From Scyliorhinus canicula (Eukaryota), in NCBI RefSeq assembly GCF_902713615.1, contig NC_052147.1, forward strand, positions 125,060,435 through 125,124,434: a stretch of DNA of 64,000 nucleotides, written 5' to 3'. Under the pieces are notes generated by a model, which saw only the letters and a list, made by a program, of their open reading frames with translations, searched no databases and had not been told where the DNA came from. The translations under genes were made by a program, and so were the position numbers. How positions within the stretch are numbered: the stretch's first letter is position 1; every line of letters starts with the position of its first letter. Shown here piece by piece: positions 1 to 64,000 of the stretch.

Positions 1-43
1 ATCTTGGATCGGCACGGGGGACCCTGCAAGCGATTACTCCGTA

Positions 44-2890
44 TTGGATGGCGACTCTGGGTTCCTGCCACGACTCGCCTCGGTGGCGCTGGATCAATCA
101 CGGCCCCGCACGCTTTCCACGGCGACTACACAGATCCAGATCAATGGTCGCAAGACGAGCTGCCTACTGGACTCCGGGAGCACAGAGAGCTTCTTCCACC
201 CCGACACGGTAAGACGCTGCGCGCTCCCCGTTCACCCAGTAAAGCACAAATTCGCTCTGGCATCTGGTTCGCACTCAGACCAAATCACCGGGTGCTGCGT
301 GGCGGACCTCACGGTCCAGAGGAGGGTTTTTAAAAACTATAAATTCCTCATCCTTCCCCGCCTCTGCGCACCGGCACTTCTCGGACTGGACTTTCAGTGC
401 AACCTGCAGAGCTTAACTTTTAAATTCGGCGGCCCTATTCCCCCCTTATTGTCTGCAGCCTCACGTCCCTCAAGGTCGACCCCCCCTTCCCTATTTGCAA
501 ACCTCACCCCGGATTGCAAACCCGTCGCCACCAGGAGCAGACGGTACAGTGCCCAGGACTGGACCTTCATCAGGTCCGAGGTCCAAAGGCTGCTGAAGGA
601 AGAGGTCATAGAGGCCAGCAACAGTCCCTGGTGAGCACAAGTGCTGGTGGTTAAGACTGGGGAGAAAAACCAAACGGTCATCGATTACAGTCAGACCATC
701 AACAGGTTTACGCAGCTGGACGCGCATCCTCTCCCCCGTATCTCCGACCTGGTTAACAGGATCGCGCAGTACAAAGTCTTTTCCACGGTAGACCTTAAGT
801 CCGCCTAATATCAACTCCCCATCCACGCGTGTGACCGAAAATACACTGCTTTCGAAGCGGATGGGCGACTCTACCACTTATTAAGGGTTCCATTTGGCGT
901 CACGAATGGGGTCTCGGTCTTCCAGAGGAAGATGGACCGAATGGTTGATCAATACGATTTACGAGCCACCTTCCCGTATCTCGACAATGTCACCATCTGC
1001 GGCCATGACCAGCAGGACCATGACACCAACCTCCGAAAATTCCTCCGTACCGCAAAACTCCTTAACCTCACGTATAATAAGGATAAATGCGTGTTTAGCA
1101 CCAACCGTCTAGCCATCCTCGGCTACGTAGTACGTAACGGAGTGATAGGCCCCGACCCCGAACGCATGCGCCCCCTAATGGAACTCCCCCTTCCCAACTC
1201 CCTCAAAGCCCTCAAACACTGTCTGGGCTTCTTTTCTTATTATGCCCAGTGGATCCCTAACTACGCCGACAAAGCCCGCCCCCTCATTCAGTCCAACACG
1301 TTCCCCCTGTCGATGGAGGGTCGCCAGGCCTTTGGCCGCGTCAAAACAGACATTGCGAAGGCCACGATGCGTGCTATCGATGAGTCCCTCCCATTCCAGG
1401 TCGAGAGCGACGCATCCGATGTAGCTCTGGCGGCCACCCTCAACCAAGCGGGCAGACCCGTGGCCTTTTTCTCCCGGACCCTCCACGCTTCCGAACTCCG
1501 CCATTCCTCGGTGGAAAAGGAGGCACAGGCCATTGTTGAAGCTGTGCGACATTGGAGGCACTATCTGGCCGGCAGGAGGTTTACCCTCCTCACAGACCAA
1601 CGGTCAGTAGGCTTCATGTTCGATAATGCACAGAGGGGCAAGATCAAGAACGATACGATCTTGAGGTGGTGGATCGAGTTGTCCACGTACAACTACGATA
1701 TCCTGTATCGTCCTGGGAAGCTCAACGAGCCTCCTGATGCCCTGTCCCACGGTACCTGCGCCAACACACAGGTGGACCGCCTCTGCACCCTCCACGCGGA
1801 CCTCTGCTATCCAGGGGTCGCCCATTTTTTTCATTTTATCAAGACCCGCAACGTGTCCTCCTCCATCGAGGAGGTCAGGACTGTAACCAGGGAATGCTAC
1901 ATTTGCGTGGAGTGCAGGACGCACTTCTACCGCCCCGAGCAGGCGCATCTTGCCCTTTTGAACGTCTTAGCATGTACTTCAAGGGTCCCCACCCCTCCAA
2001 CAACTTCAACACATATTTCTTAAATGTGATTGACAAGTACTCCCGCTTCCCATTTGCCATCCCCTGCCCCGACATGACCACATCAACGATCATCAGAGCC
2101 CTCCACTCCATTTCCTCCTTGTTCGGTTACTCCGTGTACATCCACAGCGACCGGGGGTCCTCCTTTATGAGTGACGAGCTGCGTCAATTCCTGCTCAGCA
2201 GGGGCACAGCCTCTAGCAGGACGACCAGTTATATCCCCCGGGGTAACGGTCAGGCCGAGAGGGAGAACGGTACGGTCTGGAAGACCGTCCTACTGGCCCT
2301 GCGGTCCAGGTGTCTCCCAGTCTCCCACTGGCAAGAGGTCCTCCCAGACGCCCTCCACTCTATTCGGTCTCTCCTCTGTACTGCTACAAATCAAACACAT
2401 CATGAACGTCTTCTTGTTTTCCCCAGGATGTCTTCCTCTGGGACCCCACTCCCGACCTGGCTAGCCACCCCCGGGCCCATCCTGCTCCGGAAGCATGTCG
2501 GGTGCACAAGTCCGATCCGTTGGTTGAAAGAGTCCAGTTACTCCACGCGAACCCGCAGTACACGTATGTGGAGTATCCCGACGGACGACAGGTAACGGTC
2601 TCCATTCGGGACCTGGCACCCGCCGGAGTGCGGCCACACCCCCCAGCACCAACACTCCCCCCCCCCAGTCCCGACTGCCCCCAGTGCCCCCAGCACCCCC
2701 GCAACCCCCGCAACCCAACAGGAACCCCTTCCCCCGGCCCGACTACCACTAACTCCGACCAGGGTTACAAACACAGGTCCACGACTGCAGCTCTTGGAGT
2801 CACGGACGACCACCGCTCCAACGTGACCAGCGCCGCTGCGCAGGTCCGGCAGGACACCAAAGGCACCCACCCGGCTGATCGAGTCAATTT
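44..2890 (+). pseudogene. pol: Degenerate gypsy pol (protease, RT, RNase H, integrase)
   Basis: Protease LLDSGS (ORF 44-634); RT SNSPW*, VDLKSA, PFGV, YLDN; RNase H ESDASD/SVEKEA/LTDQ/PDALS (ORF 932-2023); integrase HSDRGSSF and NGQAERENG (ORF 1894-2595). Interrupted by stops (632-634, 807-809) and frameshifts. Confidence 0.93.
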
Positions 2891-3168
2891 TTTGGACCTT
2901 ATGGACTTTCATGTTCTGCATATGTTCCTTGCCTGTGCTTTTTATTATTATTACTATGGTTATTGTTGGGTTTTTTTCTCCTGTGCACTGTATATAGCAT
3001 GGTTTTCTTAGACGTTCATTGCGGGCCAGTGGGCAGCCATAGTTACCTCAGTACTACCTGAGAAGGTCCCTAGTCATACTACCAGTTTTATGGGACATAC
3101 ACCCCCCCCCCCCCGTCTCTCCCTTCACTCCTTCCCATCCCCCCGCTTCTTTCTCAACAAGGGGTGAA

Positions 3169-3471
3169 TGTGGTAGTATGACTAGAGAGATCATATTACC
3201 AAAGAACCAAGCTGCCATTGGTACAGCAGCCTCGCTGCACATTGGCCCAGGCATGTCATGTGCCTCTCTGCCAATTGGTTGTGGCTGGTCATGTGACTCC
3301 CTATCGATTGGCTGAGAGGTTGATAGCTCCGCCTACAAGGCAGGGTATAAGAGCTCGTACCGGCTGGCAGTCGGCCTTTCTCTGTACGACCACTGCTGGG
3401 CTCATATGTAGCGTATTAAAGCCTGTTGTTTGGAACTTCACTACGACTCGAGTCCAATTGATGGTGCATCA
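3169..3471 (+). repeat. 3' LTR of family A copy 1 (303 bp)
   Basis: TG...CA termini; CCAAT/ATTGG boxes; TATAA at ~3345; ATTAAA at 3415-3420. Confidence 0.95.
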
Positions 3472-4808
3472 GAACTCGTTGGACTCATCTCGCTTTATCA
3501 CACTGTGGGGCCTCGCTAAGTGGACCAATTAGAGGATGATACCGGGTCGAATGTCGGAAAGCTCACAGCAGTTCCTGCTCGCTACCACACTTAGAAACTA
3601 TTCCATTAAATCGTGCCCTGTACCTTGAATTTTCTGTTGAGGTGCACTTTTTCTTTCCAATTGATCTCAAGTTGAGAAGCTTCAATCCTGATTTTCCCCA
3701 AAGTTTTGCTCATCCATGTCCACCAACAGTCAATATTCCACAAAGCCCAATATTGTATTTTACGTTTACATTTTAATCATTTACTTCCCCTGTTAAGTGT
3801 CGTATTCACAGACCAATCCATTTTATCTTCGACAAAAGGAGGTAGGGATTCTATTTTCGACGCAATTGCCAACCAGGGCACAAAATGCTCAACAAATTGT
3901 GCTGGTTTTCAAAGTTAATGTTAATAGTTCAAGCTTCCACTCAAATTAATTTGCATAATCACCAACATAAAATCATTCATGAATTCGCTCAATTGGATAG
4001 AATCTAATTTCAAAAAATACAGCTTATAACTACATGTCTTGACACATTTATAAGTAATCATCTGCTACAGTTTTGAATACAGTTGAAAATGCGCTCGTAA
4101 CAAAAAATAAGTAGTTTTAATGAGAGTGTCTAGTTCAAGACTTACTTTTATTTAAATGAAAATGAATTTATAAGACAACAAAGGAATGAAACTGGTTGAA
4201 CCACCTGGCATTGACCTAGGAACCGGAAATGACAATGGCAAACCCAGCCTTGTCGACCATGAAAATGTTACATCCTGACTAACAACTAACTTGTGCCAAA
4301 GTTGGGAGAGCTGTCTCACTGGCCAATCAAGCAACAGCCTTATGTAATCATACTCATAGGATCATACCTTGCATTCAATGTCCCAGGCACCGCCATCATC
4401 ATTCCTGGGCGTGCCCTGTCCCACGGGCAGGACAGACCCAGAAGAGGTGGCGGCACAGTCAGTAGGGTGTTGCCCTGGGAATTCTCAACATTGACTCTGG
4501 ACTCCATGAAGTCTCACGGCATCAGGGCAAACATGGGCAAGGAAAGCCCCTGCTGACTATCACGCACCGTTCCACCTTCAGATGATGAATCAGTACTCCT
4601 CCATGTTTAACTCTCCATGGAAGAGGCACTGAGGGTGGCAGGGGAATAGAATGTAGTCTGGGTGGTCCACCACCAAGAGTGGTTTGGAAGCATCACCACT
4701 GAGTGTCAACCTGGTGAGGCTACATCACAGGCAAGATCACCAATTGCATGCCGCACAGCAAAACCTTCTACGATAGAGAGAGCATAGCAATTCCATAACC
4801 AACACATC

Positions 4809-5489
4809 AGGCGCGATTCCCCGCTGCCCAGGCCGGGTGGGAGAATCGCGGAGGGCCTCTCTGGCACTCCCCGTGATTCTCCCACCCCCCCCCCCCCCCA
4901 AAATGGCGTGTCGTGTTGTGCGACACGCCACTCGGAGAATAGCGGAGCGGGTTGCCGTTTTTCGTGGCGACCCGCGATTCTCTGGCCTGGATGGGCCGAG
5001 CGGCCTGCTGTTCATGCCGGCAGCAACCCACCTGGTCGCTGCTGGCGTGAACATATCTCAAAAGGTGAGTTTGGGGCTTGTGGGGGGTGGAGAGGGGAGC
5101 GAGCACCACGGCCGTCTCGGGAGGGGACTGACCCGCGATCGGTGCCCACCGATCGTCGGGCCGGCATCTCCAAGAGACGCACTCTTTCCCCTCCACTGCC
5201 CCGCAAGATCAAGCCGCCACATCTTGCGGGCAGTGGAGGGGAAGACAGCAACCGTGCATGCCCGGGTTGGCGCCGGCCAACCTGCGCATGCGCGGCTGAT
5301 GTCATTAGGCGCCGCCGGCCGCGTCATTCTCGGCGCACTGGGCCTTGATGCCAGCAACAAGGCCCGGCGGCCGAGTTCCTCGCAAGCCCCCCCGGGAGGG
5401 GAGAATAGGGGGCGAGGAGCGGCCTCCGACGCCGTCGTAAAACACTCCAGGTTTCACGACGGCGTCGGCCATTGCGGAGAATTCCGCCC
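4809..5489. mobile_element. GC-rich PIF/Harbinger-type MITE
   Basis: Termini AGGCGCGATTCCCCG / CGGAGAATTCCGCCC; 3-bp TSD ATC on both sides; related copies at 22953 and 41580. Confidence 0.85.
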
Positions 5490-6353
5490 ATCAAATCTAA
5501 GCTCTGCAGTCCTGCCATATCCAGCTTTGAATGGTTATGGACAATTAAACAACTCACTGAAGGAGGTGGCTCCACATAATACTCATCCTCAATGATGGGG
5601 AGCCCAGGACATCAGTGCAAAATATAAGGCTGAAGCACTTGCAACAATCTTCAGCCAAAAGAGGTCTGGAGGTCCCCAGCATCACAGATGCCAGTCTTCA
5701 ACTAATTTGATTCACTCAACCTGATATAACGAAATGGCTGAAGGCACTGGACACTGCAAAGGCTCTGGACCCTGCCAATATTCTGGAAATAATACTGAAG
5801 AATGATGCTCTAGAATTTGCTGCACCCCTAGCCAAGCTGTTCCAGTACAGCTACAACACTGGCATCTACCAGGCAATGTGGAAAATTGCCCAGGTCTGTT
5901 CTGTACATAAAAATCCAACCTGGCCAATTACTGCCCTCACTTGACTTTTGATCATCAGTTAAATGATAGAAGGGGGCCATTGACAGTGCTATAAAGCAGC
6001 ACATACTTTTCAATAACATGCTCAATAACCTGCCCATAATTGTTCTGAAAGGCCCAATCAACTTCTGACCTTATTACTGTCTTAGTCCAAACATGGACAA
6101 AAGAGCTGAACACCAGAGGTCAGGTGAGAGTGACTGCCCTTGATATCAGGGCAGCACTAGACCGAGTATGGCATCAAGGAGCCTTTGCAAAGCTGGAGTC
6201 AATGAGAATCAGCGGGAAAACTGTCCGCTCGTTGGAGTCATACCTGGCACAAAGGAAGGTGGCTGTGGTGGTTGGATGTCAATTATTTCACTCCCAGGAC
6301 ATTGCTACTGACATTCCTATGGGGAATGTCCTCGGCCAAACCATCTTCAGCTG

Positions 6354-6585
6354 TGATGCACGATCAATTACGACGAGATTAGAGTAGAGTGTAATATTAC
6401 GCAGAGATGTGGAGCCTCCCGCAGCTGCTGCCGAAATGGCTGCAGTTCGGAGAGCACACACATTTATACTCCGCCTACTGGGCGGAGCCAGCAGGCAGGG
6501 ATCTACCCCCGTACCTGTAGTACAGGGGCCTTACCATAATACCCTCGTATGCAGTATACACAATACAACAGTGGTGACTACCACA
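6354..6585 (-). repeat. 3' LTR, family B
   Basis: Matches 10422-10662 apart from small deletions; TG/CA termini. Confidence 0.95.
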
Positions 6586-6669
6586 TTCACCCCCTGTTAA
6601 AAAAAGAGTCCAGCGGGGGTGGTGGAAAACTATTTACATACAGGTTGTTTAAAATTTAAGAAAGAGGTT

Positions 6670-9450
6670 ACAAATTTAGACGATCGGGCGCCTTGATCCG
6701 TCGTTGCGAGCGCCGCAATCGTGGTGACGATTCAGGCGTCGGTTCGTTCATCGGTGACTCCGGGAGCGCGTCAACCTCATCTTCATCCCCGGGTGGGATC
6801 AAGGGGAGGGTGGATCGTCCTGGATCGGGGGCTGCTATGGGGTGCGCTGGGGGGAGGGAGGGTGGTGCCTGGGCAGGGGGGGGGGGGGTGTGTGTGGGGA
6901 ACCAGCTGGCGCCAGGTCTCTGAGGGAGACTGTGTCTTGGCGGCCATCGGGGTACGCTACATAGGCGTACTGCGGGTTTACGTGGAGTAGCTGTACCCTC
7001 TCAACCAACGGGTCCGCCTTGTGTAGCCGCACGTACTTGCGGAGGAGAACAGGTCCTGGAGCTGCCAGCCATGTTGGGCGTGAAACCCTGGGGCAGGCAA
7101 AGAGACGTTCATGGGGAGTTTCATTAGTCGCAGTGCACAGGAGCGACCGAATGGAGTGAAGGGCGTTGGGGAGGTCCTCCTGCCAGCAAGAGGCCGGGTG
7201 ATTTCTGGACCGTAGGGCCAGCAGGAAGGCCTTTCAGACAGTCCCATTCTCCCGCTCCACCTGCCCGTTTCCCTGAGGATTGTAGCTGGTCGTCCTGCTC
7301 GAGGCAATGCCCCTGTTGAGCAGGTACTGGTGCAGCTCATCGCTCATAAATGAGGATCCCCGGTCGCTGTGGACATAGGCGGGGAAACCGAACAGAGTAA
7401 AGATGGTGTTGAGAGCTTTGATGACAGTGGCAGACGTCATGTTAGGGCATGGGATGGCAAAAGGGAATCTTGAATATTCGTCAACCACATTGAGAAAGTA
7501 TGTGTTGCGGTCGGTGGAGGGGAGGGGCCCTTTGAAGTCCACGCTGAGGCGTTCAAAGGGGCGGGATGCCTTTACCAGGCACGCACTGTCTGGCCGGTAG
7601 AAGTGCGGTTTACACTCCGCGCAGACCTGGCAGTCTCTGGTGATAGCCCTGACCTCCTCAATGGAGTAGGGCAGATTGCGGGCCTTCATGAAGTGATAAA
7701 AGTGGGTGACCCCTGGGTGATAAAGATCGTCGTGCAGGGTGCGGAATCGGTCCACTTGTGCATTGGCACATGTACCTCGGGAGAGGGCATCGGGGGGCTA
7801 GTTGAGCTTACCAGGGTGATAAAAAATCTCGTAATTGTAGGTGGAGAGCTCGATCCTCCACCTCAAGATTTTATCATTTTTGATCTTACCCCGCTGTGTG
7901 TCATTAAACATAAAGGCAACCGACCGTTGGTCAGTGAGGAGAGTGAATCTCCTGCCGGTCAGGTAATGCCTCCAATGTCGCACAGCTTCAACGATAGCTT
8001 GGGCCTCGTTTTCAACAGAGGAGTGGCGAATTTTGGAGGCATGGAGGGTGCGGGAAAAGAATGCCACGGGCCTGCCTGCCTGGTTGAGGGTGGTGGCTCG
8101 AGCGACATCTGATGCATCGCTCTCGACTTGGAAGGGGAGTGTCTTGTCGACCGCGTGCATCGCGGCCTTGGCGATGTCGGCCTTGATACGGTTGAAGGCC
8201 TGGTGAGCTTCGGCCATCAGGGGAAAACTGTGGAGTGGATGAGTGGACGGGCCTTGTCTGCACAGTTTGGGACCCACTGGGCGTAGTACGAGAAAAACCC
8301 CAGGCATCGTTTGAGGGCCTTGGGGGCCTTGGGGCAGTGGGAGTTTCATGAGGGAGCGCATGCGATTGGGGTCGGGCCCTTGAACTCCGTTCTGAACCAC
8401 ATAGCCGAGGATGGCTAATCAGTCCGTGCTGAACATGCACGACTCCTTGTTTTAGGTTAGGTTGAGGAGTTTGACGGTGTGGAGGAATTTGAAAGGTTAG
8501 CGTCGTGGTCCTGCTGGTCGTGGCCGCAGGTGGTGACGTTATCCAGGTACGGGAAAGTGGCCCGCAATCCATACCGGTCAGCCATTCAGTCCATGTCCCG
8601 TTTGAAGACTGAGACCCCGTTCGTGACGCCGAAGTGAACCCTAAGGAAGTGGTAAAGGCGGCCGTCCGCCTCAAACGCGGTGTACTGGTGGTCCGCCTTG
8701 CGAATGGGGAGCTGGTGGTAGGCAGATTTCAGGTCCACTGTCGAGAAGACCAGGTAATGGGCAATCTGATTGACCATATCAGATACACGTGAGAGGGGGT
8801 ACGCGTAGAGCTGCGTGTGCCGATTGATGGCCTGACTGTTGTCAACGACCATCCTGTTTTTCTCCCCAGTTTTCACCACAACCACTTGGGCTCACTAGGG
8901 GCTGTTGCTGGCCTCGTTAATACTTTCCCACAGCAGCCGCTGGACCTCAGATCTGATGAAGGTCCTGTCCTGGGCACTGTACCGTCAGCTCCTGGTGGCG
9001 ACGTGTTTGCAATACGGGGTGAGGTTCGCAAACAGGGAAGGTGGGTCGATCTTAAGGGTCGTGAGGCCGCATTCAGTAAGGGGTGGTTGGGGCTCACCAA
9101 ATTTCAGTGTTGGGCTCTGGAGGTTGCACTGGAAGTCTAGGCCGAGTAGCAAGGCAGCGCAAAAGTTGGGGAGGACGTAGAGCTGGAAGCTGCTGAACTC
9201 TACACCCTGGATGGTGAGGGTGGCGGTGCAATTCCCCCGGATCGCCAGGGAGATTCTCTGGTTGATAGGGTGTACCGTGAGGGAGCAGCACCTTACCATA
9301 TCGGGGCGGATGAGCTCTCAGTGCTCCTGGAATCCAGAAGGCAGGATATCTTGTGCTCGTCGACCTTCACTGTCGTCGACGCGGTCGCGATGTTGTGCGG
9401 TCGGGACTGGTCGATCGTGATGGAGGCCAGACATGGCTGATAGGCGGCAA
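6670..9450 (-). pseudogene. pol: Degenerate gypsy pol, family B
   Basis: CLLDS (protease); VDLKSAYHQ and YLDN (RT); ESDASD (RNase H); HxxxxH...CQVC zinc finger and VDFKGP/HSDRG/VERENG (integrase, ORF 7234-7755). Multiple frameshifts. Confidence 0.92.
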
Positions 9451-10395
9451 TAAGCGGCCTGATGAGGTGCCCGATGAGCAGGGGTCCTGAGGTGCGGAAG
9501 ATGGCAGCCTCCACGGGCTCCACGTTTCATGGGGCAGGCATGATGGCGGTGCCCAGGGGTCGCTCGTGTTGTGAGGCGAGTAAGATGGCGAGCAAGATGG
9601 CGGCGCCCACGGGCTCCACGTGGTCTGAGGCGAGCAAGATGGCGCCCACGGGCTCCACGTGTTCTGAGGCGAGGAAGATGGCGGCGTCCGCGGGTCGCAC
9701 ATGGGGGGTGCCAGGGCAATAGTGGCGACCAAGCGGGCTTGGCACACAGCAGCAAAATGTCCTTTCTTCCCGCAGGCCTTGCAGAGAGCACTCTGTGCCG
9801 GGCAGCACTGTCAGGGGTGTTTTGACTGTCCGCAGAAGCAGCACTTGGGTCCCCAGGGTTGGTTGGCTGCCTCGGGGGCATATGCCTGTATATTGCGTTA
9901 GGCGACTGTGAGCTTGGTCGCCGCGAGTTCGAGGGTAGCCGCTTCTAAGAGTCGCTGGCAGATGTAGGCTGACCCTATGCCTGTAACAAACGCGTCTCTA
10001 AGTAGGAGGTCAGAATGTTCAGCGGCCGAAACGGCCTGGCAATCGCAGTCTCTCACCAGGAGTTGCAGGGTACGCCAGAAATCTTCCACAGACTCACCGG
10101 GGAGTTGGTGCCACGTGGAGAGGAGGTGCCTGGCATAGATTTTGTTGGTCTGCTGAGTATAGTTCTCCTTCAGTTGCGCCATGGCCTCAGCGTAGGTTGG
10201 CGCGTCCCGGATGAGGGGAAAGATGTCGGAGCTCAGACCCGTGTAAAGGATCTGGAGCTTCTGTGCCTCTGAGGGTGGTTCTGTCACAGATCCGATGTAT
10301 GTCTTGAAGCAAGCTAGCCAATGTGCGAAGGCCAACTTGGCGTTGTCTGCTTGAGGGTGCAGCTGCAGGCGATCAGGCTTGATGCGGAGGCCCAT
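9450..10395 (-). pseudogene. gag: Degenerate gypsy gag, family B
   Basis: ORF 9898-10395 MGLRIKPDRL...RDAFVTG is homologous to the family A gag at 54479-54799; paired CCHC knuckles CCFCGQSKHP...CKACGKKGHFAAVC at ~9745-9845. Confidence 0.88.
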
Positions 10396-10421
10396 CGTTT
10401 TAAAATCTCTGCGTAATAAAT

Positions 10422-10662
10422 TGATGCACTATCAATTACGACAAGACGAGAGTAGAGTGTAATCGAGGCTTTATTAAGCAGAGATGTGTAGCCTCCCGCA
10501 GCTGCTACCAAAATGGCTGCAGTTCGGAGAGCCCACACATTTATACTCCACCTACTGGGGGGAGCCAGCAGGCAGGGATCTACCCCCGTACCTGTAGTAC
10601 AGGGGCCTTACCGTAATACTCTCTTATGCAGTATACACAATACAACAATGGTGACTACCACA
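10422..10662 (-). repeat. 5' LTR, family B (241 bp)
   Basis: TG/CA termini; minus-strand TATAAA at ~10541-10546 and AATAAA at 10470-10475. Confidence 0.95.
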
Positions 10663-12689
10663 AGCTGCTTCAGCATTGACAATCCCTCCATCTTAAGGTC
10701 AGATGTGGGGATGTTTGCTGATTATTGCACGATGTTCAGTACCATTCAGAAATCCTTAAATGCCAAAGCAGTTTGTGCCAATATGCAGTAATATCTGTAT
10801 ACATTTCAGGCTTGGGCTGATAAGTGGCATGCAACATTCACACTACACAAATGCCAGGCAATGGCAATATCTAACAAGAGGGAATGTAACCACCTCTGTT
10901 TGACATTCAATGGCATTACCTCCATTGAAACCCCCACAATCAACGTCTTGGGGGGAGGGGTTATCATTGAAACTGAACTGGACTAGCTATATAAATATTT
11001 TGATGCCACAAGCAGGTCAGAGGATGGGAATTCTGCAGCGAGTAACTCACCTCCTGATTCCCCAAACGCTGCTTACCATCTACAAGGCACAAGTCAGGAG
11101 TGTGATGGAATACTCTCCATTTGCTTGGATGGCTGTCGTTCCATCAACTCTCAAGAAGCTTGACACTGTCCAGGACAAAGCAGCCCACTGGATTAGCATG
11201 CCTTCCACCACCTTAAACATATACTCCCTCCACCAGCAATACATTGCGGCAGCCGTGTGCACCATCTACAAGATGTACTGCAGGAACTCACCAAGGCTCC
11301 TTCAACAGCAACTTTCAAACCCACGGCCTCTACCACCTAGAAGGACAAGAGCAGCAGATACTTGGGAACCCCACCACCTGAAAGTTTTCCTCCAAGTCAT
11401 TCACCATCCTGAGTTGGAAATATATTGCCGTTCCTTCATTGTGCTGGGCCAAAGTCCAAAAATTCTCTCTCCAACAACACTGTGGGTCAGGGCCTGCAAC
11501 AATTCAAGAGGGCAGCTCAAGGACAATTAGCGACAATAAATGCTGGTCTAGTCAGTGATGCCCACATTCAGTGAATGACTAACAAATTCCACAACCAATT
11601 ACCGGTTCTCAGGATAGAGTTGTCAGTTCCTGTACAAATTAAATATATTTTTAATATTCAAAACTTATTAAAAGGTGTCCATTAATGGGCTTTCTGTTTA
11701 AAAAGAAGTTTAATTTTCAGAGCCCCTTCATAGGCCTTTAAATGGCTGCCAATAGCAGAAATTTGCCATGGTGATTAATTCAATCCGGGGCCGTAGTAAT
11801 TGTTGTGGGTGGGACGATGTAAAAGATTGTGGAAAGTCAGTTTGCCCTGGGTGTCATTTGTGGTTCGAATTTCACCCCTCATTTGCACTGGTTTGGCTGA
11901 TGCTGAGCAAACTAATAGAAATTCTATCCCAAAATACTCAAAATCATAATGCAGCACAATTCCTGGAATGTGAAAGTTCTATTTCAGTAAGTGTGCCGCC
12001 ATTTTGTCTATTTTGTTTAAGCTATCCCAATTATTGTAATTTATTCACACAAATGTGTAGATATTCAGTGATAAAAAGTACCAAGCCTATTTATGATATT
12101 TTTAAACTAAATTCAGAGATTTTGATTAGAGTAAGATCTGACACGGAGGAGAATGTTTTGGATAGAAAGTAAGGCTGTTTACTGCAAAGCTGGATTTTGA
12201 CAATAGTTTCTCAAATTTGACTATGGTTTCAGATAATAGTTGAGTGCTATAATTGAGCAATTATGAAAAGCCAGGGTTCATTTTCATTAACTAAATGGCC
12301 CATTTTCAGGTATTTGGATCCTGAGCAAAACATGAAAAACTTTTTTCTTGTTTAGAGACATTTTCAAAGCGAGTACAATGTAAATATTCAAATCTGTTGG
12401 TTAGTAAACTAGGAAGAGGAAATTTTTTTATTTGATAATCGGTACAGTGTTGAGCATTGTACTGTGAAATTTATACCACAATACTTTCTACCTGAAGTGA
12501 GTGCTTTCAAAAATACACAATTAAAAAAAAAAAAGTGGCAAAAAGAAAAATATATCAGGGGACTTGAAAATATTACCTGGGATATGAGGGCTATGATCAG
12601 GTTTTTAAAAAATCACAATCATTGTTAAATTATGCCAGAGGCTATTACCACTCAAAAACAATGCAATTTGCATGTTGACCTTAAGAGGG

Positions 12690-12990
12690 CAGCTCTTTTT
12701 GAGTCAAAGTGTGTGGATTCAAGCCCGACTCTAGGACATCAGCATAATCTTGGTTAACATTCCAGAGCAGTACCTGGGGGAGTGCAGCATTGTCGCAGGT
12801 GCTATCTTTCAGATGAGATGTTAAACTGAGATCTCTCAAGTGCATAAGTCAAAGATCCCATGGTGTTATTTGAAGAAGAGCAGGGGTTTCTTTCAGTGTC
12901 CTGGACAACATATATTACTTAACCAACCCAACACAATCTTGTTGTTCACTTACCTCCCTGTCATAACACTGTAATCTTTGATGCATTAAA
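12690..12990 (+). mobile_element. Deu-domain SINE (SacSINE1/AmnSINE1-like), decayed
   Basis: B-box-like GGATTCAAGCCC followed by GATGAGATGTTAAAC...AAAGATCCCATGG...GAAGAAGAGCAGGGG...GTGTCCTGG, recognised from memory as the Deu core. Confidence 0.7.
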
Positions 12991-13473
12991 AAATGTTCAT
13001 TGGCTCAAAGCCAGGATGCAGACTTCTTGAACAGCAGAAGAACTCCACCTCTATGGACTGGAAGGGCTGGACCATCCTGCCACCCAGAATCCCAGCAAAC
13101 TCAAATCTCAGCATTGAGCGGAGGAGCTATCCTCTTTTTGAGGTGGGTGAAAGTTCTACTTTGAGCAAGGCCTTTTACAAGGACAGGGACATCTGAAACC
13201 TGACATTTTCAGGTTCCAGTTTAATTTGTAGGTTGTCTGGATAACTTGCCTCCACCATATTTTCTAGCCCAACCCATCATGCCAGTACTACTCCCTACTT
13301 ATGTTAATAAGGGAACCTCCTCCTGACCCAGCATGGAATCTGATGAAATCACTGAAGTCAGATCGAAGTGGGCATCCTTTTACTTATCCAGGAATATTAG
13401 GTCCATGGACTTGCAGCCTTGGTACGTTCTAGGTCTCTGCTTTACTTGTGGGCTCTAGATTTTAATTTACCCC

Positions 13474-13742
13474 TGTGGTGATATGCCTATGGACTATATC
13501 ATAGTTGGAAGGTGTGCAACCTCCGACCAGCAGGTGGCGGTACAGCCACACCATGCGGTCTCTAAACTGAGTTCATGTGACCTGTGACTCCAATATAAAG
13601 GGTGACACATCCGGCCATCTTCAGCAGAAGATTGAGAGGGTAATAAGACATACAAGTGAATGGTCACTGCTGGGTGCAAGTTCCAGAGGGGTAGTTAGCA
13701 GACTCCATGACACGTGCTCTGTATCAGAATGCTATCTTAACA
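13474..13742 (+). repeat. Possible solo LTR
   Basis: Starts TGTGGTGATATG like the LTR at 59070-59545 and has TATAAA at ~13595. Right end and TSD not confirmed. Confidence 0.4.
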
Positions 13743-14147
13743 CTCAAAGATTTTGGTGTGGACAAGTTGAAGTGTTTGGTGGATTCCTTCATAAAGTACA
13801 AAGGACCAAACACAACAACTCCCATTAATTGAATTTAACATTTCAGAATCTGAAACTGAATCCAAATCTAAAAGAAATCTAAATCGATACTTTGAATGCA
13901 AGTACAGGAGATGTAATGCCTGCTCCATTACCTCCTTTCCCTATCAGGTCCCCAAACACCCTTACCAGATGAATCAACGATTTACTTGTACGTTTTACAA
14001 CTGAGTGCACCATAATTGCTGCTCATTTTGCTGTCGCATCCATATCAAGGTGGCCAAACTGACACCTCTGTTCAGTTCGCCAGTGTGTGTCTGAGCTTCT
14101 GGTTATCTGTTATTTTAATTCTCTCCACCACACCCATCTGTCCTCTG

Positions 14148-15372
14148 GTAGGTTAGACCAGGGAAACCCAGTGGATGTGGTCTATCTGGATTTCCAAAAG
14201 GCCTTTGATAAGGTGCCACACAGAAGGCTGCTGAGTAAGGTGAGGGCCCATGGTGTTCGAGGTGAGCTACTGGCATGGGTTGAGGATTGGCTGTCTGACA
14301 GAAGGCAGAGAGTTGGGATAAAAGGTTCTTTTTCGGAATGGCAGCCGGTGACCAGCGGTGTCCCACAGGGTTCAGTGTTGGGGCCACAGCTGTTCACCAT
14401 ATATATTAATGATCTGGATGAAGGGACTGGGGGCATTCTAGCGAAGTTTGCCGATGATACGAAGTTAGGTGGTCAGGCAGGTAGTGCTGAAGAAGTGGGG
14501 AGGCTGCAGAAGGATCTAGACAGTTTGGGAGAGTGGTGCAGGAAATGGCTGATGCAATTCAACGTGAGAAAATGTGAGGTCTTGCACTTTGGAAAAAAGA
14601 ATCCAAGCATAGACTATTTTCTAAACGGTGAGAAAATTCATAATGCCAAAGTACAAAGGGATCTGGGAGTGCTAGTCGAGGATTCCCTAAAGGTAAACAT
14701 GCAGGTTGAATCTGTGATTAAGAAAGCGAATGCAATGTTGTCATTTATCTCAAGAGGGTTGGAATATAAAAGCAGCGATGTGCTACTGAGCCTTTATAAG
14801 GCTCTGGTTAGGCCCCATTTGGAGTACTGTGTCCAGTTTTGGGCCCCACATCTCAGGAAGGACATACTGGCACTGGAGCGTGTCCAGCGGAGATTCACAC
14901 GGATGATCCCTGGAATGGCGGGTCTAACATATGATGAACGGCTGAGGATCCTGGGATTGTATTCATTGGAGTTTAGAAGGTTAAGGGGAGATCTAATAGA
15001 AACTTACAAGATAATACATGGCTTAGAAAGGGTGAACGCAAAGAAACTGTTTCCGTTAGGCGAGGAGACAAGGACCCGTGGGCACAGCCTTAGAATTAGA
15101 GGGGGTAAATTCAGAACAGAAATGCGGAGACATTTCTTCAGCCAGAGAGTGGTGGGCCTGTGGAATTCATTGCCGCGGAGTGCAGTGGAGGCCGGGACGC
15201 TAAATGGCTTCAAGGCAGAGATAGATAAATTCTTGATGTCGCGAGGAATTAAGGGCTACGGGGAGAATGCTGGTAGGTGGAGTTGAAATGCCCATCAGCC
15301 ATGATTGAATGGCGGAGTGGACTCGATGGGCCGAATGGCCTTACTTCCACTCCTATGTCTTATGGTCTTATG
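14148..15372 (+). mobile_element. Young 5'-truncated CR1 LINE with open RT reading frame
   Basis: Uninterrupted frame VYLDFQKAFDKVPH...GVPQGSVLGP...KFADDTK...RPHLEYC...FFSQRVVGLWNSLP to the stop at 15286; 3' UTR ends in repeated TCTTATGG. The ORF start at 14087 lies in flanking sequence. Confidence 0.95.
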
Positions 15373-15585
15373 GTTACACTGAAGCTAAACAGAGACCCGA
15401 GAAACATCACCTCATCTTTCGATTTGACGCTTTTTGGACTCAATGCTGTATTCAACAATTTCCAAACATAACTTCCTATTTTCCAGGTGCTGGAATTTTC
15501 TTTACATGAATCACCTGCTTTTGCCTGGCACAATCATTCTTTTTGTTATTTAATCACTCCTCCCTTCCATCCTATCACAGGCCTT

Positions 15586-15755
15586 GGGCTGGATTCTCTG
15601 CTGGCGGGATACTCCGTTATACCAGAAGCCCGCGGGTTTCCCAACGGCTTGGGGCTGCCCCACAATGGGAAACCCCATTGACCAGCCGGCGTAACGGAGC
15701 ATCCCGCCGGCAGGGTGAAACAGAAATGTGGCGCAGCGGGAGGAGAATCCAGACC
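15586..15755. mobile_element. Short Harbinger-type MITE (170 bp)
   Basis: TIR GGGCTGGATTCTC / GAGAATCCAGACC; TSD CTT. Confidence 0.85.
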
Positions 15756-17934
15756 CTTTTCTCTTGTTCTTTGCTGACATTCCCCTTTTCTCCCATCATA
15801 TGTTATTAAAATCTGCTCCGTCTCTCATGTTCTCTAATTAAAGTCTTTGACCTGGAACTTTAACACTCTTGCCCTCTCCACAGCATTTGACTATTTCCAG
15901 CATTTTCCTTTTATATTTCAGATTTCCAGCATGCACAGTATTTTGTTTCTATGAATGCACCTTCCTGTTTGACTAACAGTGCTGCAGCTTTTTAAAGATT
16001 CCTGAACAGCATCTTCCCGACACTATAACAGTGCCTAGACTTCAAAGGTATTTCATTGACTGTAAAGTGCTTTGGAGCATCTGGAGGTGCTATATGAATT
16101 CAAGTTGCTGCTTTCTTTTTATTAACAGACAAGTAAAGAAACTAGAAAGGAAGGGACGGAGTTAGGAATAGTGAGAAAAGCTGGGTGGTCAGAAACAGGA
16201 GCTAATGCTACATTTACGCCAACAATTCTGATGCTTTTCATCCATTGAGTACTCTGACAAATTGCTTTTCCAGCAAAAATAAACTTAAAAGAACTAAACC
16301 TAGATCCGACTCCTGAATGGTCTCTTATGAACTATATACCATATACGTCATCCGTTGTCTATCTTTATGTATTTTCAATATGTATCCTCCTGTACATATC
16401 GCATGTTCTATGTTTTCATGCATGGAGCAATCTGCCTGGACTATACGCAGAATAATACTTTTCATGGTACCTCGGTACACGTGACCAACCGCATAATTCC
16501 TTGACCCCTCTCAAGTCACACTGACAGGAGCACAGTTGAAGAATTCACACTTCTTCACCGAGCGTGGAATCAGCTCCATCATCCCATATCTATGGGGAAG
16601 AAAAAAAACTGATAAAAACCAAATCGCATGCACAAAACCAGCTTTTGCTGACAGTTTGCTGCAAGAAAAGACAGCCCAGTGAAATAAATAAAAACTGAAC
16701 ATGTTGGGAAGTTAACAGGAGGTTAAACCATCTGGAAACAGAAAACACATGTGTGTATTGTATACCCATCACTGGAGCCAGAAGAGCAGTTAAAAAGCAG
16801 AGAGAACTGCATTGTTTTTGTATTGTGAGAAGATAAAGGGATTGTTCCATTGGAAGAGAAAGCAACCTTCGATTCACAGTTATGACATTGATCAAATATA
16901 TTGTCGGGCTCTGCCAAGAATCCAGACAGAATGTTACATCCAAACTCTGAAAGCTATCCTCATCAATCGCCTCCACCTGATATTTCTATTTTCTGCATTG
17001 TCTCTTTGTGACCTGTCCGGAAAAAATTACCAAATTAGCAGTGAGTCATTCCCAAGTCCAAGGACAATTACCTGCTGTAGATTCACATCCACTGGGAACT
17101 GAAGTGAGCTTCCCCGACTCATTTCAATTAGGCCCCTTGACAGCTGTCAGGAAGAAGAAACTATCATTTCTTCTATCCGAACTGATTTGAAACCCAGGTC
17201 CCGGGGTGAAATGACAGTGTTCAAACAGCTGCAATTCCCTTCACTCTGCCGTACAACAGGAATCTGAGCTGTGGCAACAGCATGACAGGCAGTACAACCA
17301 GTCTGCTATTTATTTTCAATATTTTCTTTCCATATCAAATCTCAGCAAGGCAGTTCTTCCATTTGGCTTCAACCCCAGAAATGATCTCAACTTGGTCTTT
17401 CTATTGTGGAGAGAGCTAATTGGTCCCAACCACCCACTTCTCGAATGCAATCAGTCCCTTTGTAGCAGAGGCCACACATTTCACCCACAATCAGCAATCA
17501 TCTAGATGGAGACCTAAGCATTTGGAGGATTGACTCCTTGATTTACACCCGTGATTATTAGCCCTCACTCTTCACACAGAAGAATTCATGCAAGTGAAAC
17601 AGGCAAAGTTTTTGAATGAATGGCCCCTACCACTTTGCCAATTGAAATGGCGGGACCATCAGATCTAGGAGTTCATTCAGGAATTCAGCCCAAGTGACCT
17701 CTCCAGATGCTATACTGCTACTACATCCCTCAATCGTGGTGAGATCAGCATTCATGGCTATTGAGGAAAGAAATTCCTGGTCAATATATGTATTTGAACA
17801 TATATATCATTTCCAGCTCAGAAAATTATACACGAAAATAAAATAAAGAATATTAAACTGAACAGGAAAAAGCATATAATTCAGCAAATATCTAACCTGA
17901 AAACAATGGAAAACACCTCTATTGGAAAGACATT

Positions 17935-20017
17935 GGGCTGGATTTTCCATTTGGGAGACCTGCCAGAGCTGAATTGCACCAGTTTTACGATCCTCTTGCA
18001 GTCGCATGCAAAATGCAAATTTATGCACAGCTTGGATTCTCAGGGGAATCCCGCTGTCGAGCTGTCATCTTGATTTGAGTGACCCGATAGCGAGGTCCCA
18101 TGGCTTGCCACCTTCCTCCCCCCTCCAAACCGCAAATCTGCCATGAGCCCCGCCCCCCCCACCCCCAAAGCACAACAGCCCCCTACTCCCGAATTGCCTG
18201 GCTCCTCCCCCAACCCCCATGTATGGGGGTAACCTGACCCCCCCTCCCCCACAAGGACCCCTGTAAGAGGGGGACTCCCAGGGACCCCTGTAATGAGGGA
18301 CCCCCCGCAAGGACCCTTTGGCAAAAGAAACCCCCACTGAGTCCCCCACACATGACCCCACCCCTAAAAAAAGCGACACCCGCCTGGAAGCTAGAGAGCA
18401 GTCCAGACAAAGAGATAGAGTACATAGAACAGTACAGCACAGAACAGGCCCTTCGGCCCTCAATGTTGTGCCGAGCCATGATCACCCTACTCAAACCCAC
18501 GTATCCACCCTATACCTGTAACCCAACAACCCCCCCTTAACCTTATTTTTATTAGGACACTACGGGCAATTTAGCATGGCCAATCCACCTAACCCGCACA
18601 TCTTTGGACTGTGGGAGGAAACCAGAGCACCCGGAGGAAACCCACGCACACAGGGGGAGGACGTGCAGACTCCACACAGACAGTGACCCAGCCGGGAATC
18701 GAACCTGGGACCCTGGAGCTGTGAAGCATTTATGCTAACCACCATGCTACCCTGCTGCCCCAAATATTTGCATTCCAAGCACAAGTGCATTCCATTGGAT
18801 TGCACTTAACTCTCTTTGATGTGGTCAATGTTTACAAACATTGGGGTTTCACCACTTCGGCCACTGAGCCTTGAAGGGAGATGAATGGATCAAAGCTGTA
18901 GATGGCTTGTAGAAGATGTAAACCACAGACCACTACTAGAAAGCTATGTTTACAGCTAATGGATAATGGATCTGTGGGAACCAAAGACTGCTCTCCTTCC
19001 AGGAATTGACATGTGGCGCTACAAGATAAGTGTTACAGCTATAATTCCTCTCACTACCTCTGTCTGGACTGTTCTCTAGCTTCCAGACAGTGTGATCTTT
19101 TCTGGCGGGGGGGGGGGGGGGGGGGGGGGTCAGGGTGGGGGAGGATCTGTTTGGGGGGTTCCTTTAAGCAGGAGGTTCCTGAAGGGGACACCAATTACCA
19201 AGATCCCTGTGGGGAATCCCCCTATTACCAGAGCCCCTGTGGGGGGTCCCCCTAATACTTAGATCTCTATGGGGGGGGATCTCCCTATTGCTGGAGTCCG
19301 TGTGGGGGGATCTCCCTATTACAGGGCTATCTGTGGGGTGCCCCCCCCTATTTCAGGAGTCTGTGGGGGGAGTCCCATTATTACAGGAGTCCCTGTGGGG
19401 AGGTATCCCCATTATGGGTCCCTGGGCAGGGGTCTCTCCATTCCAGGGGTTCTGCAGGGGGGGGGGGAGGGGGGGAGGGGGGGGTGGCCTGCCCATTACA
19501 GGGGTCCTGGGAGGTTTGCCACATTACAGGGGTCCCGGGGGTGGGGGATCTCCCTATTAAAGGGTCCCTTTGGGGGGGCATGGAGAGGGGAGTCTGGTAG
19601 AGATGGGGTGGGCAGGCTGTGTATTGTTGGGGGGATTGGCCCTTGGTTGGGCTCAGTTGGTCTCTACTAGTGTGGCACTGGAGTGGTGGACCTCATGGTG
19701 GGTAAGGGTGCAACTCCCCAAGGAGTCCACTATGCCAGGGCCACGCTGGTAGAGACCACAAGTGGTCTACCTCCATGTGATTCCCAGCCATGGGAAGCGG
19801 AGAGTCATGAAGGTACAGAGCATAGGGAGCCGGGCTCGCTAAATGGATGTAAATAGGTCTGAATGGACCTCGATCCTGTGGACAGAGAGGGCTCGGAGCA
19901 TTGCGATTGGGTCAGCACCCGGTGTTGATCGCGATTTTGTCCCAATGCCTGATGCTCCGTCCCGTCTGTCCCATTGGGGAACGCGATCTGGGGGTCCCTG
20001 GATGGAGAATCCCACCT
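17935..20017. mobile_element. Long non-autonomous Harbinger-like element with internal inverted C-rich/G-rich arrays
   Basis: Termini GGGCTGGATTTTCC and GGAGAATCCCACC; inverted internal segments ~18385-18410 and ~19061-19089; related sequence at 47110-47900. TSD not resolved. Confidence 0.55.
18425..18760 (-). mobile_element. HE1/V-SINE-like tRNA-derived SINE with CR1-type tail
   Basis: Reverse complement of GGGCAGCAGGGTAGCATGGTGGTTAGC...GGTTCGATTCC...GTGTGGAGTCTGCAC. Confidence 0.88.
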
Positions 20018-20019
20018 AA

Positions 20020-20810
20020 AAGGTTTTAAGAAATTGGAAGTGGGCAGAAGGAAAATCACAGAAGGAGAGGTCTGGATAAGACACGAGGGATTAAGAAGAC
20101 CATAAGACATATGAACAGAATTAGGCCATTTGGCCCACTGAGCCTGTTTCACCATTGAATCATGGCTGATACATTTCTCATCCCAATTCTCCTGCCTTCT
20201 CCCCATAACCCTTGATCCCCCTATTAATCAATATGATATGATGAAAGTAATTATATTGCAAGGGAAAAGGAGATGGGAATGGGAAAAGAAAAGAAACAGA
20301 ATATGGGACCAGAGGATACGGAAGTGGGAAAAGCAGAATCATCAACAATAGCTGCTGTCCAAAAACAACATCAAAACACAAAACTAGAAAAAATAAATGG
20401 GGACAGAAGTCATGATCTGAAGTTGTTGAACTCAATGTTGAATTTAGAAAATGCCTGATTGGAAGATGAGGTGCAGTTCCTTGAGTTTATATCGCGCTTC
20501 ATTGTAGCAGTGTAAGAAGCCAAGGACAGAGAGGTTAGAGTGGGTGTGGGACAGAGAATTAAAATGACTGATGACTGGAAACTCGAGGTTATGTTTGCAG
20601 ATTGAAAGTTGTTCTGCAAAGTGGTCACCCAGTCTGTGTTTAGTTTTCCCAAGCAGAGGAGTGAATGCAACATACTAAATTGAAAGGTCTTGACCTGAAA
20701 CATTGCCTGTATTTCTCCCTCCGCAGATTCTGCCACAGGTTCTGAGTATTTCAGGTAATTTCACTCTTTGTTTCAGTTTTCCAGCATCTGCAGTATTTTG
20801 CCTTTGTATT
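20020..20810. mobile_element. Penelope-like remnant containing a CR1 3'-end fragment (20095-20230, minus strand)
   Basis: Minus-strand similarity to the fragments at 30850-31100 and 15373-15480; CR1 tail CATAAGACATA. Confidence 0.5.
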
Positions 20811-21484
20811 CGGAACTGCTTGGCATACCAATGGTGTGCACAGTGTTAACTCTAATGGACACATAACCTTCATTTTAATCTGCAGTCAGTTGGTGTGTTG
20901 GGAAGCTGCAGCTATCGTATGCCATGATTGTAGAAGACAGCCTTGCCCACCCTGTATCACCCTGCAACTTGTTTTGTAGGGCTACCCAGTTCCTGGACTG
21001 CATTCAAATAAAGACATTTACTTGCTCGGGTGACCGAGATGCCATTTGTCTTACCAGTCTCGGTGTCAACACAATTGGTTACATGTGGCGGATGGTTAAA
21101 ATCAAGATGCCAAGTAACCAAGTAAACTGCCTCTCCTAATTGTTAGCAGGATAGGTCCAGAATCTCATCTCAAAGGTGATTGCATTCTTGGTGTGAATGA
21201 TTGATTAAAACTGTTTGAAGATCTGACTCTCAGAAATAAGCACGGCCTTTTCTATATTAAGTACATAGTAAGTGCTTACTGAGATGCCCAAAATAGTCAG
21301 CAAGCTTAATATGTTATAAGCAACGCCTTTGCAATTGACTCTTTTGTAAATGGTTAGCACCATTTGCTCAATTTAGGTGGCTGCCCAGGATATTAATAGA
21401 CAATGGAAGTGGTGGGAATTGTATTGATAGTTGCAATGGAGTTGAAGATTGAGAGAGATCTTTGTAGGTAGCAGTACCATATTA

Positions 21485-21918
21485 AGGAGGGCAGGACATC
21501 TAATTTGTATGCCTGACAAGATTTCTGGAACTACTCTCCTTGGAACTCAGTTACAACATGATACACTTGGAGGACAATGGAAACACTTTAGGGATGTCGT
21601 CAAAGCATCCCTGAAGAGATCAAAAATGGGAGTCCCTGGTCTTGTGACTAACCAGAATGTGGAAGGCTCATTTGGGAAGGCACGGACCACATGGAGGGTC
21701 TTTGTTGGGAGTGTGCAGAGACAAATCTGAGGTGTCAGAGGGAGCGCACAAACCTCTAACCAACTCATCTACCTAACCCTACAAACACCACCTGTCCCAA
21801 ATGTGTCAGAGTCTGTAGATCACCCATCAGACTGATCAGCCATCTCAGAGCACATCAAATCAGAGTGGAAGCAAGTCATCCTCAATCTTGAGGATCTGTC
21901 AATGAAGAAGGATGATGT
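21485..21918 (+). mobile_element. RTE-clade LINE 3' fragment
   Basis: RAGHLICMPD...GGQWKHFRDVVKASLK; C-terminal CPKCVRVC...HLRAH; tail GAAGAAGGATGATG. Confidence 0.8.
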
Positions 21919-22952
21919 AGATAGTAAATTCAATAGCTCTTATACTTGCGGGAATCCTGAATTTTGAACAGCTCTTTGTTGTCCAGGGGAAGGAGATAAA
22001 TTATACAAAGAATGTACTTTTGATTAGCTTCACACTGCTGATTGCACAAGCTGTTCAGTGTCAACTGAGCCTGGATAGATGCTGCTGATAATCACAATGT
22101 TCCCAGTGATGGCTTCAAATGAGCTGGATGTGTAGATGTTCAGAGAAACTCAACCTTTTATCTGCTAGGCTGTCGCTGTTGTGGAACTTGGTTGCAGGCG
22201 TGCTTGCAGCTTGCACCATTCCCTTGGGAAATTAAAGCCTCCTCAGATGCTGTTCGTCGGTCAGTGGAGATATTACACCCTAGTCCATATCATCTGGTGT
22301 GGAGTACTGTTTGGTGAGTGTAAAATCCCTCATTGGTAGTAACAGGCTAACAAATCAAAAACAAGGAAATAAGCTTTGCCTAGCAATGTTATAATATTAT
22401 TTCTCTATGGACCACAGTACATACCAGTTTATCTGGACAGGCCAAATGGGTAGCATGCATCGGTGGAAGTGACAGAAAGTCATGTGCATGATGGCATCAT
22501 ATCACTCTGCAGTAATTTGCAAGCTACATACTGATGTACTGAATTACATTCTGACAGTTTGGTTAGATTCCAGCTGTTTTCTAAGTGGGACTACTTATTT
22601 GTTCTCTTGATTCTGTGGAATGGCTTCACTGGTCACTCCTTATGGAATTAAGGGTGATGGAGGAGTCTGGACACTCATCCCCTCTCCACCAAATGAGAGA
22701 AAGAGATAAGAAAGTCAAAAGATTTAAAAAGAAAGTGAAGAACAAATAAAATTCAAATAGTTTAAAATGATATCTAAATTGAAGGTAATCCTTTAAACAT
22801 TTATAGAAGTGAGAATAATTATGTAACATATTAGATTCAAGCAATAGGCTCAAGTTGCAACTTCTGTTTTTGTTTGTTTACTGTGGAAAAGACGCCACAT
22901 GCAAGAAATAATTAGTCAGCCTAATTAAGGTAGCAAACGAATTCAAGATCAC

Positions 22953-23550
22953 GGGCGTGATTCTCCGCAACGGCCGACGCCGGAGTGAAACCCGGAGTGT
23001 TTCACTCCGGCGTCGGAGGCCGCTCCTTGCCCCCTATTCTCCCCCCCCCCAACCCCCGGGGGGCTAGGAGCGGCGTTGCGAGAAACTCTACCGCCGGGCC
23101 TTGACGCTTGCGTGAAAGCGGCGCGCCGAGAATGACACGGCCGGCGGCGCCTAAGTGACGTCAGCCGTGCATGCGCAGGTTGGCCGGCTCCAACCCGCGC
23201 ATGCGTGGTTGCCGTCTTCCCCTCCGCTGCCCCGCAAGACGTGGCGGCTTGATCTTCCGGGGCGGCGGAGGGGAAAGAGTGCGTTTCTTAGAGACACCGC
23301 CCCGACGATCGGTGGGCACCGATTGCGGGCCAGTCCCCTTACGAGCACGCTCGTGGTGCTCGATCCTCTCTCCGCCCCCCACAGGCCCCACACTTACCTG
23401 TCGTGCGATGTTCACGCCGGCAGCGACCAGGTGTGGTTGGCGCCGGCGTGAACCCGTTGGGGTCGTCAGGCCGCTCGGCCCATCCGGGCCGGAGAATCGC
23501 CGGTCGCCATGAAAAACGTTGAGCGCCGATTTGCCGAGCGGCGTGTAGCA
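22953..23550. mobile_element. GC-rich Harbinger-type MITE, truncated, inverted relative to 4809-5489
   Basis: TIR GGGCGTGATTCTCCG; body is the reverse complement of the 4809-5489 element. Confidence 0.8.
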
Positions 23551-23701
23551 CCCATTGTACAATGTGCAGACTAAATTTAATAAGGTAAAAATAATGTCTA
23601 CATTATATACATGGATACATATGTACATACGAACAGAATAGTTAGGAGTAAGGGTAGGCCACTCAGCCACTCAAACCATTCTATCAGATCACAGCTGATC
23701 A

Positions 23702-23908
23702 GGGGCAGCACGATGGCGCAGTGGTTAGCATTGCTGTCTCACGGCGTCGAGGTCTCAGGTTTGATCCTGGCTCTGGGTCACTGTCCATGTGGAGTTTGCA
23801 CGGGGGGTGTTTGCGTGGGTTTCGCCCTCACAACCCAAAGATTGGCCACGCTAAATTGCCCCTTAATTGGAAAAAAATTAATTGGGTACTCTAAATTTAT
23901 TTTTAAAA
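23702..23908 (+). mobile_element. HE1/V-SINE-like SINE
   Basis: tRNA A/B-box head; TSD AGATCACAGCTGATC on both sides. Confidence 0.9.
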
Positions 23909-24469
23909 AGATCACAGCTGATCTGACTGTGGTCCCAACTCTACATTGCCTGACCCCAAATAATCTTCAACTGTCTTGTTAGCTGAGAATCTATCTACAT
24001 CTGCCTTAACCTATCTACCTCTGCTTCAAGACATATTAGTCTGGAATTCCCTGGGAAATTTCAGCTTAATAAAGGTAAAAGAGTAGAATTTCAGCACTTT
24101 CTTTTCTGAGCCAATAAGTAGACTGAAATATAACATACGTAGGAGTCAATCACACTATCAAAGGTATTCCCAATGGCCATTTAATATAGGAAGAAATATG
24201 TTGGCAAATCTATGAAATTAATAAAATATATAGAATAATAAAGCTGTATCTTGTAATCAGAAATGAAATATAATAAATAAGAGAAGTAAATGTAGGGAAA
24301 TGTCTAAGTAATAGTGATCATAACATAAAGTTTAAAATAATGATTTAGAAAGATAAGTAAATATATTGATAAAGGTCCATTTTGAGAGAATGAGAAAGAA
24401 ACTAAGTGATGCTAAACTGGGGAAAAAGTGACAAAGAGAAATATTTTAATAGGTGTGCAATTTAAAAAA

Positions 24470-24820
24470 TTATTTTATGGGATGTGGGTGTCACTGGAAG
24501 GCCAGCAATGTTTGTCCATCCCGAAAAGCCTTTGAGCTGTGTGGCTTTTTAGAAGTTAGTTCAGAGTCAACCTGGGCCTCTGGAGTCACATGTAGGCCAG
24601 ACCAGGCAATGATGGTTTCCATGCCGATTTCCCTCCCGAAGGGAACCAAGTGGATTTTGTGCAATAATCAGCAATAGTTTCATGCTCACTATCACTGAGA
24701 CTAGCTTTCAATTCCAGATTGTTTTACTTAATTGAATTTGAACTCCATCAACTGCCACACCCTGTACTATTAAGCTGGGCTTTTGAATTACCAGCCCAGT
24801 GACATTCCCACTACACCACT
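24470..24820 (-). mobile_element. tRNA-derived SINE with L2-like tail
   Basis: Minus-strand head TGGTGTAGTGG...; 3' end TGCTGGCCTTCCAGTGACACCCACATCC resembles the LINE tail at ~11540-11570. Confidence 0.6.
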
Positions 24821-25563
24821 GTCTTGCTTCATAATTATATTGATATAAAAAATAATTTGAAGAGGGAATAATACAACCTCTAGACCTCCAGTCCCTGTGG
24901 GGGAAGGGGAGGTCCCCCTATTACAGAGGTCACTGTGCAGGGGTGGGTGGTTCGGGCTATATGTATCTCATGTATATTTTAAAAAGGGGCAGCACAAGTC
25001 CGTGTAACTATAGACCATGAGTACTGTTGAAAGAAAGAGACTTTTTCTTGAAGCTTTTTACCTTGCACTCATCAGGACAGTTTTCAAGAACACCAATGTC
25101 AGGGGAAACAGCAACTTTATACTATAGTGTTGAATGTTTGGGAAGTGGACTCTGATTGGTAGAGAATGCACAAGTTGATGGTGACTGATAGTTAATTGCC
25201 AAGCATTGTTTCAAATTTAATCCAGGCAGTTTGACCCTGAGCAATGAGTCAGCGAATGGCTGTGACACATTTTATTTAGAGAAACAGGCACAACATATTC
25301 TTTCTTTCTGTCTGGAAGCGACAGACAGCCCCGGCCCTGTGTTTAACAGGTGGATATCCATTCACTGAATTAGGCAGTAGAAGACATTCTGATGATTCAC
25401 AACTGTTTCACTGTGATACTATAGTTCAGTACAAATACTAATTTCCATTTCCTTCTGGGTCCCCTCCTTGTCCAAAAACTTTCCCAACTGGGAAAAGCCC
25501 AGCTCTTATGGACAAGCTGCAATAAGCATCACACACTTTTGATTCACTCGGATGCAAGACCTG

Positions 25564-26220
25564 GGGCGGGATTCTCTGACCCCCTGCCGTGTCAAGAATT
25601 CTCCGCCCCCTGAGATTCGGCGGGGGCGCGCCAGTCGGCGGGCCCCCTGCGGTGATTCTCCGGCCCGTGATGGGCCGAAGTCCCACCGCTGACAGGCCTC
25701 TCCCGCCGGCGGGAATCAAAACGGGCAGGCTCCAGGGTCCTGGGGGGGGGGTGGGGGGGGGGGGGGGGGGGGGGCGCGGGGCGATCTGACCCCGGGGGGT
25801 GCCCCTACGGTTGCCTGGCCCGCGATCGGGGCCCACTGATTGGCGGGTGGGCCTGTGCCGTGGGGGCACTCTTTTCCTTCCACCTCCGTCATAGTCTTCA
25901 CCATGGCGGAGGCGGAAGAGACCCCCTCCCCTGCGCATGGGCCGGTATGACGTCAGCAGCCGCTGACGCTCCAGCGCACGCGCGGACTTACGCCTGCCGG
26001 TGAATTCCTTTCGGCCCCAGCTGGCGTGGTGCCAAAGGCCGTTCACGCCAGCCGGCGGAGTGGGAACCACTCAGGCGCGGGCCTAGCCCCTCAATATGAG
26101 GGCTTGGCCCCTAAAGGTGCAGAATGTCCGCACCTTTGGGGCGGCCCGACGCCGGAATGGTTCACGCCACTCCGACATGTTGGGACCCCCCACCCCATGA
26201 GGTAGGGGAGAATCCCGGCC
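25564..26220. mobile_element. GC-rich Harbinger-type MITE with poly-G tract
   Basis: TIR GGGCGGGATTCTC / GAGAATCCCGGCC; TSD CTG. Confidence 0.88.
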
Positions 26221-26556
26221 CTGGTTTACTTTTAAAGGGACCCGTATTTCTGACATTGTCACTGTGTATCAATATATGTAGCTTCCAGTACATGTGAATG
26301 CACCACGCTGTGAGCCTGACTGACATTATCAGCATAATTCTTAGCATACTTGAGGATTATTTAGCAAATGATGTCTGATTACGGAATCACATCTCATGTT
26401 GATAACTGTACTTTGAGTTTTGCAAGCGCAGGCTGTTGGGTACGCTCTGTACTTTGCCAAATGGCTGCAGGGGCATGCTGTTTGATATGATCCACCAGTC
26501 TTTGGGACCTACTGCCTACATACTGAGCATCACAAAGTCACTGAAATCCATATCCA

Positions 26557-26735
26557 GGGGCTGGTTTAGCACAGGGCTAAAAAGCTGGCTTTTAAAGCAG
26601 ACCAAGGCAGGCCAGCAGCACGGTTCAATTCCCATATCAACTTCCCTGAACAGGCGCCGGAATGTGGCGACTCGGGGCCTTTCACAGTAATTTTATTTGA
26701 AGCCTGCTTGTGACAATAAGCGATTTTCATTTCAT
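26557..26735 (+). mobile_element. tRNA-derived SINE, second family
   Basis: GGGGCTGGTTTAGCAC...CGGTTCAATTCC...tail TTTCATTTCAT; reverse copy at 38870-39015. Confidence 0.8.
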
Positions 26736-27010
26736 ATCCCACATTGCTCATTTGTGTGGTAGGTAGAAGATCTTTTTTCCTTGATGGCAGCATCCTGTTA
26801 GCTGTGAGTACCACCCGTCTTGTTGCACAGTAGCAATATGAAACCAGGTGTTCAAACTTTTGAGACACTTTACCCTTCCAATGTAACCTGAGGTAGAATA
26901 GGCACTTTTCAGAGCTGAAAGTGATGGCCTGAGGCCTGTTCATGAGTTTGTGTGATATATAGCACAAAATGATCTGATCAGGGTGGCCATTATCCCGTAG
27001 GATGTCTTTG
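26736..27010 (-). mobile_element. Penelope-like ORF fragment
   Basis: DILRDNGHPDQII...YLRLHWKGKVSQKFE...LPTTQMSNVGYE, typical of the RT to GIY-YIG linker. Confidence 0.65.
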
Positions 27011-27611
27011 TTGTGCAACATCAAGATTGCACGGCAAACAATTCGCTCAGGCCCGATTTCCAAGGTTGCTAATAAATGCGTGGATTTTTTAAGAATCCCA
27101 ACGCGTGTATTGATCAGTGAAAGTCAGCTTGCAGTGGCTCTGGTAGTAATTAAATAAAGAATAGTAAATAATTAGCCTAAATTCATGTTGTGATCGTGAT
27201 TTCTGTGCAGATTCCATCCATGAAGACAATGGACCTGGGGCTGGTTTAATGAGCCAAGTGGGAATCCTGCATTCCTAATTTACAGCAGCATAAATGGTCA
27301 AGGAAATTCACACGGAAATATTTCAGAAGGCGAAAACCAGTTAGGTACAAATTTTATAGAATTTCTAAGAGTTTCAGGAGTAGCTCATTTGGGTCAACTG
27401 ATCTTTACCAGCATTTAAATGCTTAACATAATTTCAGTCCACCTTTGTCTCTAACCCTTTCAATATATTCTTCTAATCCCTTCTCCCTTCAATGCATCTA
27501 TATCGTTTACCTCAACTATTCCAAATTATTATCACACTTTCGGTGTTTTTCCTGAATCCTGGAGAAAAGAGCCCCAGCCTGTTTAAATTTTCCTATCACA
27601 TATATCTCTTC

Positions 27612-27818
27612 ATAGCGGCACGGTGGTGCAGTGGTTAGCACTGCTGGTTATGACGCGGAGGACCCGGGTTTGATCCCGGCCTTGGGTCACTGACTGTGTG
27701 GAGTTTGAATGTTCTCCCTGTGTCTACATGGGTCTCACCCCCATAACCCAAAGATGTGCAGTTTCGGTGGATTAGCCACGCAAAATTGCTACTTTTTTGG
27801 AAAAAAATAATTTATTTT
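27612..27818 (+). mobile_element. HE1/V-SINE-like SINE
   Basis: GCGGCACGGTGGTGCAGTGGTTAGC...GTGTGGAGTTTG. Confidence 0.85.
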
Positions 27819-27827
27819 AACAAGTAT

Positions 27828-28200
27828 GGGAGGGATTCTCCATAGACTGAAGCCGAAATAAAGAATGGCAATCAGGCGGAGAATCGCTCCCAACAGTGAA
27901 ATCGGGGCAGACGCCGGTTTGACGGAGGTTCACGATTCTCCGCCCCTTCCAAATCGGCGTCATTGGGACGCGCGCCGTGCACAGTTGCAACCACGTCGGA
28001 GCACCATCGGCCAGCCTATCCACGATGCTTCACCTCCATCGAGTTCCCGATGGTGTGGGCCACATGTAGTCCCAGTGGTCGGAGCCTGGCGTGTCGGCTG
28101 TGGACAGTGTCAAGCGCTGCCACACTCGGCCGAGATCCGTGCCGCTGAAAGGGGGGGGCTTCTGCTAGGGCTATGGGAAGTAGTGGAGAATAGCCAGGAG
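27828..28200. mobile_element. Harbinger-type MITE fragment
   Basis: GGGAGGGATTCTCC start; internal GGAGAATCGC and GATTCTCC motifs. Confidence 0.6.
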
Positions 28201-28229
28201 TTTGGCTGTGGGGTCAGGTTGTACACCTT

Positions 28230-29170
28230 CTTTACTGTCATGTGCTTTTATAATATGGATACCAGAACTGCTCATGGTCGTCCAGGTTTGGTCTAGCTAA
28301 GATTAATGTTTAACATAACTTCTCCACCTTTCAATTCTATCCTTCAGAAATAGGGTGGCACAGTCATTAGCACTGCTGCCTCACAGCGCCAGGGACCCAG
28401 GTTCAATTCCAGCCTTGGGTGATTGTGTGGAATTTGCGCTTTCTCCCCGTGTCTGCATGGGTTTCCTCCGGTGCTCCGGTTTCCTCCTATAGTCCAAAGA
28501 TGTGCAGGTTAGATGGATTGGCCATGGTAAATTGCTCCTTAGTGTCCAAAAATGTGTAGGTTAGGTGGGGAGGCTGGGATAGTGTGGAGAGTGGGCTAAG
28601 GTAGGGTGCTCTTTCAGAGGGTTCATGCCACTCGATGGGCCAAATGGTCTCCTTCTGCACAGTAGGACATCAAAATAAACCTGTGCTCGGTTTGCATTTT
28701 CCGCCTTATTAATCTATGTCACTAATTTTAGTAATTTTTGCATCTGTTCCTTAAACCACCCTTGCTCCGCTTGAAATTAATTTACTAATTACAAACTCAT
28801 TTTGCAAGTTTATTAATGTCTTATATTTTTTCAAATTCCTCTTTCAGTATCAACCAATGCAGCTTAATTTGGTGTCAACTGAAAATTTAGAAATTATATT
28901 TCCTATCCCTGAGTCCAAATTGTTTCTGTAAATTGTGAATAGCAGTGAACAAAGCAGCGATGCTTGTGGAACCATTTTCCATCTTTTACCAGTTGCTACC
29001 TTTAATCTCTGCTCTCGGCTTCCTGTTCTCCAGTCAATCTGTTCCGCTACCTGTTTCCCTGATTCCACATGATCTGACCTTAATCTTTAATCCACTATAT
29101 GGTTCTATTAACCAATGTGTTTGCAAATCTAAATGCATTACATCTGCAACATTATCCCATATGACTAAGA
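28230..29170 (-). mobile_element. Old CR1 RT fragment, interrupted by a SINE
   Basis: VPQASLLCSLLFTIYRNNLD...ISKFSVDTKL. Confidence 0.7.
28352..28670 (+). mobile_element. HE1/V-SINE-like SINE
   Basis: GGTGGCACAGTC...GGTTCAATTCC...CR1-type tail. Confidence 0.85.
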
Positions 29171-29899
29171 AAATTTTAATTGCAGGTTTGTAAAAGAAAA
29201 TTAATATAATATAGAAATGCTGTTTTCAGATTTGCTAATCTCTTTCTTTTAATCCCATGTGTATTTCCCAAAGTTTATTTTGCTTCCTGTAGAAATGTGA
29301 GTGATATTTCTGATATTTTTACTTTGCTGTCTGCGAGGTAGATTGAGGATTCTTCGGATTGGTTGAGCAACTTCCCTGCTGCTTGCTCTGCTAATAGATA
29401 CCACAAATTCTCCGTGGACAGTGGAACATTCAAACAAATGTCAGATAACTGGAAGGTTCCTCTGGCAAGCCCACTAAATGTTTGAAAGCGAATTTACATC
29501 AAAGGCTGCTCCTCCACCGATGCCAGTAAAAACAGGCCATTAAAATAATTGTATCAAAAAATAAAACTTTCCTTCAAATTTTAGAATTTCACTATTACCA
29601 TATCCTTTCGTGAGGAAAGCAAACCTGTTGGCTAATTACGTCAGATCAATTTATCATTGTTTGGGGTTCAGATTGGTTCGGTTTTCTCCCATATTTATTC
29701 CACTATGGGCTCTCTCAGCTGACTGTTTTTCTGCCAAATTACCCTGTTTTAGCTCTCAAACGATTTTCCCCGAAGATCCAACAAATGTGTTGTTGCTTGG
29801 CCCTGTTTTCTTTTCCAGAGAGTCATTAGTGTGCCTGCTTGCTGGAATTTTTTTTATCAGGATGGCATATATGCTCAAATAGTCACAGTGGCTGAGAAC

Positions 29900-31330
29900 A
29901 TTCACAATGTGAGGCTTCCACTCCTCCCCTCGCCCTCAGTGTCCGTGTTCCTCAGCGACTGCTCCCTCTGTGACACCCTGGTCCACTCATCCTCCATCAT
30001 GCCCAACTACCCATCCCTCCCCAGGGCATCTTGATTGCAATCCAAGAAGGTGCAATTCCTGCCCCTTTATTTCCTCCCTCTTCATCGTTCTAGGCCCCAG
30101 ATACTCCTTTCAGGTTAAGCAGCGTTTCATTTGCACATCCTGCAATTTGGTTCATTGTATTTGCTGTTCCCAATGCGATCTCCTCTATATAGTGTTATGG
30201 ACCAGGATTTAGAGAACCCCAAAGTCTATCATGGAATTCACCTTACCTCAAACTTTTAATAGATTGTGGTATGGGGAGCACACGGCCCAATCTACAGGTG
30301 TGGTAAAGCAGAAATGGAAAAGTATTTTTTAAAGCAAAACAACATTTATTCTATGAACTCAAGTTAACCTTTTTAAAACATACAGTGAACATCTCAGCCA
30401 CCATTAATTCAAATATAACCCCCAAAGAATACAACACTAAGTAATAATTTAACTTCCCAAACAACATCCAGAAGACAAAAGAAACACCTTTCAACAGAAG
30501 CACGTTAGGTTTACATTCACTACTGAAAACATTTATCATTCTGAATTCACCAAATGATCAAGAGATAGTATTTTCAAGGCAGAAAGAGCAACAGTGCAGC
30601 TGCTCTGTCTGGCTTCAGCTCCCACACTGAAAACAAAACTAAAACACACCCTGCAGCAAACAACCTAAAACAAAAGTAAAAAGCTGACAGACAGCCCAGC
30701 TCCACCCACTCTCGGACATCACTGCAGTAATACACACCCATTTCTTAAAGGTACTCTCACTACAGATATTTATATGCACACCCATTTATAAACACCCATT
30801 TCTTAAAGGTACTCTCAGATGACAATAAGGCAGATTAAATGCAGACTGGTCAACTGCTTTGCGGAATACCTTTTCTCAAGTTTGCAAGCATGACCCCGAC
30901 CTTCCTGTTCCATGTTATTTTGATTCAGCACCTTGCTCTCATATTCACATGTCCTTTGTTGGCCTGCTGCAATGTTCCAATGAAGCCCAACGCAAGCTGG
31001 AGGAACAACACCCAGCACCTCATCTTCTGGTCTTCTGGTTAGGCAGGTTGTAGCCCTCGGGACTCAACATTGTGTTCTACAACTTTAGATGTTGACCTTT
31101 ATCCTCCATCTTAAACTCCCCTTTCTCACCCCCCTCCCCCGCCATTCCATGCACCCAGCCATCTGTGATTTGTTTTTAAAAGTAGCTATTTTTTGTTGAT
31201 GTTTCTTTTGCTCTAACATTCTCCCTCCTTTCAGTTCCGACAAAGGACCCATGACTCAAAATATTAATTCTGTTCCTCTCCTGATAAGTGCTGGCAGACC
31301 TGCCAAGCTTTTTCCAGCTTCCTCTGGTGT
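29900..31330 (+). mobile_element. Penelope-like GIY-YIG 3' remnant, split by a solo LTR
   Basis: CNPRRCNSCPFI...FICTSCNLVHCICCSQCDLLYI, resuming after 30824 as ...RKLEEQH...HL. Confidence 0.75.
30193..30824 (-). repeat. Solo LTR (~630 bp), ERV or gypsy type
   Basis: TGTTAT...ATGACA termini; imperfect 4-bp TSD ATAG/ATAA; minus-strand AATAAA at ~30345; internal duplication of ACACCCATTTCTTAAAGGTACTCTCA; interrupts the Penelope frame exactly. Confidence 0.75.
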
Positions 31331-32770
31331 TGAGGTTTTGGTGGAGGTTAATTGTATGTGAACTACTTTAACTGGTGCTGCTACCTTTCCTGCTGCCATA
31401 TCAGTAGTTCCTCCAATCAGGGCCAGCTGAGAACGGTTATGCTCCTGGTTAATAAATTAATTGACTCTCATAGTCTTGACTCTCACAAAACCCGACATCT
31501 GAACAGGATGAGGAAAATGATGGCTAATCTTTGTTCTGGTGCGAAATATTGACCATTGCCTTGCACCTCCGCACCTGGCCATCCCCACAACACACTTACT
31601 AAATTAGTGCCATTGGTGTTTTCCTTTCCCTCCAGTTTTACCTGTTCAGCCTGTCGGAATAAGCACTGATGCCGAGCTCAGCTTCTGTCCTTTGCACACT
31701 GGTTATAATTCCAGAACAGCTTTTCCGTGTTGCTTATGACTTTACTTTGTGCTGGAAAAAGTGGGTCATGGTGCCACAGAAGGGAAAACTTTGTGAAAGT
31801 GGAACAGCTTTTTCTACAGTGGCCCTATTTACATTAAGTGGCCATCGTGCAACTAATCTAATACTGAACCAGTTTGAAGTCTTTTCACTTTGGAAAGAAT
31901 ATTCTGAGGGACAGCATTAACTCCTGGTTTAACAATGATGCCACTGGGCCTTTGCCCTACACCCTTTTTCATTTCCTTTTGTGAGATGCACTCAATGAAA
32001 TAGTCATGCACCCTCACTTTTTGTAGATGTGGGATGTTAATTACGGTCAGTTCAATCGCATTAACTAATTATATTTCAATGGGTCCCTTTCCTCAGTTCC
32101 GCATTCTTCACCTTATTTGTTGCTTTACCAGTAAAACTTTCTTTTCTTATATTTGGCAATGTCCGCAATCTCTGGCAACTCTTAGAGCTAGCCCACCTCC
32201 TGACCTTTATTCCCATTCACTTTCTCCCAGCCCTGTCTCACAAATTCCAATCATATCCCTTGAAACATTTACACTGTCGCTTCCAATAGGGTTTCAGCTT
32301 CATCTCCCTATGACCACACCCCCAACACACTCAAGAGTTTCACAGGACTCCAAGATCTTTTATTACCTTTTCCTTCATGGTCATATTTCTGGTCAGGAGT
32401 CTTTTTCCCCGAGAAATATGATTATTTCGGTACCCCAGATGCTCCCTCTGGCCTCCTACCCTATTTCCAATTTTCATGAATGGAGAACTGCTGACATGAT
32501 GCCAACCATTGAAGCCTTGCACTCTCCTCACCCACTCAAATCTTGATCCAAGTGTCTGCCCTCTGTTTCTGGAATGGCTTTTTCCACTATTCCACCATCT
32601 TATCACCTGCTTTCCTACCCATGGCACCTTCTTGTGTAAGTACAGGAAATTCAAGATATACCTATTTATCTCCTCCCACCTGACTTGGCACGCAAGTCAA
32701 AATGTAACTTTCTTTCATTCAACTTGGTATCATGTGTTCACTGCTCATCTTCTACACTGGAGATGGCAAA

Positions 32771-33512
32771 TGGAGATTCTCCGACTCCCCGCCGGGTCAG
32801 AGATCGCCGGGGGTCGGCGTGAATCCCGCACCCGCCGTCCTCCGAAATCTCCGGGCCTCCAAAAGTCGGCGAGGCGTGAATCGCGCCGCCCGCCTCAGAG
32901 AATGGCGGGGACCGGCGCGACTCAATGGGCCCTGGGGCTGACCGAATTCTCCGGCACGCGATGGGCCGAAGTCCCGCTGGTGTTTTGCCGGTCCTGCTGC
33001 CGTGGATCAAACCAGGTCCTTACCGGCGGGACCTGGCGGCGTGGGCGGGCTCCGGGGTCCTGGGGGGGGGGGGGGGGGGGGGGGGGGCGCGGGGCGATCT
33101 AGCCCCGGGGGTGCCCCCACAATGGTCTGGCCCCCAATCGGGGCCCACCGATCCGCGTCGCACCTGTGCCGTGGGGGCACTCTTTTCCTACGCGTCGGCC
33201 ATGTCAGCCTCCGCGATGGCTGACGCGTAGGTGACCCCCCTGCGCATGCACGGGGATGACATCAGCAGCCGCTGACGCTCCCGCACATGCGCACAGACTC
33301 GTGCCGGCTGACCGAGTCTCTTCGGCCCCGGCTGGCGTGGCGCCAAAGGCCTTCCATGCCAGCCGGCGGGACGCAAACCACTCCGGCGCTGGCCTAGCCC
33401 CGGAAGGTGCGGAGGATTCCGCACCTTTGGGGCGGGCCGACGCCTGAGTGGTTTACGCCACTCTGTCCCGCCGGGACCCCCCACCCCGCCGGCGTATAGG
33501 AGAATCCCGCCT
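32771..33512. mobile_element. GC-rich Harbinger-type MITE, same family as 25564-26220
   Basis: GATTCTCCG...GGAGAATCCCGCC termini; poly-G tract; sits in a Penelope-like remnant (~32060-33900). Confidence 0.82.
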
Positions 33513-35219
33513 AGGTGCCCACAAGCTGAACAACTCCATTCTGTCCACAAATGTTCCCACTCTGATTTATCGTTCTTCATACACGGATGCAGCAAAGATC
33601 AAGGCAGTCATGGGGAATATCGCCTTATCTTTCCATTAGACACTTTGCAACACTCTGTCCCACTGTCTCTTCAGCGGGAAGTGCTGTTGATTTAAGTTGG
33701 ATGTGCTTGTATTTTTTTAAGAGCTGTGGGGTCAATGGGTTCATACTTGAGATGGAGAATTCTCATTTTGAGTATGCCTGTTGTGCACTTTTCCCCTCTC
33801 CCCTCACTTCCACATTTTACAATATTGCTCAGCGTATCTTACCTGCTCTGATTCCCGCAGACATGCTGAATCAGCTGCTGAGACTTCCCCGCTCTTTTGG
33901 TTTCGGTCACTATTAATTGGCATCTTCTCACTGTGAATTTGCATAATGATGCCCAAAAAGCTCACTCACATGACATCTGTCGTTTGACAAAAATGTTCAT
34001 TGATGCTGTGGAGCCATAAACTTCATCATGCAATTCTCTAGCTGTATTTTGTATTAATTACTCAGAGAGATTTTTTTTCTCATTGTCCCTGTCCACTTTA
34101 CTCTCAGAGCAAGGCTAATCCCAGCTACTGTCTACTTCCAGTAGCTGGGATTCCTCAATGTCACTGATAGGAAACTGGAACATCTGAATGGAGAGCAGCG
34201 GTAACTGCAACTAATTCCTGCTAACAATAAGCACTCATGACCTTTACATGCACATACTCCATGCTTTTGATAAAATAGAATAGGCTAACTGGCTATAACT
34301 CGTTAGGACATGTAAATTTAGTTGAGTTGTGGTGACAATTAATTAAATTAATGATTGGGATTACTTCGCAAAAGTCTTCTGCTTGTGTCAGTGACGTTTT
34401 GTTCAAGGTTTCAATTGTGATTAAGTATAATCCTGTTTTTCCACTGAATTGGTTTTGAATAAATCATTATTAAATAGAATTTGACAATAGTTTTAATTGG
34501 TAAAGTGACTTATGGAAATTGGCAGGCATATGGAGGATGCAATTTAACACAGGAAAGTGTTCAGTGATGCATTTTGGAAGGAAATGTGATCCATTTCTAA
34601 AGGGGATGCTGGAATAAAGAGATCTGGGTAGACAGATCTTTGAAGATGCATGATGCTAAAAATTAAAACAGGACCATTGGCTTTATAAGCAGAATGTTAT
34701 GCCCAGTGAAGGCATGTCCTATTCATAACTTGAAGCATGGACTGTGCTCCTGTGGAATCTTCTGGAACTGTCTTTTAAAATATATTTTAAAATACATTCC
34801 TGGTTGAGATGACTGCACAGAGTCAGGTGGCCTTTGCTTAATCAGGAACAACTCTCTCAAGTTCCTGTCAGGTTTTAATTGAATCAGTAGTGAAGGGCGG
34901 GAGGGGGGGGAGGTAGTGGTACAGTTGTGGGGTTTACATTTGCTATTGTCTATGACTTCTCCAAACCGTAAAATCAATAAACTTCTAAACTTCTTATCTA
35001 CAAGATCAATGCTTCACAAAAGTAACCTGAAGAGTCCAGTTATCCGCAAAATAAATGTGAAAGACTAGTGTCTATATTCTATTTTGTAACGATGCCTTTG
35101 GACTCCCAAAGGAAATTGTTAGACAATTTCAATACTGGGCATATAATTCAAACTGGCTGGAGATACTGAGCTTTCATTTAAAGACCCAGGAAAGATCTGG
35201 CAGCCTGCAGAGAAGCCAA

Positions 35220-35375
35220 TGGCTGGAGTTCTCTAGCAGTTGGGATTCTCTTTTCCTGTCAGAAGCACACCCCCGGTCATGGGTTTTCCAGGGGTGTAGG
35301 GTGGCTTCAATGGGAAATCCCATTGACACGCGGTGGGAGTGGAGAATCCCGCCACCAACGGAAAGAAATTTGACC
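35220..35375. mobile_element. Short Harbinger-type MITE
   Basis: Similar to 15586-15755 (AATGGGAAATCCCATTGAC core, GGAGAATCCCGCC). Confidence 0.6.
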
Positions 35376-35475
35376 TTCTTCAGGATCTCCCGTCCTGAAA
35401 ACCACAAGTGCATGGCTTCACAATCTTCTGACATTTGTCTCTTTGATGGAATCCTGCAACAAAATGGAGATCTGC

Positions 35476-36199
35476 AGCGGGATTCTCCAACCCCCCCGCC
35501 GGGTCGGAGAATCCTCGGGGGGTGCCGCGAATCCCTCCCCGCAACCCCAATGCCGGCTGCCGTATTCTCCAGCGCTGGTTTTCAGGCAGGGACGGGGACA
35601 ACGCCACGTGGTCAGGAGCCGTTGGCAGCGCCCCACCCCCCCGGCAATTCTCCAGGCCCCGATGGGCTGAGCGGCCGTCCGTTTTTGGCTAGTCCCACCG
35701 GCGTGAATCACTCAGCTCACGTACCGACGGGACCTGGCATGTAAGTCGGCTGGTGCGGTCCTTAGGGGGGAGGGGGTGGGGCGGTTAGGGTTAGGTGCGC
35801 GGGGGGATCCGGGGGAGGGGGGGGTGGCACGGTGGCCTGGCCCGCAATCGGGGCTCACCGATCTGCGGGCGGGCCTGTGCCATGGGGATACTCCTTCCTT
35901 CCACGCCGGCCCCAGTAGGGCTCCACCATGGCCGGCGTGGAGAAGAGAACCCCCCGTGCATGCGGCAAAACACGCCGGCGGTTCCGCACATGCGTGAGAT
36001 CACGCCGGCCCTTTGGCGCATAGGCGATCTCGCACAGTCCCTTCGCCGCTGGTTGGAGTGGCAGCAACCCCTCCGCTATCCACCTAGCCCCCGGATGTGT
36101 GGAGAATTCCCACTTTCGGGGGCAGTTGACACTGGAGCGGTTCGCGTCGGTTTTCCCGCCGGCATGGGGACTTCGTCCCAGGACAGGAGAACCCCGCCC
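35476..36199. mobile_element. GC-rich Harbinger-type MITE
   Basis: GCGGGATTCTCC ... GGAGAACCCCGCCC termini. Confidence 0.75.
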
Positions 36200-36249
36200 C
36201 ATTTCAGCTCCTTGAACTCATCTGAACCCCATCTGAATTACAAACTAAG

Positions 36250-36485
36250 ACCAGAGTTTTCAGCCATTCCCACCGGCGGGATATTCCGGTTTAGCTGACA
36301 GCCAACTCCCTCCGTGGGTTTCCCAGGGGTGGGGGGTGGGTGGGGGGGCGGGTGGGCGGCAGGGGGCTGCATTGAATGGGAAACCCTGTTGTTAGTGGCG
36401 GGACCAGAATATCCCACCACCAGCCAATGGCAGACTGCCTTTGCTGCCAGGAAACATGCGGCGGAAGGTGTGTCGAATCCTGCCC
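36250..36485. mobile_element. Short Harbinger-type MITE
   Basis: AATGGGAAACCC core; ends GAATCCTGCCC. Confidence 0.55.
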
Positions 36486-37419
36486 TAAGAGTGGGAAAGG
36501 ATTCCTTTCTCTACCGGGCCGACAATAACTGATCTACAACTAGCCAAACATGTGAACTGTGAACTACTTATTTAGTTTAACATTGTTTAAAATGCACTAA
36601 CTTCTTTAATTGCAACTTTCTTGAGTGTGTGGCGTATAATTGGCGTTTCATAGACTCAGGGTGAGTGTGTGAATTATTAATCTTTATTTCTAAACCTATG
36701 AAAGTCTGCAAGTCCTTTAATTTGACAGCGCATTAAAGGAGGCTTAGAAACACACATAACTAGCTTTCCAAAATTAGCACTGATTGCGGATGATAAAGGA
36801 GGAAATTACGGGTTTCAGTTTATCCCTCTTTCCCTGTCCATAACAGAAAACATAGTATACAAAAGCAAGGAAGTTTCCCAAGAAACTTTAGAAATCATTG
36901 GTTAGGCCTCAGCTGGTATATTCTGGCTGATTCTGAGATCCAAACTTTAGGAAGGTTGTGAAGACATTTAGAGATAGTACAGAGGTGATTTACTGAAATT
37001 GTACTATAGATGATAATATCAGCATGTGGAGAGACTACAGAGATTGAGTTGTTCTACTTAGTGTAGAGAAGATTAAAAATAATTTTTGCATACGTATTCA
37101 AAATAACGAAGGGTCTGATGAGGGATTGGTAACTGAGGACACAGTTTTTAAGATATTTCACGAAAGAAACAGGTGAGCTGAAGAGTATTTTTGAAAATAA
37201 ATGAAGTGTTTATATTTGGAATGGACTGTCTGATAGGGTGATGCAAGTGGATTAAATAATAACATTCAAAAGAGTATTCCCTAGACACTTGAAGGGGGAA
37301 ATTTGCAAGGCTGTAGGGAAAGGAATTAACCAATGTGCTCTTTCCAAGAGCCAGCATAGGCACAGTGGGATGAATGTGCAGCCTCTTTCGACAATCATTC
37401 AATAATTCTATGATAACAA

Positions 37420-37864
37420 GGGCAGCATGGTAACGCAGCGGTTAGCACTGGGACTGCGGCACTGCGGACCCGGGTTCCAATTCCGGCCCTGGGTCACTGT
37501 CCGTGTGGAATTTGCACATTCTCCCCGTGTCTGCTTGGGTTTCACCCCCAAACCCAAAAAGAGGTGCAGGTTAGGTGGATTTGCCACGCTAAATTGCCCC
37601 TTATTTTTATTAATTTTTAATTCTTTTTTCCAATTAAGGGGCAATTTAGCATGGCCAATCCACCCACCCTGCACATCTTTTGGGTTGTGGGGGCCAAACC
37701 CATGCAAACACGGGGAGAATGTGCAAACTCCACACGGACAGTGACCCAGAGCCGGGATCGAACCTGGGACCTCGCCGCTGTGAGGCAGCAGGGTAACCCA
37801 CTGCGCCACCAAATTGACCCTTAATTAGAATAAAAAATAATTGGGTACTCTAAATTTTAAAATA
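37420..37864. mobile_element. SINE (+) with an antisense SINE of the same family inserted in its tail
   Basis: Outer TSD AATAATTCTATGATAAC; inner copy ~37604-37810 flanked by AAATTGCCCCTTA / AAATTGACCCTTA. Confidence 0.88.
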
Positions 37865-38869
37865 AATAATTCTATGATAACCAATCTGAAAAAGTGTGAA
37901 CACCATTTTTGTCAAATAGGACATCTCTAGTCAATAAATGAGACATTTTTAGCACCATTGTGATTTGAGCCCAATTGTGTCAGATGCTGCTTTGATGAAT
38001 CCACTGTTACACATTCTGCACATGGCCAGTTTCCCCAGTGTACTTATTACTGCAGAAGTCTTCATTTGCCTTGGGTATTGTAAGAGAATTTGGAAATGCA
38101 TGGTCAAGAAAGTTAGATCACACATGGAAAATTGCAAGCCCGTGTTTTAAGTTATTTATCAATGTGAACTCAATGGGTGAATGTTTAAAGAATGTGAGAT
38201 ATGAGTAAGGATGTCAACGGAATATCAATTATGTCCGTTAAACACTGCAACTGTGCACATTTCATTTATTCATTTTTAAGAATCGTTCATTAAAAATATG
38301 CTTGAATATTAAGCAGATCTATATTGGTAATCATTCTTTTAGTTTCGATATTTGTTCAGAACCTTTGCTCAAGCGAACTGAAAAAGGAATTGTTAATTGT
38401 CCATCTAATTGGGTCAAGTTTAAGAACTTAACATTTTGTCTCCCAAACATGAGAGTATGCTCTGCAAAACTACACATTGAAGTAAATTAGTTTTATGCAT
38501 CTTAACAATAGTTTCCACTGACCATAAACCAAGGAATATTTTGGCTTTATTATATGAAGAGAAAAATGGGCTGAAGCAGCATATGTGCTTTAGCCAAATA
38601 GTCCACTAATAGTTTTCAAATCAAAACGCAAATTCAAGAGAAAGTTAAGAGTGAAAAATAGTCACCTCTGAAGTAATGACAATACAGTTGTGAACTGGAG
38701 CTCTGTTCCAGATTACATTTTTCTTGATGGTGAAATGGGTTGACCTACTTGGAACTAGGCACCGTGCTGTTTCTGTTTTTGGAAGCAAGGAAATTTGGTT
38801 TCATAAATTCTGGCTCAGTCTCCTGTGGTTAAGTGGATTTCTTTCAGTATTCAGTAACAACACATAATA

Positions 38870-39015
38870 TGAAAATGAAATGAAAATCGCTTATTGTCAC
38901 AAGTAGGCTTCAAATGAAGTTACTGTGAAAAGCCCCTAGTCGCCACATTCCGGCGCCTGTTCGGGGAGGCTGGTATGGGAATTGAACCGTGCTGCTGGCC
39001 TGCCTTGGTCTGCTT
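38870..39015 (-). mobile_element. tRNA-derived SINE, second family, 5'-truncated
   Basis: Reverse complement of 26557-26735. Confidence 0.8.
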
Positions 39016-39526
39016 AATTTGATCCAGATTTTGCTGAAAAAAGATAATGCTGTCTGTTATGTATTTAAGTAAACCATTCCTGATCACAGTAAGAAGTCTT
39101 ACAACACCAGGTCAATATTCCTACTGATGGAACATCACGTGATCTGTAGTGATGTCAGCAGAGTGTTTGCGGGGCTTTCAGTTCTCCATCTTGATATTAT
39201 ATGAGCAACATCTCCTGAACAAACCTGTCTGAATAAAATGTTTGGAAGAAAACCAAGTGCTGGCATCTCCATACTTTTTCTCTTTGGGGCACATTGAGAA
39301 TATAACACTGACTGGTGCGCACTGGTCAGCAACTCGAAAAGGATGAGATAGCCGCTGAATTGCAAACCGCCACAGTTACTGGCCAATTTGCACCATGACA
39401 ATAGCATCTCAGTGCTTAACCACCCTGTGTCATGAAATTGCTACATTTGTCCATCAAATCTTCCACAGATATTCCAAAAACAATAGGGCAAGTACCCTTT
39501 CAATGATGTGATAAACATTATGATGG

Positions 39527-39755
39527 GGGGGCAACACGGTGGCGCAGTGGTGAGCATTGCTGCTTCACGGCGCCGAGGTCCCAGGTTCGATCCCGGCTCT
39601 GTGACACTGTCCGTGTGGAGTTTGCACATTCTCCCCGTGTTTGCGTGGGTTTCACCCCCACAACCCAAAGATGTGCAGGGTACGTGGATTGGCCACATTA
39701 AATTGCCCCTTAATTGGAAAAAATGAATTGGGTTCTTTAAATTTATTTTAGAAAA
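39527..39755 (+). mobile_element. HE1/V-SINE-like SINE
   Basis: tRNA head; TSD TAAA(CA/TG)TTATGATG. Confidence 0.9.
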
Positions 39756-41423
39756 TAAATGTTATGATGAGATAAAATAGCTACCTTTTGCAGAAAATAA
39801 ACAATTATAAGCGTGAGTGGTCGAAGGACATTTTAAAAATGGTAATTTAAAAAATTTATATTAAATTCTTTTCTTTCCTTTTGGCTTTTTTCTTCCGCCT
39901 TCGTGCAAAATTTCTTTCCCAGATTGGATATTGAATTCACCCATTCTGATTCCCACATCTACTCAGTCCTTTCCCTTTCTCAATTCCTTAACCCAGTTGG
40001 TTAAGTGTTCCACTTTTTGTCTTTTTATTCACTAAGTTCTCAGTTGCCCTTTTCTCACTGTACTGTTCACAAATCACTCTTCCTTGCGGCCTACTTTGGT
40101 CAGCCTAAATGTGTAATTGTGGATCTATTTAATGGGACAGGCTGCAAGATACCACACTCCAGGAGAAAAGAATTAGCCTATAGTATTTCACAGCACATGG
40201 GGACTTGATCCCTGACTCCCTGCACGATGGCACCTTGACAAATTCATACTGTAGCACTACAGCAATGGTCAGTGACTGGTGGCCAGCCTTGTTTTCTCAA
40301 ATCAGAGCCAACCCTCTTTTATTAAAATCATCCATCACATGAGTAGGGGAAAAAAAATCAAATGTAGGAAGTGATAAAAATAACTTGAACTAATTACGGC
40401 ATTATAATTAGGCTAATACTTTCCTTTTTCTGTGAAGTAGATCAAACGTATTATGTAGCACTCCGAAGGGATTTAAAATTGAATACAATAATGTTTTCAG
40501 CCTTTAAGTATATTTACTCCTATTAAAACAACATGTTAAAATTACATTAATGGATTTCTAATTAGTTCTGTCAAGGCTGCAGTAATTTCATTTTTGTTTC
40601 CTAGAATCTCACCTGTTTAAATGAACATACCGTGGTAGTGTTTCTGATGTCCCGATGCAAACATAATTAGGATTGAACTACTTTCTGCAGTTTTCTTGAT
40701 CAACCTGACAAGAAGACAATGTTTGTGCTGCTGGTGCAATGGGACGTGTGTATGAAATAAAGATACAGTTTAGAATAATTCAAATGTGTTGTCTCCCACA
40801 GCATGCCAACACCACCCGGTGCCAAACAGCTATTACAAGTTTCACCTTTGACCTCAGCTATTTACTGTTTTTAACTAATGACTGTGTGATGGTATGTTAT
40901 AGTGAAGGTGAATCGAAAGGCATATTACCACTTTTGCTTGGACAATACAGTTCTATTCCATTCTATTGCTATTGCAACCGGCAACAGAAGTCGGCCATCT
41001 TCAGACACCTTTGGAGCCCTTGAACAGGTGAATGCAAGATACAAAAAAAGGAAATGGATTAATATATTTCAACTTCCCACAGCTACACAAGTGACACACA
41101 CTGCACATTACTTTATGATGAGATTTATGTCGACCCCCGCTCAGCATTTATGATGCATCAGTTTTTCACAGCATCATGGAGATGTCCAAATGCTAGGTGC
41201 AACTGATACTTCCAATTTAGATGATAAGATATTTCTTTTATGCACCTCAGTATGTTGTTTTCACTTGCCGGTGTAAATAATAGCAACTTGCTGAAAAATG
41301 TTTTTTTTTTGCAGAAGCAGTATTTAAAGCTTAGATATGGGTGCTTATTATCCATTAAATTAGACTTTGCAAAATAAAATAAAATTCTGAATTACAATTA
41401 AAAAACTTCTGTACAGCCCAATA

Positions 41424-42268
41424 TGCGGCACAGTGGCACAGTGGTTAGCACTGCTGTCCCACAGGTCCCGGGTTCGATTCCAGCCTTGGGTGACTGTCTA
41501 TGTGGAGTTTGCACATTCTCCCCGTGTCTGCGTGGGTTTCCTCGAGTGCTCCAGTTTCCTCCCACAGTCAAAAGATGAGGGGCGCGATTCTCCGCTCCCA
41601 CGCCGGGTGGGAGAATCGCGGGAGGGCCGCTCTGGCACCCCCCGCGATTCTCCCACCCCCCCCCCCAAAATGGCATATCGCGTTTTGCGATACGCCGCTC
41701 AGAGAATCGCGTTTTTCATGGCGGCCCACGATTCTCCGACCCGGATGGTCCGAGCGGCCTGCCGTTCACTGCCTACCGATCATCGGGCCGGCGTCTCAAT
41801 GGGACACACTCTTTCCCCTCCGCTGCCCCGCAAGATCAAGCCGCCACGTCTTGCGGGGCAGCGGAGGGGAAGACGGCAGCCGCGCATGGGCGGATTGGAG
41901 CTGGCCAACCCGCGCATGCGCGGCTGAGGTCATTAGGCGTGTTGGCCGCGTCATTCTTGGTGCGCCAAGATTCATGGCACGGCCCTCCTAGCCCCCCGGC
42001 GGGGGGAGAATAGGGGGCCAGGAGCGGCCTCCGACGCCATCGTGAACCTCTCTGGGTTTCACGACGGCGTCGGGCCTGGTGGCGAATTCCGACCGTGCAA
42101 TTTAGGTGGATTGGCCTTGCTAAATTGCCTCTTAGTGTCCAAGATGCACCAGGTGGGGTTACGGGGTTAAAGGGATGGGGAATGGGCCTAGGTGGGGTCT
42201 GCTTTCAGCAGGTAGGTGCAGACGCGATGGGCTGAATACCTTCCTTCTGCACTGTAGGGATTCTATGA
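41424..42268 (+). mobile_element. HE1/V-SINE-like SINE interrupted by a MITE
   Basis: Head at 41424-41579; body resumes at 42095 as GTGCAATTTAGGTGGATTGGCC. Confidence 0.88.
41580..42094. mobile_element. GC-rich Harbinger-type MITE, same family as 4809-5489
   Basis: GGGCGCGATTCTCCG ... GCGAATTCCGACC; TSD GAG/GTG at the SINE GATGTGCA site. Confidence 0.85.
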
Positions 42269-43271
42269 AATAATAAAGAGCAATTAGAATGTTGACTGGA
42301 AGGGCAACTCAAACAAGTAGTAATTGGATGACATTCCTGAGTCAATTGGCAGAGGGTTTAAAAGGGAGGCAGGCAGCGAGAGTGTAGAAAAACAGGTGAA
42401 TGGGGAAGAAAAATATTAAATGTTGAGAGCTGCTGGCTTGATGCATCAGGTTGCAAAGTCAGAGGCAGAAGAAAGGCTATGGCATAAAAAGAGATGATTC
42501 TGCTGCAAAATACTGATGTGAGAGCATATCCAAACACAAGCTTAGCAATGTAATTAGTTCCAAGGAAAAGCAAATGTAAATCAATAGCCCTCTGAGCAAT
42601 GCTTTGAAATTTTTGAAAATATATAATCATTAGGGTTATGCAACTTGACAGCAATTGACAACAGGTTTGATCAGCACTGCATCACAGAATTGTTATGGCA
42701 CAGAAGGAGGCCCATCGAATCTGCACTGGCTCTCCAAGTGAGCATCATGACTTTGTGCCATTCCCCTGCCGTTTCCCCATTCCCCTGCACATTGTTTCTA
42801 TTCAAGTAATCATCTAATACCCTCTTGAATGCCTCAATTGACGCTGCTTCCACCTCACTTCCAGCCAGTGCATTCCAGTCTCCAACCACTCGCTGTATGA
42901 GAAAGTTTCTCTCATATCGCATTTGCAAAACTCTTTAATATCTGTGCTGTCTTGTTCTTCATCCTTTTACAAACAGGAACAGTTTCTCCCGATATACTCT
43001 GCGCAGCTCCCTCATGATTTTGAACATCTCTATCAAATCTCCTCTCAGCCTTCTTCTCTCCAAAGAGAACAGTCCCAACCAATATATCCTCATTACTGAA
43101 GTTTCTCCTCCTTGGCACCATTCTTGTAAACTCTTCTGCACTCTCATCAATGTGTGTGGCAGACAGAACTATCCACAATGTTCCAAATGAGGTCCAACCA
43201 GTGAGTTGTATAAGTTCAGCTCTAGTACTCTATACCCCTATTAATAAAGCTCAGAATCCTATATGCTTTAT

Positions 43272-43500
43272 TGATGCACGATCAATTGCACGAAAGACTC
43301 AGATTGGTACAACTGTGGCTTTATTACAGTCAGATGCGTGGCCTCCTACTGCAGCTGGTGAAATGGCTGATCAGGAGGAGGTCATGCCTATTTATATGGC
43401 TCCTTGTGGGCGGTGCTAGCCGGCAGGGGCTACTGGTGAACCTGTAGTGCAGGTCGGACCTTACATCCCCTAATACAGGTGCACACAGTGGATCACCACA
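43272..43500 (-). repeat. Solo LTR of the gypsy lineage (229 bp)
   Basis: Sense TGTGGTG...GTGCATCA; 5-bp TSD TTTAT; TATAAA and AATAAAGCC present. Confidence 0.92.
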
Positions 43501-43601
43501 TTTATTAACTGCTTTCTCCATCTGTCTTGTCACCTTCAATGATACATGTACATATACACCCAAGTCTCTCGGCCCCTGCATCCCTGAAGAATTTTACCCC
43601 T

Positions 43602-43894
43602 TGTGGTGAATGTAATATATGAATGTACTAATTCACACTGTTATTGTAAGCGCAGTAGCGCCATCCTACCACTAGGGGGAGTAGCGCTGGGAGCACTTAG
43701 GAACTTGTACTGGGCTCCACCCTTGGTTCCACCCACGACTCCTCCCCCTAGTGCAGCTGTATAAGTATCCGTGTCCAGAGTCAGCCTGGGTCACTACGAG
43801 TTCATCGACAGGTAACAGGCTGGTTCTGAAGTAAGTCAATTAAAGCCTAGATTCACATCGGAAACACATGTCTGGTGAATTGATGGTTCCATCA
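43602..43894 (+). repeat. Solo LTR of the gypsy lineage (293 bp)
   Basis: TGTGGTG...AATTGATGGTTCCATCA; 5-bp TSD CCCCT; TATAA at ~43760; ATTAAAGCC at ~43839. Confidence 0.92.
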
Positions 43895-45024
43895 CCCCTT
43901 ATCTTATATTTTCCTCCCACCAAAATGCATCACATCACTTCTCTATATTGAACTTCATCTACCACCGACCTGCCCACCCCACCAACCTATCTATATACTT
44001 TTGTAATCCTGTCCTCTTCACAGTTTACAATACTTCCAATTTTTGTGTCATCTGCAAACTTTGAAATTGTTCCCTGTGCTATAAGATCTAGATCACTAAT
44101 TATACATAATGAAAAGCTAATGATCTCAAAATTAAACCACCACAAAACTTCCTCCAGCTTGAAAAATATCCATTGACCATTACCCTCTGCTTCCTTTTGT
44201 TCAGCCAATTAGGTATCCACATTGCTATTGTCCCTTTTATTCCCTGAGCTATCATGTTTCTCACAAGTCTGTTGTGTGGCACTGTATCCAATGCCTTCTG
44301 AAGTCCATGTACACCACATCAACAGCATTACCTTCATCGACCCTTTCTATTACCTCCTCAAACAACTCCAGGAAGTTAGTTAAACACAATTTCCCCTTCA
44401 GAAAACCATGCTGCCTCTTCCTAATCAACTGACATATAACTACTGATTCTGTCCTGAATACTTTTTCTAGAAGTTAGCACATCACTGATGTTAAATTTAC
44501 TGGTCTGTAATTGCTGGGACTATCCTGACAATTTTTTTGAACAAGGGAATATATTCTTGTGTGGAGGGTAAAGTGTCGGGGGAATGACGGGGGGTTGGTG
44601 TGAGGATGGGGGAGGAGCGGGATGGGAGGGGGACATGTGGGGGCAGGTACTGCAATGCAGGATGGGAGAATCCTGTAGCCCATTGGACCTGGTTGGGCAT
44701 GGGGGTATGCACCATGCTAACACGTCTGCTTGGAGACAATGGATTTCGGGATCCAACCAGAAATGGTTGCCATCTGCCTTACCGGTGTGGCCCCGAGGGA
44801 TGCACTGAGGTGTACAAGCAGAGACTGCTTGGGGAGGCCCTGTAGCAGCGGAGCTTGCCCCAGAAGAACAGGAGCCAGCCAATGAGGATGGATAAACGGT
44901 CACCCAACGGGAAGGAGGCTCCACATCACATCTCATGTGCACCAGCATCGCCTGTTATTCAAGGACCTGCTGGAGCAGGCATGCCGTCGAAGACTCCGCC
45001 GAGCAGGAGGACCGTACAACATAT

Positions 45025-45210
45025 TATTTTAATTTTTCCAATTAAGGAGCAATTTAGCATGACCAATACAGCTACCCTGGACATATTTTAAGGTTGGGGG
45101 GGTGATATGCATGCAGACAGGGGGAGAATGTGAAAACTCCACTAGAACAGTGACTGGGGCCCAGGATCCTCATTGCCGTGAAGCAGCAGTATAAACACTG
45201 CGCCAACGTT
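45025..45210 (-). mobile_element. HE1/V-SINE-like SINE, decayed
   Basis: TTTTCCAATTAAGGAGCAATTTAGCATG...CACTGCGCCA. Confidence 0.75.
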
Positions 45211-45229
45211 TCACCCCTGTATGACATAG

Positions 45230-46100
45230 CTGATGGATCATGGCGCACCTGAAACTGCGAGCGTATAGGGGAACACACCCGCCCCCAGTAGCCTTCAAGG
45301 TGACAGTCGCACTGAACATCTTCGCCACAGGGTCCTTCTGGGTGGCGAGTATTGACCTGTCTGGAATCTTCAGAGTTCAGTGCACAGGTGCATCCACGCT
45401 ATCATATGCCCGTTCACCACAATATATCAAATTCAGTGTGAAACGACCCAGGATGCTCGGGAAGTGGAGTTTGCCGCCATCACTGGGATGCCGCAGGTCA
45501 GGGGGGATCGACAACACGCATGTTCCCTTACAGCATGCATGAGGGGGTGGTCTTCATAAACTGAAAAGGATTCCACTCGAACATGCAGCTGGTGTGTGAC
45601 CAAGAGATGCACATCATGCACGTCTGCGCCCGATACCTGGGCAGTGAGCACGATATCTTCATCCTAGCACACTCGACGGAACTCAGCACCTTCGAGGTGC
45701 GCCCCCGGATGAGGGGTTGGCTCCTGGGTGTGAGGGGTTATCACTGTGGTCATGGCTGATGACACCTATCGGAGGCCACATTCCCACGCGGAGACCCGCT
45801 ACAACAACGACCATACCGTGAACAGGGACGTGACAAGTGTTTCATCATCCAAGATGCAGTTAAGGTGCCTGGACCGCTCTGGAGGGGCCCTCCAGTATAA
45901 CGCTAGGAGAGTCCCACATCGTATTGATCTACTGCGTCCGCCACAACGTTGTGCAGCAGAAAGCTGATGTGTTGGAAGAGGGAGATGGACGGCAGGTCTT
46001 GCCGACAAGGAAGAATCGTGGGAGGGCAAGGTTGGGCAGGGCATTGCACCCAGAAGGCCCCACAATGTGCGCGCTAGGGCTACCAAGCTTTAATGGCCTC
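45230..46100 (+). pseudogene. PIF/Harbinger (HARBI1-like, DDE_Tnp_4) transposase remnant
   Basis: Across frames: KVTVALNIFATGSF; GGIDNTHVPL; FIN*KGFHSNMQLVCD; CARYLGSEHD; GWLLGVRGY; AETRYN; RCLDRSGGALQY; HNV. Confidence 0.88.
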
Positions 46101-46714
46101 CAGGTTCGCTGATCACCCCTCCCATGGCAACCCTCCCTGCACCAACCCACCCTACCGCACATGCAAACCCCCTCTGTGATTCTTACCTGCTGCACTGTGG
46201 GGTGCGGGCCCTGGGTTGACAATAACAGCGGGTCTGGTCCATGGGATGGAGGATGTTGGCAACCCACTCTGCGATGTGCTCCAGTGCTCCGCATCATTTG
46301 ACACATCTGACTCCTGCCCATGGTAGTACTTTGCACCGTCCACCTGGGATCTCCCTCCATGCGAGCTGGCCATTCCATCACACAATCTCACCGAGCCCTT
46401 GAGGTGGCAGAGGTAGGGATGGGGTGCTGGGGGGTGGGGGGGGGGGGGGATGGAGAGGGATGAGTGTGGGGCCAGGTATCGGGATGGTGCGTGGTTGCAT
46501 CTCTGGGGGCACTAGCCTGTGCTCACCTGCAACCTCCGCACTTTACCCCCCACCAACGCTCCAACTGCAGCCAGCCTAACCCCATCCCTCAGTCCCTTCT
46601 GACAGGGCACGCAGGCAGATTGAAACGTTTGTGAACAGGTGTTTATTGTGACCAGGTGAACATGTATCTGCAGGTTTTTGCACTATCCTGTGTGCTGAAT
46701 CTGTGCCAACTTTA

Positions 46715-46942
46715 AAAAAAAATGTTTTTTTGAGAGTACGCAATTCATCTTTTCCAACTAAGGGGGAATTTAGTGTGGCCAATCCATCTACCCTGCACAT
46801 CTTTGGGTTGCGGGGGCGAAACCCACGCAAACACAGGGAGAATGTACAAACTCCTCACAGACAGTGACCCAGAGCCAGAATCGGACCTGGGACCTCGGCG
46901 CCGTGAGGCAGGAGTGCTAACCATAGCGCCACCATGCTGCCC
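46715..46942 (-). mobile_element. HE1/V-SINE-like SINE
   Basis: Reverse-complement head ending GCGCCACCATGCTGCCC. Confidence 0.88.
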
Positions 46943-47109
46943 TCTACCTGTGCCACCCTAACTGGTGTCTAACTTTCTGGCCTTACAGGCCTTAACACTA
47001 CGTCTAGGTGGATCCCCAGGCAGTACATCAGGAGTGGAGGCGGCCTGCTGGGATTCCCACCTTGTGACCTGGGTCCTCTTTGGCGGCTGTCCTCTGGAGC
47101 GATCATTCA

Positions 47110-47900
47110 TTTCACACGCTTGAGTGATTGCAATGCACTTAGTGATTTGAATGCACTTACTTCTCTTTGATTTGGTTGGTGTTTGGAAACATTGAGTTTC
47201 AGCACCTAGAGTTGCTCACCCATGAATGGAAATGAATGAATCAAGACTGCAGATGTTTTGTGGAAGTAGTCAATCATAGCCCACTACTAGAAATGGACAC
47301 TATTGTGACTCCCTATCTGGACTGCTCTCCACTTTCCAGACAGGGCCCTTTTTTCTCGAGGGTCTATGGGGGGGGTGCCTCTATTTAAAGGGTCCTTGTG
47401 GGAGGTCCATTTAGTTATGGGGGTCCCGGGGGGGGGGGGGGGGGGGGGGGGGTTCCTTAAGAGGGACCCTGGGGTATTCCTATTAAGGGAGTCCCTTGGG
47501 GAAGTCTCCCTACTAAGGGGGACTGTGGAGGATCTCCCAATTCAGAGGGAATTCCCTAGTAATAGAGTCCCTGTGAGGAGGCTTGCCTATTAAGAGGGTT
47601 TCTGTGGGGTGTCTTCCTAGTTAGGGAGTCCCGGGAAGGGGGGGTTCAGGTCACCTCCATACTTGGGTGAAGGGGGGCACCCATAAAATTAGGTGGTGGG
47701 GTTGCTTGGCGATGTGGGGTGTTTTACAGTGCGGTGGGGGCTGGCCAGCCACGGTGTTTCACTATCGGGCCACTCGCTCAAAATGACAGCCGGATAAAAA
47801 GATTCCCTCGGGAATCCCTCCTGAATATATGCATGGCGAGGCTTACTGAATTGCTTCCCGATTTGTGCTCTCAAGTGGAATGTAGATCAGCAGCAGGTTT
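47110..47900. mobile_element. Harbinger-derived subterminal region related to 17935-20017
   Basis: Shares TGCACTTA..TCTCTTTGAT..CCACTACTAGAAA..TCTGGACTG(C/T)TCTC and the G-rich array. Confidence 0.55.
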
Positions 47901-47938
47901 CCTCCTGAAAAAGGCCAGATCAGCCTATGGTCCTCGGG

Positions 47939-48432
47939 ACTATGGCAACTTTCATTTCAGTATAATAAACAATGGATTGGTGGTTGCTTAATGCAAGGTA
48001 TTGGCTATTCCATGAATTATGTGTGTGGAGTCGAATGTTTACTTATTTGCCCAATTGCAGAGTGTTCCAAATCAACTGATCAAACATGCCAGTCTTCCAA
48101 AAGGAGAATCTCGCTCAATGTCAGGAACTTTGGGTGTGCAGCTGGAGCCGTGCCCAATGGTGCCCATTTTCAGATTCAGATTCCCTGGTGCTGCAGCTGA
48201 GGATGAGGGCAGATGTACTAGCCTTCGCCTCGATAATAGCCCAGAGGCGGGTTCTGCTTGAATGGAGGATCCCGGTGCCCCCTCAGGCCTCGGCATGGCT
48301 GGGTGACCTGATGGAATTTCTGCACCTGGAGAAGACCTAGTATACCATGAGAGGATCAGTGGAAGGGTTCAACTAGAGGAGGCAGCTTTTCATCTCCCTT
48401 TTCAGGGAGTTGGATACTGTCAGCTACTGCGG

Positions 48433-48470
<38 letters not shown>

Positions 48471-48824
48471 GGGGGGTTCTTTTTGTATTTTGTTTAAAGA
48501 TTGGCTCTTTTTTCTCTCATAGGGTGTGTGGGGGAGGGGAGAGGGGGTTTGGGATTTGGGGCCGTTGTTGTATTGTTGTTTGTGTATAATGAAACATTTT
48601 CATTGTGTATAATGAATAAAAATATTTTTTTAAACTGCTGAAATCAAAGATTTCCAAGGCCATCCTGGCACATTTGATCAGTTGATTTAGAACACTCTGC
48701 ACTGGACAAACAAGTAAACACATTCCATTCGACTCCACACACATAATTCATGGAATAGCCAATATCTTGCATTAAGCAGCCACCAATCCCTTGTTGATTA
48801 CACTGAAATGAAAGTTGCCATAGT
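47939..48824. repeat. Inverted repeat, arms ~155 bp (47939-48092 and 48665-48824)
   Basis: Arms are reverse complements with roughly a dozen substitutions and a 7-bp indel (hand alignment). Confidence 0.92.
48200..48632 (+). mobile_element. L1 3' fragment
   Basis: LAFASIIAQRRVLLEW...AWLGDLMEFLHLEK (ORF2 C-terminus), G-tract 3' UTR, AATAAAA. Confidence 0.8.
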
Positions 48825-48955
48825 TTTGAGAGAGAGGTGATGGGTGGTGATTTAACCTGAGGGTCACCACACCTCAGACAAGAGGCAAGGTTGAGAAGGC
48901 GGAGCCTTCATAAATAACCTCAGTCGGTACGCGAATTGAACCCGCGCTGTTGGCG
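48825..48955 (-). mobile_element. tRNA-derived SINE fragment
   Basis: Minus-strand B-box GGGTTCAATTCG at ~48932-48943. Confidence 0.55.
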
Positions 48956-50440
48956 TGACATGTCATGGCAAACATCAGGAGCGGATGGCCCAAGATTTGA
49001 CCACAGAGCCTTGAGCTACTTGACAATACAGAAGAAAACAAACCTGAGCTCATGCCAAGCACCTACTGTTTGCGCAGATGTGATTACCATAATTTATTGT
49101 GTTTTGTATGAACATAATTTGAGGAATCATGCAACATATCTTCAAACAGCATCATTGCTGTAATTTTAACCTATTACAATAATATCAAACAGACTGCCCA
49201 ATTTTCTCTTTTATTAAAGTCAGTCAGTCAAATCCAATAATGCCATTTTACACTATTATCAGAAGTTGAAATTCTCTTTTTTTTTTAGAGATAATGGAGT
49301 TTATCGGATTATTACAAAGTTAAAATCATCGTTGTACAGAAGTCAAAGAAATGTGCGTTAATTTCAGCAGCAATTAAAAATTCTACCCTCAGGCTTGGGC
49401 ACTGGTTACTTTGTGAATATTGCTGTAATTGCATTGCAGAATTGGCTCAGCAGATGGTTTCTTCAAATCGTACACTGAACTTCAATCACTCCTCCACACA
49501 GCTGACATTACTTTAATGTGTAAAGCAACATGGCCCACGGTCCTTCATACCCAACAGATAATAAACGATTGATAACCTTTTCCAAAACAGGACAGTTCAC
49601 ATTTACGGCTAGAAATAGATCAGAAAATAAGCTTCGCTCCAATGTAGTTATTGGGTTCGGCAGGGGGAGAGGACACTCAAAAGATTAGGCATATCAGACT
49701 TCCCTTCACTCGAATTTAACACTAACTGAAGCTGGTGAATGATAAGGGGCTAAAATTAGGCAGCACCTGTTTTTGGGCATGGGGTAATGATTTGGGATCT
49801 GTGCTGGTCGCGTTGAGGCAGGCAGTATGCTCGCCTGCAGCTCTTATATGGGGCCTCTTGCTTGCAATATAGCATCCTTGCAAACTGCTCACAATGGGGC
49901 AAAGTGAGAGGCAGGCAGCACAAACTGATCCGGTCAGTTTGGGGATTGAACACACAAACATTCGAACATTGGCCCCTTGAGCCTGTTCCCCAATTAATAA
50001 GATTATTTTTTATCTGATAATAACCTCAAATCTGCATCTCCCTGATAACCTTTAACCCACTTGTTTACCAAGATTCCATCTAGCTTTGCTTTAAAAATCT
50101 TCAAAGATTCTGCTTCCACCACCTTACCAGGAACAGAGTTCCAAAGACTCACGACCCTCTGATTTTGCCTCATCTCCATTTTAAATAGGCAACCCCTTAT
50201 TTTTAAACAGTGACCCCTAGATAAAGATCCTTCCACAAGAGGGAACATCCTCGCCACATCCACCCTGTCAATAGCCCTCAGGATCTGAAACGTTTTGATC
50301 AAGCTGTCTAATGCTTTTCTAAACTCCAGTGGATACAAACCTAAAATGTCCAGCCTATGCTCATAAAACAACTGCCCGTTTCTGGCATTATTCGCGTCTC
50401 ACAACTGCTTCCAACAGGTTTATATACTTCTTTAAATAAG

Positions 50441-50655
50441 GGCCGGAATTCCTCGGCCATTCACTGGCGACGGGATCCTCGAGTCCCGCTGGCAGTGCAC
50501 CCACGCCCATGGGTATCCTGGCAGCTTGGGGGGGGGGGGGTTCAATAGAAATTCCCATTGAGAGTAGCGGGAGCAGAGAATACCACTACCAGCTAATGGC
50601 GTGCCGTCTCCCACCGAGGAGAAACACGCAGCTAAGATGCCAGACAATCCTGCCC
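50441..50655. mobile_element. Short Harbinger-type MITE
   Basis: GGCCGGAATT...AATCCTGCCC; TSD AAG, inside CR1. Confidence 0.78.
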
Positions 50656-50772
50656 AAGGTGACCAATAATGTACACAATGCTCTAGGTGTGGTCTCACCA
50701 ACGTCCTGTATAGCTTAAGCACAACCTCCCTACTTTTGTATTCAATTCTCCTCACAATAAACAATAACATTC

Positions 50773-53700
50773 TGATGCACCATCAATTGTACTTGAGTCG
50801 TAGTGAAGTTCCAAACAACAGGCTTTAATACGCCAGATGTGAGCCCGGCAGTGGTCATACAGAGAAAGGCCGACTGCCAGCCAGTATGAGCACTTATACC
50901 CCACCTTGTAGGCGGAGCTACCAACCTCTCAGCCAATCGGCGGGGAGTCACATGACCAGCTATAACCAATTGGCAGAGAGGCACATGACTTGCCTGGGCC
51001 AATGGGCAGCGAGGCTGCTGTACCAATGGCAGCTTGGTTCTTTCGTAATGTGATCTCTCTAGCCATACTACCACATTCACCCCTTGTTGAGAAAGAAGCG
51101 GGGGGATGGGTGGGTGGGAAGGAGTGGCGGGAGAGACGGGGGGGGGGCTGTAAAACTAGTAGTATGACTAGAGACCTTCTCGGGTAGTACCGAGGTAACT
51201 ATGGCTGCCCACTGGCCTGCGACGAACGTGTAAGAAAACTATACTATATACAGTGTACAAGGGAAAAAACAACAATAACCATCGTAATAATAATGGGAAC
51301 AAAACAAAAAAAAACACAGGCAAGGAACATATGCAGAACGTGAAAGTCCATAAGGTCCATCAAATTGACTCGATCAGCCGGATGGTTGCCTTCGATGTCC
51401 TGCCGGACCTGCGCAGCGGTGCCAGCGACGTTGGAGCGGTGGTTGTCCGAGACTCCGGGAGCTGTGGTCGCGGTCCTGTGTCCGTACCCCTGGTCGGAGC
51501 TGGTGGTAGCCGGGCCGGGGGGAGGGGTTCCTGTGCGCTGGGTTGCGGGGGCGCTGGGGGTGCTGGGGGCACTGGGGGCAGTCGGGACTGAGGGAAGGGT
51601 GTTGGTGCTGGGGGATGTGGCCGCACTCCGGCGGGTGCCAGGTCCCGAATGGAGACCGTGTCCTGCCGACCGTCGGGATACTCCACATACGCGTACTGCG
51701 GGTTAGCGTGGAGTAACTGGACTCTTTCAACCAACGGGTCGGACTTGTGCACCCGCACATGCTTCCGGAGCAGGATGGGCCCGGGGGTAGCCAGCCAGGT
51801 CGGGAGTGGGGTCCCAGAGGAAGACTTCCTGGGGAAAAGAAGAAGACGTTCATGATGTGTTTGATTTGTGGCAGTACAGAGGAGAGACCGAATAGAGTGG
51901 AGGGCGTCTGGGAGAACCTCCTGCCAGTGGGAGACTGGGAGACACCTGGACCGTAGGGCCAGTAGGACGGTCTTCCAGACTGTACCATTCTCCCTCTCGA
52001 CCTGACCGTTACCCCGGGAGTTATAACTGGTCGTCCTGCTAGAGGCGATGTCCCTGCTGAGCAGGAATTGACGCAGTTCGTCACTCATAAAGGAGGACCC
52101 CCGGTCGCTGTGGATGTACACGGGGTAACCGAACAGGTTGCCTCCTTTTCCACTGAGGAATGGCGGATTTCGGAACCATGGAGGGTCCGGGAGAAAAAGG
52201 ACACGGGTCTGCCCGCTTGGCTGAGGGTGGCCGCCAGAGCTACATCGGACACGTCGCTCTCAACCTGGAATGGGAGGGACTCATCGATAGCGCGCATCGT
52301 GGCCTTTGCAATGTAATTTTTGATGCGGCTAAAGGCCTGGCGGGCCTCCATCGACAGTGGAAACGTGTTGGACTGGATGAGGGGGCGGGCTTTGTCGGCG
52401 TAGTTAGGGACCCACTGGGAATAATAAGAAAAAAAGCCCAGACAGCGTTTGAAGGAGTTGGGAAGGGGGAGTTCTATTAGGGGGCGCATGCGTTCGAGGT
52501 CAGGGCCTATCACTCCATTACGCACTACGTAGGCGAGGATGGCTAGACGGTGCTTATCCTTATTATACGTGAGGTTAAGGAGCTTTGCGGTTCGGAGGAA
52601 TTTACGGAGGTTGGTGTCGTGGTCCTGCTGGTCATGGCCGCAGATGGTGACATTGTCGAGATACGGGAAGGTGGTGATGCACCATCGATTGCACGCGAGG
52701 CGAGTGATTTACCAATGTCAGGCTTTAATTAACTAGAACACAGCCTGGCGATCGTCTACAGTGGAAAGGAACGATCGTCAGGCTTCTGAGCATTTATACC
52801 TCGTTGATAGAGGCGTGGTTAACTCAGCCTCTCGGCCAATCGGTCGAGAGGCACATGACCGACCAGGGCCAATGGTAAGCCGACGTTCTGGCCCAATGGC
52901 AGACGAGTATGCAGATCATATCATCACAGGTGGCTCGTAAATCGTATTGGTCAATCATCCGGTCCATCTTCCTCTGGAAGACCGAGACCCCATTCATGAC
53001 ACCAAAAGGAACCCTTAAAAAGTGGTAGAGTCGCCCATCCGCTTCGAACGCAGTGTACTTTCGGTCACTCGTGCGGATGGGGAGCTGGTGGTAGGCGGAC
53101 TTAAGGTCCACCGTGGAAAAAACTTTGTACTGCGCGATCCTGTTAACCAGGTCGGAGATACGGGGGAGAGGATATGTGTCCAGTTACGTAAACCTGTTGA
53201 TGGTCTGACTGTAATCGATGACCATACGGTTTGTCTCTCCAGTCTTAACCACCAGCACTTGTGCTCTCCAGGGACTGTTGCTAGCCGCAATGACCCCTTC
53301 CTTCAGGAGCCTTTGGACCTCGGACCTGATGAAGGTCCAGTCCTGGGCACTGTACCGTCTGCTCCTGGTGGCGACGGGTTTGCAATCCGGGGTGAGGTTT
53401 GCAAACAAGGAAGGGGGGTTGACCTTGAGGGACGCGAGGCTGCAGACAGTAAGGGGGGGAATAGGGCCACCGAATTTAAAAGTTAAGCTCTGCAGGTTGC
53501 ACTGAAAGTCCAGTCCAAGAAGTGCCGGTGCGCAGAGGCGGGGAATGATGAGGAATTTATAATTTTTAAAAACCCTCCCCTGGACCGTGTGATTTGGACG
53601 GAGTGTGAACCAGATGCCAGAGCTATTTTGTGCTTTACGGGGTGAACGGGGAGCGCGCAGCGTCTTACCGTGTCGGGGTGGACAAAACGCTCTGTGCTTC

Positions 53701-55119
53701 CGGAGTCCAGCAGGCAGCTCATCTCGCGACCGTTGAGGTGGATCTGTGTGGTCGCCGTGGAAAGCGTGTGGGGCCGTGATTGATCCAGCGTCACCGAGGC
53801 GAGTCGTGGCAGGAACTCGGAGTCATCATCCAATACGGAGTAATCGCTTGCGGGGTCCTCCGTGCCGATCCAAGATGGCGGCGCCCATCGGCCGTACGTG
53901 GTGGGGGATGAACAAGATGGCGGCACCCTGGGGTCACACGTGGAGTCGGCCGTGGATCACTCGTGGTGGTGGGGGGTGGAGTCAGCGAGGAGTGCAGGGA
54001 GGGGTGCCGCGGTCGCTGTCTGGAACGGCAGCGACTGACTTGGAGAGGCAGACGGCCGCGAAATGGCCCTTTTTGCCGCAGCTCTTGCAGACTGCGGTGC
54101 GGGCGGGGCAGCGTGGGCGGGGGTGCTTGGCCTGCCCGCAGAAATAGCAGCGGGGGCCCGTGGGCTTGTCTGGGCGTCCTGCAGCCCAGGTCTGGGTGTC
54201 TCAGTCGGCGGGTGCGAGTGGGGTGTCCCATGCTGCCACGGGGCTGCCGTGCGGCCAGGAGTATACGCGCCCGCATTGGGGTCAGCGACCTCCAAGGAGG
54301 ATGCAAGGGTCCGTGCCTCAGTGAGGCTGAGAGTGTCCTTTTCTAACAGTCTCTGGCGTATTTGGGGTGACTGCATGCCCGCTACAAAGGCGTCCCTGAT
54401 CAAGAGTTCGGTGTGCTCCGCAGCAGTGACCTGCGGGCAGGCGCAATTTCTCCCCAGGACAATGAGGTCCTGATAGAATTAATCGAGGGACTCACCGGGG
54501 AATTGTTGCCTTGTTGCCAGGAGGTGCCGCACGTAGGCCTGGTTTACTGGCCTGATGAAGTGTCCTTTTAGAAGATCCATAGCGACATCATAGTCCAGTT
54601 CGTCCTCTATCATCGAGTAAACGGCGGTGCCCACGCACGAGTGGAGGATGTGGAGTTTCTGCTCCTTTGTTGGTCGATTTTCTGCAGTAGTGAGGTAGCT
54701 GTTGAAGCACGCCAGCCAATGTTTAAAAGTTGCTGACGCGTTTGCAGCATGCGGGCTGATCCGGAGGCATTCTGGCTTAATCCGTAGTTCTATTTTCAAA
54801 GTCTAGCGTATTAAATTGATGCACCATCAATTGGACTCGAGTTGTAGTGAAGTTCCAAACAACAGGCTTTAATACGCTAGATGTGAGCCCGGCAGTGGTC
54901 ATACAGAGAAAGGCCGACTGCCAGCCGGTACGAGCTCTTATATCCTGCCTTGTAGGCGGATCTACCAACCTCTCAGCCAATCGGCAGGGAGTCACATGCC
55001 CAGCCACAACCAATTGGCAGAGAGGCACATGACTTGCCTGGGCCAATGGGCAGCGAGGTTGCTGTACCAATGGCAGCTTGGTTCTTTGGTAATATGTTCT
55101 CTCTGGCCATACTACCACA
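50773..55119 (-). mobile_element. Ty3/gypsy LTR retrotransposon, family A copy 2 (internal deletion, nested solo LTR)
   Basis: 303-bp LTRs at 50773-51075 and 54817-55119; TSD CATTC; PPT complement at 51076; gag (ELRIKPECL..., paired CCHC at ~54050-54150), PR LLDSGS, RT, partial RH and partial IN. Confidence 0.97.
52675..52928 (-). repeat. Solo LTR (254 bp) nested in RT of family A copy 2
   Basis: Sense TGTGATG...GGTGCATCA; TSD GGTGG; TATAAA and ATTAAAGCC present. Confidence 0.93.
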
Positions 55120-56907
55120 CATTCCATAAGTTTTCCCAATTACTTGCTGTACCTGTATACTAGTCTTTTGTGATTGATGCACTAGGACACCCAGATTCCT
55201 CTCCATCTCAGAGCTCTGCAATCTCTTACCATTTCGATAATATGCTCCTCTTTTCTTCTCCCTTCTAAAATGGGCAATTTGATATTTTCCCACAGCGTAT
55301 TGTGGACAACAGTGACTTTCTCAAAGAGCTGCAGCCCCACCCTGTTTAGTGTTTGTGTGAACCATCCCAAATTAGGCACACCAACAGGTCCCCACCCCAT
55401 AACCTGCAGTCGGCGTCTATCCCATTCCACTAATTCATGTGCTTTTCCTTGGACCCTCTTGTTTGCCTGTGTCACATGCAGACTTGTCAGTGTCCAGCTT
55501 TCATCTCCTTGGTCTTCCTCTGCATTTCATTGTTCATCTCCTTCATCCACCTCCTTTCCCCTCTGCCTGCCATCATGACCTTTAACCCCTTGCACATCCT
55601 GCTCCTTGCACAGCCTTCCTTCCACATTGGCACACTAGTCTTTGCTTGTCTTCATTGTATCACCACCCCGTGGCCTCTCCTGGCACTCCGCACCTGGTCG
55701 AACTTGTGACCTTTGTTGTGGTGGCTGCAGGAGTCAAGCAGCACAGTAATGTCTGGTATGTGGCAGCAGGATGTAGGAGACCCCTGTACTCCCCAGCCCC
55801 AGGCACAGTACTGATCTGACTTGATGACTCAGGAGGGTCCATAGGTCCAGAAGCACGATGGTGTCCATGAAGACCAGCTCTGCATGGAGATGGGGGCAGA
55901 AACCGGACTGCCTGGCAGAGTGATGAACAGCGCACCAAGAGCAGTGCAGCACTATGGCAGAAAGTTGTTGCACTCGTCTCAAAGTCTCTGGTGAACTGAG
56001 GCCAGTCTTTATCGATCGGGTTTAACAACAAAGTGATTTCCCGCTGGTGTAATGCAAGATTGAAAGGCCTGACAGGATGCCAGTGGGCAGCTGTTTAAAT
56101 GAGCATTCATCAGATGCAAATGGCATTGACATCACCTGCCAGCGGCAATAGCGACTCTCCGTTAACCCGAAATTGGGAGAATTGCAACTTGATTTTATGC
56201 TAGCAGGCTTCCGCCTTTTTGGTTCCTGACAAATTCTCCCCGCCCGCCCACCACCAAACGTGCATCGGGCGGATTGAGTGAATTCTGCTCCTTGTCTCGG
56301 ACCCACTCCTCTCTCCCTCAAACTGAATGTAAAATTCAATCATATTATGGTCAATGCTACCTAAGCCTCTCTTCACTATGAGATCATTAATAACTTCCAT
56401 CTCATTGCATATTACCAGGTCTAGTTTAACCTACTCTCTAGTTGGCTCCAGAACAGAAACTATCCCGGAAACATTCTATGAACTCCTCATTTAGGCTATC
56501 TCTGCCCATCGGATTTTTGCAGTGTATTTGTAGTTTAAAATCTCCATGACTAGCACTGTGCCTTCTGACAAGCTCCTATTAGTTCTTTAAGCTCCACCCC
56601 GCTATGTAGTTACAATTGGAGGGCCTGTACACGACTCCCACAAGTGACTGCTTGCCTTCATCATTTCTCATCTCTGCCCAAATCCTTTCCACATCCTGGT
56701 TTCCTGAATTTAGCTCATCCCTCTCTATCAAGCTAACTCCATCATTAACTAACAGAGCCAACCCTTGACCCTCTCCTCGCTTCCTGCCCTACCTAAATGT
56801 CCTGTACCCTTCAATATTCAGTTCCCAATCCATGTCCCCCTGCAGCTTTACCTCCATAATGACTACCAAAGCACACTTAGTCATTTTTATGTACACACTC
56901 AGTTCAT

Positions 56908-57033
56908 GGGCTAGATTCTCCTGCTCAGCCTGCCGCAAGAACGCCACGGGCGAGACACCGACAATGGAAAAATCCATTGACCTCAGGCAGGATTCTCCAG
57001 TCGCCGGGTGAAAGCGGCCGAAGAATCCTGCAC
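56908..57033. mobile_element. Minimal Harbinger-type MITE (126 bp)
   Basis: GGGCTAGATTCTCC / GAAGAATCCTGCAC; TSD CAT/CAC. Confidence 0.7.
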
Positions 57034-57499
57034 CACGTTTTGTTTTGAATGCTACATGCATTCAGATGCAGAGCTTTTACTTTTATCCTTTTATTCTTTT
57101 CCTAACCTCTGGTCTTATCTGTTGATTTGCTGCTAGATTTTTACACTCTAGCCCTTCCTGTCATGGTATATCTTTCATTCCTCTTAATAATACCTTTGCA
57201 TTTGCTTTGTGTCTACTATTAGATTTACCACATCTTCTCAAATTTGATCCCTTACCTACACTACTTAGTTCAAAACCCTCTCTACGCCCGTGGTTATTTG
57301 GCTCGCAAGAACACGCCCCAGCACAGTTCAGGTGTAGATCGCCCCAGAGGTACAGACCCTGCTTTCGCCAGTGAATCCACGCTCTAACCATGTGACTAAC
57401 TGAATGAAGCAATCCACGTAAAAGCAGATTGCTTCTCTTAAAGAGGAACTGTGCTGTCTGACTGCTCAGACTGCAACTGGCTGCAAGAAACAGAGCAAA

Positions 57500-57720
57500 T
57501 TGAGCACCAAGGAAGAGAGTGAGATTCCATAGTAATGGATGAAGAGCTGGAGGCCTTAGTGATGGATGTCAGCAGGAGAGAATTCCCAAATTCACACTTC
57601 CACAGTGAGGCCCAAAACGCCCACCGATGGGAAAGGGAGATGGTGCCTATGGGAGATCAACTCCCAGAATCTGGCCCCAAAAAAATATTTAATGGCCTAA
57701 TATAGACAGTCAACTGCATC
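57500..57720 (+). pseudogene. Possible Harbinger Myb/SANT-like ORF remnant
   Basis: RVRF...DEELEALVMDVSRR resembles helix 1 of the Myb-like partner protein. Short and decayed. Confidence 0.4.
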
Positions 57721-59069
57721 TTTACGTGGAATTTCCTATCCACCAAGTAGCAACCTCTCACATTGCTCAATGCACCACTCACTCTTTAGCAGCCCCTGGC
57801 ACTCAGGACTTAAGTGCTCCACCTCACCCTTGAGGTGCAAGCTGCAAATGGTGTGACCATGGGCTTCTTGCTTTTCATTCCACCTCTTTCATCACCCTAA
57901 ACCTCCTCTTCTGATTTTCTATTTGTAGACATCCTGGAACAGCAAGCTCAGTCTTAATGGCTTCAGGATGAGGGAATGGAACAATCTCAGCCCCGAAGAA
58001 CAAGATCTGTTATTGTTGTCTGAAATTTGCAGCCACCAGCCCAGATAGGCACGTTGTAGAGACGTTTGCTGCAACTGTAATCTTTATGGCCACTGGCAGT
58101 GCCATCCTCACCCCCATGTGTCACTGCAGGTCCTTTGAATGGAGGTGGCACAGTCCTGTGGCCAACTACTTGTTGAATCTGAGCTGCCTCAGGTATTGCT
58201 TCTGGATGAGGTGGAAGTAGAAGGATTCTCTGAAAACCCGCATTCACTCAGCCAGGCCTTCAGTGGAGTTCCTTCCTCCTTGTTGACAGAGTTTCCCCTT
58301 TCTGCAGCCTCTGCTCCATTTGTTGGTCATGCTGAAACACACTGCAACTACCATGTCCATACATCTTGTAGACATAGTGTGTATACATCTTGTAGACATA
58401 GTGTGTATACAAGACCAAATCCTTATCCTGCCTGAACGAATGAACTGACTCACAAAAGGCCTCCAAAAACAAGCTACAATACCTCCACAAACTTAGACAC
58501 AGAAGTAAGTCAAACGAAGCTCATCTCCCAGTTCTGTTGAAGAGTCATTGACCTGAAACATTAACAATACTGCTCGCTCCACAGATACTGCCAGACCTGC
58601 TGTGTTTTTCCTGCATTTTCCGTTTGTATTTCACATGTAAATTAGATGGATGGTCCTTTAAAAGCGCGATTTGCAGGTCTCTCACCGAAATGCACGTTAA
58701 CAGTGAGGGATTGCTACAAGATGTTTAATGGACCTGGAGCAGTCCAAATTTCCAAAACGTATGGCAAATCAGCTGGAACAGCTGTTGACATCACAAACTG
58801 GTCATTCTGGGCTGGTGGAATGGAGCACCATGTCAGTTAGTGATCGGCAGAATGGTGGCACCATTTACAGATTTCAGGGCTTCTGTAATATTGACACTAA
58901 TGGTGTTACAAAGCCCAATCTCACAGCTCAGATAATCAGAATTCACTGGTAGACTCTGTTGGCCTGAAGGTTGATGAAGGCAACAAAGAGGCAAGGCCTT
59001 GTACTTTGCTGAAGTAACTTGAAAATATAGCTGCTCAAACACTTTTAATAATTCTGCCAGCACTCAGTG

Positions 59070-59545
59070 TGTCTTGTTATGCTCTTGGCGTAGCATAAGC
59101 TGCTTCCTTGATGTTCACTCTGACAAAGGAAGGTTCAGACGTGGAGATAACTTCAACACGTTTATTAAACTATTTACAATTCTCCTACTCGGATTCGCCT
59201 CGACTGTTAATCCTTCTATAGCTACTCAGACTGACGAACCAGTCTGCTGCAATCCACATGGTGGGTGTGATATTGAATCAACCCTGTGTCTGTACTCACT
59301 GAGTGTCTCCGCTAGAAAGAGGAAGATCATGTGTGCTGTGTCCTTTATATATGGGTTGGTGTAATGCCCTCCTGTGGTCGTGTCACCTCTGTGTGTATCG
59401 TGAATGCCCATTGTCGTGTCCTATCTTACTGATCTATTGGTTGAGTGTCTGTGTGTCATGTCTCTGGTGCTCCCTCTAGTGTCTAGCTAGTCTACGTGTA
59501 CTTACATTAATCCCTTGTGTATCTACAGTGATGCATATCACCACA
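59070..59545 (-). repeat. Solo LTR (476 bp)
   Basis: Sense TGTGGTGATATG...AAGACA; 5-bp TSD CAGTG; TATATAAA at ~59344-59351; AATAAA at 59161-59166. Confidence 0.88.
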
Positions 59546-59587
59546 CAGTGTACAGAAATAAACACATCAAAAGGGAACACCATCTGA

Positions 59588-59917
59588 GCGGCAAGGTGGC
59601 ACAGTGGTTAGCACTATTGTCTCACAACTCCAGGTACTCTGGTTCAATTCCGGCCTCGGGTGACTGCCTGTGTGTGTGTGAAGTTTGCACTTTCTCCCCG
59701 TGTCTGCGTTGGTTTCCGGTCTGCTCCAGTTCTCCCCGTGTGCTCCGGTTTCCTCCCACAGTCCAAAGATGTGCAGGTTAGGTGGATTGGCCATGCTAAA
59801 TTGTCCCTGATTGTCAGGGATAGGGTAGAGGCGTGGGCTTAAGTGCAGTGTTCTTTCTAAAAGCTGGTGCAGATGGATGGGATGGATAGCCTCCTTCTGC
59901 ACTGTAAATTCTGTGAT
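59588..59917 (+). mobile_element. HE1/V-SINE-like SINE
   Basis: GCGGCAAGGTGGCACAGTGGTTAGC...GGTTCAATTCC...CR1-type tail. Confidence 0.87.
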
Positions 59918-60792
59918 TCAACTGCACTTGACTGATTGGGTGCATAACTCCAAATGTGCTAAAGAGAGCTTCCTTAACCACATCCCAAGTTTCTCCCTGT
60001 GTTTGTTGCATGAAAATTGCTCAGAAAAGTCACTCAGTGCAACATGATGGAATGAAGTCCGTTTCACTGCTGTCATGAATAGGGTGTGATCCCCACAGCC
60101 GGGATAGGGTGTAATGAAATTGTACAGAGGCAGTTCCGCAAACAATCAGCACTGATCTCTCCTGCACATATTGCAGGATTGAGCACATTGCCGATGCGAC
60201 AAATCACAACGCTCATCTGATCGACATATTTTTGACCCTGATGTCATGACATTAAGGGTCAATTACTGTGTGATCCTTGAATGAATTAGCTGATTTTGCA
60301 GAGCCAAGTGAGCGGCCTGAATTAGAAAATTAAGTGCAGAGGCTAGTGCAATTGATTTATAATCAGCTTCTACCCAGGGACAAAAGGACTGTTGATCCCT
60401 GCTGCCACCGTCTGACAGGCAAGGAGCACTGCCCTGCAGTGTCAAGCAGAGACTGTCTTCCAACCCATCATTTATTACAGGCAGCCTGAGTCACTGAAAA
60501 TACATTCAGTGCAGCGTTACTCTGACACACATTCCCCATTTCATGTTGGTCTTTTTACCTTGCCATCACTTACATTCCATTCCCACCCACAACTGTGGAA
60601 AAGGTTGATAAATATCATGTAAACATTTTCAACATTCACAAAGTCTGAAATCTTATTTTATTCCACAAGCAGCAACTTTACTTTAATACATGCAACCATT
60701 TGATATCGGAGTCACATGTTGCCTCTGCCCCATTAAATTGAAGATAATGCTAATTATTCAAAAGGTCTGGCTCTGTAAAATTGTACAACGTC

Positions 60793-63700
60793 GGGCAGGC
60801 TGTGAGCAGTCTAACCAGGCAGGATGTGGGCTAGCTGACCGGGCAGGATGTGGGCTACCTGGGTGGGCAGGATGTGGGCTAGCTGGCTGGGCAGGATGTG
60901 GGCTAGCTGGCTGGGCAGGATGTGGGCTAGCTGGCTGGGTAGGATGTGGGCTAGCTGGCCAGGCAGGATGTGGGCCAGCTGACCGGGCAGGATGTGGGCT
61001 AGCTAACCGGGCAGGATGTGGGCTAGCTGGCACGGCAGGATGTGGGCTAGCTGGCTGGGCAGGATGTGGGCTAGCTGACCGGGCAGGATGTGGGCTAGCT
61101 GGCCGGGCAGGATGTGGGCTAGCTGGCCCGGGCAGGATGTGGGCTAGCTGGCCGGGCAGGATGTGGGCTAGCTGGCCGGGCAGGATGTGAGCTAGCTGGC
61201 CAGGCAGGATGTGGGCTAGCTGGCCGGGCAGGATGTGGGCTAGCTGGCTGGGCAGGATGTGGGCTAGCTGGCCCGGGCAGGATGTGGGCTAGCTGGCCGT
61301 GCAGGATGCGGGCTAGCTGGCCGGGCAGGATGTGGGCTAGCTGACCGGGCAGGATGTGGGCTAGCTGGCCGGGCAGGATGTGGGCTAGCTGGCCGGGCAG
61401 GATGTGGGCTAGCTGGCCGTGCAGGATGTGGGCTAGCTGACCAGGCAGGATGTGGGCTAGCTGGCCGGGCAGGATGTGGGCTAGCTGGCTGGGCAGGATG
61501 TGGACTAGGTAACCGGGCAGGATGTGGGCTAGCTGGCCGGGCAGGATGTGTGCTAGCTGACCGGGCAGGATGTGGGCTAGCTGGCCGGGCAGGATGTGGG
61601 CTAGCTGGCCGGGCAGGATGTGGGCTAGCTGACCGGGCAGGATGTGGGCTAGCTGGCCGGGCAGGATGTGGGCTAGCTGGCCGTGCAGGATGTGGGCTAG
61701 CTGGCCGGGCAGGATGTGGGCTAGCTGGCCGGGCAGGATGTGGGCTAGCTGGCCGGGCAGGATGTGGGCTAGCTGGCCGGGCAGGATGTGGGCTAGCTGG
61801 CCGGGCAGGATGTGGGCTAGCTGGCCGGGCAGGATGTGGGCTAGCTGGCCGGACAGGATGTGGGCTAGCTGACCAGGCAGGATGTGGGCTAGCTGGCTGG
61901 GCAGGATGTGGGCTAGCTGACCGTGCAGGATGTGGGCTAGCTGGCCGGGCAGGATGTGGGCTAGCTGACCAGGCAGGATGTGGGCTAGCTGGCTGGGCAG
62001 GATGTGGGCTAGCTGGCCGGGCAGGATGTGGGCTAGCTGACAGGGCAGGATGTGGGCTAGCTGGCGGGCCCGGGCAGGATGTGGGCTAGCTGGCCGGGCA
62101 GGATGTGGGCTAGCTGGACGGGCAGGATGTGGGCTAGCTGACCGGGCAGGATGTGGGCTAGCTGGCCGGGCAGGATGTGGGCTAGCTGGCCGGGCAGGAT
62201 GTGGGCTAGCTGGCCCGGGCAGGATGTGGGCTAGCTGGCCGGGCAGGATGTGGGCTAGCTGACCGGGCAGGATGTGGGCTAGCTGGCCGTGCAGGATGTG
62301 GGCTAGCTGGCCGGGCAGGAAGTGGGCTAGCTGGCTGGGCAGGATGTGGGCTAGCTGGCCGGGCAGGATGCAGGCTAGCTGGCCGCGCAGGATGTGGGCT
62401 AGCTGGCGGGCCCGGGCAGGATGTGGGCTAGCTGGCCGGGTAGGATGTGGGCTAGCTGGCCGGGCAGGATGTGGGCTAGCTGGACGGGTAGGATGTGGGC
62501 TAGCTGACCGGGCAGGATGTGGGCTAGCTAACCGGGCAGGATGTGGGCTAGCTGGCTGGGCAGGATGTGGGCTAGCTGACCGGGCAGGATGTGGGCTAGC
62601 TGGCCGGGCAGGATGTGGGCTAGCTGGCCCGGGCAGGATGTGGGCTAGCTGGCAGGGCAGGACGTGGGCTAGCTGACCGGGCAGGATGTGGGCTAGCTGG
62701 CCGGGCAGGATGTGGGCTAGCTGGCCGGGCAGGATGTGGGCTAGCTGACAGGCCAGGATGTGGGCTAGCTGGCTGGCCCGGGCAGGATGTGGGCTAGCTG
62801 GCCGGCCAGGATGTGGGCTAGCTGGACAGGCAGGATGTGGGCTAGCTGATCGGGCAGGATGTGGGCTAGCTGGCCGGGCAGGATGTGGGCTAGCTGGCCG
62901 GGCAGGATGTGGGCTAGCTGGCCCGGGCAGGATGTGGGCTAGCTGGCCGGGCAGGATGTGGGCTAGCTGACCGGGCAGGATGTGGGCTAGCTGGCCGTGC
63001 AGGATGTGGGCTAGCTGGCCGGGCAGGATGTGGGCTAGCTGGCCCGGGCAGGATGTGAGCTAGCTGGCCGGGCAGGATGTGGGCTAGCTGGATGGGCAGG
63101 ATGTGGGCTAGCTGGCCGGGCAGGATGTGGGCTAGCTGGCCGGGCAGGATGTGGGCTAGCTGGCTGGGCAGTATGTGGGCTAGCTGGCTGGGCAGGATGT
63201 GAGCTAGCTGGCCGGGCAGGATGTGGGCTAGCTGACCATGTAGGATGTGGGCTAGCTGGCCGGGTAGGATGTGGGCTAGCTGGCGGGGCAGGATGTGGGC
63301 TAGCTGGCCGGGCAGGATGTGGGCTAGCTGGCCGGGCAGGATGTGGGCTAGCTGGCTGGGCAGGATGTGGGCTAGCTGGCCTGGCAGGATGTGGGCTAGC
63401 TAACCGGGCAGGATATGGGCTAGCTGACCGGGCAGGATGTGGGCTAGCTGGCCGGGCAGGATGTGAGCTAGCTGGCCGGGCAGGATGTGGGCTAGCTGGC
63501 TGGGCAGGATGTGGGCTAGCTGGCCGGGCAGGATGTGGGCTAGCTGACCGTGCAGGCTGTGGGCTAGCTGGCAGGGCAGGATGTGGGCTAGCTGGCCGGA
63601 CAGGATGTGGGCAGGCTGACCGGGCAGGATGTGGGCTAGCTGACTGGGCAGGAAGTGGGCTAGCTGGCCGGGCAGGATGTGCGCTAGCTGGCCGGGCAGG

Positions 63701-64000
63701 ATGTGGGCTAGCTGGCCGGGCAGGAGGTGGGCTAGCTGGCCGGGCAGGATGTGGGCTAGCTGGACGGGCAGGATGTGGGATAGCTGGCCGGGCAGGATGT
63801 GGGCTAGCTGGCCCGGACAGGATGTGGGCTAGCTGACCGGGCAGGATGTGGGCTAGCTGACCGGGCAGGAGGTGGGCTAGCTGGCCGGGCAGGATGTGGG
63901 CTAGCTGACCGGGCAGGATGTGGGCTAGCTAACCGGGCAGGATGTGGGCTAGCTGGCGGGGCAGGATGTCGGCTAGCTGGCCGGGCAGGGTGTGGGCTAG
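60793..64000 (+). repeat. 24-bp minisatellite (GGGCAGGATGTGGGCTAGCTGGCC)n, ~130 copies, continues past the window
   Basis: Directly visible tandem array; variants mostly in the TGGCC/TGACC/TGGCT segment. Confidence 0.99.

What the first reader, a model, noticed from the sequence alone, without database searches (positions are those of the whole stretch)
977..988. Reverse transcriptase active site is YLDN, not YxDD, in all three elements
Seen: copy A1 TAT CTC GAC AAT (977-988), copy A2 the same (52652-52663, minus), family B TAC CTG GAT AAC (8538-8549, minus). All four codons differ synonymously between families while Asn is kept, so this is not decay of a single copy. Known: the second Asp of YxDD is nearly invariant in RTs; from memory, the engineered Ty1 D-to-N mutant at this position still polymerises but fails to transpose. 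Inference: this lineage transposed with a two-Asp active site, implying compensating changes, possibly linked to the unusual priming.
Basis: partly seen in the sequence, partly recalled or inferred. Interest (0 to 1): 0.8.

Follow-up and report, generated by a model that had tools for sequence, protein, structure and literature searches.

The report
Natural YxDN reverse transcriptase in Gypsy clade
Three decayed Gypsy-type retrotransposons in this cartilaginous-fish window carry YLDN instead of the textbook YxDD in their reverse transcriptase; this is the usual, selected state of a whole animal-wide clade that has switched between Asp and Asn many times, not damage and not tied to the clade's odd priming.

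Summary
All three Ty3/gypsy copies in the window read Y-L-D-N at the stated codons, and the Asn lies exactly on Ty3 D214, the second Asp of YLDD.

It is not decay.
- Families A and B differ synonymously in all four codons.
- Their pol genes diverged under strong purifying selection (dN/dS 0.13; 0.09 in the RT core).
- YxDN is the majority state of an animal-wide clade (sharks, rays, cnidarians, ctenophores, molluscs, flukes, arthropods).
- 72 of 117 uninterrupted Gag-Pol proteins of about 1200 aa carry N.
- One of these proteins recurs identically on 8 marine contigs whose LTR ends match 100%.

More distant Gypsy RTs are all YxDD. Inside the clade D and N changed 13-14 times, and a single origin is rejected (AU p 5e-75). 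Almost no other residue appears at this position.

The proposed link to priming fails. The self-complementary primer site is present in all 5 N-type and all 4 assessable D-type elements I checked. I found no obligatory compensating residue.

There is precedent: YVDN in nematode BEL/Pao elements, and Ty1 D211N and Ty3 D214N still polymerise in vitro.

The scan's first readers noted YLDN in at least 6 other pieces of this genome. Verdict: real, functional and moderately interesting.

The parts
977..988 (+). RT motif C of copy A1: TAT CTC GAC AAT = YLDN
1..3471 (+). Element A1. It is a Ty3/gypsy copy cut by the window start, with PR, RT, RNase H and a decayed IN. It has in-frame stops near 632 and 806 and is frameshifted after about 2020.
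809..2020 (+). Longest stop-free piece of A1 pol (404 aa: RT palm/thumb, RNase H, start of IN). It was used as the search query.
3169..3471 (+). 3' LTR of A1 (TGTGG...TGCATCA)
50773..55119 (-). Element A2, about 90% identical to A1. Its LTRs are 50773-51075 and 54817-55119 (93-94% alike). It has internal rearrangements.
52652..52663 (-). RT motif C of copy A2: YLDN, same codons as A1
52674..52928 (-). LTR-like fragment inserted in A2 just upstream of the motif. It ends in TGCATCA and is about 69% like the A LTR.
6354..10662 (-). Element B, about 76% identical to A. Its LTRs are 6354-6585 and 10422-10662 (94% alike). It has in-frame stops.
8538..8549 (-). RT motif C of copy B: TAC CTG GAT AAC = YLDN
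54802..54816 (-). Primer-site position of A2. It is the exact complement of LTR segment 54868-54881, which holds the ATTAAA hexamer (self-complementary primer site).
10406..10421 (-). Primer-site position of B. It is complementary, with one mismatch, to the LTR segment that holds AATAAA.

Best explanation
The three elements are old, dead copies of a Ty3/gypsy lineage. The lineage looks Mag-like: one gag-pol frame, two CCHC knuckles, short LTRs, about 4-5 kb. In this lineage the reverse transcriptase normally has Y-x-D-N in motif C. The Asn takes the place of the third carboxylate (Ty3 D214, Ty1 D211, HIV-1 D186). In Ty3 the essential metal ligands are the motif A Asp (D151) and the first motif C Asp (D213), and both are kept here, so catalysis runs on two carboxylates. 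The Asn carboxamide presumably keeps the auxiliary role of the third residue, which is positioning the primer end, a metal or pyrophosphate. That would explain why only D or N is tolerated at this site. The whole clade is a permissive background in which D and N have been exchanged many times by a single G/A transition, and both states persist in intact, multi-copy elements. Shown here: the homology of the position, the clade-wide distribution, purifying selection, intact N-type ORFs, and repeated switching. Inferred: that N-type enzymes support full retrotransposition unaided, and how the Asn acts chemically.
For: The position is homologous: YLDN aligns on Ty3 YLDD at E 7e-31.

Selection is strong. 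A1 versus B gives dN/dS 0.13 over 537 codons (dS about 1.06) and 0.09 in the RT core. All four motif codons are synonymous variants.

Distribution: 86 of 114 close homologues are [YF]xDN and 24 are YxDD. In an exhaustive HMMER search, N occurs only among proteins at least 39% identical to the window RT, and all more distant Gypsy RTs are DD.

Intact elements: 72 of 117 uninterrupted Gag-Pol proteins of 1100 aa or more have N. Several N-type 90%-identity clusters hold 26-106 members. P0129 (1246 aa, YIDN) is identical on 8 contigs of about 4.9 kb from different marine samples, and on the two of these that were scanned the assembled LTR ends match 100%.

Switching: parsimony gives 14 changes on a 140-row tree, at least 8 of them forced by well-supported branches, and 13 on a 191-row tree. 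A single N clade is rejected (delta lnL 506, AU p 5e-75).

The column holds almost only D or N. Both AAT and AAC are used, after GAT or GAC.

Biochemistry: Ty3 D214N and D214E keep polymerase activity, whereas D151N and D213N abolish it (PMC5371799). Ty1 D211N polymerises with kpol down 223-fold and prefers Mn2+ (PMC2148107).

Genome level: the motif region has the deepest pooled coverage in two DNA runs of the organism (about 450,000-770,000 and 270,000-440,000 summed word depth). No alternative letter at 977-988 appears among the 40 listed differences. RNA-seq reads of family members cover the region.
Against: No N-type enzyme of this clade has been assayed.

In both yeast systems the engineered D-to-N enzyme cannot support transposition, so a compensating context is required and I did not identify it.

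Metagenome and Logan contigs with matching ends can be collapsed assemblies of many copies, so 100% LTR identity is not proof of one young insertion.

The read-laying table hid 189 lesser differences, so a minority of G at position 986 is not excluded.

The Mag-lineage assignment rests on architecture, not on a tree with reference elements.
Confidence: 0.8

Rival explanations
1. Decay artefact. The ancestor had YLDD and the Asn arose by G-to-A mutation (for example CpG deamination at GAC|GAT) in dead genomic copies.
For: All three window copies are dead. In family A the codons GAC AAT are what CpG deamination of GAC GAT would give.
Against: Family B has GAT AAC, which does not derive from a CpG. 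The families diverged under purifying selection with N kept. N is present in 72 intact full-length polyproteins from many phyla. All six elasmobranch homologues have N.
Confidence: 0.03
2. N-type elements have a crippled polymerase and spread only by borrowing RT from YxDD partners in the same genome (non-autonomous parasites).
For: Ty1 D211N and Ty3 D214N cannot transpose in vivo. D-type relatives exist in the clade.
Against: The RT core of N-type lineages is under the strongest constraint (dN/dS 0.09), which is not expected for an unused domain. Only D or N is tolerated at the site. No D-type copy is in the window or among the elasmobranch hits. No alternative letter at the motif appears among the listed variants at very deep pooled coverage. 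The closest N/D pairs are only about 73% identical, so they are different families.
Confidence: 0.07
3. The Asn is an adaptation to, or is mechanistically coupled with, the self-priming (tRNA-independent) start of reverse transcription.
For: Every N-type element examined has the self-complementary primer site: window A2 and B, and L002/L003, L006 and L008. N-type RTs were found only inside the clade that has this layout.
Against: All four assessable D-type elements have the same layout. These are L010 (YLDD, 12 nt), L011 (YMDD, basal, 12 nt), L013 (YLDD, 18 nt) and L012 (YLDD, pairing with the 3' LTR copy). D and N switch repeatedly with no change of layout. Nematode BEL/Pao YVDN elements are an independent case.
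Confidence: 0.07
4. The genomic Asn codon is recoded to Asp in the RNA by A-to-I editing (AAU read as GAU), so the protein is YLDD after all.
For: None directly. It is a single A-to-G change at the first codon position.
Against: RNA-seq reads cover the motif at depth about 16 and 84-107 in two runs, and no A>G at 986 is among the listed differences, whereas other A>G sites shared with DNA are listed. There is no obvious double-stranded structure at the site. Editing would have to be near complete in many phyla.
Confidence: 0.02

Closest known systems
Ty3 reverse transcriptase (Saccharomyces cerevisiae; PDB 4OL8, 7Q5B) and its engineered D214N/D214E mutants
   Same: It is the closest solved homologue (E 7e-31), with the same PR-RT-RNase H-IN order. 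The window's N aligns with D214. The engineered D214N keeps RNA- and DNA-dependent polymerase activity, while D151 and D213 are the essential metal ligands (PMC5371799).
   Different: In Ty3 the D214N change abolishes transposition and lowers processivity. Here N is the natural majority state of intact, multi-copy elements. Ty3 uses a tRNA primer, whereas this clade has a self-complementary primer site.
Ty1 RT D211N (Uzun and Gabriel 2001; Pandey et al., PMC2148107)
   Same: It is the same position in YxDD. The mutant polymerises in vitro, which shows that the third carboxylate is not strictly needed for chemistry.
   Different: Ty1 belongs to a different superfamily (Ty1/copia). The change was engineered, kpol falls 223-fold, the enzyme prefers Mn2+, and transposition is lost apart from 5-10% rescue by RNase H suppressors.
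Nematode BEL/Pao elements with YVDN (Cer7-Cer12, Tas, Atlas virus)
   Same: They show the same natural Asp-to-Asn replacement at the same motif position in LTR retroelements. One of them is an intact element with identical LTRs (10.1101/2021.11.23.469668; PMC554778).
   Different: They belong to a different superfamily. The window elements match Ty3/gypsy-type RT_RNaseH and Ty3-type protease models and the Ty3 RT structure, so the change arose independently. In this clade D and N alternate repeatedly rather than marking one fixed lineage.
Mag lineage of Ty3/gypsy (Mag, SURL, Jule; A, B and C clades)
   Same: They share a single gag-pol reading frame of about 1200 aa, two CCHC knuckles, short LTRs, a 4-5 kb size and a very wide metazoan distribution including vertebrates (description of the lineage in PMC6238403).
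   Different: Membership was not tested against reference sequences. I found no paper that mentions YxDN or self-priming for Mag elements.
Tf1/sushi-type self-priming retrotransposons
   Same: The primer-site position is complementary to the element's own upstream RNA instead of a tRNA.
   Different: Here the complementary segment lies at the poly(A)-signal hexamer inside the LTR, 38-60 nt upstream. The RT clade is different. This trait is not linked to D versus N.
GDN motif C of the L polymerases of non-segmented negative-strand RNA viruses (from general knowledge, not tested here)
   Same: This is another right-hand polymerase family in which the last Asp of motif C is naturally Asn.
   Different: These are RNA-dependent RNA polymerases with no close homology to the window RT. 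The Asn is fixed there rather than toggling.

Membership tests
Ty3/gypsy (Metaviridae) LTR retrotransposon | Direct long terminal repeats ending TG...CA | tested here: met
   A2 LTRs are 93-94% alike and B LTRs 94% alike. They read TGTGG...TGCATCA.
Ty3/gypsy (Metaviridae) LTR retrotransposon | Pol domain order PR-RT-RNase H-IN, with Ty3-type RT/RNase H | tested here: met
   Pfam finds gag-asp_proteas/Peptidase_A2B, RVT_1 and RT_RNaseH. The integrase aligns with the P0129 integrase downstream. Ty3 RT is the best PDB match.
Ty3/gypsy (Metaviridae) LTR retrotransposon | Canonical YxDD in RT motif C | tested here: not met
   All three copies read YLDN. This is the finding. It is a variant state within the family, not a reason to exclude membership, because close relatives carry YxDD.
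Mag lineage (A/B/C clades) | Single gag-pol open reading frame, CCHC Gag knuckles, compact size | tested here: met
   Intact relatives have one ORF of 1140-1284 aa, two CCHC motifs and contigs of 4-5 kb. The window's Gag regions align with them at 31-32%.
Mag lineage (A/B/C clades) | Groups with reference Mag, SURL or Jule RT in a phylogeny | not tested
   No reference sequence of these elements was available through the tools.
CsRn1 clade | CHCC-type Gag motif instead of CCHC (defining motif recalled from memory, not checked in a paper here) | tested here: not met
   Relatives carry classical CX2CX4HX4C knuckles.
BEL/Pao YVDN elements (Cer7-12, Tas, Atlas) | BEL/Pao-type pol (Pao protease and RT) | tested here: not met
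   Pfam and PDB matches are Ty3/gypsy type. The named homologues are Gypsy-type.
BEL/Pao YVDN elements (Cer7-12, Tas, Atlas) | Asn in place of the second Asp of YxDD | tested here: met
   literature
Self-priming (Tf1-like) retrotransposons | Primer-site position complementary to the element's own 5' RNA, with no tRNA match needed | tested here: met
   A2 has 14 nt of exact complementarity and B has 15 nt with one mismatch. Relatives have 12-18 nt arms placed 38-43 nt apart, just upstream of gag.
Self-priming (Tf1-like) retrotransposons | Demonstrated RNase H-made self-primer | not testable with these tools
   This needs cDNA intermediates or biochemistry.

The most novel reading that the evidence does not exclude
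This clade offers a natural series of 13 or more independent Asp/Asn swaps at the third catalytic carboxylate of a retroelement RT. The clade's RT may have evolved an active site that truly needs only two carboxylates. In that case the D/N state could act as a tunable setting, for example of metal preference, speed, processivity or pyrophosphorolysis, that families switch between under host pressure. The permissive determinants would be transferable and would explain why Ty1 and Ty3 D-to-N mutants fail in vivo.
Probability: 0.2. Interest if true: 0.7.

Novelty: new member of a known kind. Interest (0 to 1): 0.45.

Why it matters
The second Asp of YxDD is taught as part of an invariant catalytic triad. 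In yeast Ty1 and Ty3, changing it to Asn kills transposition although polymerisation survives. The Sinbad paper of 2005 noted that whether Asn can functionally replace this Asp in natural elements was still open.

This clade shows that a Ty3-related RT has lived with Asn for a very long time, in many animal phyla. It has also moved back and forth between Asp and Asn at least a dozen times. That gives enzymologists matched natural pairs for asking what the third carboxylate really does, and which sequence context makes it dispensable.

For genome annotation there is a practical point. A YxDN motif in these elements must not be read as a sign of an inactive RT.

Tried and rejected
- **Literature.** Searches for YLDN, YVDN, YIDN and YXDD-to-N together with retrotransposon terms found only the BEL/Pao precedent and nothing for Gypsy or Mag. 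The Ty3 primary paper (PMC546138) is not held, so I used the review PMC5371799.
- **Intact relatives in named genomes.** The Hypanus sabinus locus could not be fetched because the file is too large. The Xenia locus has no LTRs. L009 lacks its 5' leader, so its primer site could not be assessed.
- **Compensating residues.** I made a column-by-column screen over 191 RT-RNase H sequences. The best naive association is an RNase H position (P0129 residue 753): N in 91 of 107 N-type sequences against 13 of 82 D-type. With only 7 well-supported independent contrasts the sign test is far from significant, and window copy A1 has Ala there. I rejected it as evidence.
- **CpG deamination as the sole cause.** Rejected on codon usage.
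- **Genome-wide A/G count at position 986.** Read laying lists only the 40 best-supported of 229 differences. None falls in 977-988, but the exact minor-allele share cannot be read.
- **Structure modelling.** Not run. The tool returns no coordinates, so distances around the Asn could not have been measured, and the Ty3 alignment already fixes the position.
- **Clade naming.** Naming by LTR end motifs (Table 3 of PMC3601003) is ambiguous between Mag C and CsRn1.
Full report
**1. Observation**

- 977-988 (+): TAT CTC GAC AAT.
- 52652-52663 (-): the same four codons.
- 8538-8549 (-): TAC CTG GAT AAC.

Each encodes YLDN within ...TFPYLDNVT(I/T)CGHD.... A tblastn of the A1 RT and of a full-length relative finds only these three copies in the window.

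The surrounding reading frame gives an aspartic protease, RT, RNase H and integrase in Ty3/gypsy order. phmmer against all PDB chains gives Ty3 RT as best match (4OL8 and 7Q5B, E 7e-31). It aligns YLDN column for column on Ty3 YLDD, so the Asn replaces the second Asp, Ty3 D214.

**2. The elements**

- A1 runs from the window start to 3471. Its 3' LTR is 3169-3471.
- A2 (50773-55119, minus strand) has LTRs 93-94% alike.
- B (6354-10662, minus strand) has LTRs 94% alike.
- A1 and A2 are about 90% identical. A and B are about 76% identical.

All three are dead. A1 has in-frame stops and a frameshifted integrase. A2 has an LTR-like fragment inserted just upstream of the motif and a deletion of about 595 bp. 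B has stops. The window copies alone therefore cannot show that YLDN worked.

**3. Not decay**

A codon comparison of A1 with B over 537 aligned codons gives dN/dS 0.13 at dS about 1.06. In the RT core the ratio is 0.09. The four motif codons are all synonymous variants. The two families therefore diverged while their RT, with Asn, was under strong purifying selection.

A word-indexed search of 5.8 billion proteins with the 404-aa stop-free A1 piece found 709 hits at E 1e-10 or better. The nearest are from elasmobranchs: Scyliorhinus torazame 81%, Mobula, and Hypanus sabinus 66-74%. After these come cnidarians, a rotifer relative, molluscs, flukes, spiders and a nematode. Of 114 hits that cover the motif, 86 read [YF]xDN and 24 read YxDD. 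All six elasmobranch proteins read YLDN.

An exhaustive HMMER search of 1.84 billion representatives shows the boundary. N occurs only among proteins at least 39% identical to the window RT. Every more distant Gypsy RT in the top 150 is YxDD.

**4. Intact N-type elements exist**

A search with a full-length relative (P0129) returned 120 proteins. Of these, 117 are uninterrupted Gag-Pol polyproteins of 1100 aa or more, from a ctenophore, an isopod, insects, a fluke and many marine samples. 72 carry N and 45 carry D.

Several N-type 90%-identity clusters hold 26 to 106 member sequences. P0129 itself (1246 aa, YIDN) is encoded identically on 8 contigs of about 4.9 kb from different marine samples, and on the two of these that were scanned the LTR ends match 100% as far as assembled. 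L006 (YVDN) has 127-nt LTR ends that are 100% identical. Such contigs can be collapsed assemblies, so this shows multi-copy conservation rather than one dated insertion.

**5. History of the site**

I built an IQ-TREE tree of 140 RT-RNase H sequences with the trait column removed. The outgroup and the basal lineages are all DD. Nearly all N-type rows sit in one nested group of 108 rows (76 N, 27 D). Parsimony needs 14 changes, and well-supported branches force at least 8. A 191-row FastTree gives 13 changes. An AU test rejects a tree that holds all N-type rows together (delta lnL 506, p 5e-75).

The closest N/D pairs are about 73% identical, so the switches separate families rather than copies. 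Apart from a handful of evidently damaged sequences, the column holds only D or N. Asn is encoded by both AAT and AAC, after GAT or GAC. The site is therefore constrained to a carboxylate or its amide. It is not free to vary, and CpG deamination alone does not drive it.

**6. This genome**

Pooling Logan contigs of two DNA runs of the organism at 85% likeness gives very deep summed coverage in the bins that hold the motif. Bin 976-999 is second only to the neighbouring bin 1000-1023: about 450,000 and 770,000 in X1, and about 270,000 and 440,000 in X2. No alternative letter at 977-988 is among the 40 listed differences. A further 189 lesser differences are hidden, so a minority of G is not excluded.

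Oligo-dT RNA-seq reads 85-99% alike, most of them under 95%, cover the motif mainly on one strand. Relatives of these copies are therefore transcribed. No read is 99% alike, so the transcripts do not come from this locus.

First-stage notes record YLDN in at least six other pieces of the same genome. These notes are unchecked.

**7. The proposed link to priming**

The self-complementary primer site is real. In A2 the 14 nt right after the 5' LTR are the exact complement of an LTR segment about 50 nt upstream that holds ATTAAA. In B, 15 nt pair with one mismatch to the segment that holds AATAAA.

The same layout appears just upstream of gag in three N-type relatives: L002/L003 (17 nt), L006 (15 nt) and L008 (13 nt).

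It is equally present in every D-type element that could be assessed:
- L010 (YLDD, 12 nt).
- L011 (YMDD, a basal all-DD lineage, 12 nt).
- L013 (YLDD, 18 nt exact).
- L012 (YLDD, pairing with the 3' LTR copy).

The count is therefore 5 of 5 N-type and 4 of 4 D-type, and the traits do not co-segregate. The priming layout is older and wider than the Asn. Other agents of this scan have followed up the priming layout itself.

**8. Compensating changes**

A screen of all alignment columns found naive associations. The strongest is an RNase H position, which recalls the Ty1 RNase H suppressors. With only 7 well-supported independent contrasts none is significant, and window copy A1 does not carry the associated residue. 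Repeated switching argues for a clade-wide permissive background rather than one compensated event. That background was not identified.

**9. What is known**

- Ty1 D211N polymerises in vitro with kpol down 223-fold and a preference for Mn2+. It cannot transpose, apart from 5-10% rescue by RNase H suppressors (PMC2148107).
- In Ty3, the nearest solved relative, D214N and D214E keep polymerase activity with lower processivity. D151N and D213N are dead. All of these changes block transposition. The authors assign metal binding to D151 and D213 and an auxiliary role to D214 (PMC5371799).
- Natural YVDN is a recognised hallmark of nematode BEL/Pao elements (Cer7-12, Tas, Atlas), including an intact element with identical LTRs. 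The Sinbad paper states that whether Asn can replace Asp with retained activity remained to be determined.
- I found no paper that mentions YxDN for a Ty3/gypsy clade. The library is incomplete, and curated alignments may show it.

**10. Classification**

Intact relatives have a single gag-pol frame, two classical CCHC knuckles, short LTRs and a size of 4-5 kb. This fits the Mag lineage as described in PMC6238403 and excludes the CHCC-type CsRn1 clade. No reference Mag, SURL or Jule sequence was available, so the assignment is an inference.

**11. Verdict**

The suggested tie to priming is not supported, and no specific compensation was found. The phenomenon has precedent in another superfamily and is biochemically plausible from Ty1 and Ty3 mutants.

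I rate it a new member of a known kind. The added value is that the Asn is the majority state of an animal-wide Ty3-related clade and has been exchanged with Asp a dozen or more times.

Noticed in passing
window 60670-64000: A long tandem array of a 24-nt unit with well over 100 copies, 60-95% alike. The region is very G+C-rich (0.58-0.68) with strong positive GC skew (up to 0.41). It runs to the window end.
   Followed up: no
window 52674-52928 (-) inside element A2: An LTR-like fragment that ends in TGCATCA and is about 69% like the family A LTR. It sits inside the RT gene immediately upstream of the YLDN codons. A2 also lacks about 595 bp that A1 has (A1 1525-2120).
   Followed up: partly
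window 54802-54816 with 54868-54881 (A2); 10406-10421 (B); loci L002, L003, L006, L008, L010, L011, L012, L013: The primer-site position is complementary to the element's own LTR segment at the poly(A)-type hexamer (12-18 nt arms). It occurs in N-type and D-type relatives alike. Other agents of the scan have followed it up.
   Followed up: partly
window 1229-1270: In two oligo-dT RNA-seq runs, 82 and 107 reads match only this roughly 40-nt stretch. They continue upstream into one unrelated consensus sequence, with 99% agreement among the reads, and many reads begin at 1270. A fragment of a related element seems to be embedded in an abundant transcript.
   Followed up: no
window 39529-39741 / 46730-46942, 23156-23318 / 41770-41932, 27654-27812 / 46742-46900, 37679-37831 / 39517-39669: Several inverted pairs of 150-210 nt repeats, 77-88% alike. 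They are probably copies of dispersed short repeats and are unrelated to the Gypsy elements.
   Followed up: no
locus L012 1-1143: The intact D-type relative P0377 lies next to a gene with a DDE_Tnp_1_7 (PiggyBac-type) transposase domain on an 892-kb contig.
   Followed up: no
protein P0080 and P0118: Two animal-type Gypsy polyproteins of this clade are labelled in public records as coming from bacterial metagenome bins (Lactococcus garvieae, Candidatus Thiodiazotropha). This is most likely host or eukaryote contamination of the bins.
   Followed up: no

What the first reader, a model, noticed from the sequence alone, without database searches (positions are those of the whole stretch)
54802..54881. 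Gypsy lineage with no tRNA PBS: the primer site is complementary to the element's own poly(A)-signal region, with covariation between families
Seen: in family A the sense sequence after the 5' LTR is CA|a-TTTAATACGCTAGA (plus 54802-54815), with no TGG. It is the exact 14-nt reverse complement of TCTAGCGTATTAAA inside the LTR (plus 54868-54881). Family B has CA|a-TTTATTACGCAGAGAT (10405-10420) pairing with ATCTCTGC(G/T)TAATAAA (10470-10485; its 3' LTR keeps the matching base). The sequences differ between families but the pairing is kept, and the paired strand ends on the A(A/T)TAAA hexamer 1 nt from the LTR edge, where a primer 3' end must sit. Known: Tf1/sushi-group elements self-prime from the extreme 5' end of their RNA. 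Inference: here the partner begins ~60 nt after the TATA box (roughly +30 of the transcript), so this looks like a variant self-priming mechanism with cleavage just after the hexamer, in a lineage with paired CCHC Gag and no visible chromodomain. I cannot tell whether this is already catalogued.
Basis: partly seen in the sequence, partly recalled or inferred. Interest (0 to 1): 0.9.

Follow-up and report, generated by a model that had tools for sequence, protein, structure and literature searches.

The report
Self-primed Gypsy retrotransposons in a shark
Two decayed Gypsy-type jumping genes in this shark-like window have no tRNA primer site. The bases right after the 5' repeat pair with a piece of that repeat ending on its poly(A) signal, as in relatives from comb jellies to sharks, so these elements most likely prime their own copying.

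Summary
In element A (50773-55119, minus strand) the 14 nt after the 5' LTR are the exact reverse complement of an LTR segment ending in ATTAAA. In element B (6354-10662) it is 16 nt with one mismatch.

The same design recurs in 31 of 39 related loci fetched from catsharks, a sea cucumber, Trichinella and marine metagenomes; named relatives also occur in Mnemiopsis and Mytilus. Across 22 distinct families, duplex positions 1-12 are Watson-Crick paired in 21-22 families, with 2-4 pair types per position. No primer site starts with TGG.

The best reading is Tf1-like self-priming in a compact (~4 kb, single ORF) Gypsy lineage with two CCHC knuckles and no chromodomain. The primer's 3' end would lie at the poly(A) hexamer.

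RNA reads were too few to map the start site. That claim also creates a mechanistic problem, a 5' flap on the primer.

I could not name the clade; Mag-like is only a lead. The scan has noted this feature many times elsewhere in this genome, and one follow-up agent reached the same reading.

The parts
50773..55119 (-). Element A. A decayed 4347-bp Ty3/Gypsy element, ordered gag(2xCCHC)-PR-RT-RH-INT, flanked by the 5-bp target duplication CATTC.
   Evidence: LTR pair, about 93% identical over the 300 nt compared. Edges and duplication read. ORF pieces and Pfam hits. CCHC pair.
54817..55119 (-). 5' LTR of A (303 bp, TG...CA). It carries CCAAT-like boxes and the TATAAG box at 54942-54937.
54868..54881 (-). 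A's self-primer candidate ('box'), TCTAGCGTATTAAA. Its last six bases are the ATTAAA hexamer (54873-54868), followed by the invariant GCC.
54802..54815 (-). A's primer-binding site, TTTAATACGCTAGA, 1 nt (A, 54816) after the LTR. The gag start (ATA, a decayed ATG, 54793-54791) follows 8 nt later.
   Evidence: Exact 14-nt complement of 54868-54881.
50773..51075 (-). 3' LTR of A. Its box reads TCTGGCGTATTAAA, one change from the 5' copy. It is preceded by the polypurine tract AAGGGGTGAA.
6354..10662 (-). Element B. A decayed 4309-bp relative of A (72-79% identical over the two 300-nt internal stretches compared), flanked by the target duplication AGCTG.
10470..10485 (-). B's box, ATCTCTGCTTAATAAA, in the 5' LTR (10422-10662). 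TATAAA lies at 10545-10540, and the initiator-like CCATTTT has its A at 10514, 29 nt 5' of the box.
10405..10420 (-). B's primer-binding site, TTTATTACGCAGAGAT, 1 nt after the LTR. The gag ATG (10395-10393) follows 9 nt later.
3169..3471 (+). 3' LTR of a third copy, of family A, on the plus strand. Its body occupies 1-3168 and its 5' end lies outside the window. The box is decayed to TGTAGCGTATTAAA.
43272..43500 (-). Solo LTR of family C (target duplication TTTAT). Box ATCTGACTGTAATAAA; no PBS is present.
52675..52928 (-). Solo LTR of family D, inserted in the RT region of element A (target duplication CCACC). Box GTTCTAGTTAATTAAA.
   Evidence: RNA reads of a D-type element carry the PBS predicted from this box, 15 of 16.
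43602..43894 (+). Solo LTR of family E (target duplication CCCCT). The hexamer region reads GTAAGTCAATTAAAGCC.

Best explanation
A and B are dead copies of a compact Ty3/Gypsy lineage. It is about 4 kb long, has one gag-pol ORF of about 1240 aa with two CCHC knuckles, has short LTRs, and lacks a chromodomain. The lineage does not use a tRNA primer.

Shown:
- The 12-16 nt that start 1 nt after the 5' LTR are the reverse complement of an LTR segment 20-66 nt upstream.
- That segment usually ends on the poly(A) hexamer followed by RCC.
- The two segments change together from family to family.

Inferred mechanism, by analogy with Tf1:
1. In the genomic RNA the LTR segment folds back on the post-LTR block.
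2. The element's RT/RNase H cuts the RNA right after ...TAAA.
3. The new 3' OH primes minus-strand DNA through the spacer A and U5, up to the cut.
4. The short strong-stop DNA transfers to the 3' copy through the 10-30 nt between the hexamer and the poly(A) site.
5. Plus-strand strong-stop synthesis copies the primer back into the PBS.

Step 5 would re-homogenise the two partners at each cycle and so explain the covariation without any separate selection.

Open point: whether the primer begins at the first base of the RNA, as in Tf1, or 15-38 nt inside it. I put the internal case at about 0.55.
For: - Exact or near-exact pairing in A and B, placed where a primer's 3' end must sit.
- The leader leaves no room for another PBS: gag starts 8-9 nt after the block in A and B, and 0-3 nt after it in several relatives.
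- Other shark families show the same design with different letters: L005 16/16, L006 15/15, L008 11/11, L091 15/15.
- 31 of 39 loci with an intact 5' end score 10 or more, against shuffled leaders at about 7.
- In 22 families, positions 1-12 are Watson-Crick paired in 21-22, with 2-4 pair types each. Own box with own PBS matches 8.4 of 9 variable positions; other families' boxes match 4.7 of 9.
- In six shark families, 8 of 14 pairs show compensatory changes.
- Elements with identical or 99% identical LTRs and intact ORFs keep the duplex (L019 14/14, L013 13/13, L015 18 bp with one mismatch), so the design belongs to recently active copies.
- RNA reads from this species carry the leader of a D-type element. 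Its PBS is the complement (15 of 16) of the box in solo LTR D of this window.
- Self-priming of this general kind is established for Tf1 and predicted for the Tf1/sushi, Tcn1 and TAR groups (PMC7175516, PMC6317226, PMC10085805).
Against: - There is no direct evidence of priming, cleavage or RNA ends. Read depth on the LTR was 1-10 and no start or end pile-ups were reported.
- The three-duplex 'pretzel' that Tf1 needs was not recovered. The consensus fold of six shark families keeps only the central duplex.
- If the TATA/initiator prediction is right, the primer carries a 15-38 nt 5' flap. Plus-strand strong-stop DNA would copy that flap, which needs a second cut or an RT stop that nothing here demonstrates.
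- The host tRNA set could not be searched: there are no tRNA genes in the window, and the 20 loci scanned yielded one doubtful call.
- Four families pair without a recognisable hexamer.
Confidence: 0.72

Rival explanations
1. Ordinary Tf1-type self-priming, not a variant. Transcription of the replication-competent RNA starts at the first base of the box, so the primer is the extreme 5' end of the RNA. The upstream TATA either drives a different, non-replicative transcript or is not a working TATA.
For: - Complementarity stops sharply after 12-16 bp in 22 families. In Tf1 that boundary is the RNA 5' end (PMC7175516, PMC10085805).
- A flap-free primer avoids a non-homologous tail on plus-strand strong-stop DNA (inference).
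- Tf2 is known to use alternative start sites that decide whether the RNA carries the self-primer (PMC5341516).
- Invertebrate LTRs of 140-210 bp mostly lack a TATA.
Against: - In all 11 shark LTRs and in L091, TATAA lies 60-78 nt 5' of the box (60-71 in all but solo LTR E). In most of them an initiator-like CCA(T/G)TT or CTCAGTC lies 31-34 nt after it, the standard metazoan spacing.
- The L002 family has the same TATA-CCATTTC pair 15 nt 5' of its box.
- The bases just 5' of the box do not fit an initiator consensus.
Confidence: 0.33
2. The stem is mainly a regulatory or structural hairpin, for example one that hides the poly(A) hexamer in the 5' LTR copy only. Minus-strand synthesis is primed by something else.
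For: - The stem sequesters the hexamer, and its partner exists only downstream of the 5' LTR. This idea was also raised in note s1-240236.
- The fold is stable: -27.2 and -22.4 kcal/mol, z-scores -4.6 and -4.3.
Against: - The block sits exactly 1 nt from the LTR edge, where the primer's 3' end defines U5.
- No other sequence fits between the LTR and gag.
- Four families keep the pairing without a hexamer.
- No block begins with TGG.
- The two roles are not exclusive, so masking could be an added function.
Confidence: 0.1
3. The block is a binding site for a tRNA, a tRNA fragment or another host RNA.
For: Internal tRNA fragments are used by some copia elements (PMC6317226). The host tRNA set could not be searched here.
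Against: 22 families have 22 different blocks, and each matches its own LTR. None starts with TGG, the complement of the CCA end. A host primer would have to differ for each family and also match each LTR.
Confidence: 0.02

Closest known systems
Tf1/Tf2 of Schizosaccharomyces pombe and the Tf1/sushi group (self-primed chromoviruses; PMC7175516, PMC10085805, PMC4600332)
   Same: There is no tRNA PBS. [quoted passage not shown] The duplex has a similar length (11 nt in Tf1, 12-16 here). Both are Ty3/Gypsy elements with a 5-bp target duplication, and many have a single gag-pol ORF.
   Different: There is no chromodomain in the window copies or in any of the 120 best relatives. Gag has two CCHC knuckles. 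The consensus fold shows no 'pretzel' flanking duplexes. The primer's 3' end coincides with the poly(A) hexamer. Promoter motifs put the RNA start 15-38 nt upstream of the primer, whereas in Tf1 the primer is bases 1-11 of the RNA. The hosts are animals from ctenophores to sharks.
Mag lineage of Ty3/Gypsy, especially the C-clade (SURL; Jule in fish) as described in PMC3601003, PMC6238403 and PMC8220671
   Same: It is a non-chromoviral, metazoan-wide lineage that includes vertebrates. LTRs are very short (mean 174 bp for Mag C). The LTR end motifs TGTNATRT...AYANAACA resemble the invertebrate relatives found here (TGTGATGA...TTACAACA). Jule is 4.8 kb with 202-bp LTRs (from my memory of its abstract).
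   Different: Membership was not tested by phylogeny, because no reference sequences were reachable. Shark LTRs end in GTGCATCA, not AACA. I found no statement in the searchable library about how Mag-lineage elements are primed.
Predicted self-priming in plant Tcn1 (chromovirus) and TAR (Ty1/copia) lineages (PMC6317226)
   Same: Self-priming is inferred from complementarity between the PBS and the LTR, without experiments. This shows that the trait is scattered across LTR retrotransposons.
   Different: These are different superfamilies or clades with plant hosts. No link to the poly(A) hexamer is reported.

Membership tests
Ty3/Gypsy (Metaviridae) LTR retrotransposon | TG...CA LTRs with a 4-6 bp target duplication, and a polypurine tract before the 3' LTR | tested here: met
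   A has CATTC, B has AGCTG, and solo LTRs have TTTAT, CCACC and CCCCT. The polypurine tract is A(A)GGGG(G)TGAA.
Ty3/Gypsy (Metaviridae) LTR retrotransposon | Domain order gag-PR-RT-RH-INT, with RT/RNase H of the Ty3 type | tested here: met
   Pfam hits to RVT_1, RT_RNaseH, rve and Integrase_H2C2 on window pieces and on intact relatives. The best solved relative is Ty3 Gag-Pol, E 5e-57.
Tf1/sushi group | Chromodomain at the C-terminus of integrase | tested here: not met
   No PF00385 hit in the window's integrase tail, in P0054 or P0061, or in the precomputed domains of the 120 best relatives.
Tf1/sushi group | PBS complementary to the element's own LTR R region instead of a tRNA | tested here: met
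Tf1/sushi group | Self-primer is the extreme 5' end of the mRNA | tested here: inconclusive
   RNA reads were too few to map ends. The TATA/initiator spacing predicts a start 29-38 nt upstream in shark families.
Tf1/sushi group | Three-duplex 'pretzel' RNA structure around the primer:PBS duplex | tested here: inconclusive
   RNAalifold on six shark families keeps only the central 14-bp duplex. Single-sequence folds extend the stem differently in A and B.
Tf1/sushi group | RT/INT phylogeny places the element with Tf1, sushi-ichi and similar elements | not tested
   No reference sequences could be obtained with the tools.
Mag lineage (C-clade-like) | Short LTRs with end motifs TGTNATRT...AYANAACA (PMC3601003) | tested here: inconclusive
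   Invertebrate relatives have 106-207 bp LTRs ending ...TTACAACA, CTACAACA or ATAACA. Shark LTRs are 230-303 bp and end GTGCATCA.
Mag lineage (C-clade-like) | RT/RH/INT phylogeny places the element with SURL, Jule or Mag | not tested
   No reference sequences were reachable.
tRNA-primed LTR element | PBS starts with TGG and matches a tRNA 3' end | tested here: not met
   None of the 22 family blocks, nor L091's, starts with TGG, and the blocks differ between families. The host tRNA set itself was not searchable.

The most novel reading that the evidence does not exclude
A metazoan-wide, non-chromoviral Gypsy lineage primes reverse transcription from an internal segment of its own R region. 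That segment's 3' end is the poly(A) hexamer. One stem would then do two jobs: it hides the 5' poly(A) signal, and after two cuts (one after the hexamer, one removing the 5' flap) it supplies the primer. This would be a self-priming mechanism distinct from Tf1's and possibly independent in origin.
Probability: 0.3. Interest if true: 0.75.

Novelty: new variant of a known kind. Interest (0 to 1): 0.62.

Why it matters
Self-priming has been demonstrated only in fission-yeast Tf1 and is treated as a hallmark of the Tf1/sushi chromoviruses. Here the same logic appears in a different Gypsy lineage. That lineage is very widespread in animals and includes recently active copies.

- Self-priming would be either much older or more easily re-invented than thought.
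- tRNA-based PBS finders will misannotate thousands of animal elements.
- The tie between the primer's 3' end and the poly(A) hexamer suggests a compact switch between polyadenylation and replication. It could be tested on a small RNA hairpin.

Tried and rejected
- RNA mapping of the start and poly(A) sites. Contig ends coincide with variable positions, so they are assembly breaks, not RNA ends.
- RNA-derived contigs of an intact relative (P0061). All eight contigs are DNA metagenomes.
- Host tRNA comparison. There are no tRNA genes in the window, the 20 fetched loci scanned yielded one doubtful call, and Rfam found nothing at gathering score.
- Naming the clade. The protein searches returned no clade names. 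The SURL, mag, Lin & Levin 1997 and Atwood-Moore 2006 papers are not held.
- A U5-internal TGG (TGGTGCATCA) as a hidden tRNA site. Rejected: it lies inside both LTRs, and the TGG is not kept in other families.
- Pairing between the predicted 5' flap and the gag start. A 9-bp bulged match exists in B only and is absent in A and L005, so I dropped it.
- Two of the last look-ups gave no DNA because the files were too large.

Full report
**What is in the window.** Both sites lie in LTR retrotransposons whose sense strand is the minus strand.
- Element A spans 50773-55119 (4347 bp). Its LTRs are 303 bp and about 93% identical over the 300 nt compared, and its target duplication is CATTC.
- Element B spans 6354-10662 (4309 bp). 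Its LTRs are 241 and 232 bp, and its target duplication is AGCTG.
- Both carry broken reading frames in the order gag, protease, RT, RNase H, integrase. Gag has two CCHC knuckles. Pfam finds no chromodomain in the integrase tail.
- A third, partial family-A copy lies on the plus strand and ends at 3471.
- Three solo LTRs of further families are present, each with its own 5-bp duplication: C at 43272-43500, D at 52675-52928 inside A's RT region, and E at 43602-43894.

**The observation.**
- In sense orientation A reads ...GGTGCATCA|A|TTTAATACGCTAGA. The 14 nt after the spacer A are the exact reverse complement of TCTAGCGTATTAAA, which lies 52 nt upstream in the LTR.
- B reads ...AGTGCATCA|A|TTTATTACGCAGAGAT against ATCTCTGCTTAATAAA, 15 of 16.
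- B's 3' LTR has the matching G but has lost the hexamer through a 9-nt deletion. A's 3' LTR has one change in the block.
- Chance is negligible. About 2e-5 exact 14-mers are expected by my arithmetic, and shuffled leaders reach 9 at most.
- The gag start follows the block by 8-9 nt (ATG in B, a decayed ATA in A). No other primer site fits between the LTR and gag.

**Relatives.**
- A search with B's Gag N-terminus found 1166 cluster representatives. They include intact single-ORF gag-pol proteins of 1236 and 1246 aa (P0054, P0061) with two CCHC knuckles, PR, RT, RH and INT but no chromodomain.
- None of the 120 best relatives of P0061 has a chromodomain.
- Named hosts are Scyliorhinus torazame, S. 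canicula, Apostichopus japonicus, Trichinella sp. T6, Trichuris suis, Mytilus species and Mnemiopsis leidyi.
- The best solved relative is Ty3 Gag-Pol.
- DNA around the gag start was fetched for 12 loci by exact protein look-up and for 80 loci from metagenome contigs.

**Test of the pairing in relatives.**
- Other shark families pair with different letters:
  - L005: ATCTTTGCTCAATAAA with TTTATTGAGCAAAGAT (16/16).
  - L006: ATCTTGTGCAATAAA with TTTATTGCACAAGAT (15/15).
  - L008: AGCTGATTAAA with TTTAATCAGCT (11/11).
  - L091: CTTTTGCTAATAAAA with TTTTATTAGCAAAAG (15/15).
- The Trichinella locus has a 15-bp duplex with only a 20-nt loop. The sea cucumber locus has 12 bp.
- Overall, 31 of 39 loci with an intact 5' region score 10 or more. 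Shuffled leaders average about 7.
- In 22 distinct families, duplex positions 1-12 are Watson-Crick paired in 21-22 families, with 2-4 pair types per position. A family's own box and PBS match at 8.4 of the 9 variable positions, against 4.7 of 9 for other families' boxes, even allowing five offsets.
- RNAalifold on six shark families finds 14 pairs, 8 of them with compensatory changes.
- Copies with identical or 99% identical LTRs and intact ORFs keep the duplex (L019 and L013 exact, L015 one mismatch in 18), so this is the design of active elements.
- One prediction was met. Solo LTR D's box is GTTCTAGTTAATTAAA. RNA reads of this species that carry D-type U5 sequence continue into a leader whose PBS is the complement of GTTGTAGTTAATTAAA, a 15 of 16 match.

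**What is constant and what is not.**
- The block always begins right after ...CA plus one A.
- The inner end of the duplex is A(A/T)TAAA in all vertebrate families and in several invertebrate ones. It is GTTAAA or TTTAAA in six families and no hexamer in four (L002, L041, L046, L048). It is usually followed by GCC or ACC.
- Pairing is therefore universal, while the overlap with the poly(A) signal is common but not obligatory.
- In sharks this hexamer is the only one I see between the TATA box and the LTR end (reading the alignment), so it is the likely poly(A) signal.

**Mechanism.**
- The arrangement matches the logic shown for Tf1. [quoted passage not shown]
- Here the cut would fall after ...TAAA. 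Minus-strand DNA would copy the spacer A, U5 and the remainder of R up to the cut. It would then transfer through the 10-30 nt between the hexamer and the poly(A) site.
- Because plus-strand strong-stop DNA copies the primer, the PBS is rewritten from the box at each cycle. This explains the tight covariation without extra selection.
- These steps are inferred; none was observed.

**The 'variant' claim.**
- In 11 aligned shark LTRs the TATAA box is invariant, and it lies 60-62 nt 5' of the box in most of them. An initiator-like CCA(T/G)TT sits 31-34 nt after it in most.
- L091 has TATAAA, then CTCAGTC at +34, then the box at +72.
- The marine L002 family has TATATAT-CCATTTC 15 nt 5' of its box.
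- Against it, an internal primer keeps a 15-38 nt 5' flap. Plus-strand strong-stop DNA would copy that flap and so gain a non-homologous tail. Yet complementarity stops sharply after 12-16 bp in all families.
- A second cut, an RT stop, or an alternative start at the box (as Tf2 uses alternative starts, PMC5341516) would resolve this.
- RNA reads could not decide.

**Comparison with known groups.**
- Self-priming is regarded as a common feature of the Tf1/sushi chromoviruses. It is predicted for plant Tcn1 and copia TAR elements (PMC6317226, PMC10085805).
- The present lineage fails the chromodomain criterion and shows no conserved 'pretzel'. I therefore do not file it under Tf1/sushi.
- Its size, short LTRs and LTR-end motifs resemble the Mag lineage, C-clade (PMC3601003, PMC6238403). 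No phylogeny was possible, so this stays a lead.
- Eight full-text searches found no report of self-priming in a non-chromoviral animal Gypsy lineage. The library lacks the older SURL, mag and Jule papers, so prior description cannot be excluded.

**Earlier notes of this scan.** The same feature has been noted many times on other pieces of this genome. One follow-up agent (s1-195922) reached the same reading. I treated these as leads only; every claim above rests on my own calls.

Noticed in passing
window 52675-52928 (inside element A, 50773-55119): A solo LTR of a fourth family (D) is inserted in A's RT coding region, between ...DLRAT and FPYLDN..., with the target duplication CCACC. This nesting is part of why A's frames look so broken.
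   Followed up: yes
window 932-2023 (+) and alignment A1 of 25 intact relatives: RT motif C reads Y(L/I)DN instead of YxDD. The D is invariant and the N is present in at least 90% of intact relatives, some of which have identical LTRs. P0054 is an exception with YLDD. The library records YVDN only for the C. elegans BEL-like elements Cer7-12, with activity untested (PMC554778).
   Followed up: partly
window 60792-64000: A 24-bp tandem satellite (consensus GGCAGGATGTGAGCTAGCTAACCA) of about 133 copies, about 90% matching, with a 48/72-bp higher-order period. It runs to the end of the window.
   Followed up: partly
window 43272-43500 and 43602-43894: Two solo LTRs of different families (C on the minus strand, E on the plus strand) lie 101 bp apart, with target duplications TTTAT and CCCCT.
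   Followed up: yes
window 54817-54832 and the U5 ends of all shark LTRs: The last 13 nt of U5 are a small palindrome (TGATG-NNN-CATCA) within the conserved AATTGATNGTGCATCA. It may be an integrase site, or a U5 stem-loop like the U5-IR stem-loop named in the title of Lin & Levin 1998 (paper not read here). No covariation was seen in six families.
   Followed up: partly
RNA runs X23, X24 and X14 laid on window 54680-55180: Leader reads of other families are expressed. A D-type leader has the PBS TTTAATTAACTACAAC followed by ATG GAG TTC CGC. One contig has the PBS TTTAATTCACTAGTT, and its LTR box was not seen.
   Followed up: partly
window 50432-50770 (-): An ORF fragment (…LYRTLVRPHLEHCVHYWSP…) looks to me like the tail of a LINE-type reverse transcriptase. 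It abuts element A's insertion site, which suggests that A landed in an older LINE copy.
   Followed up: no
loci L009 and L036/L056: In a Trichinella element and one metagenome family only 20-21 nt separate the hexamer from the PBS. The poly(A) site must therefore lie at or near the LTR's last CA, and U5 may be almost absent.
   Followed up: no
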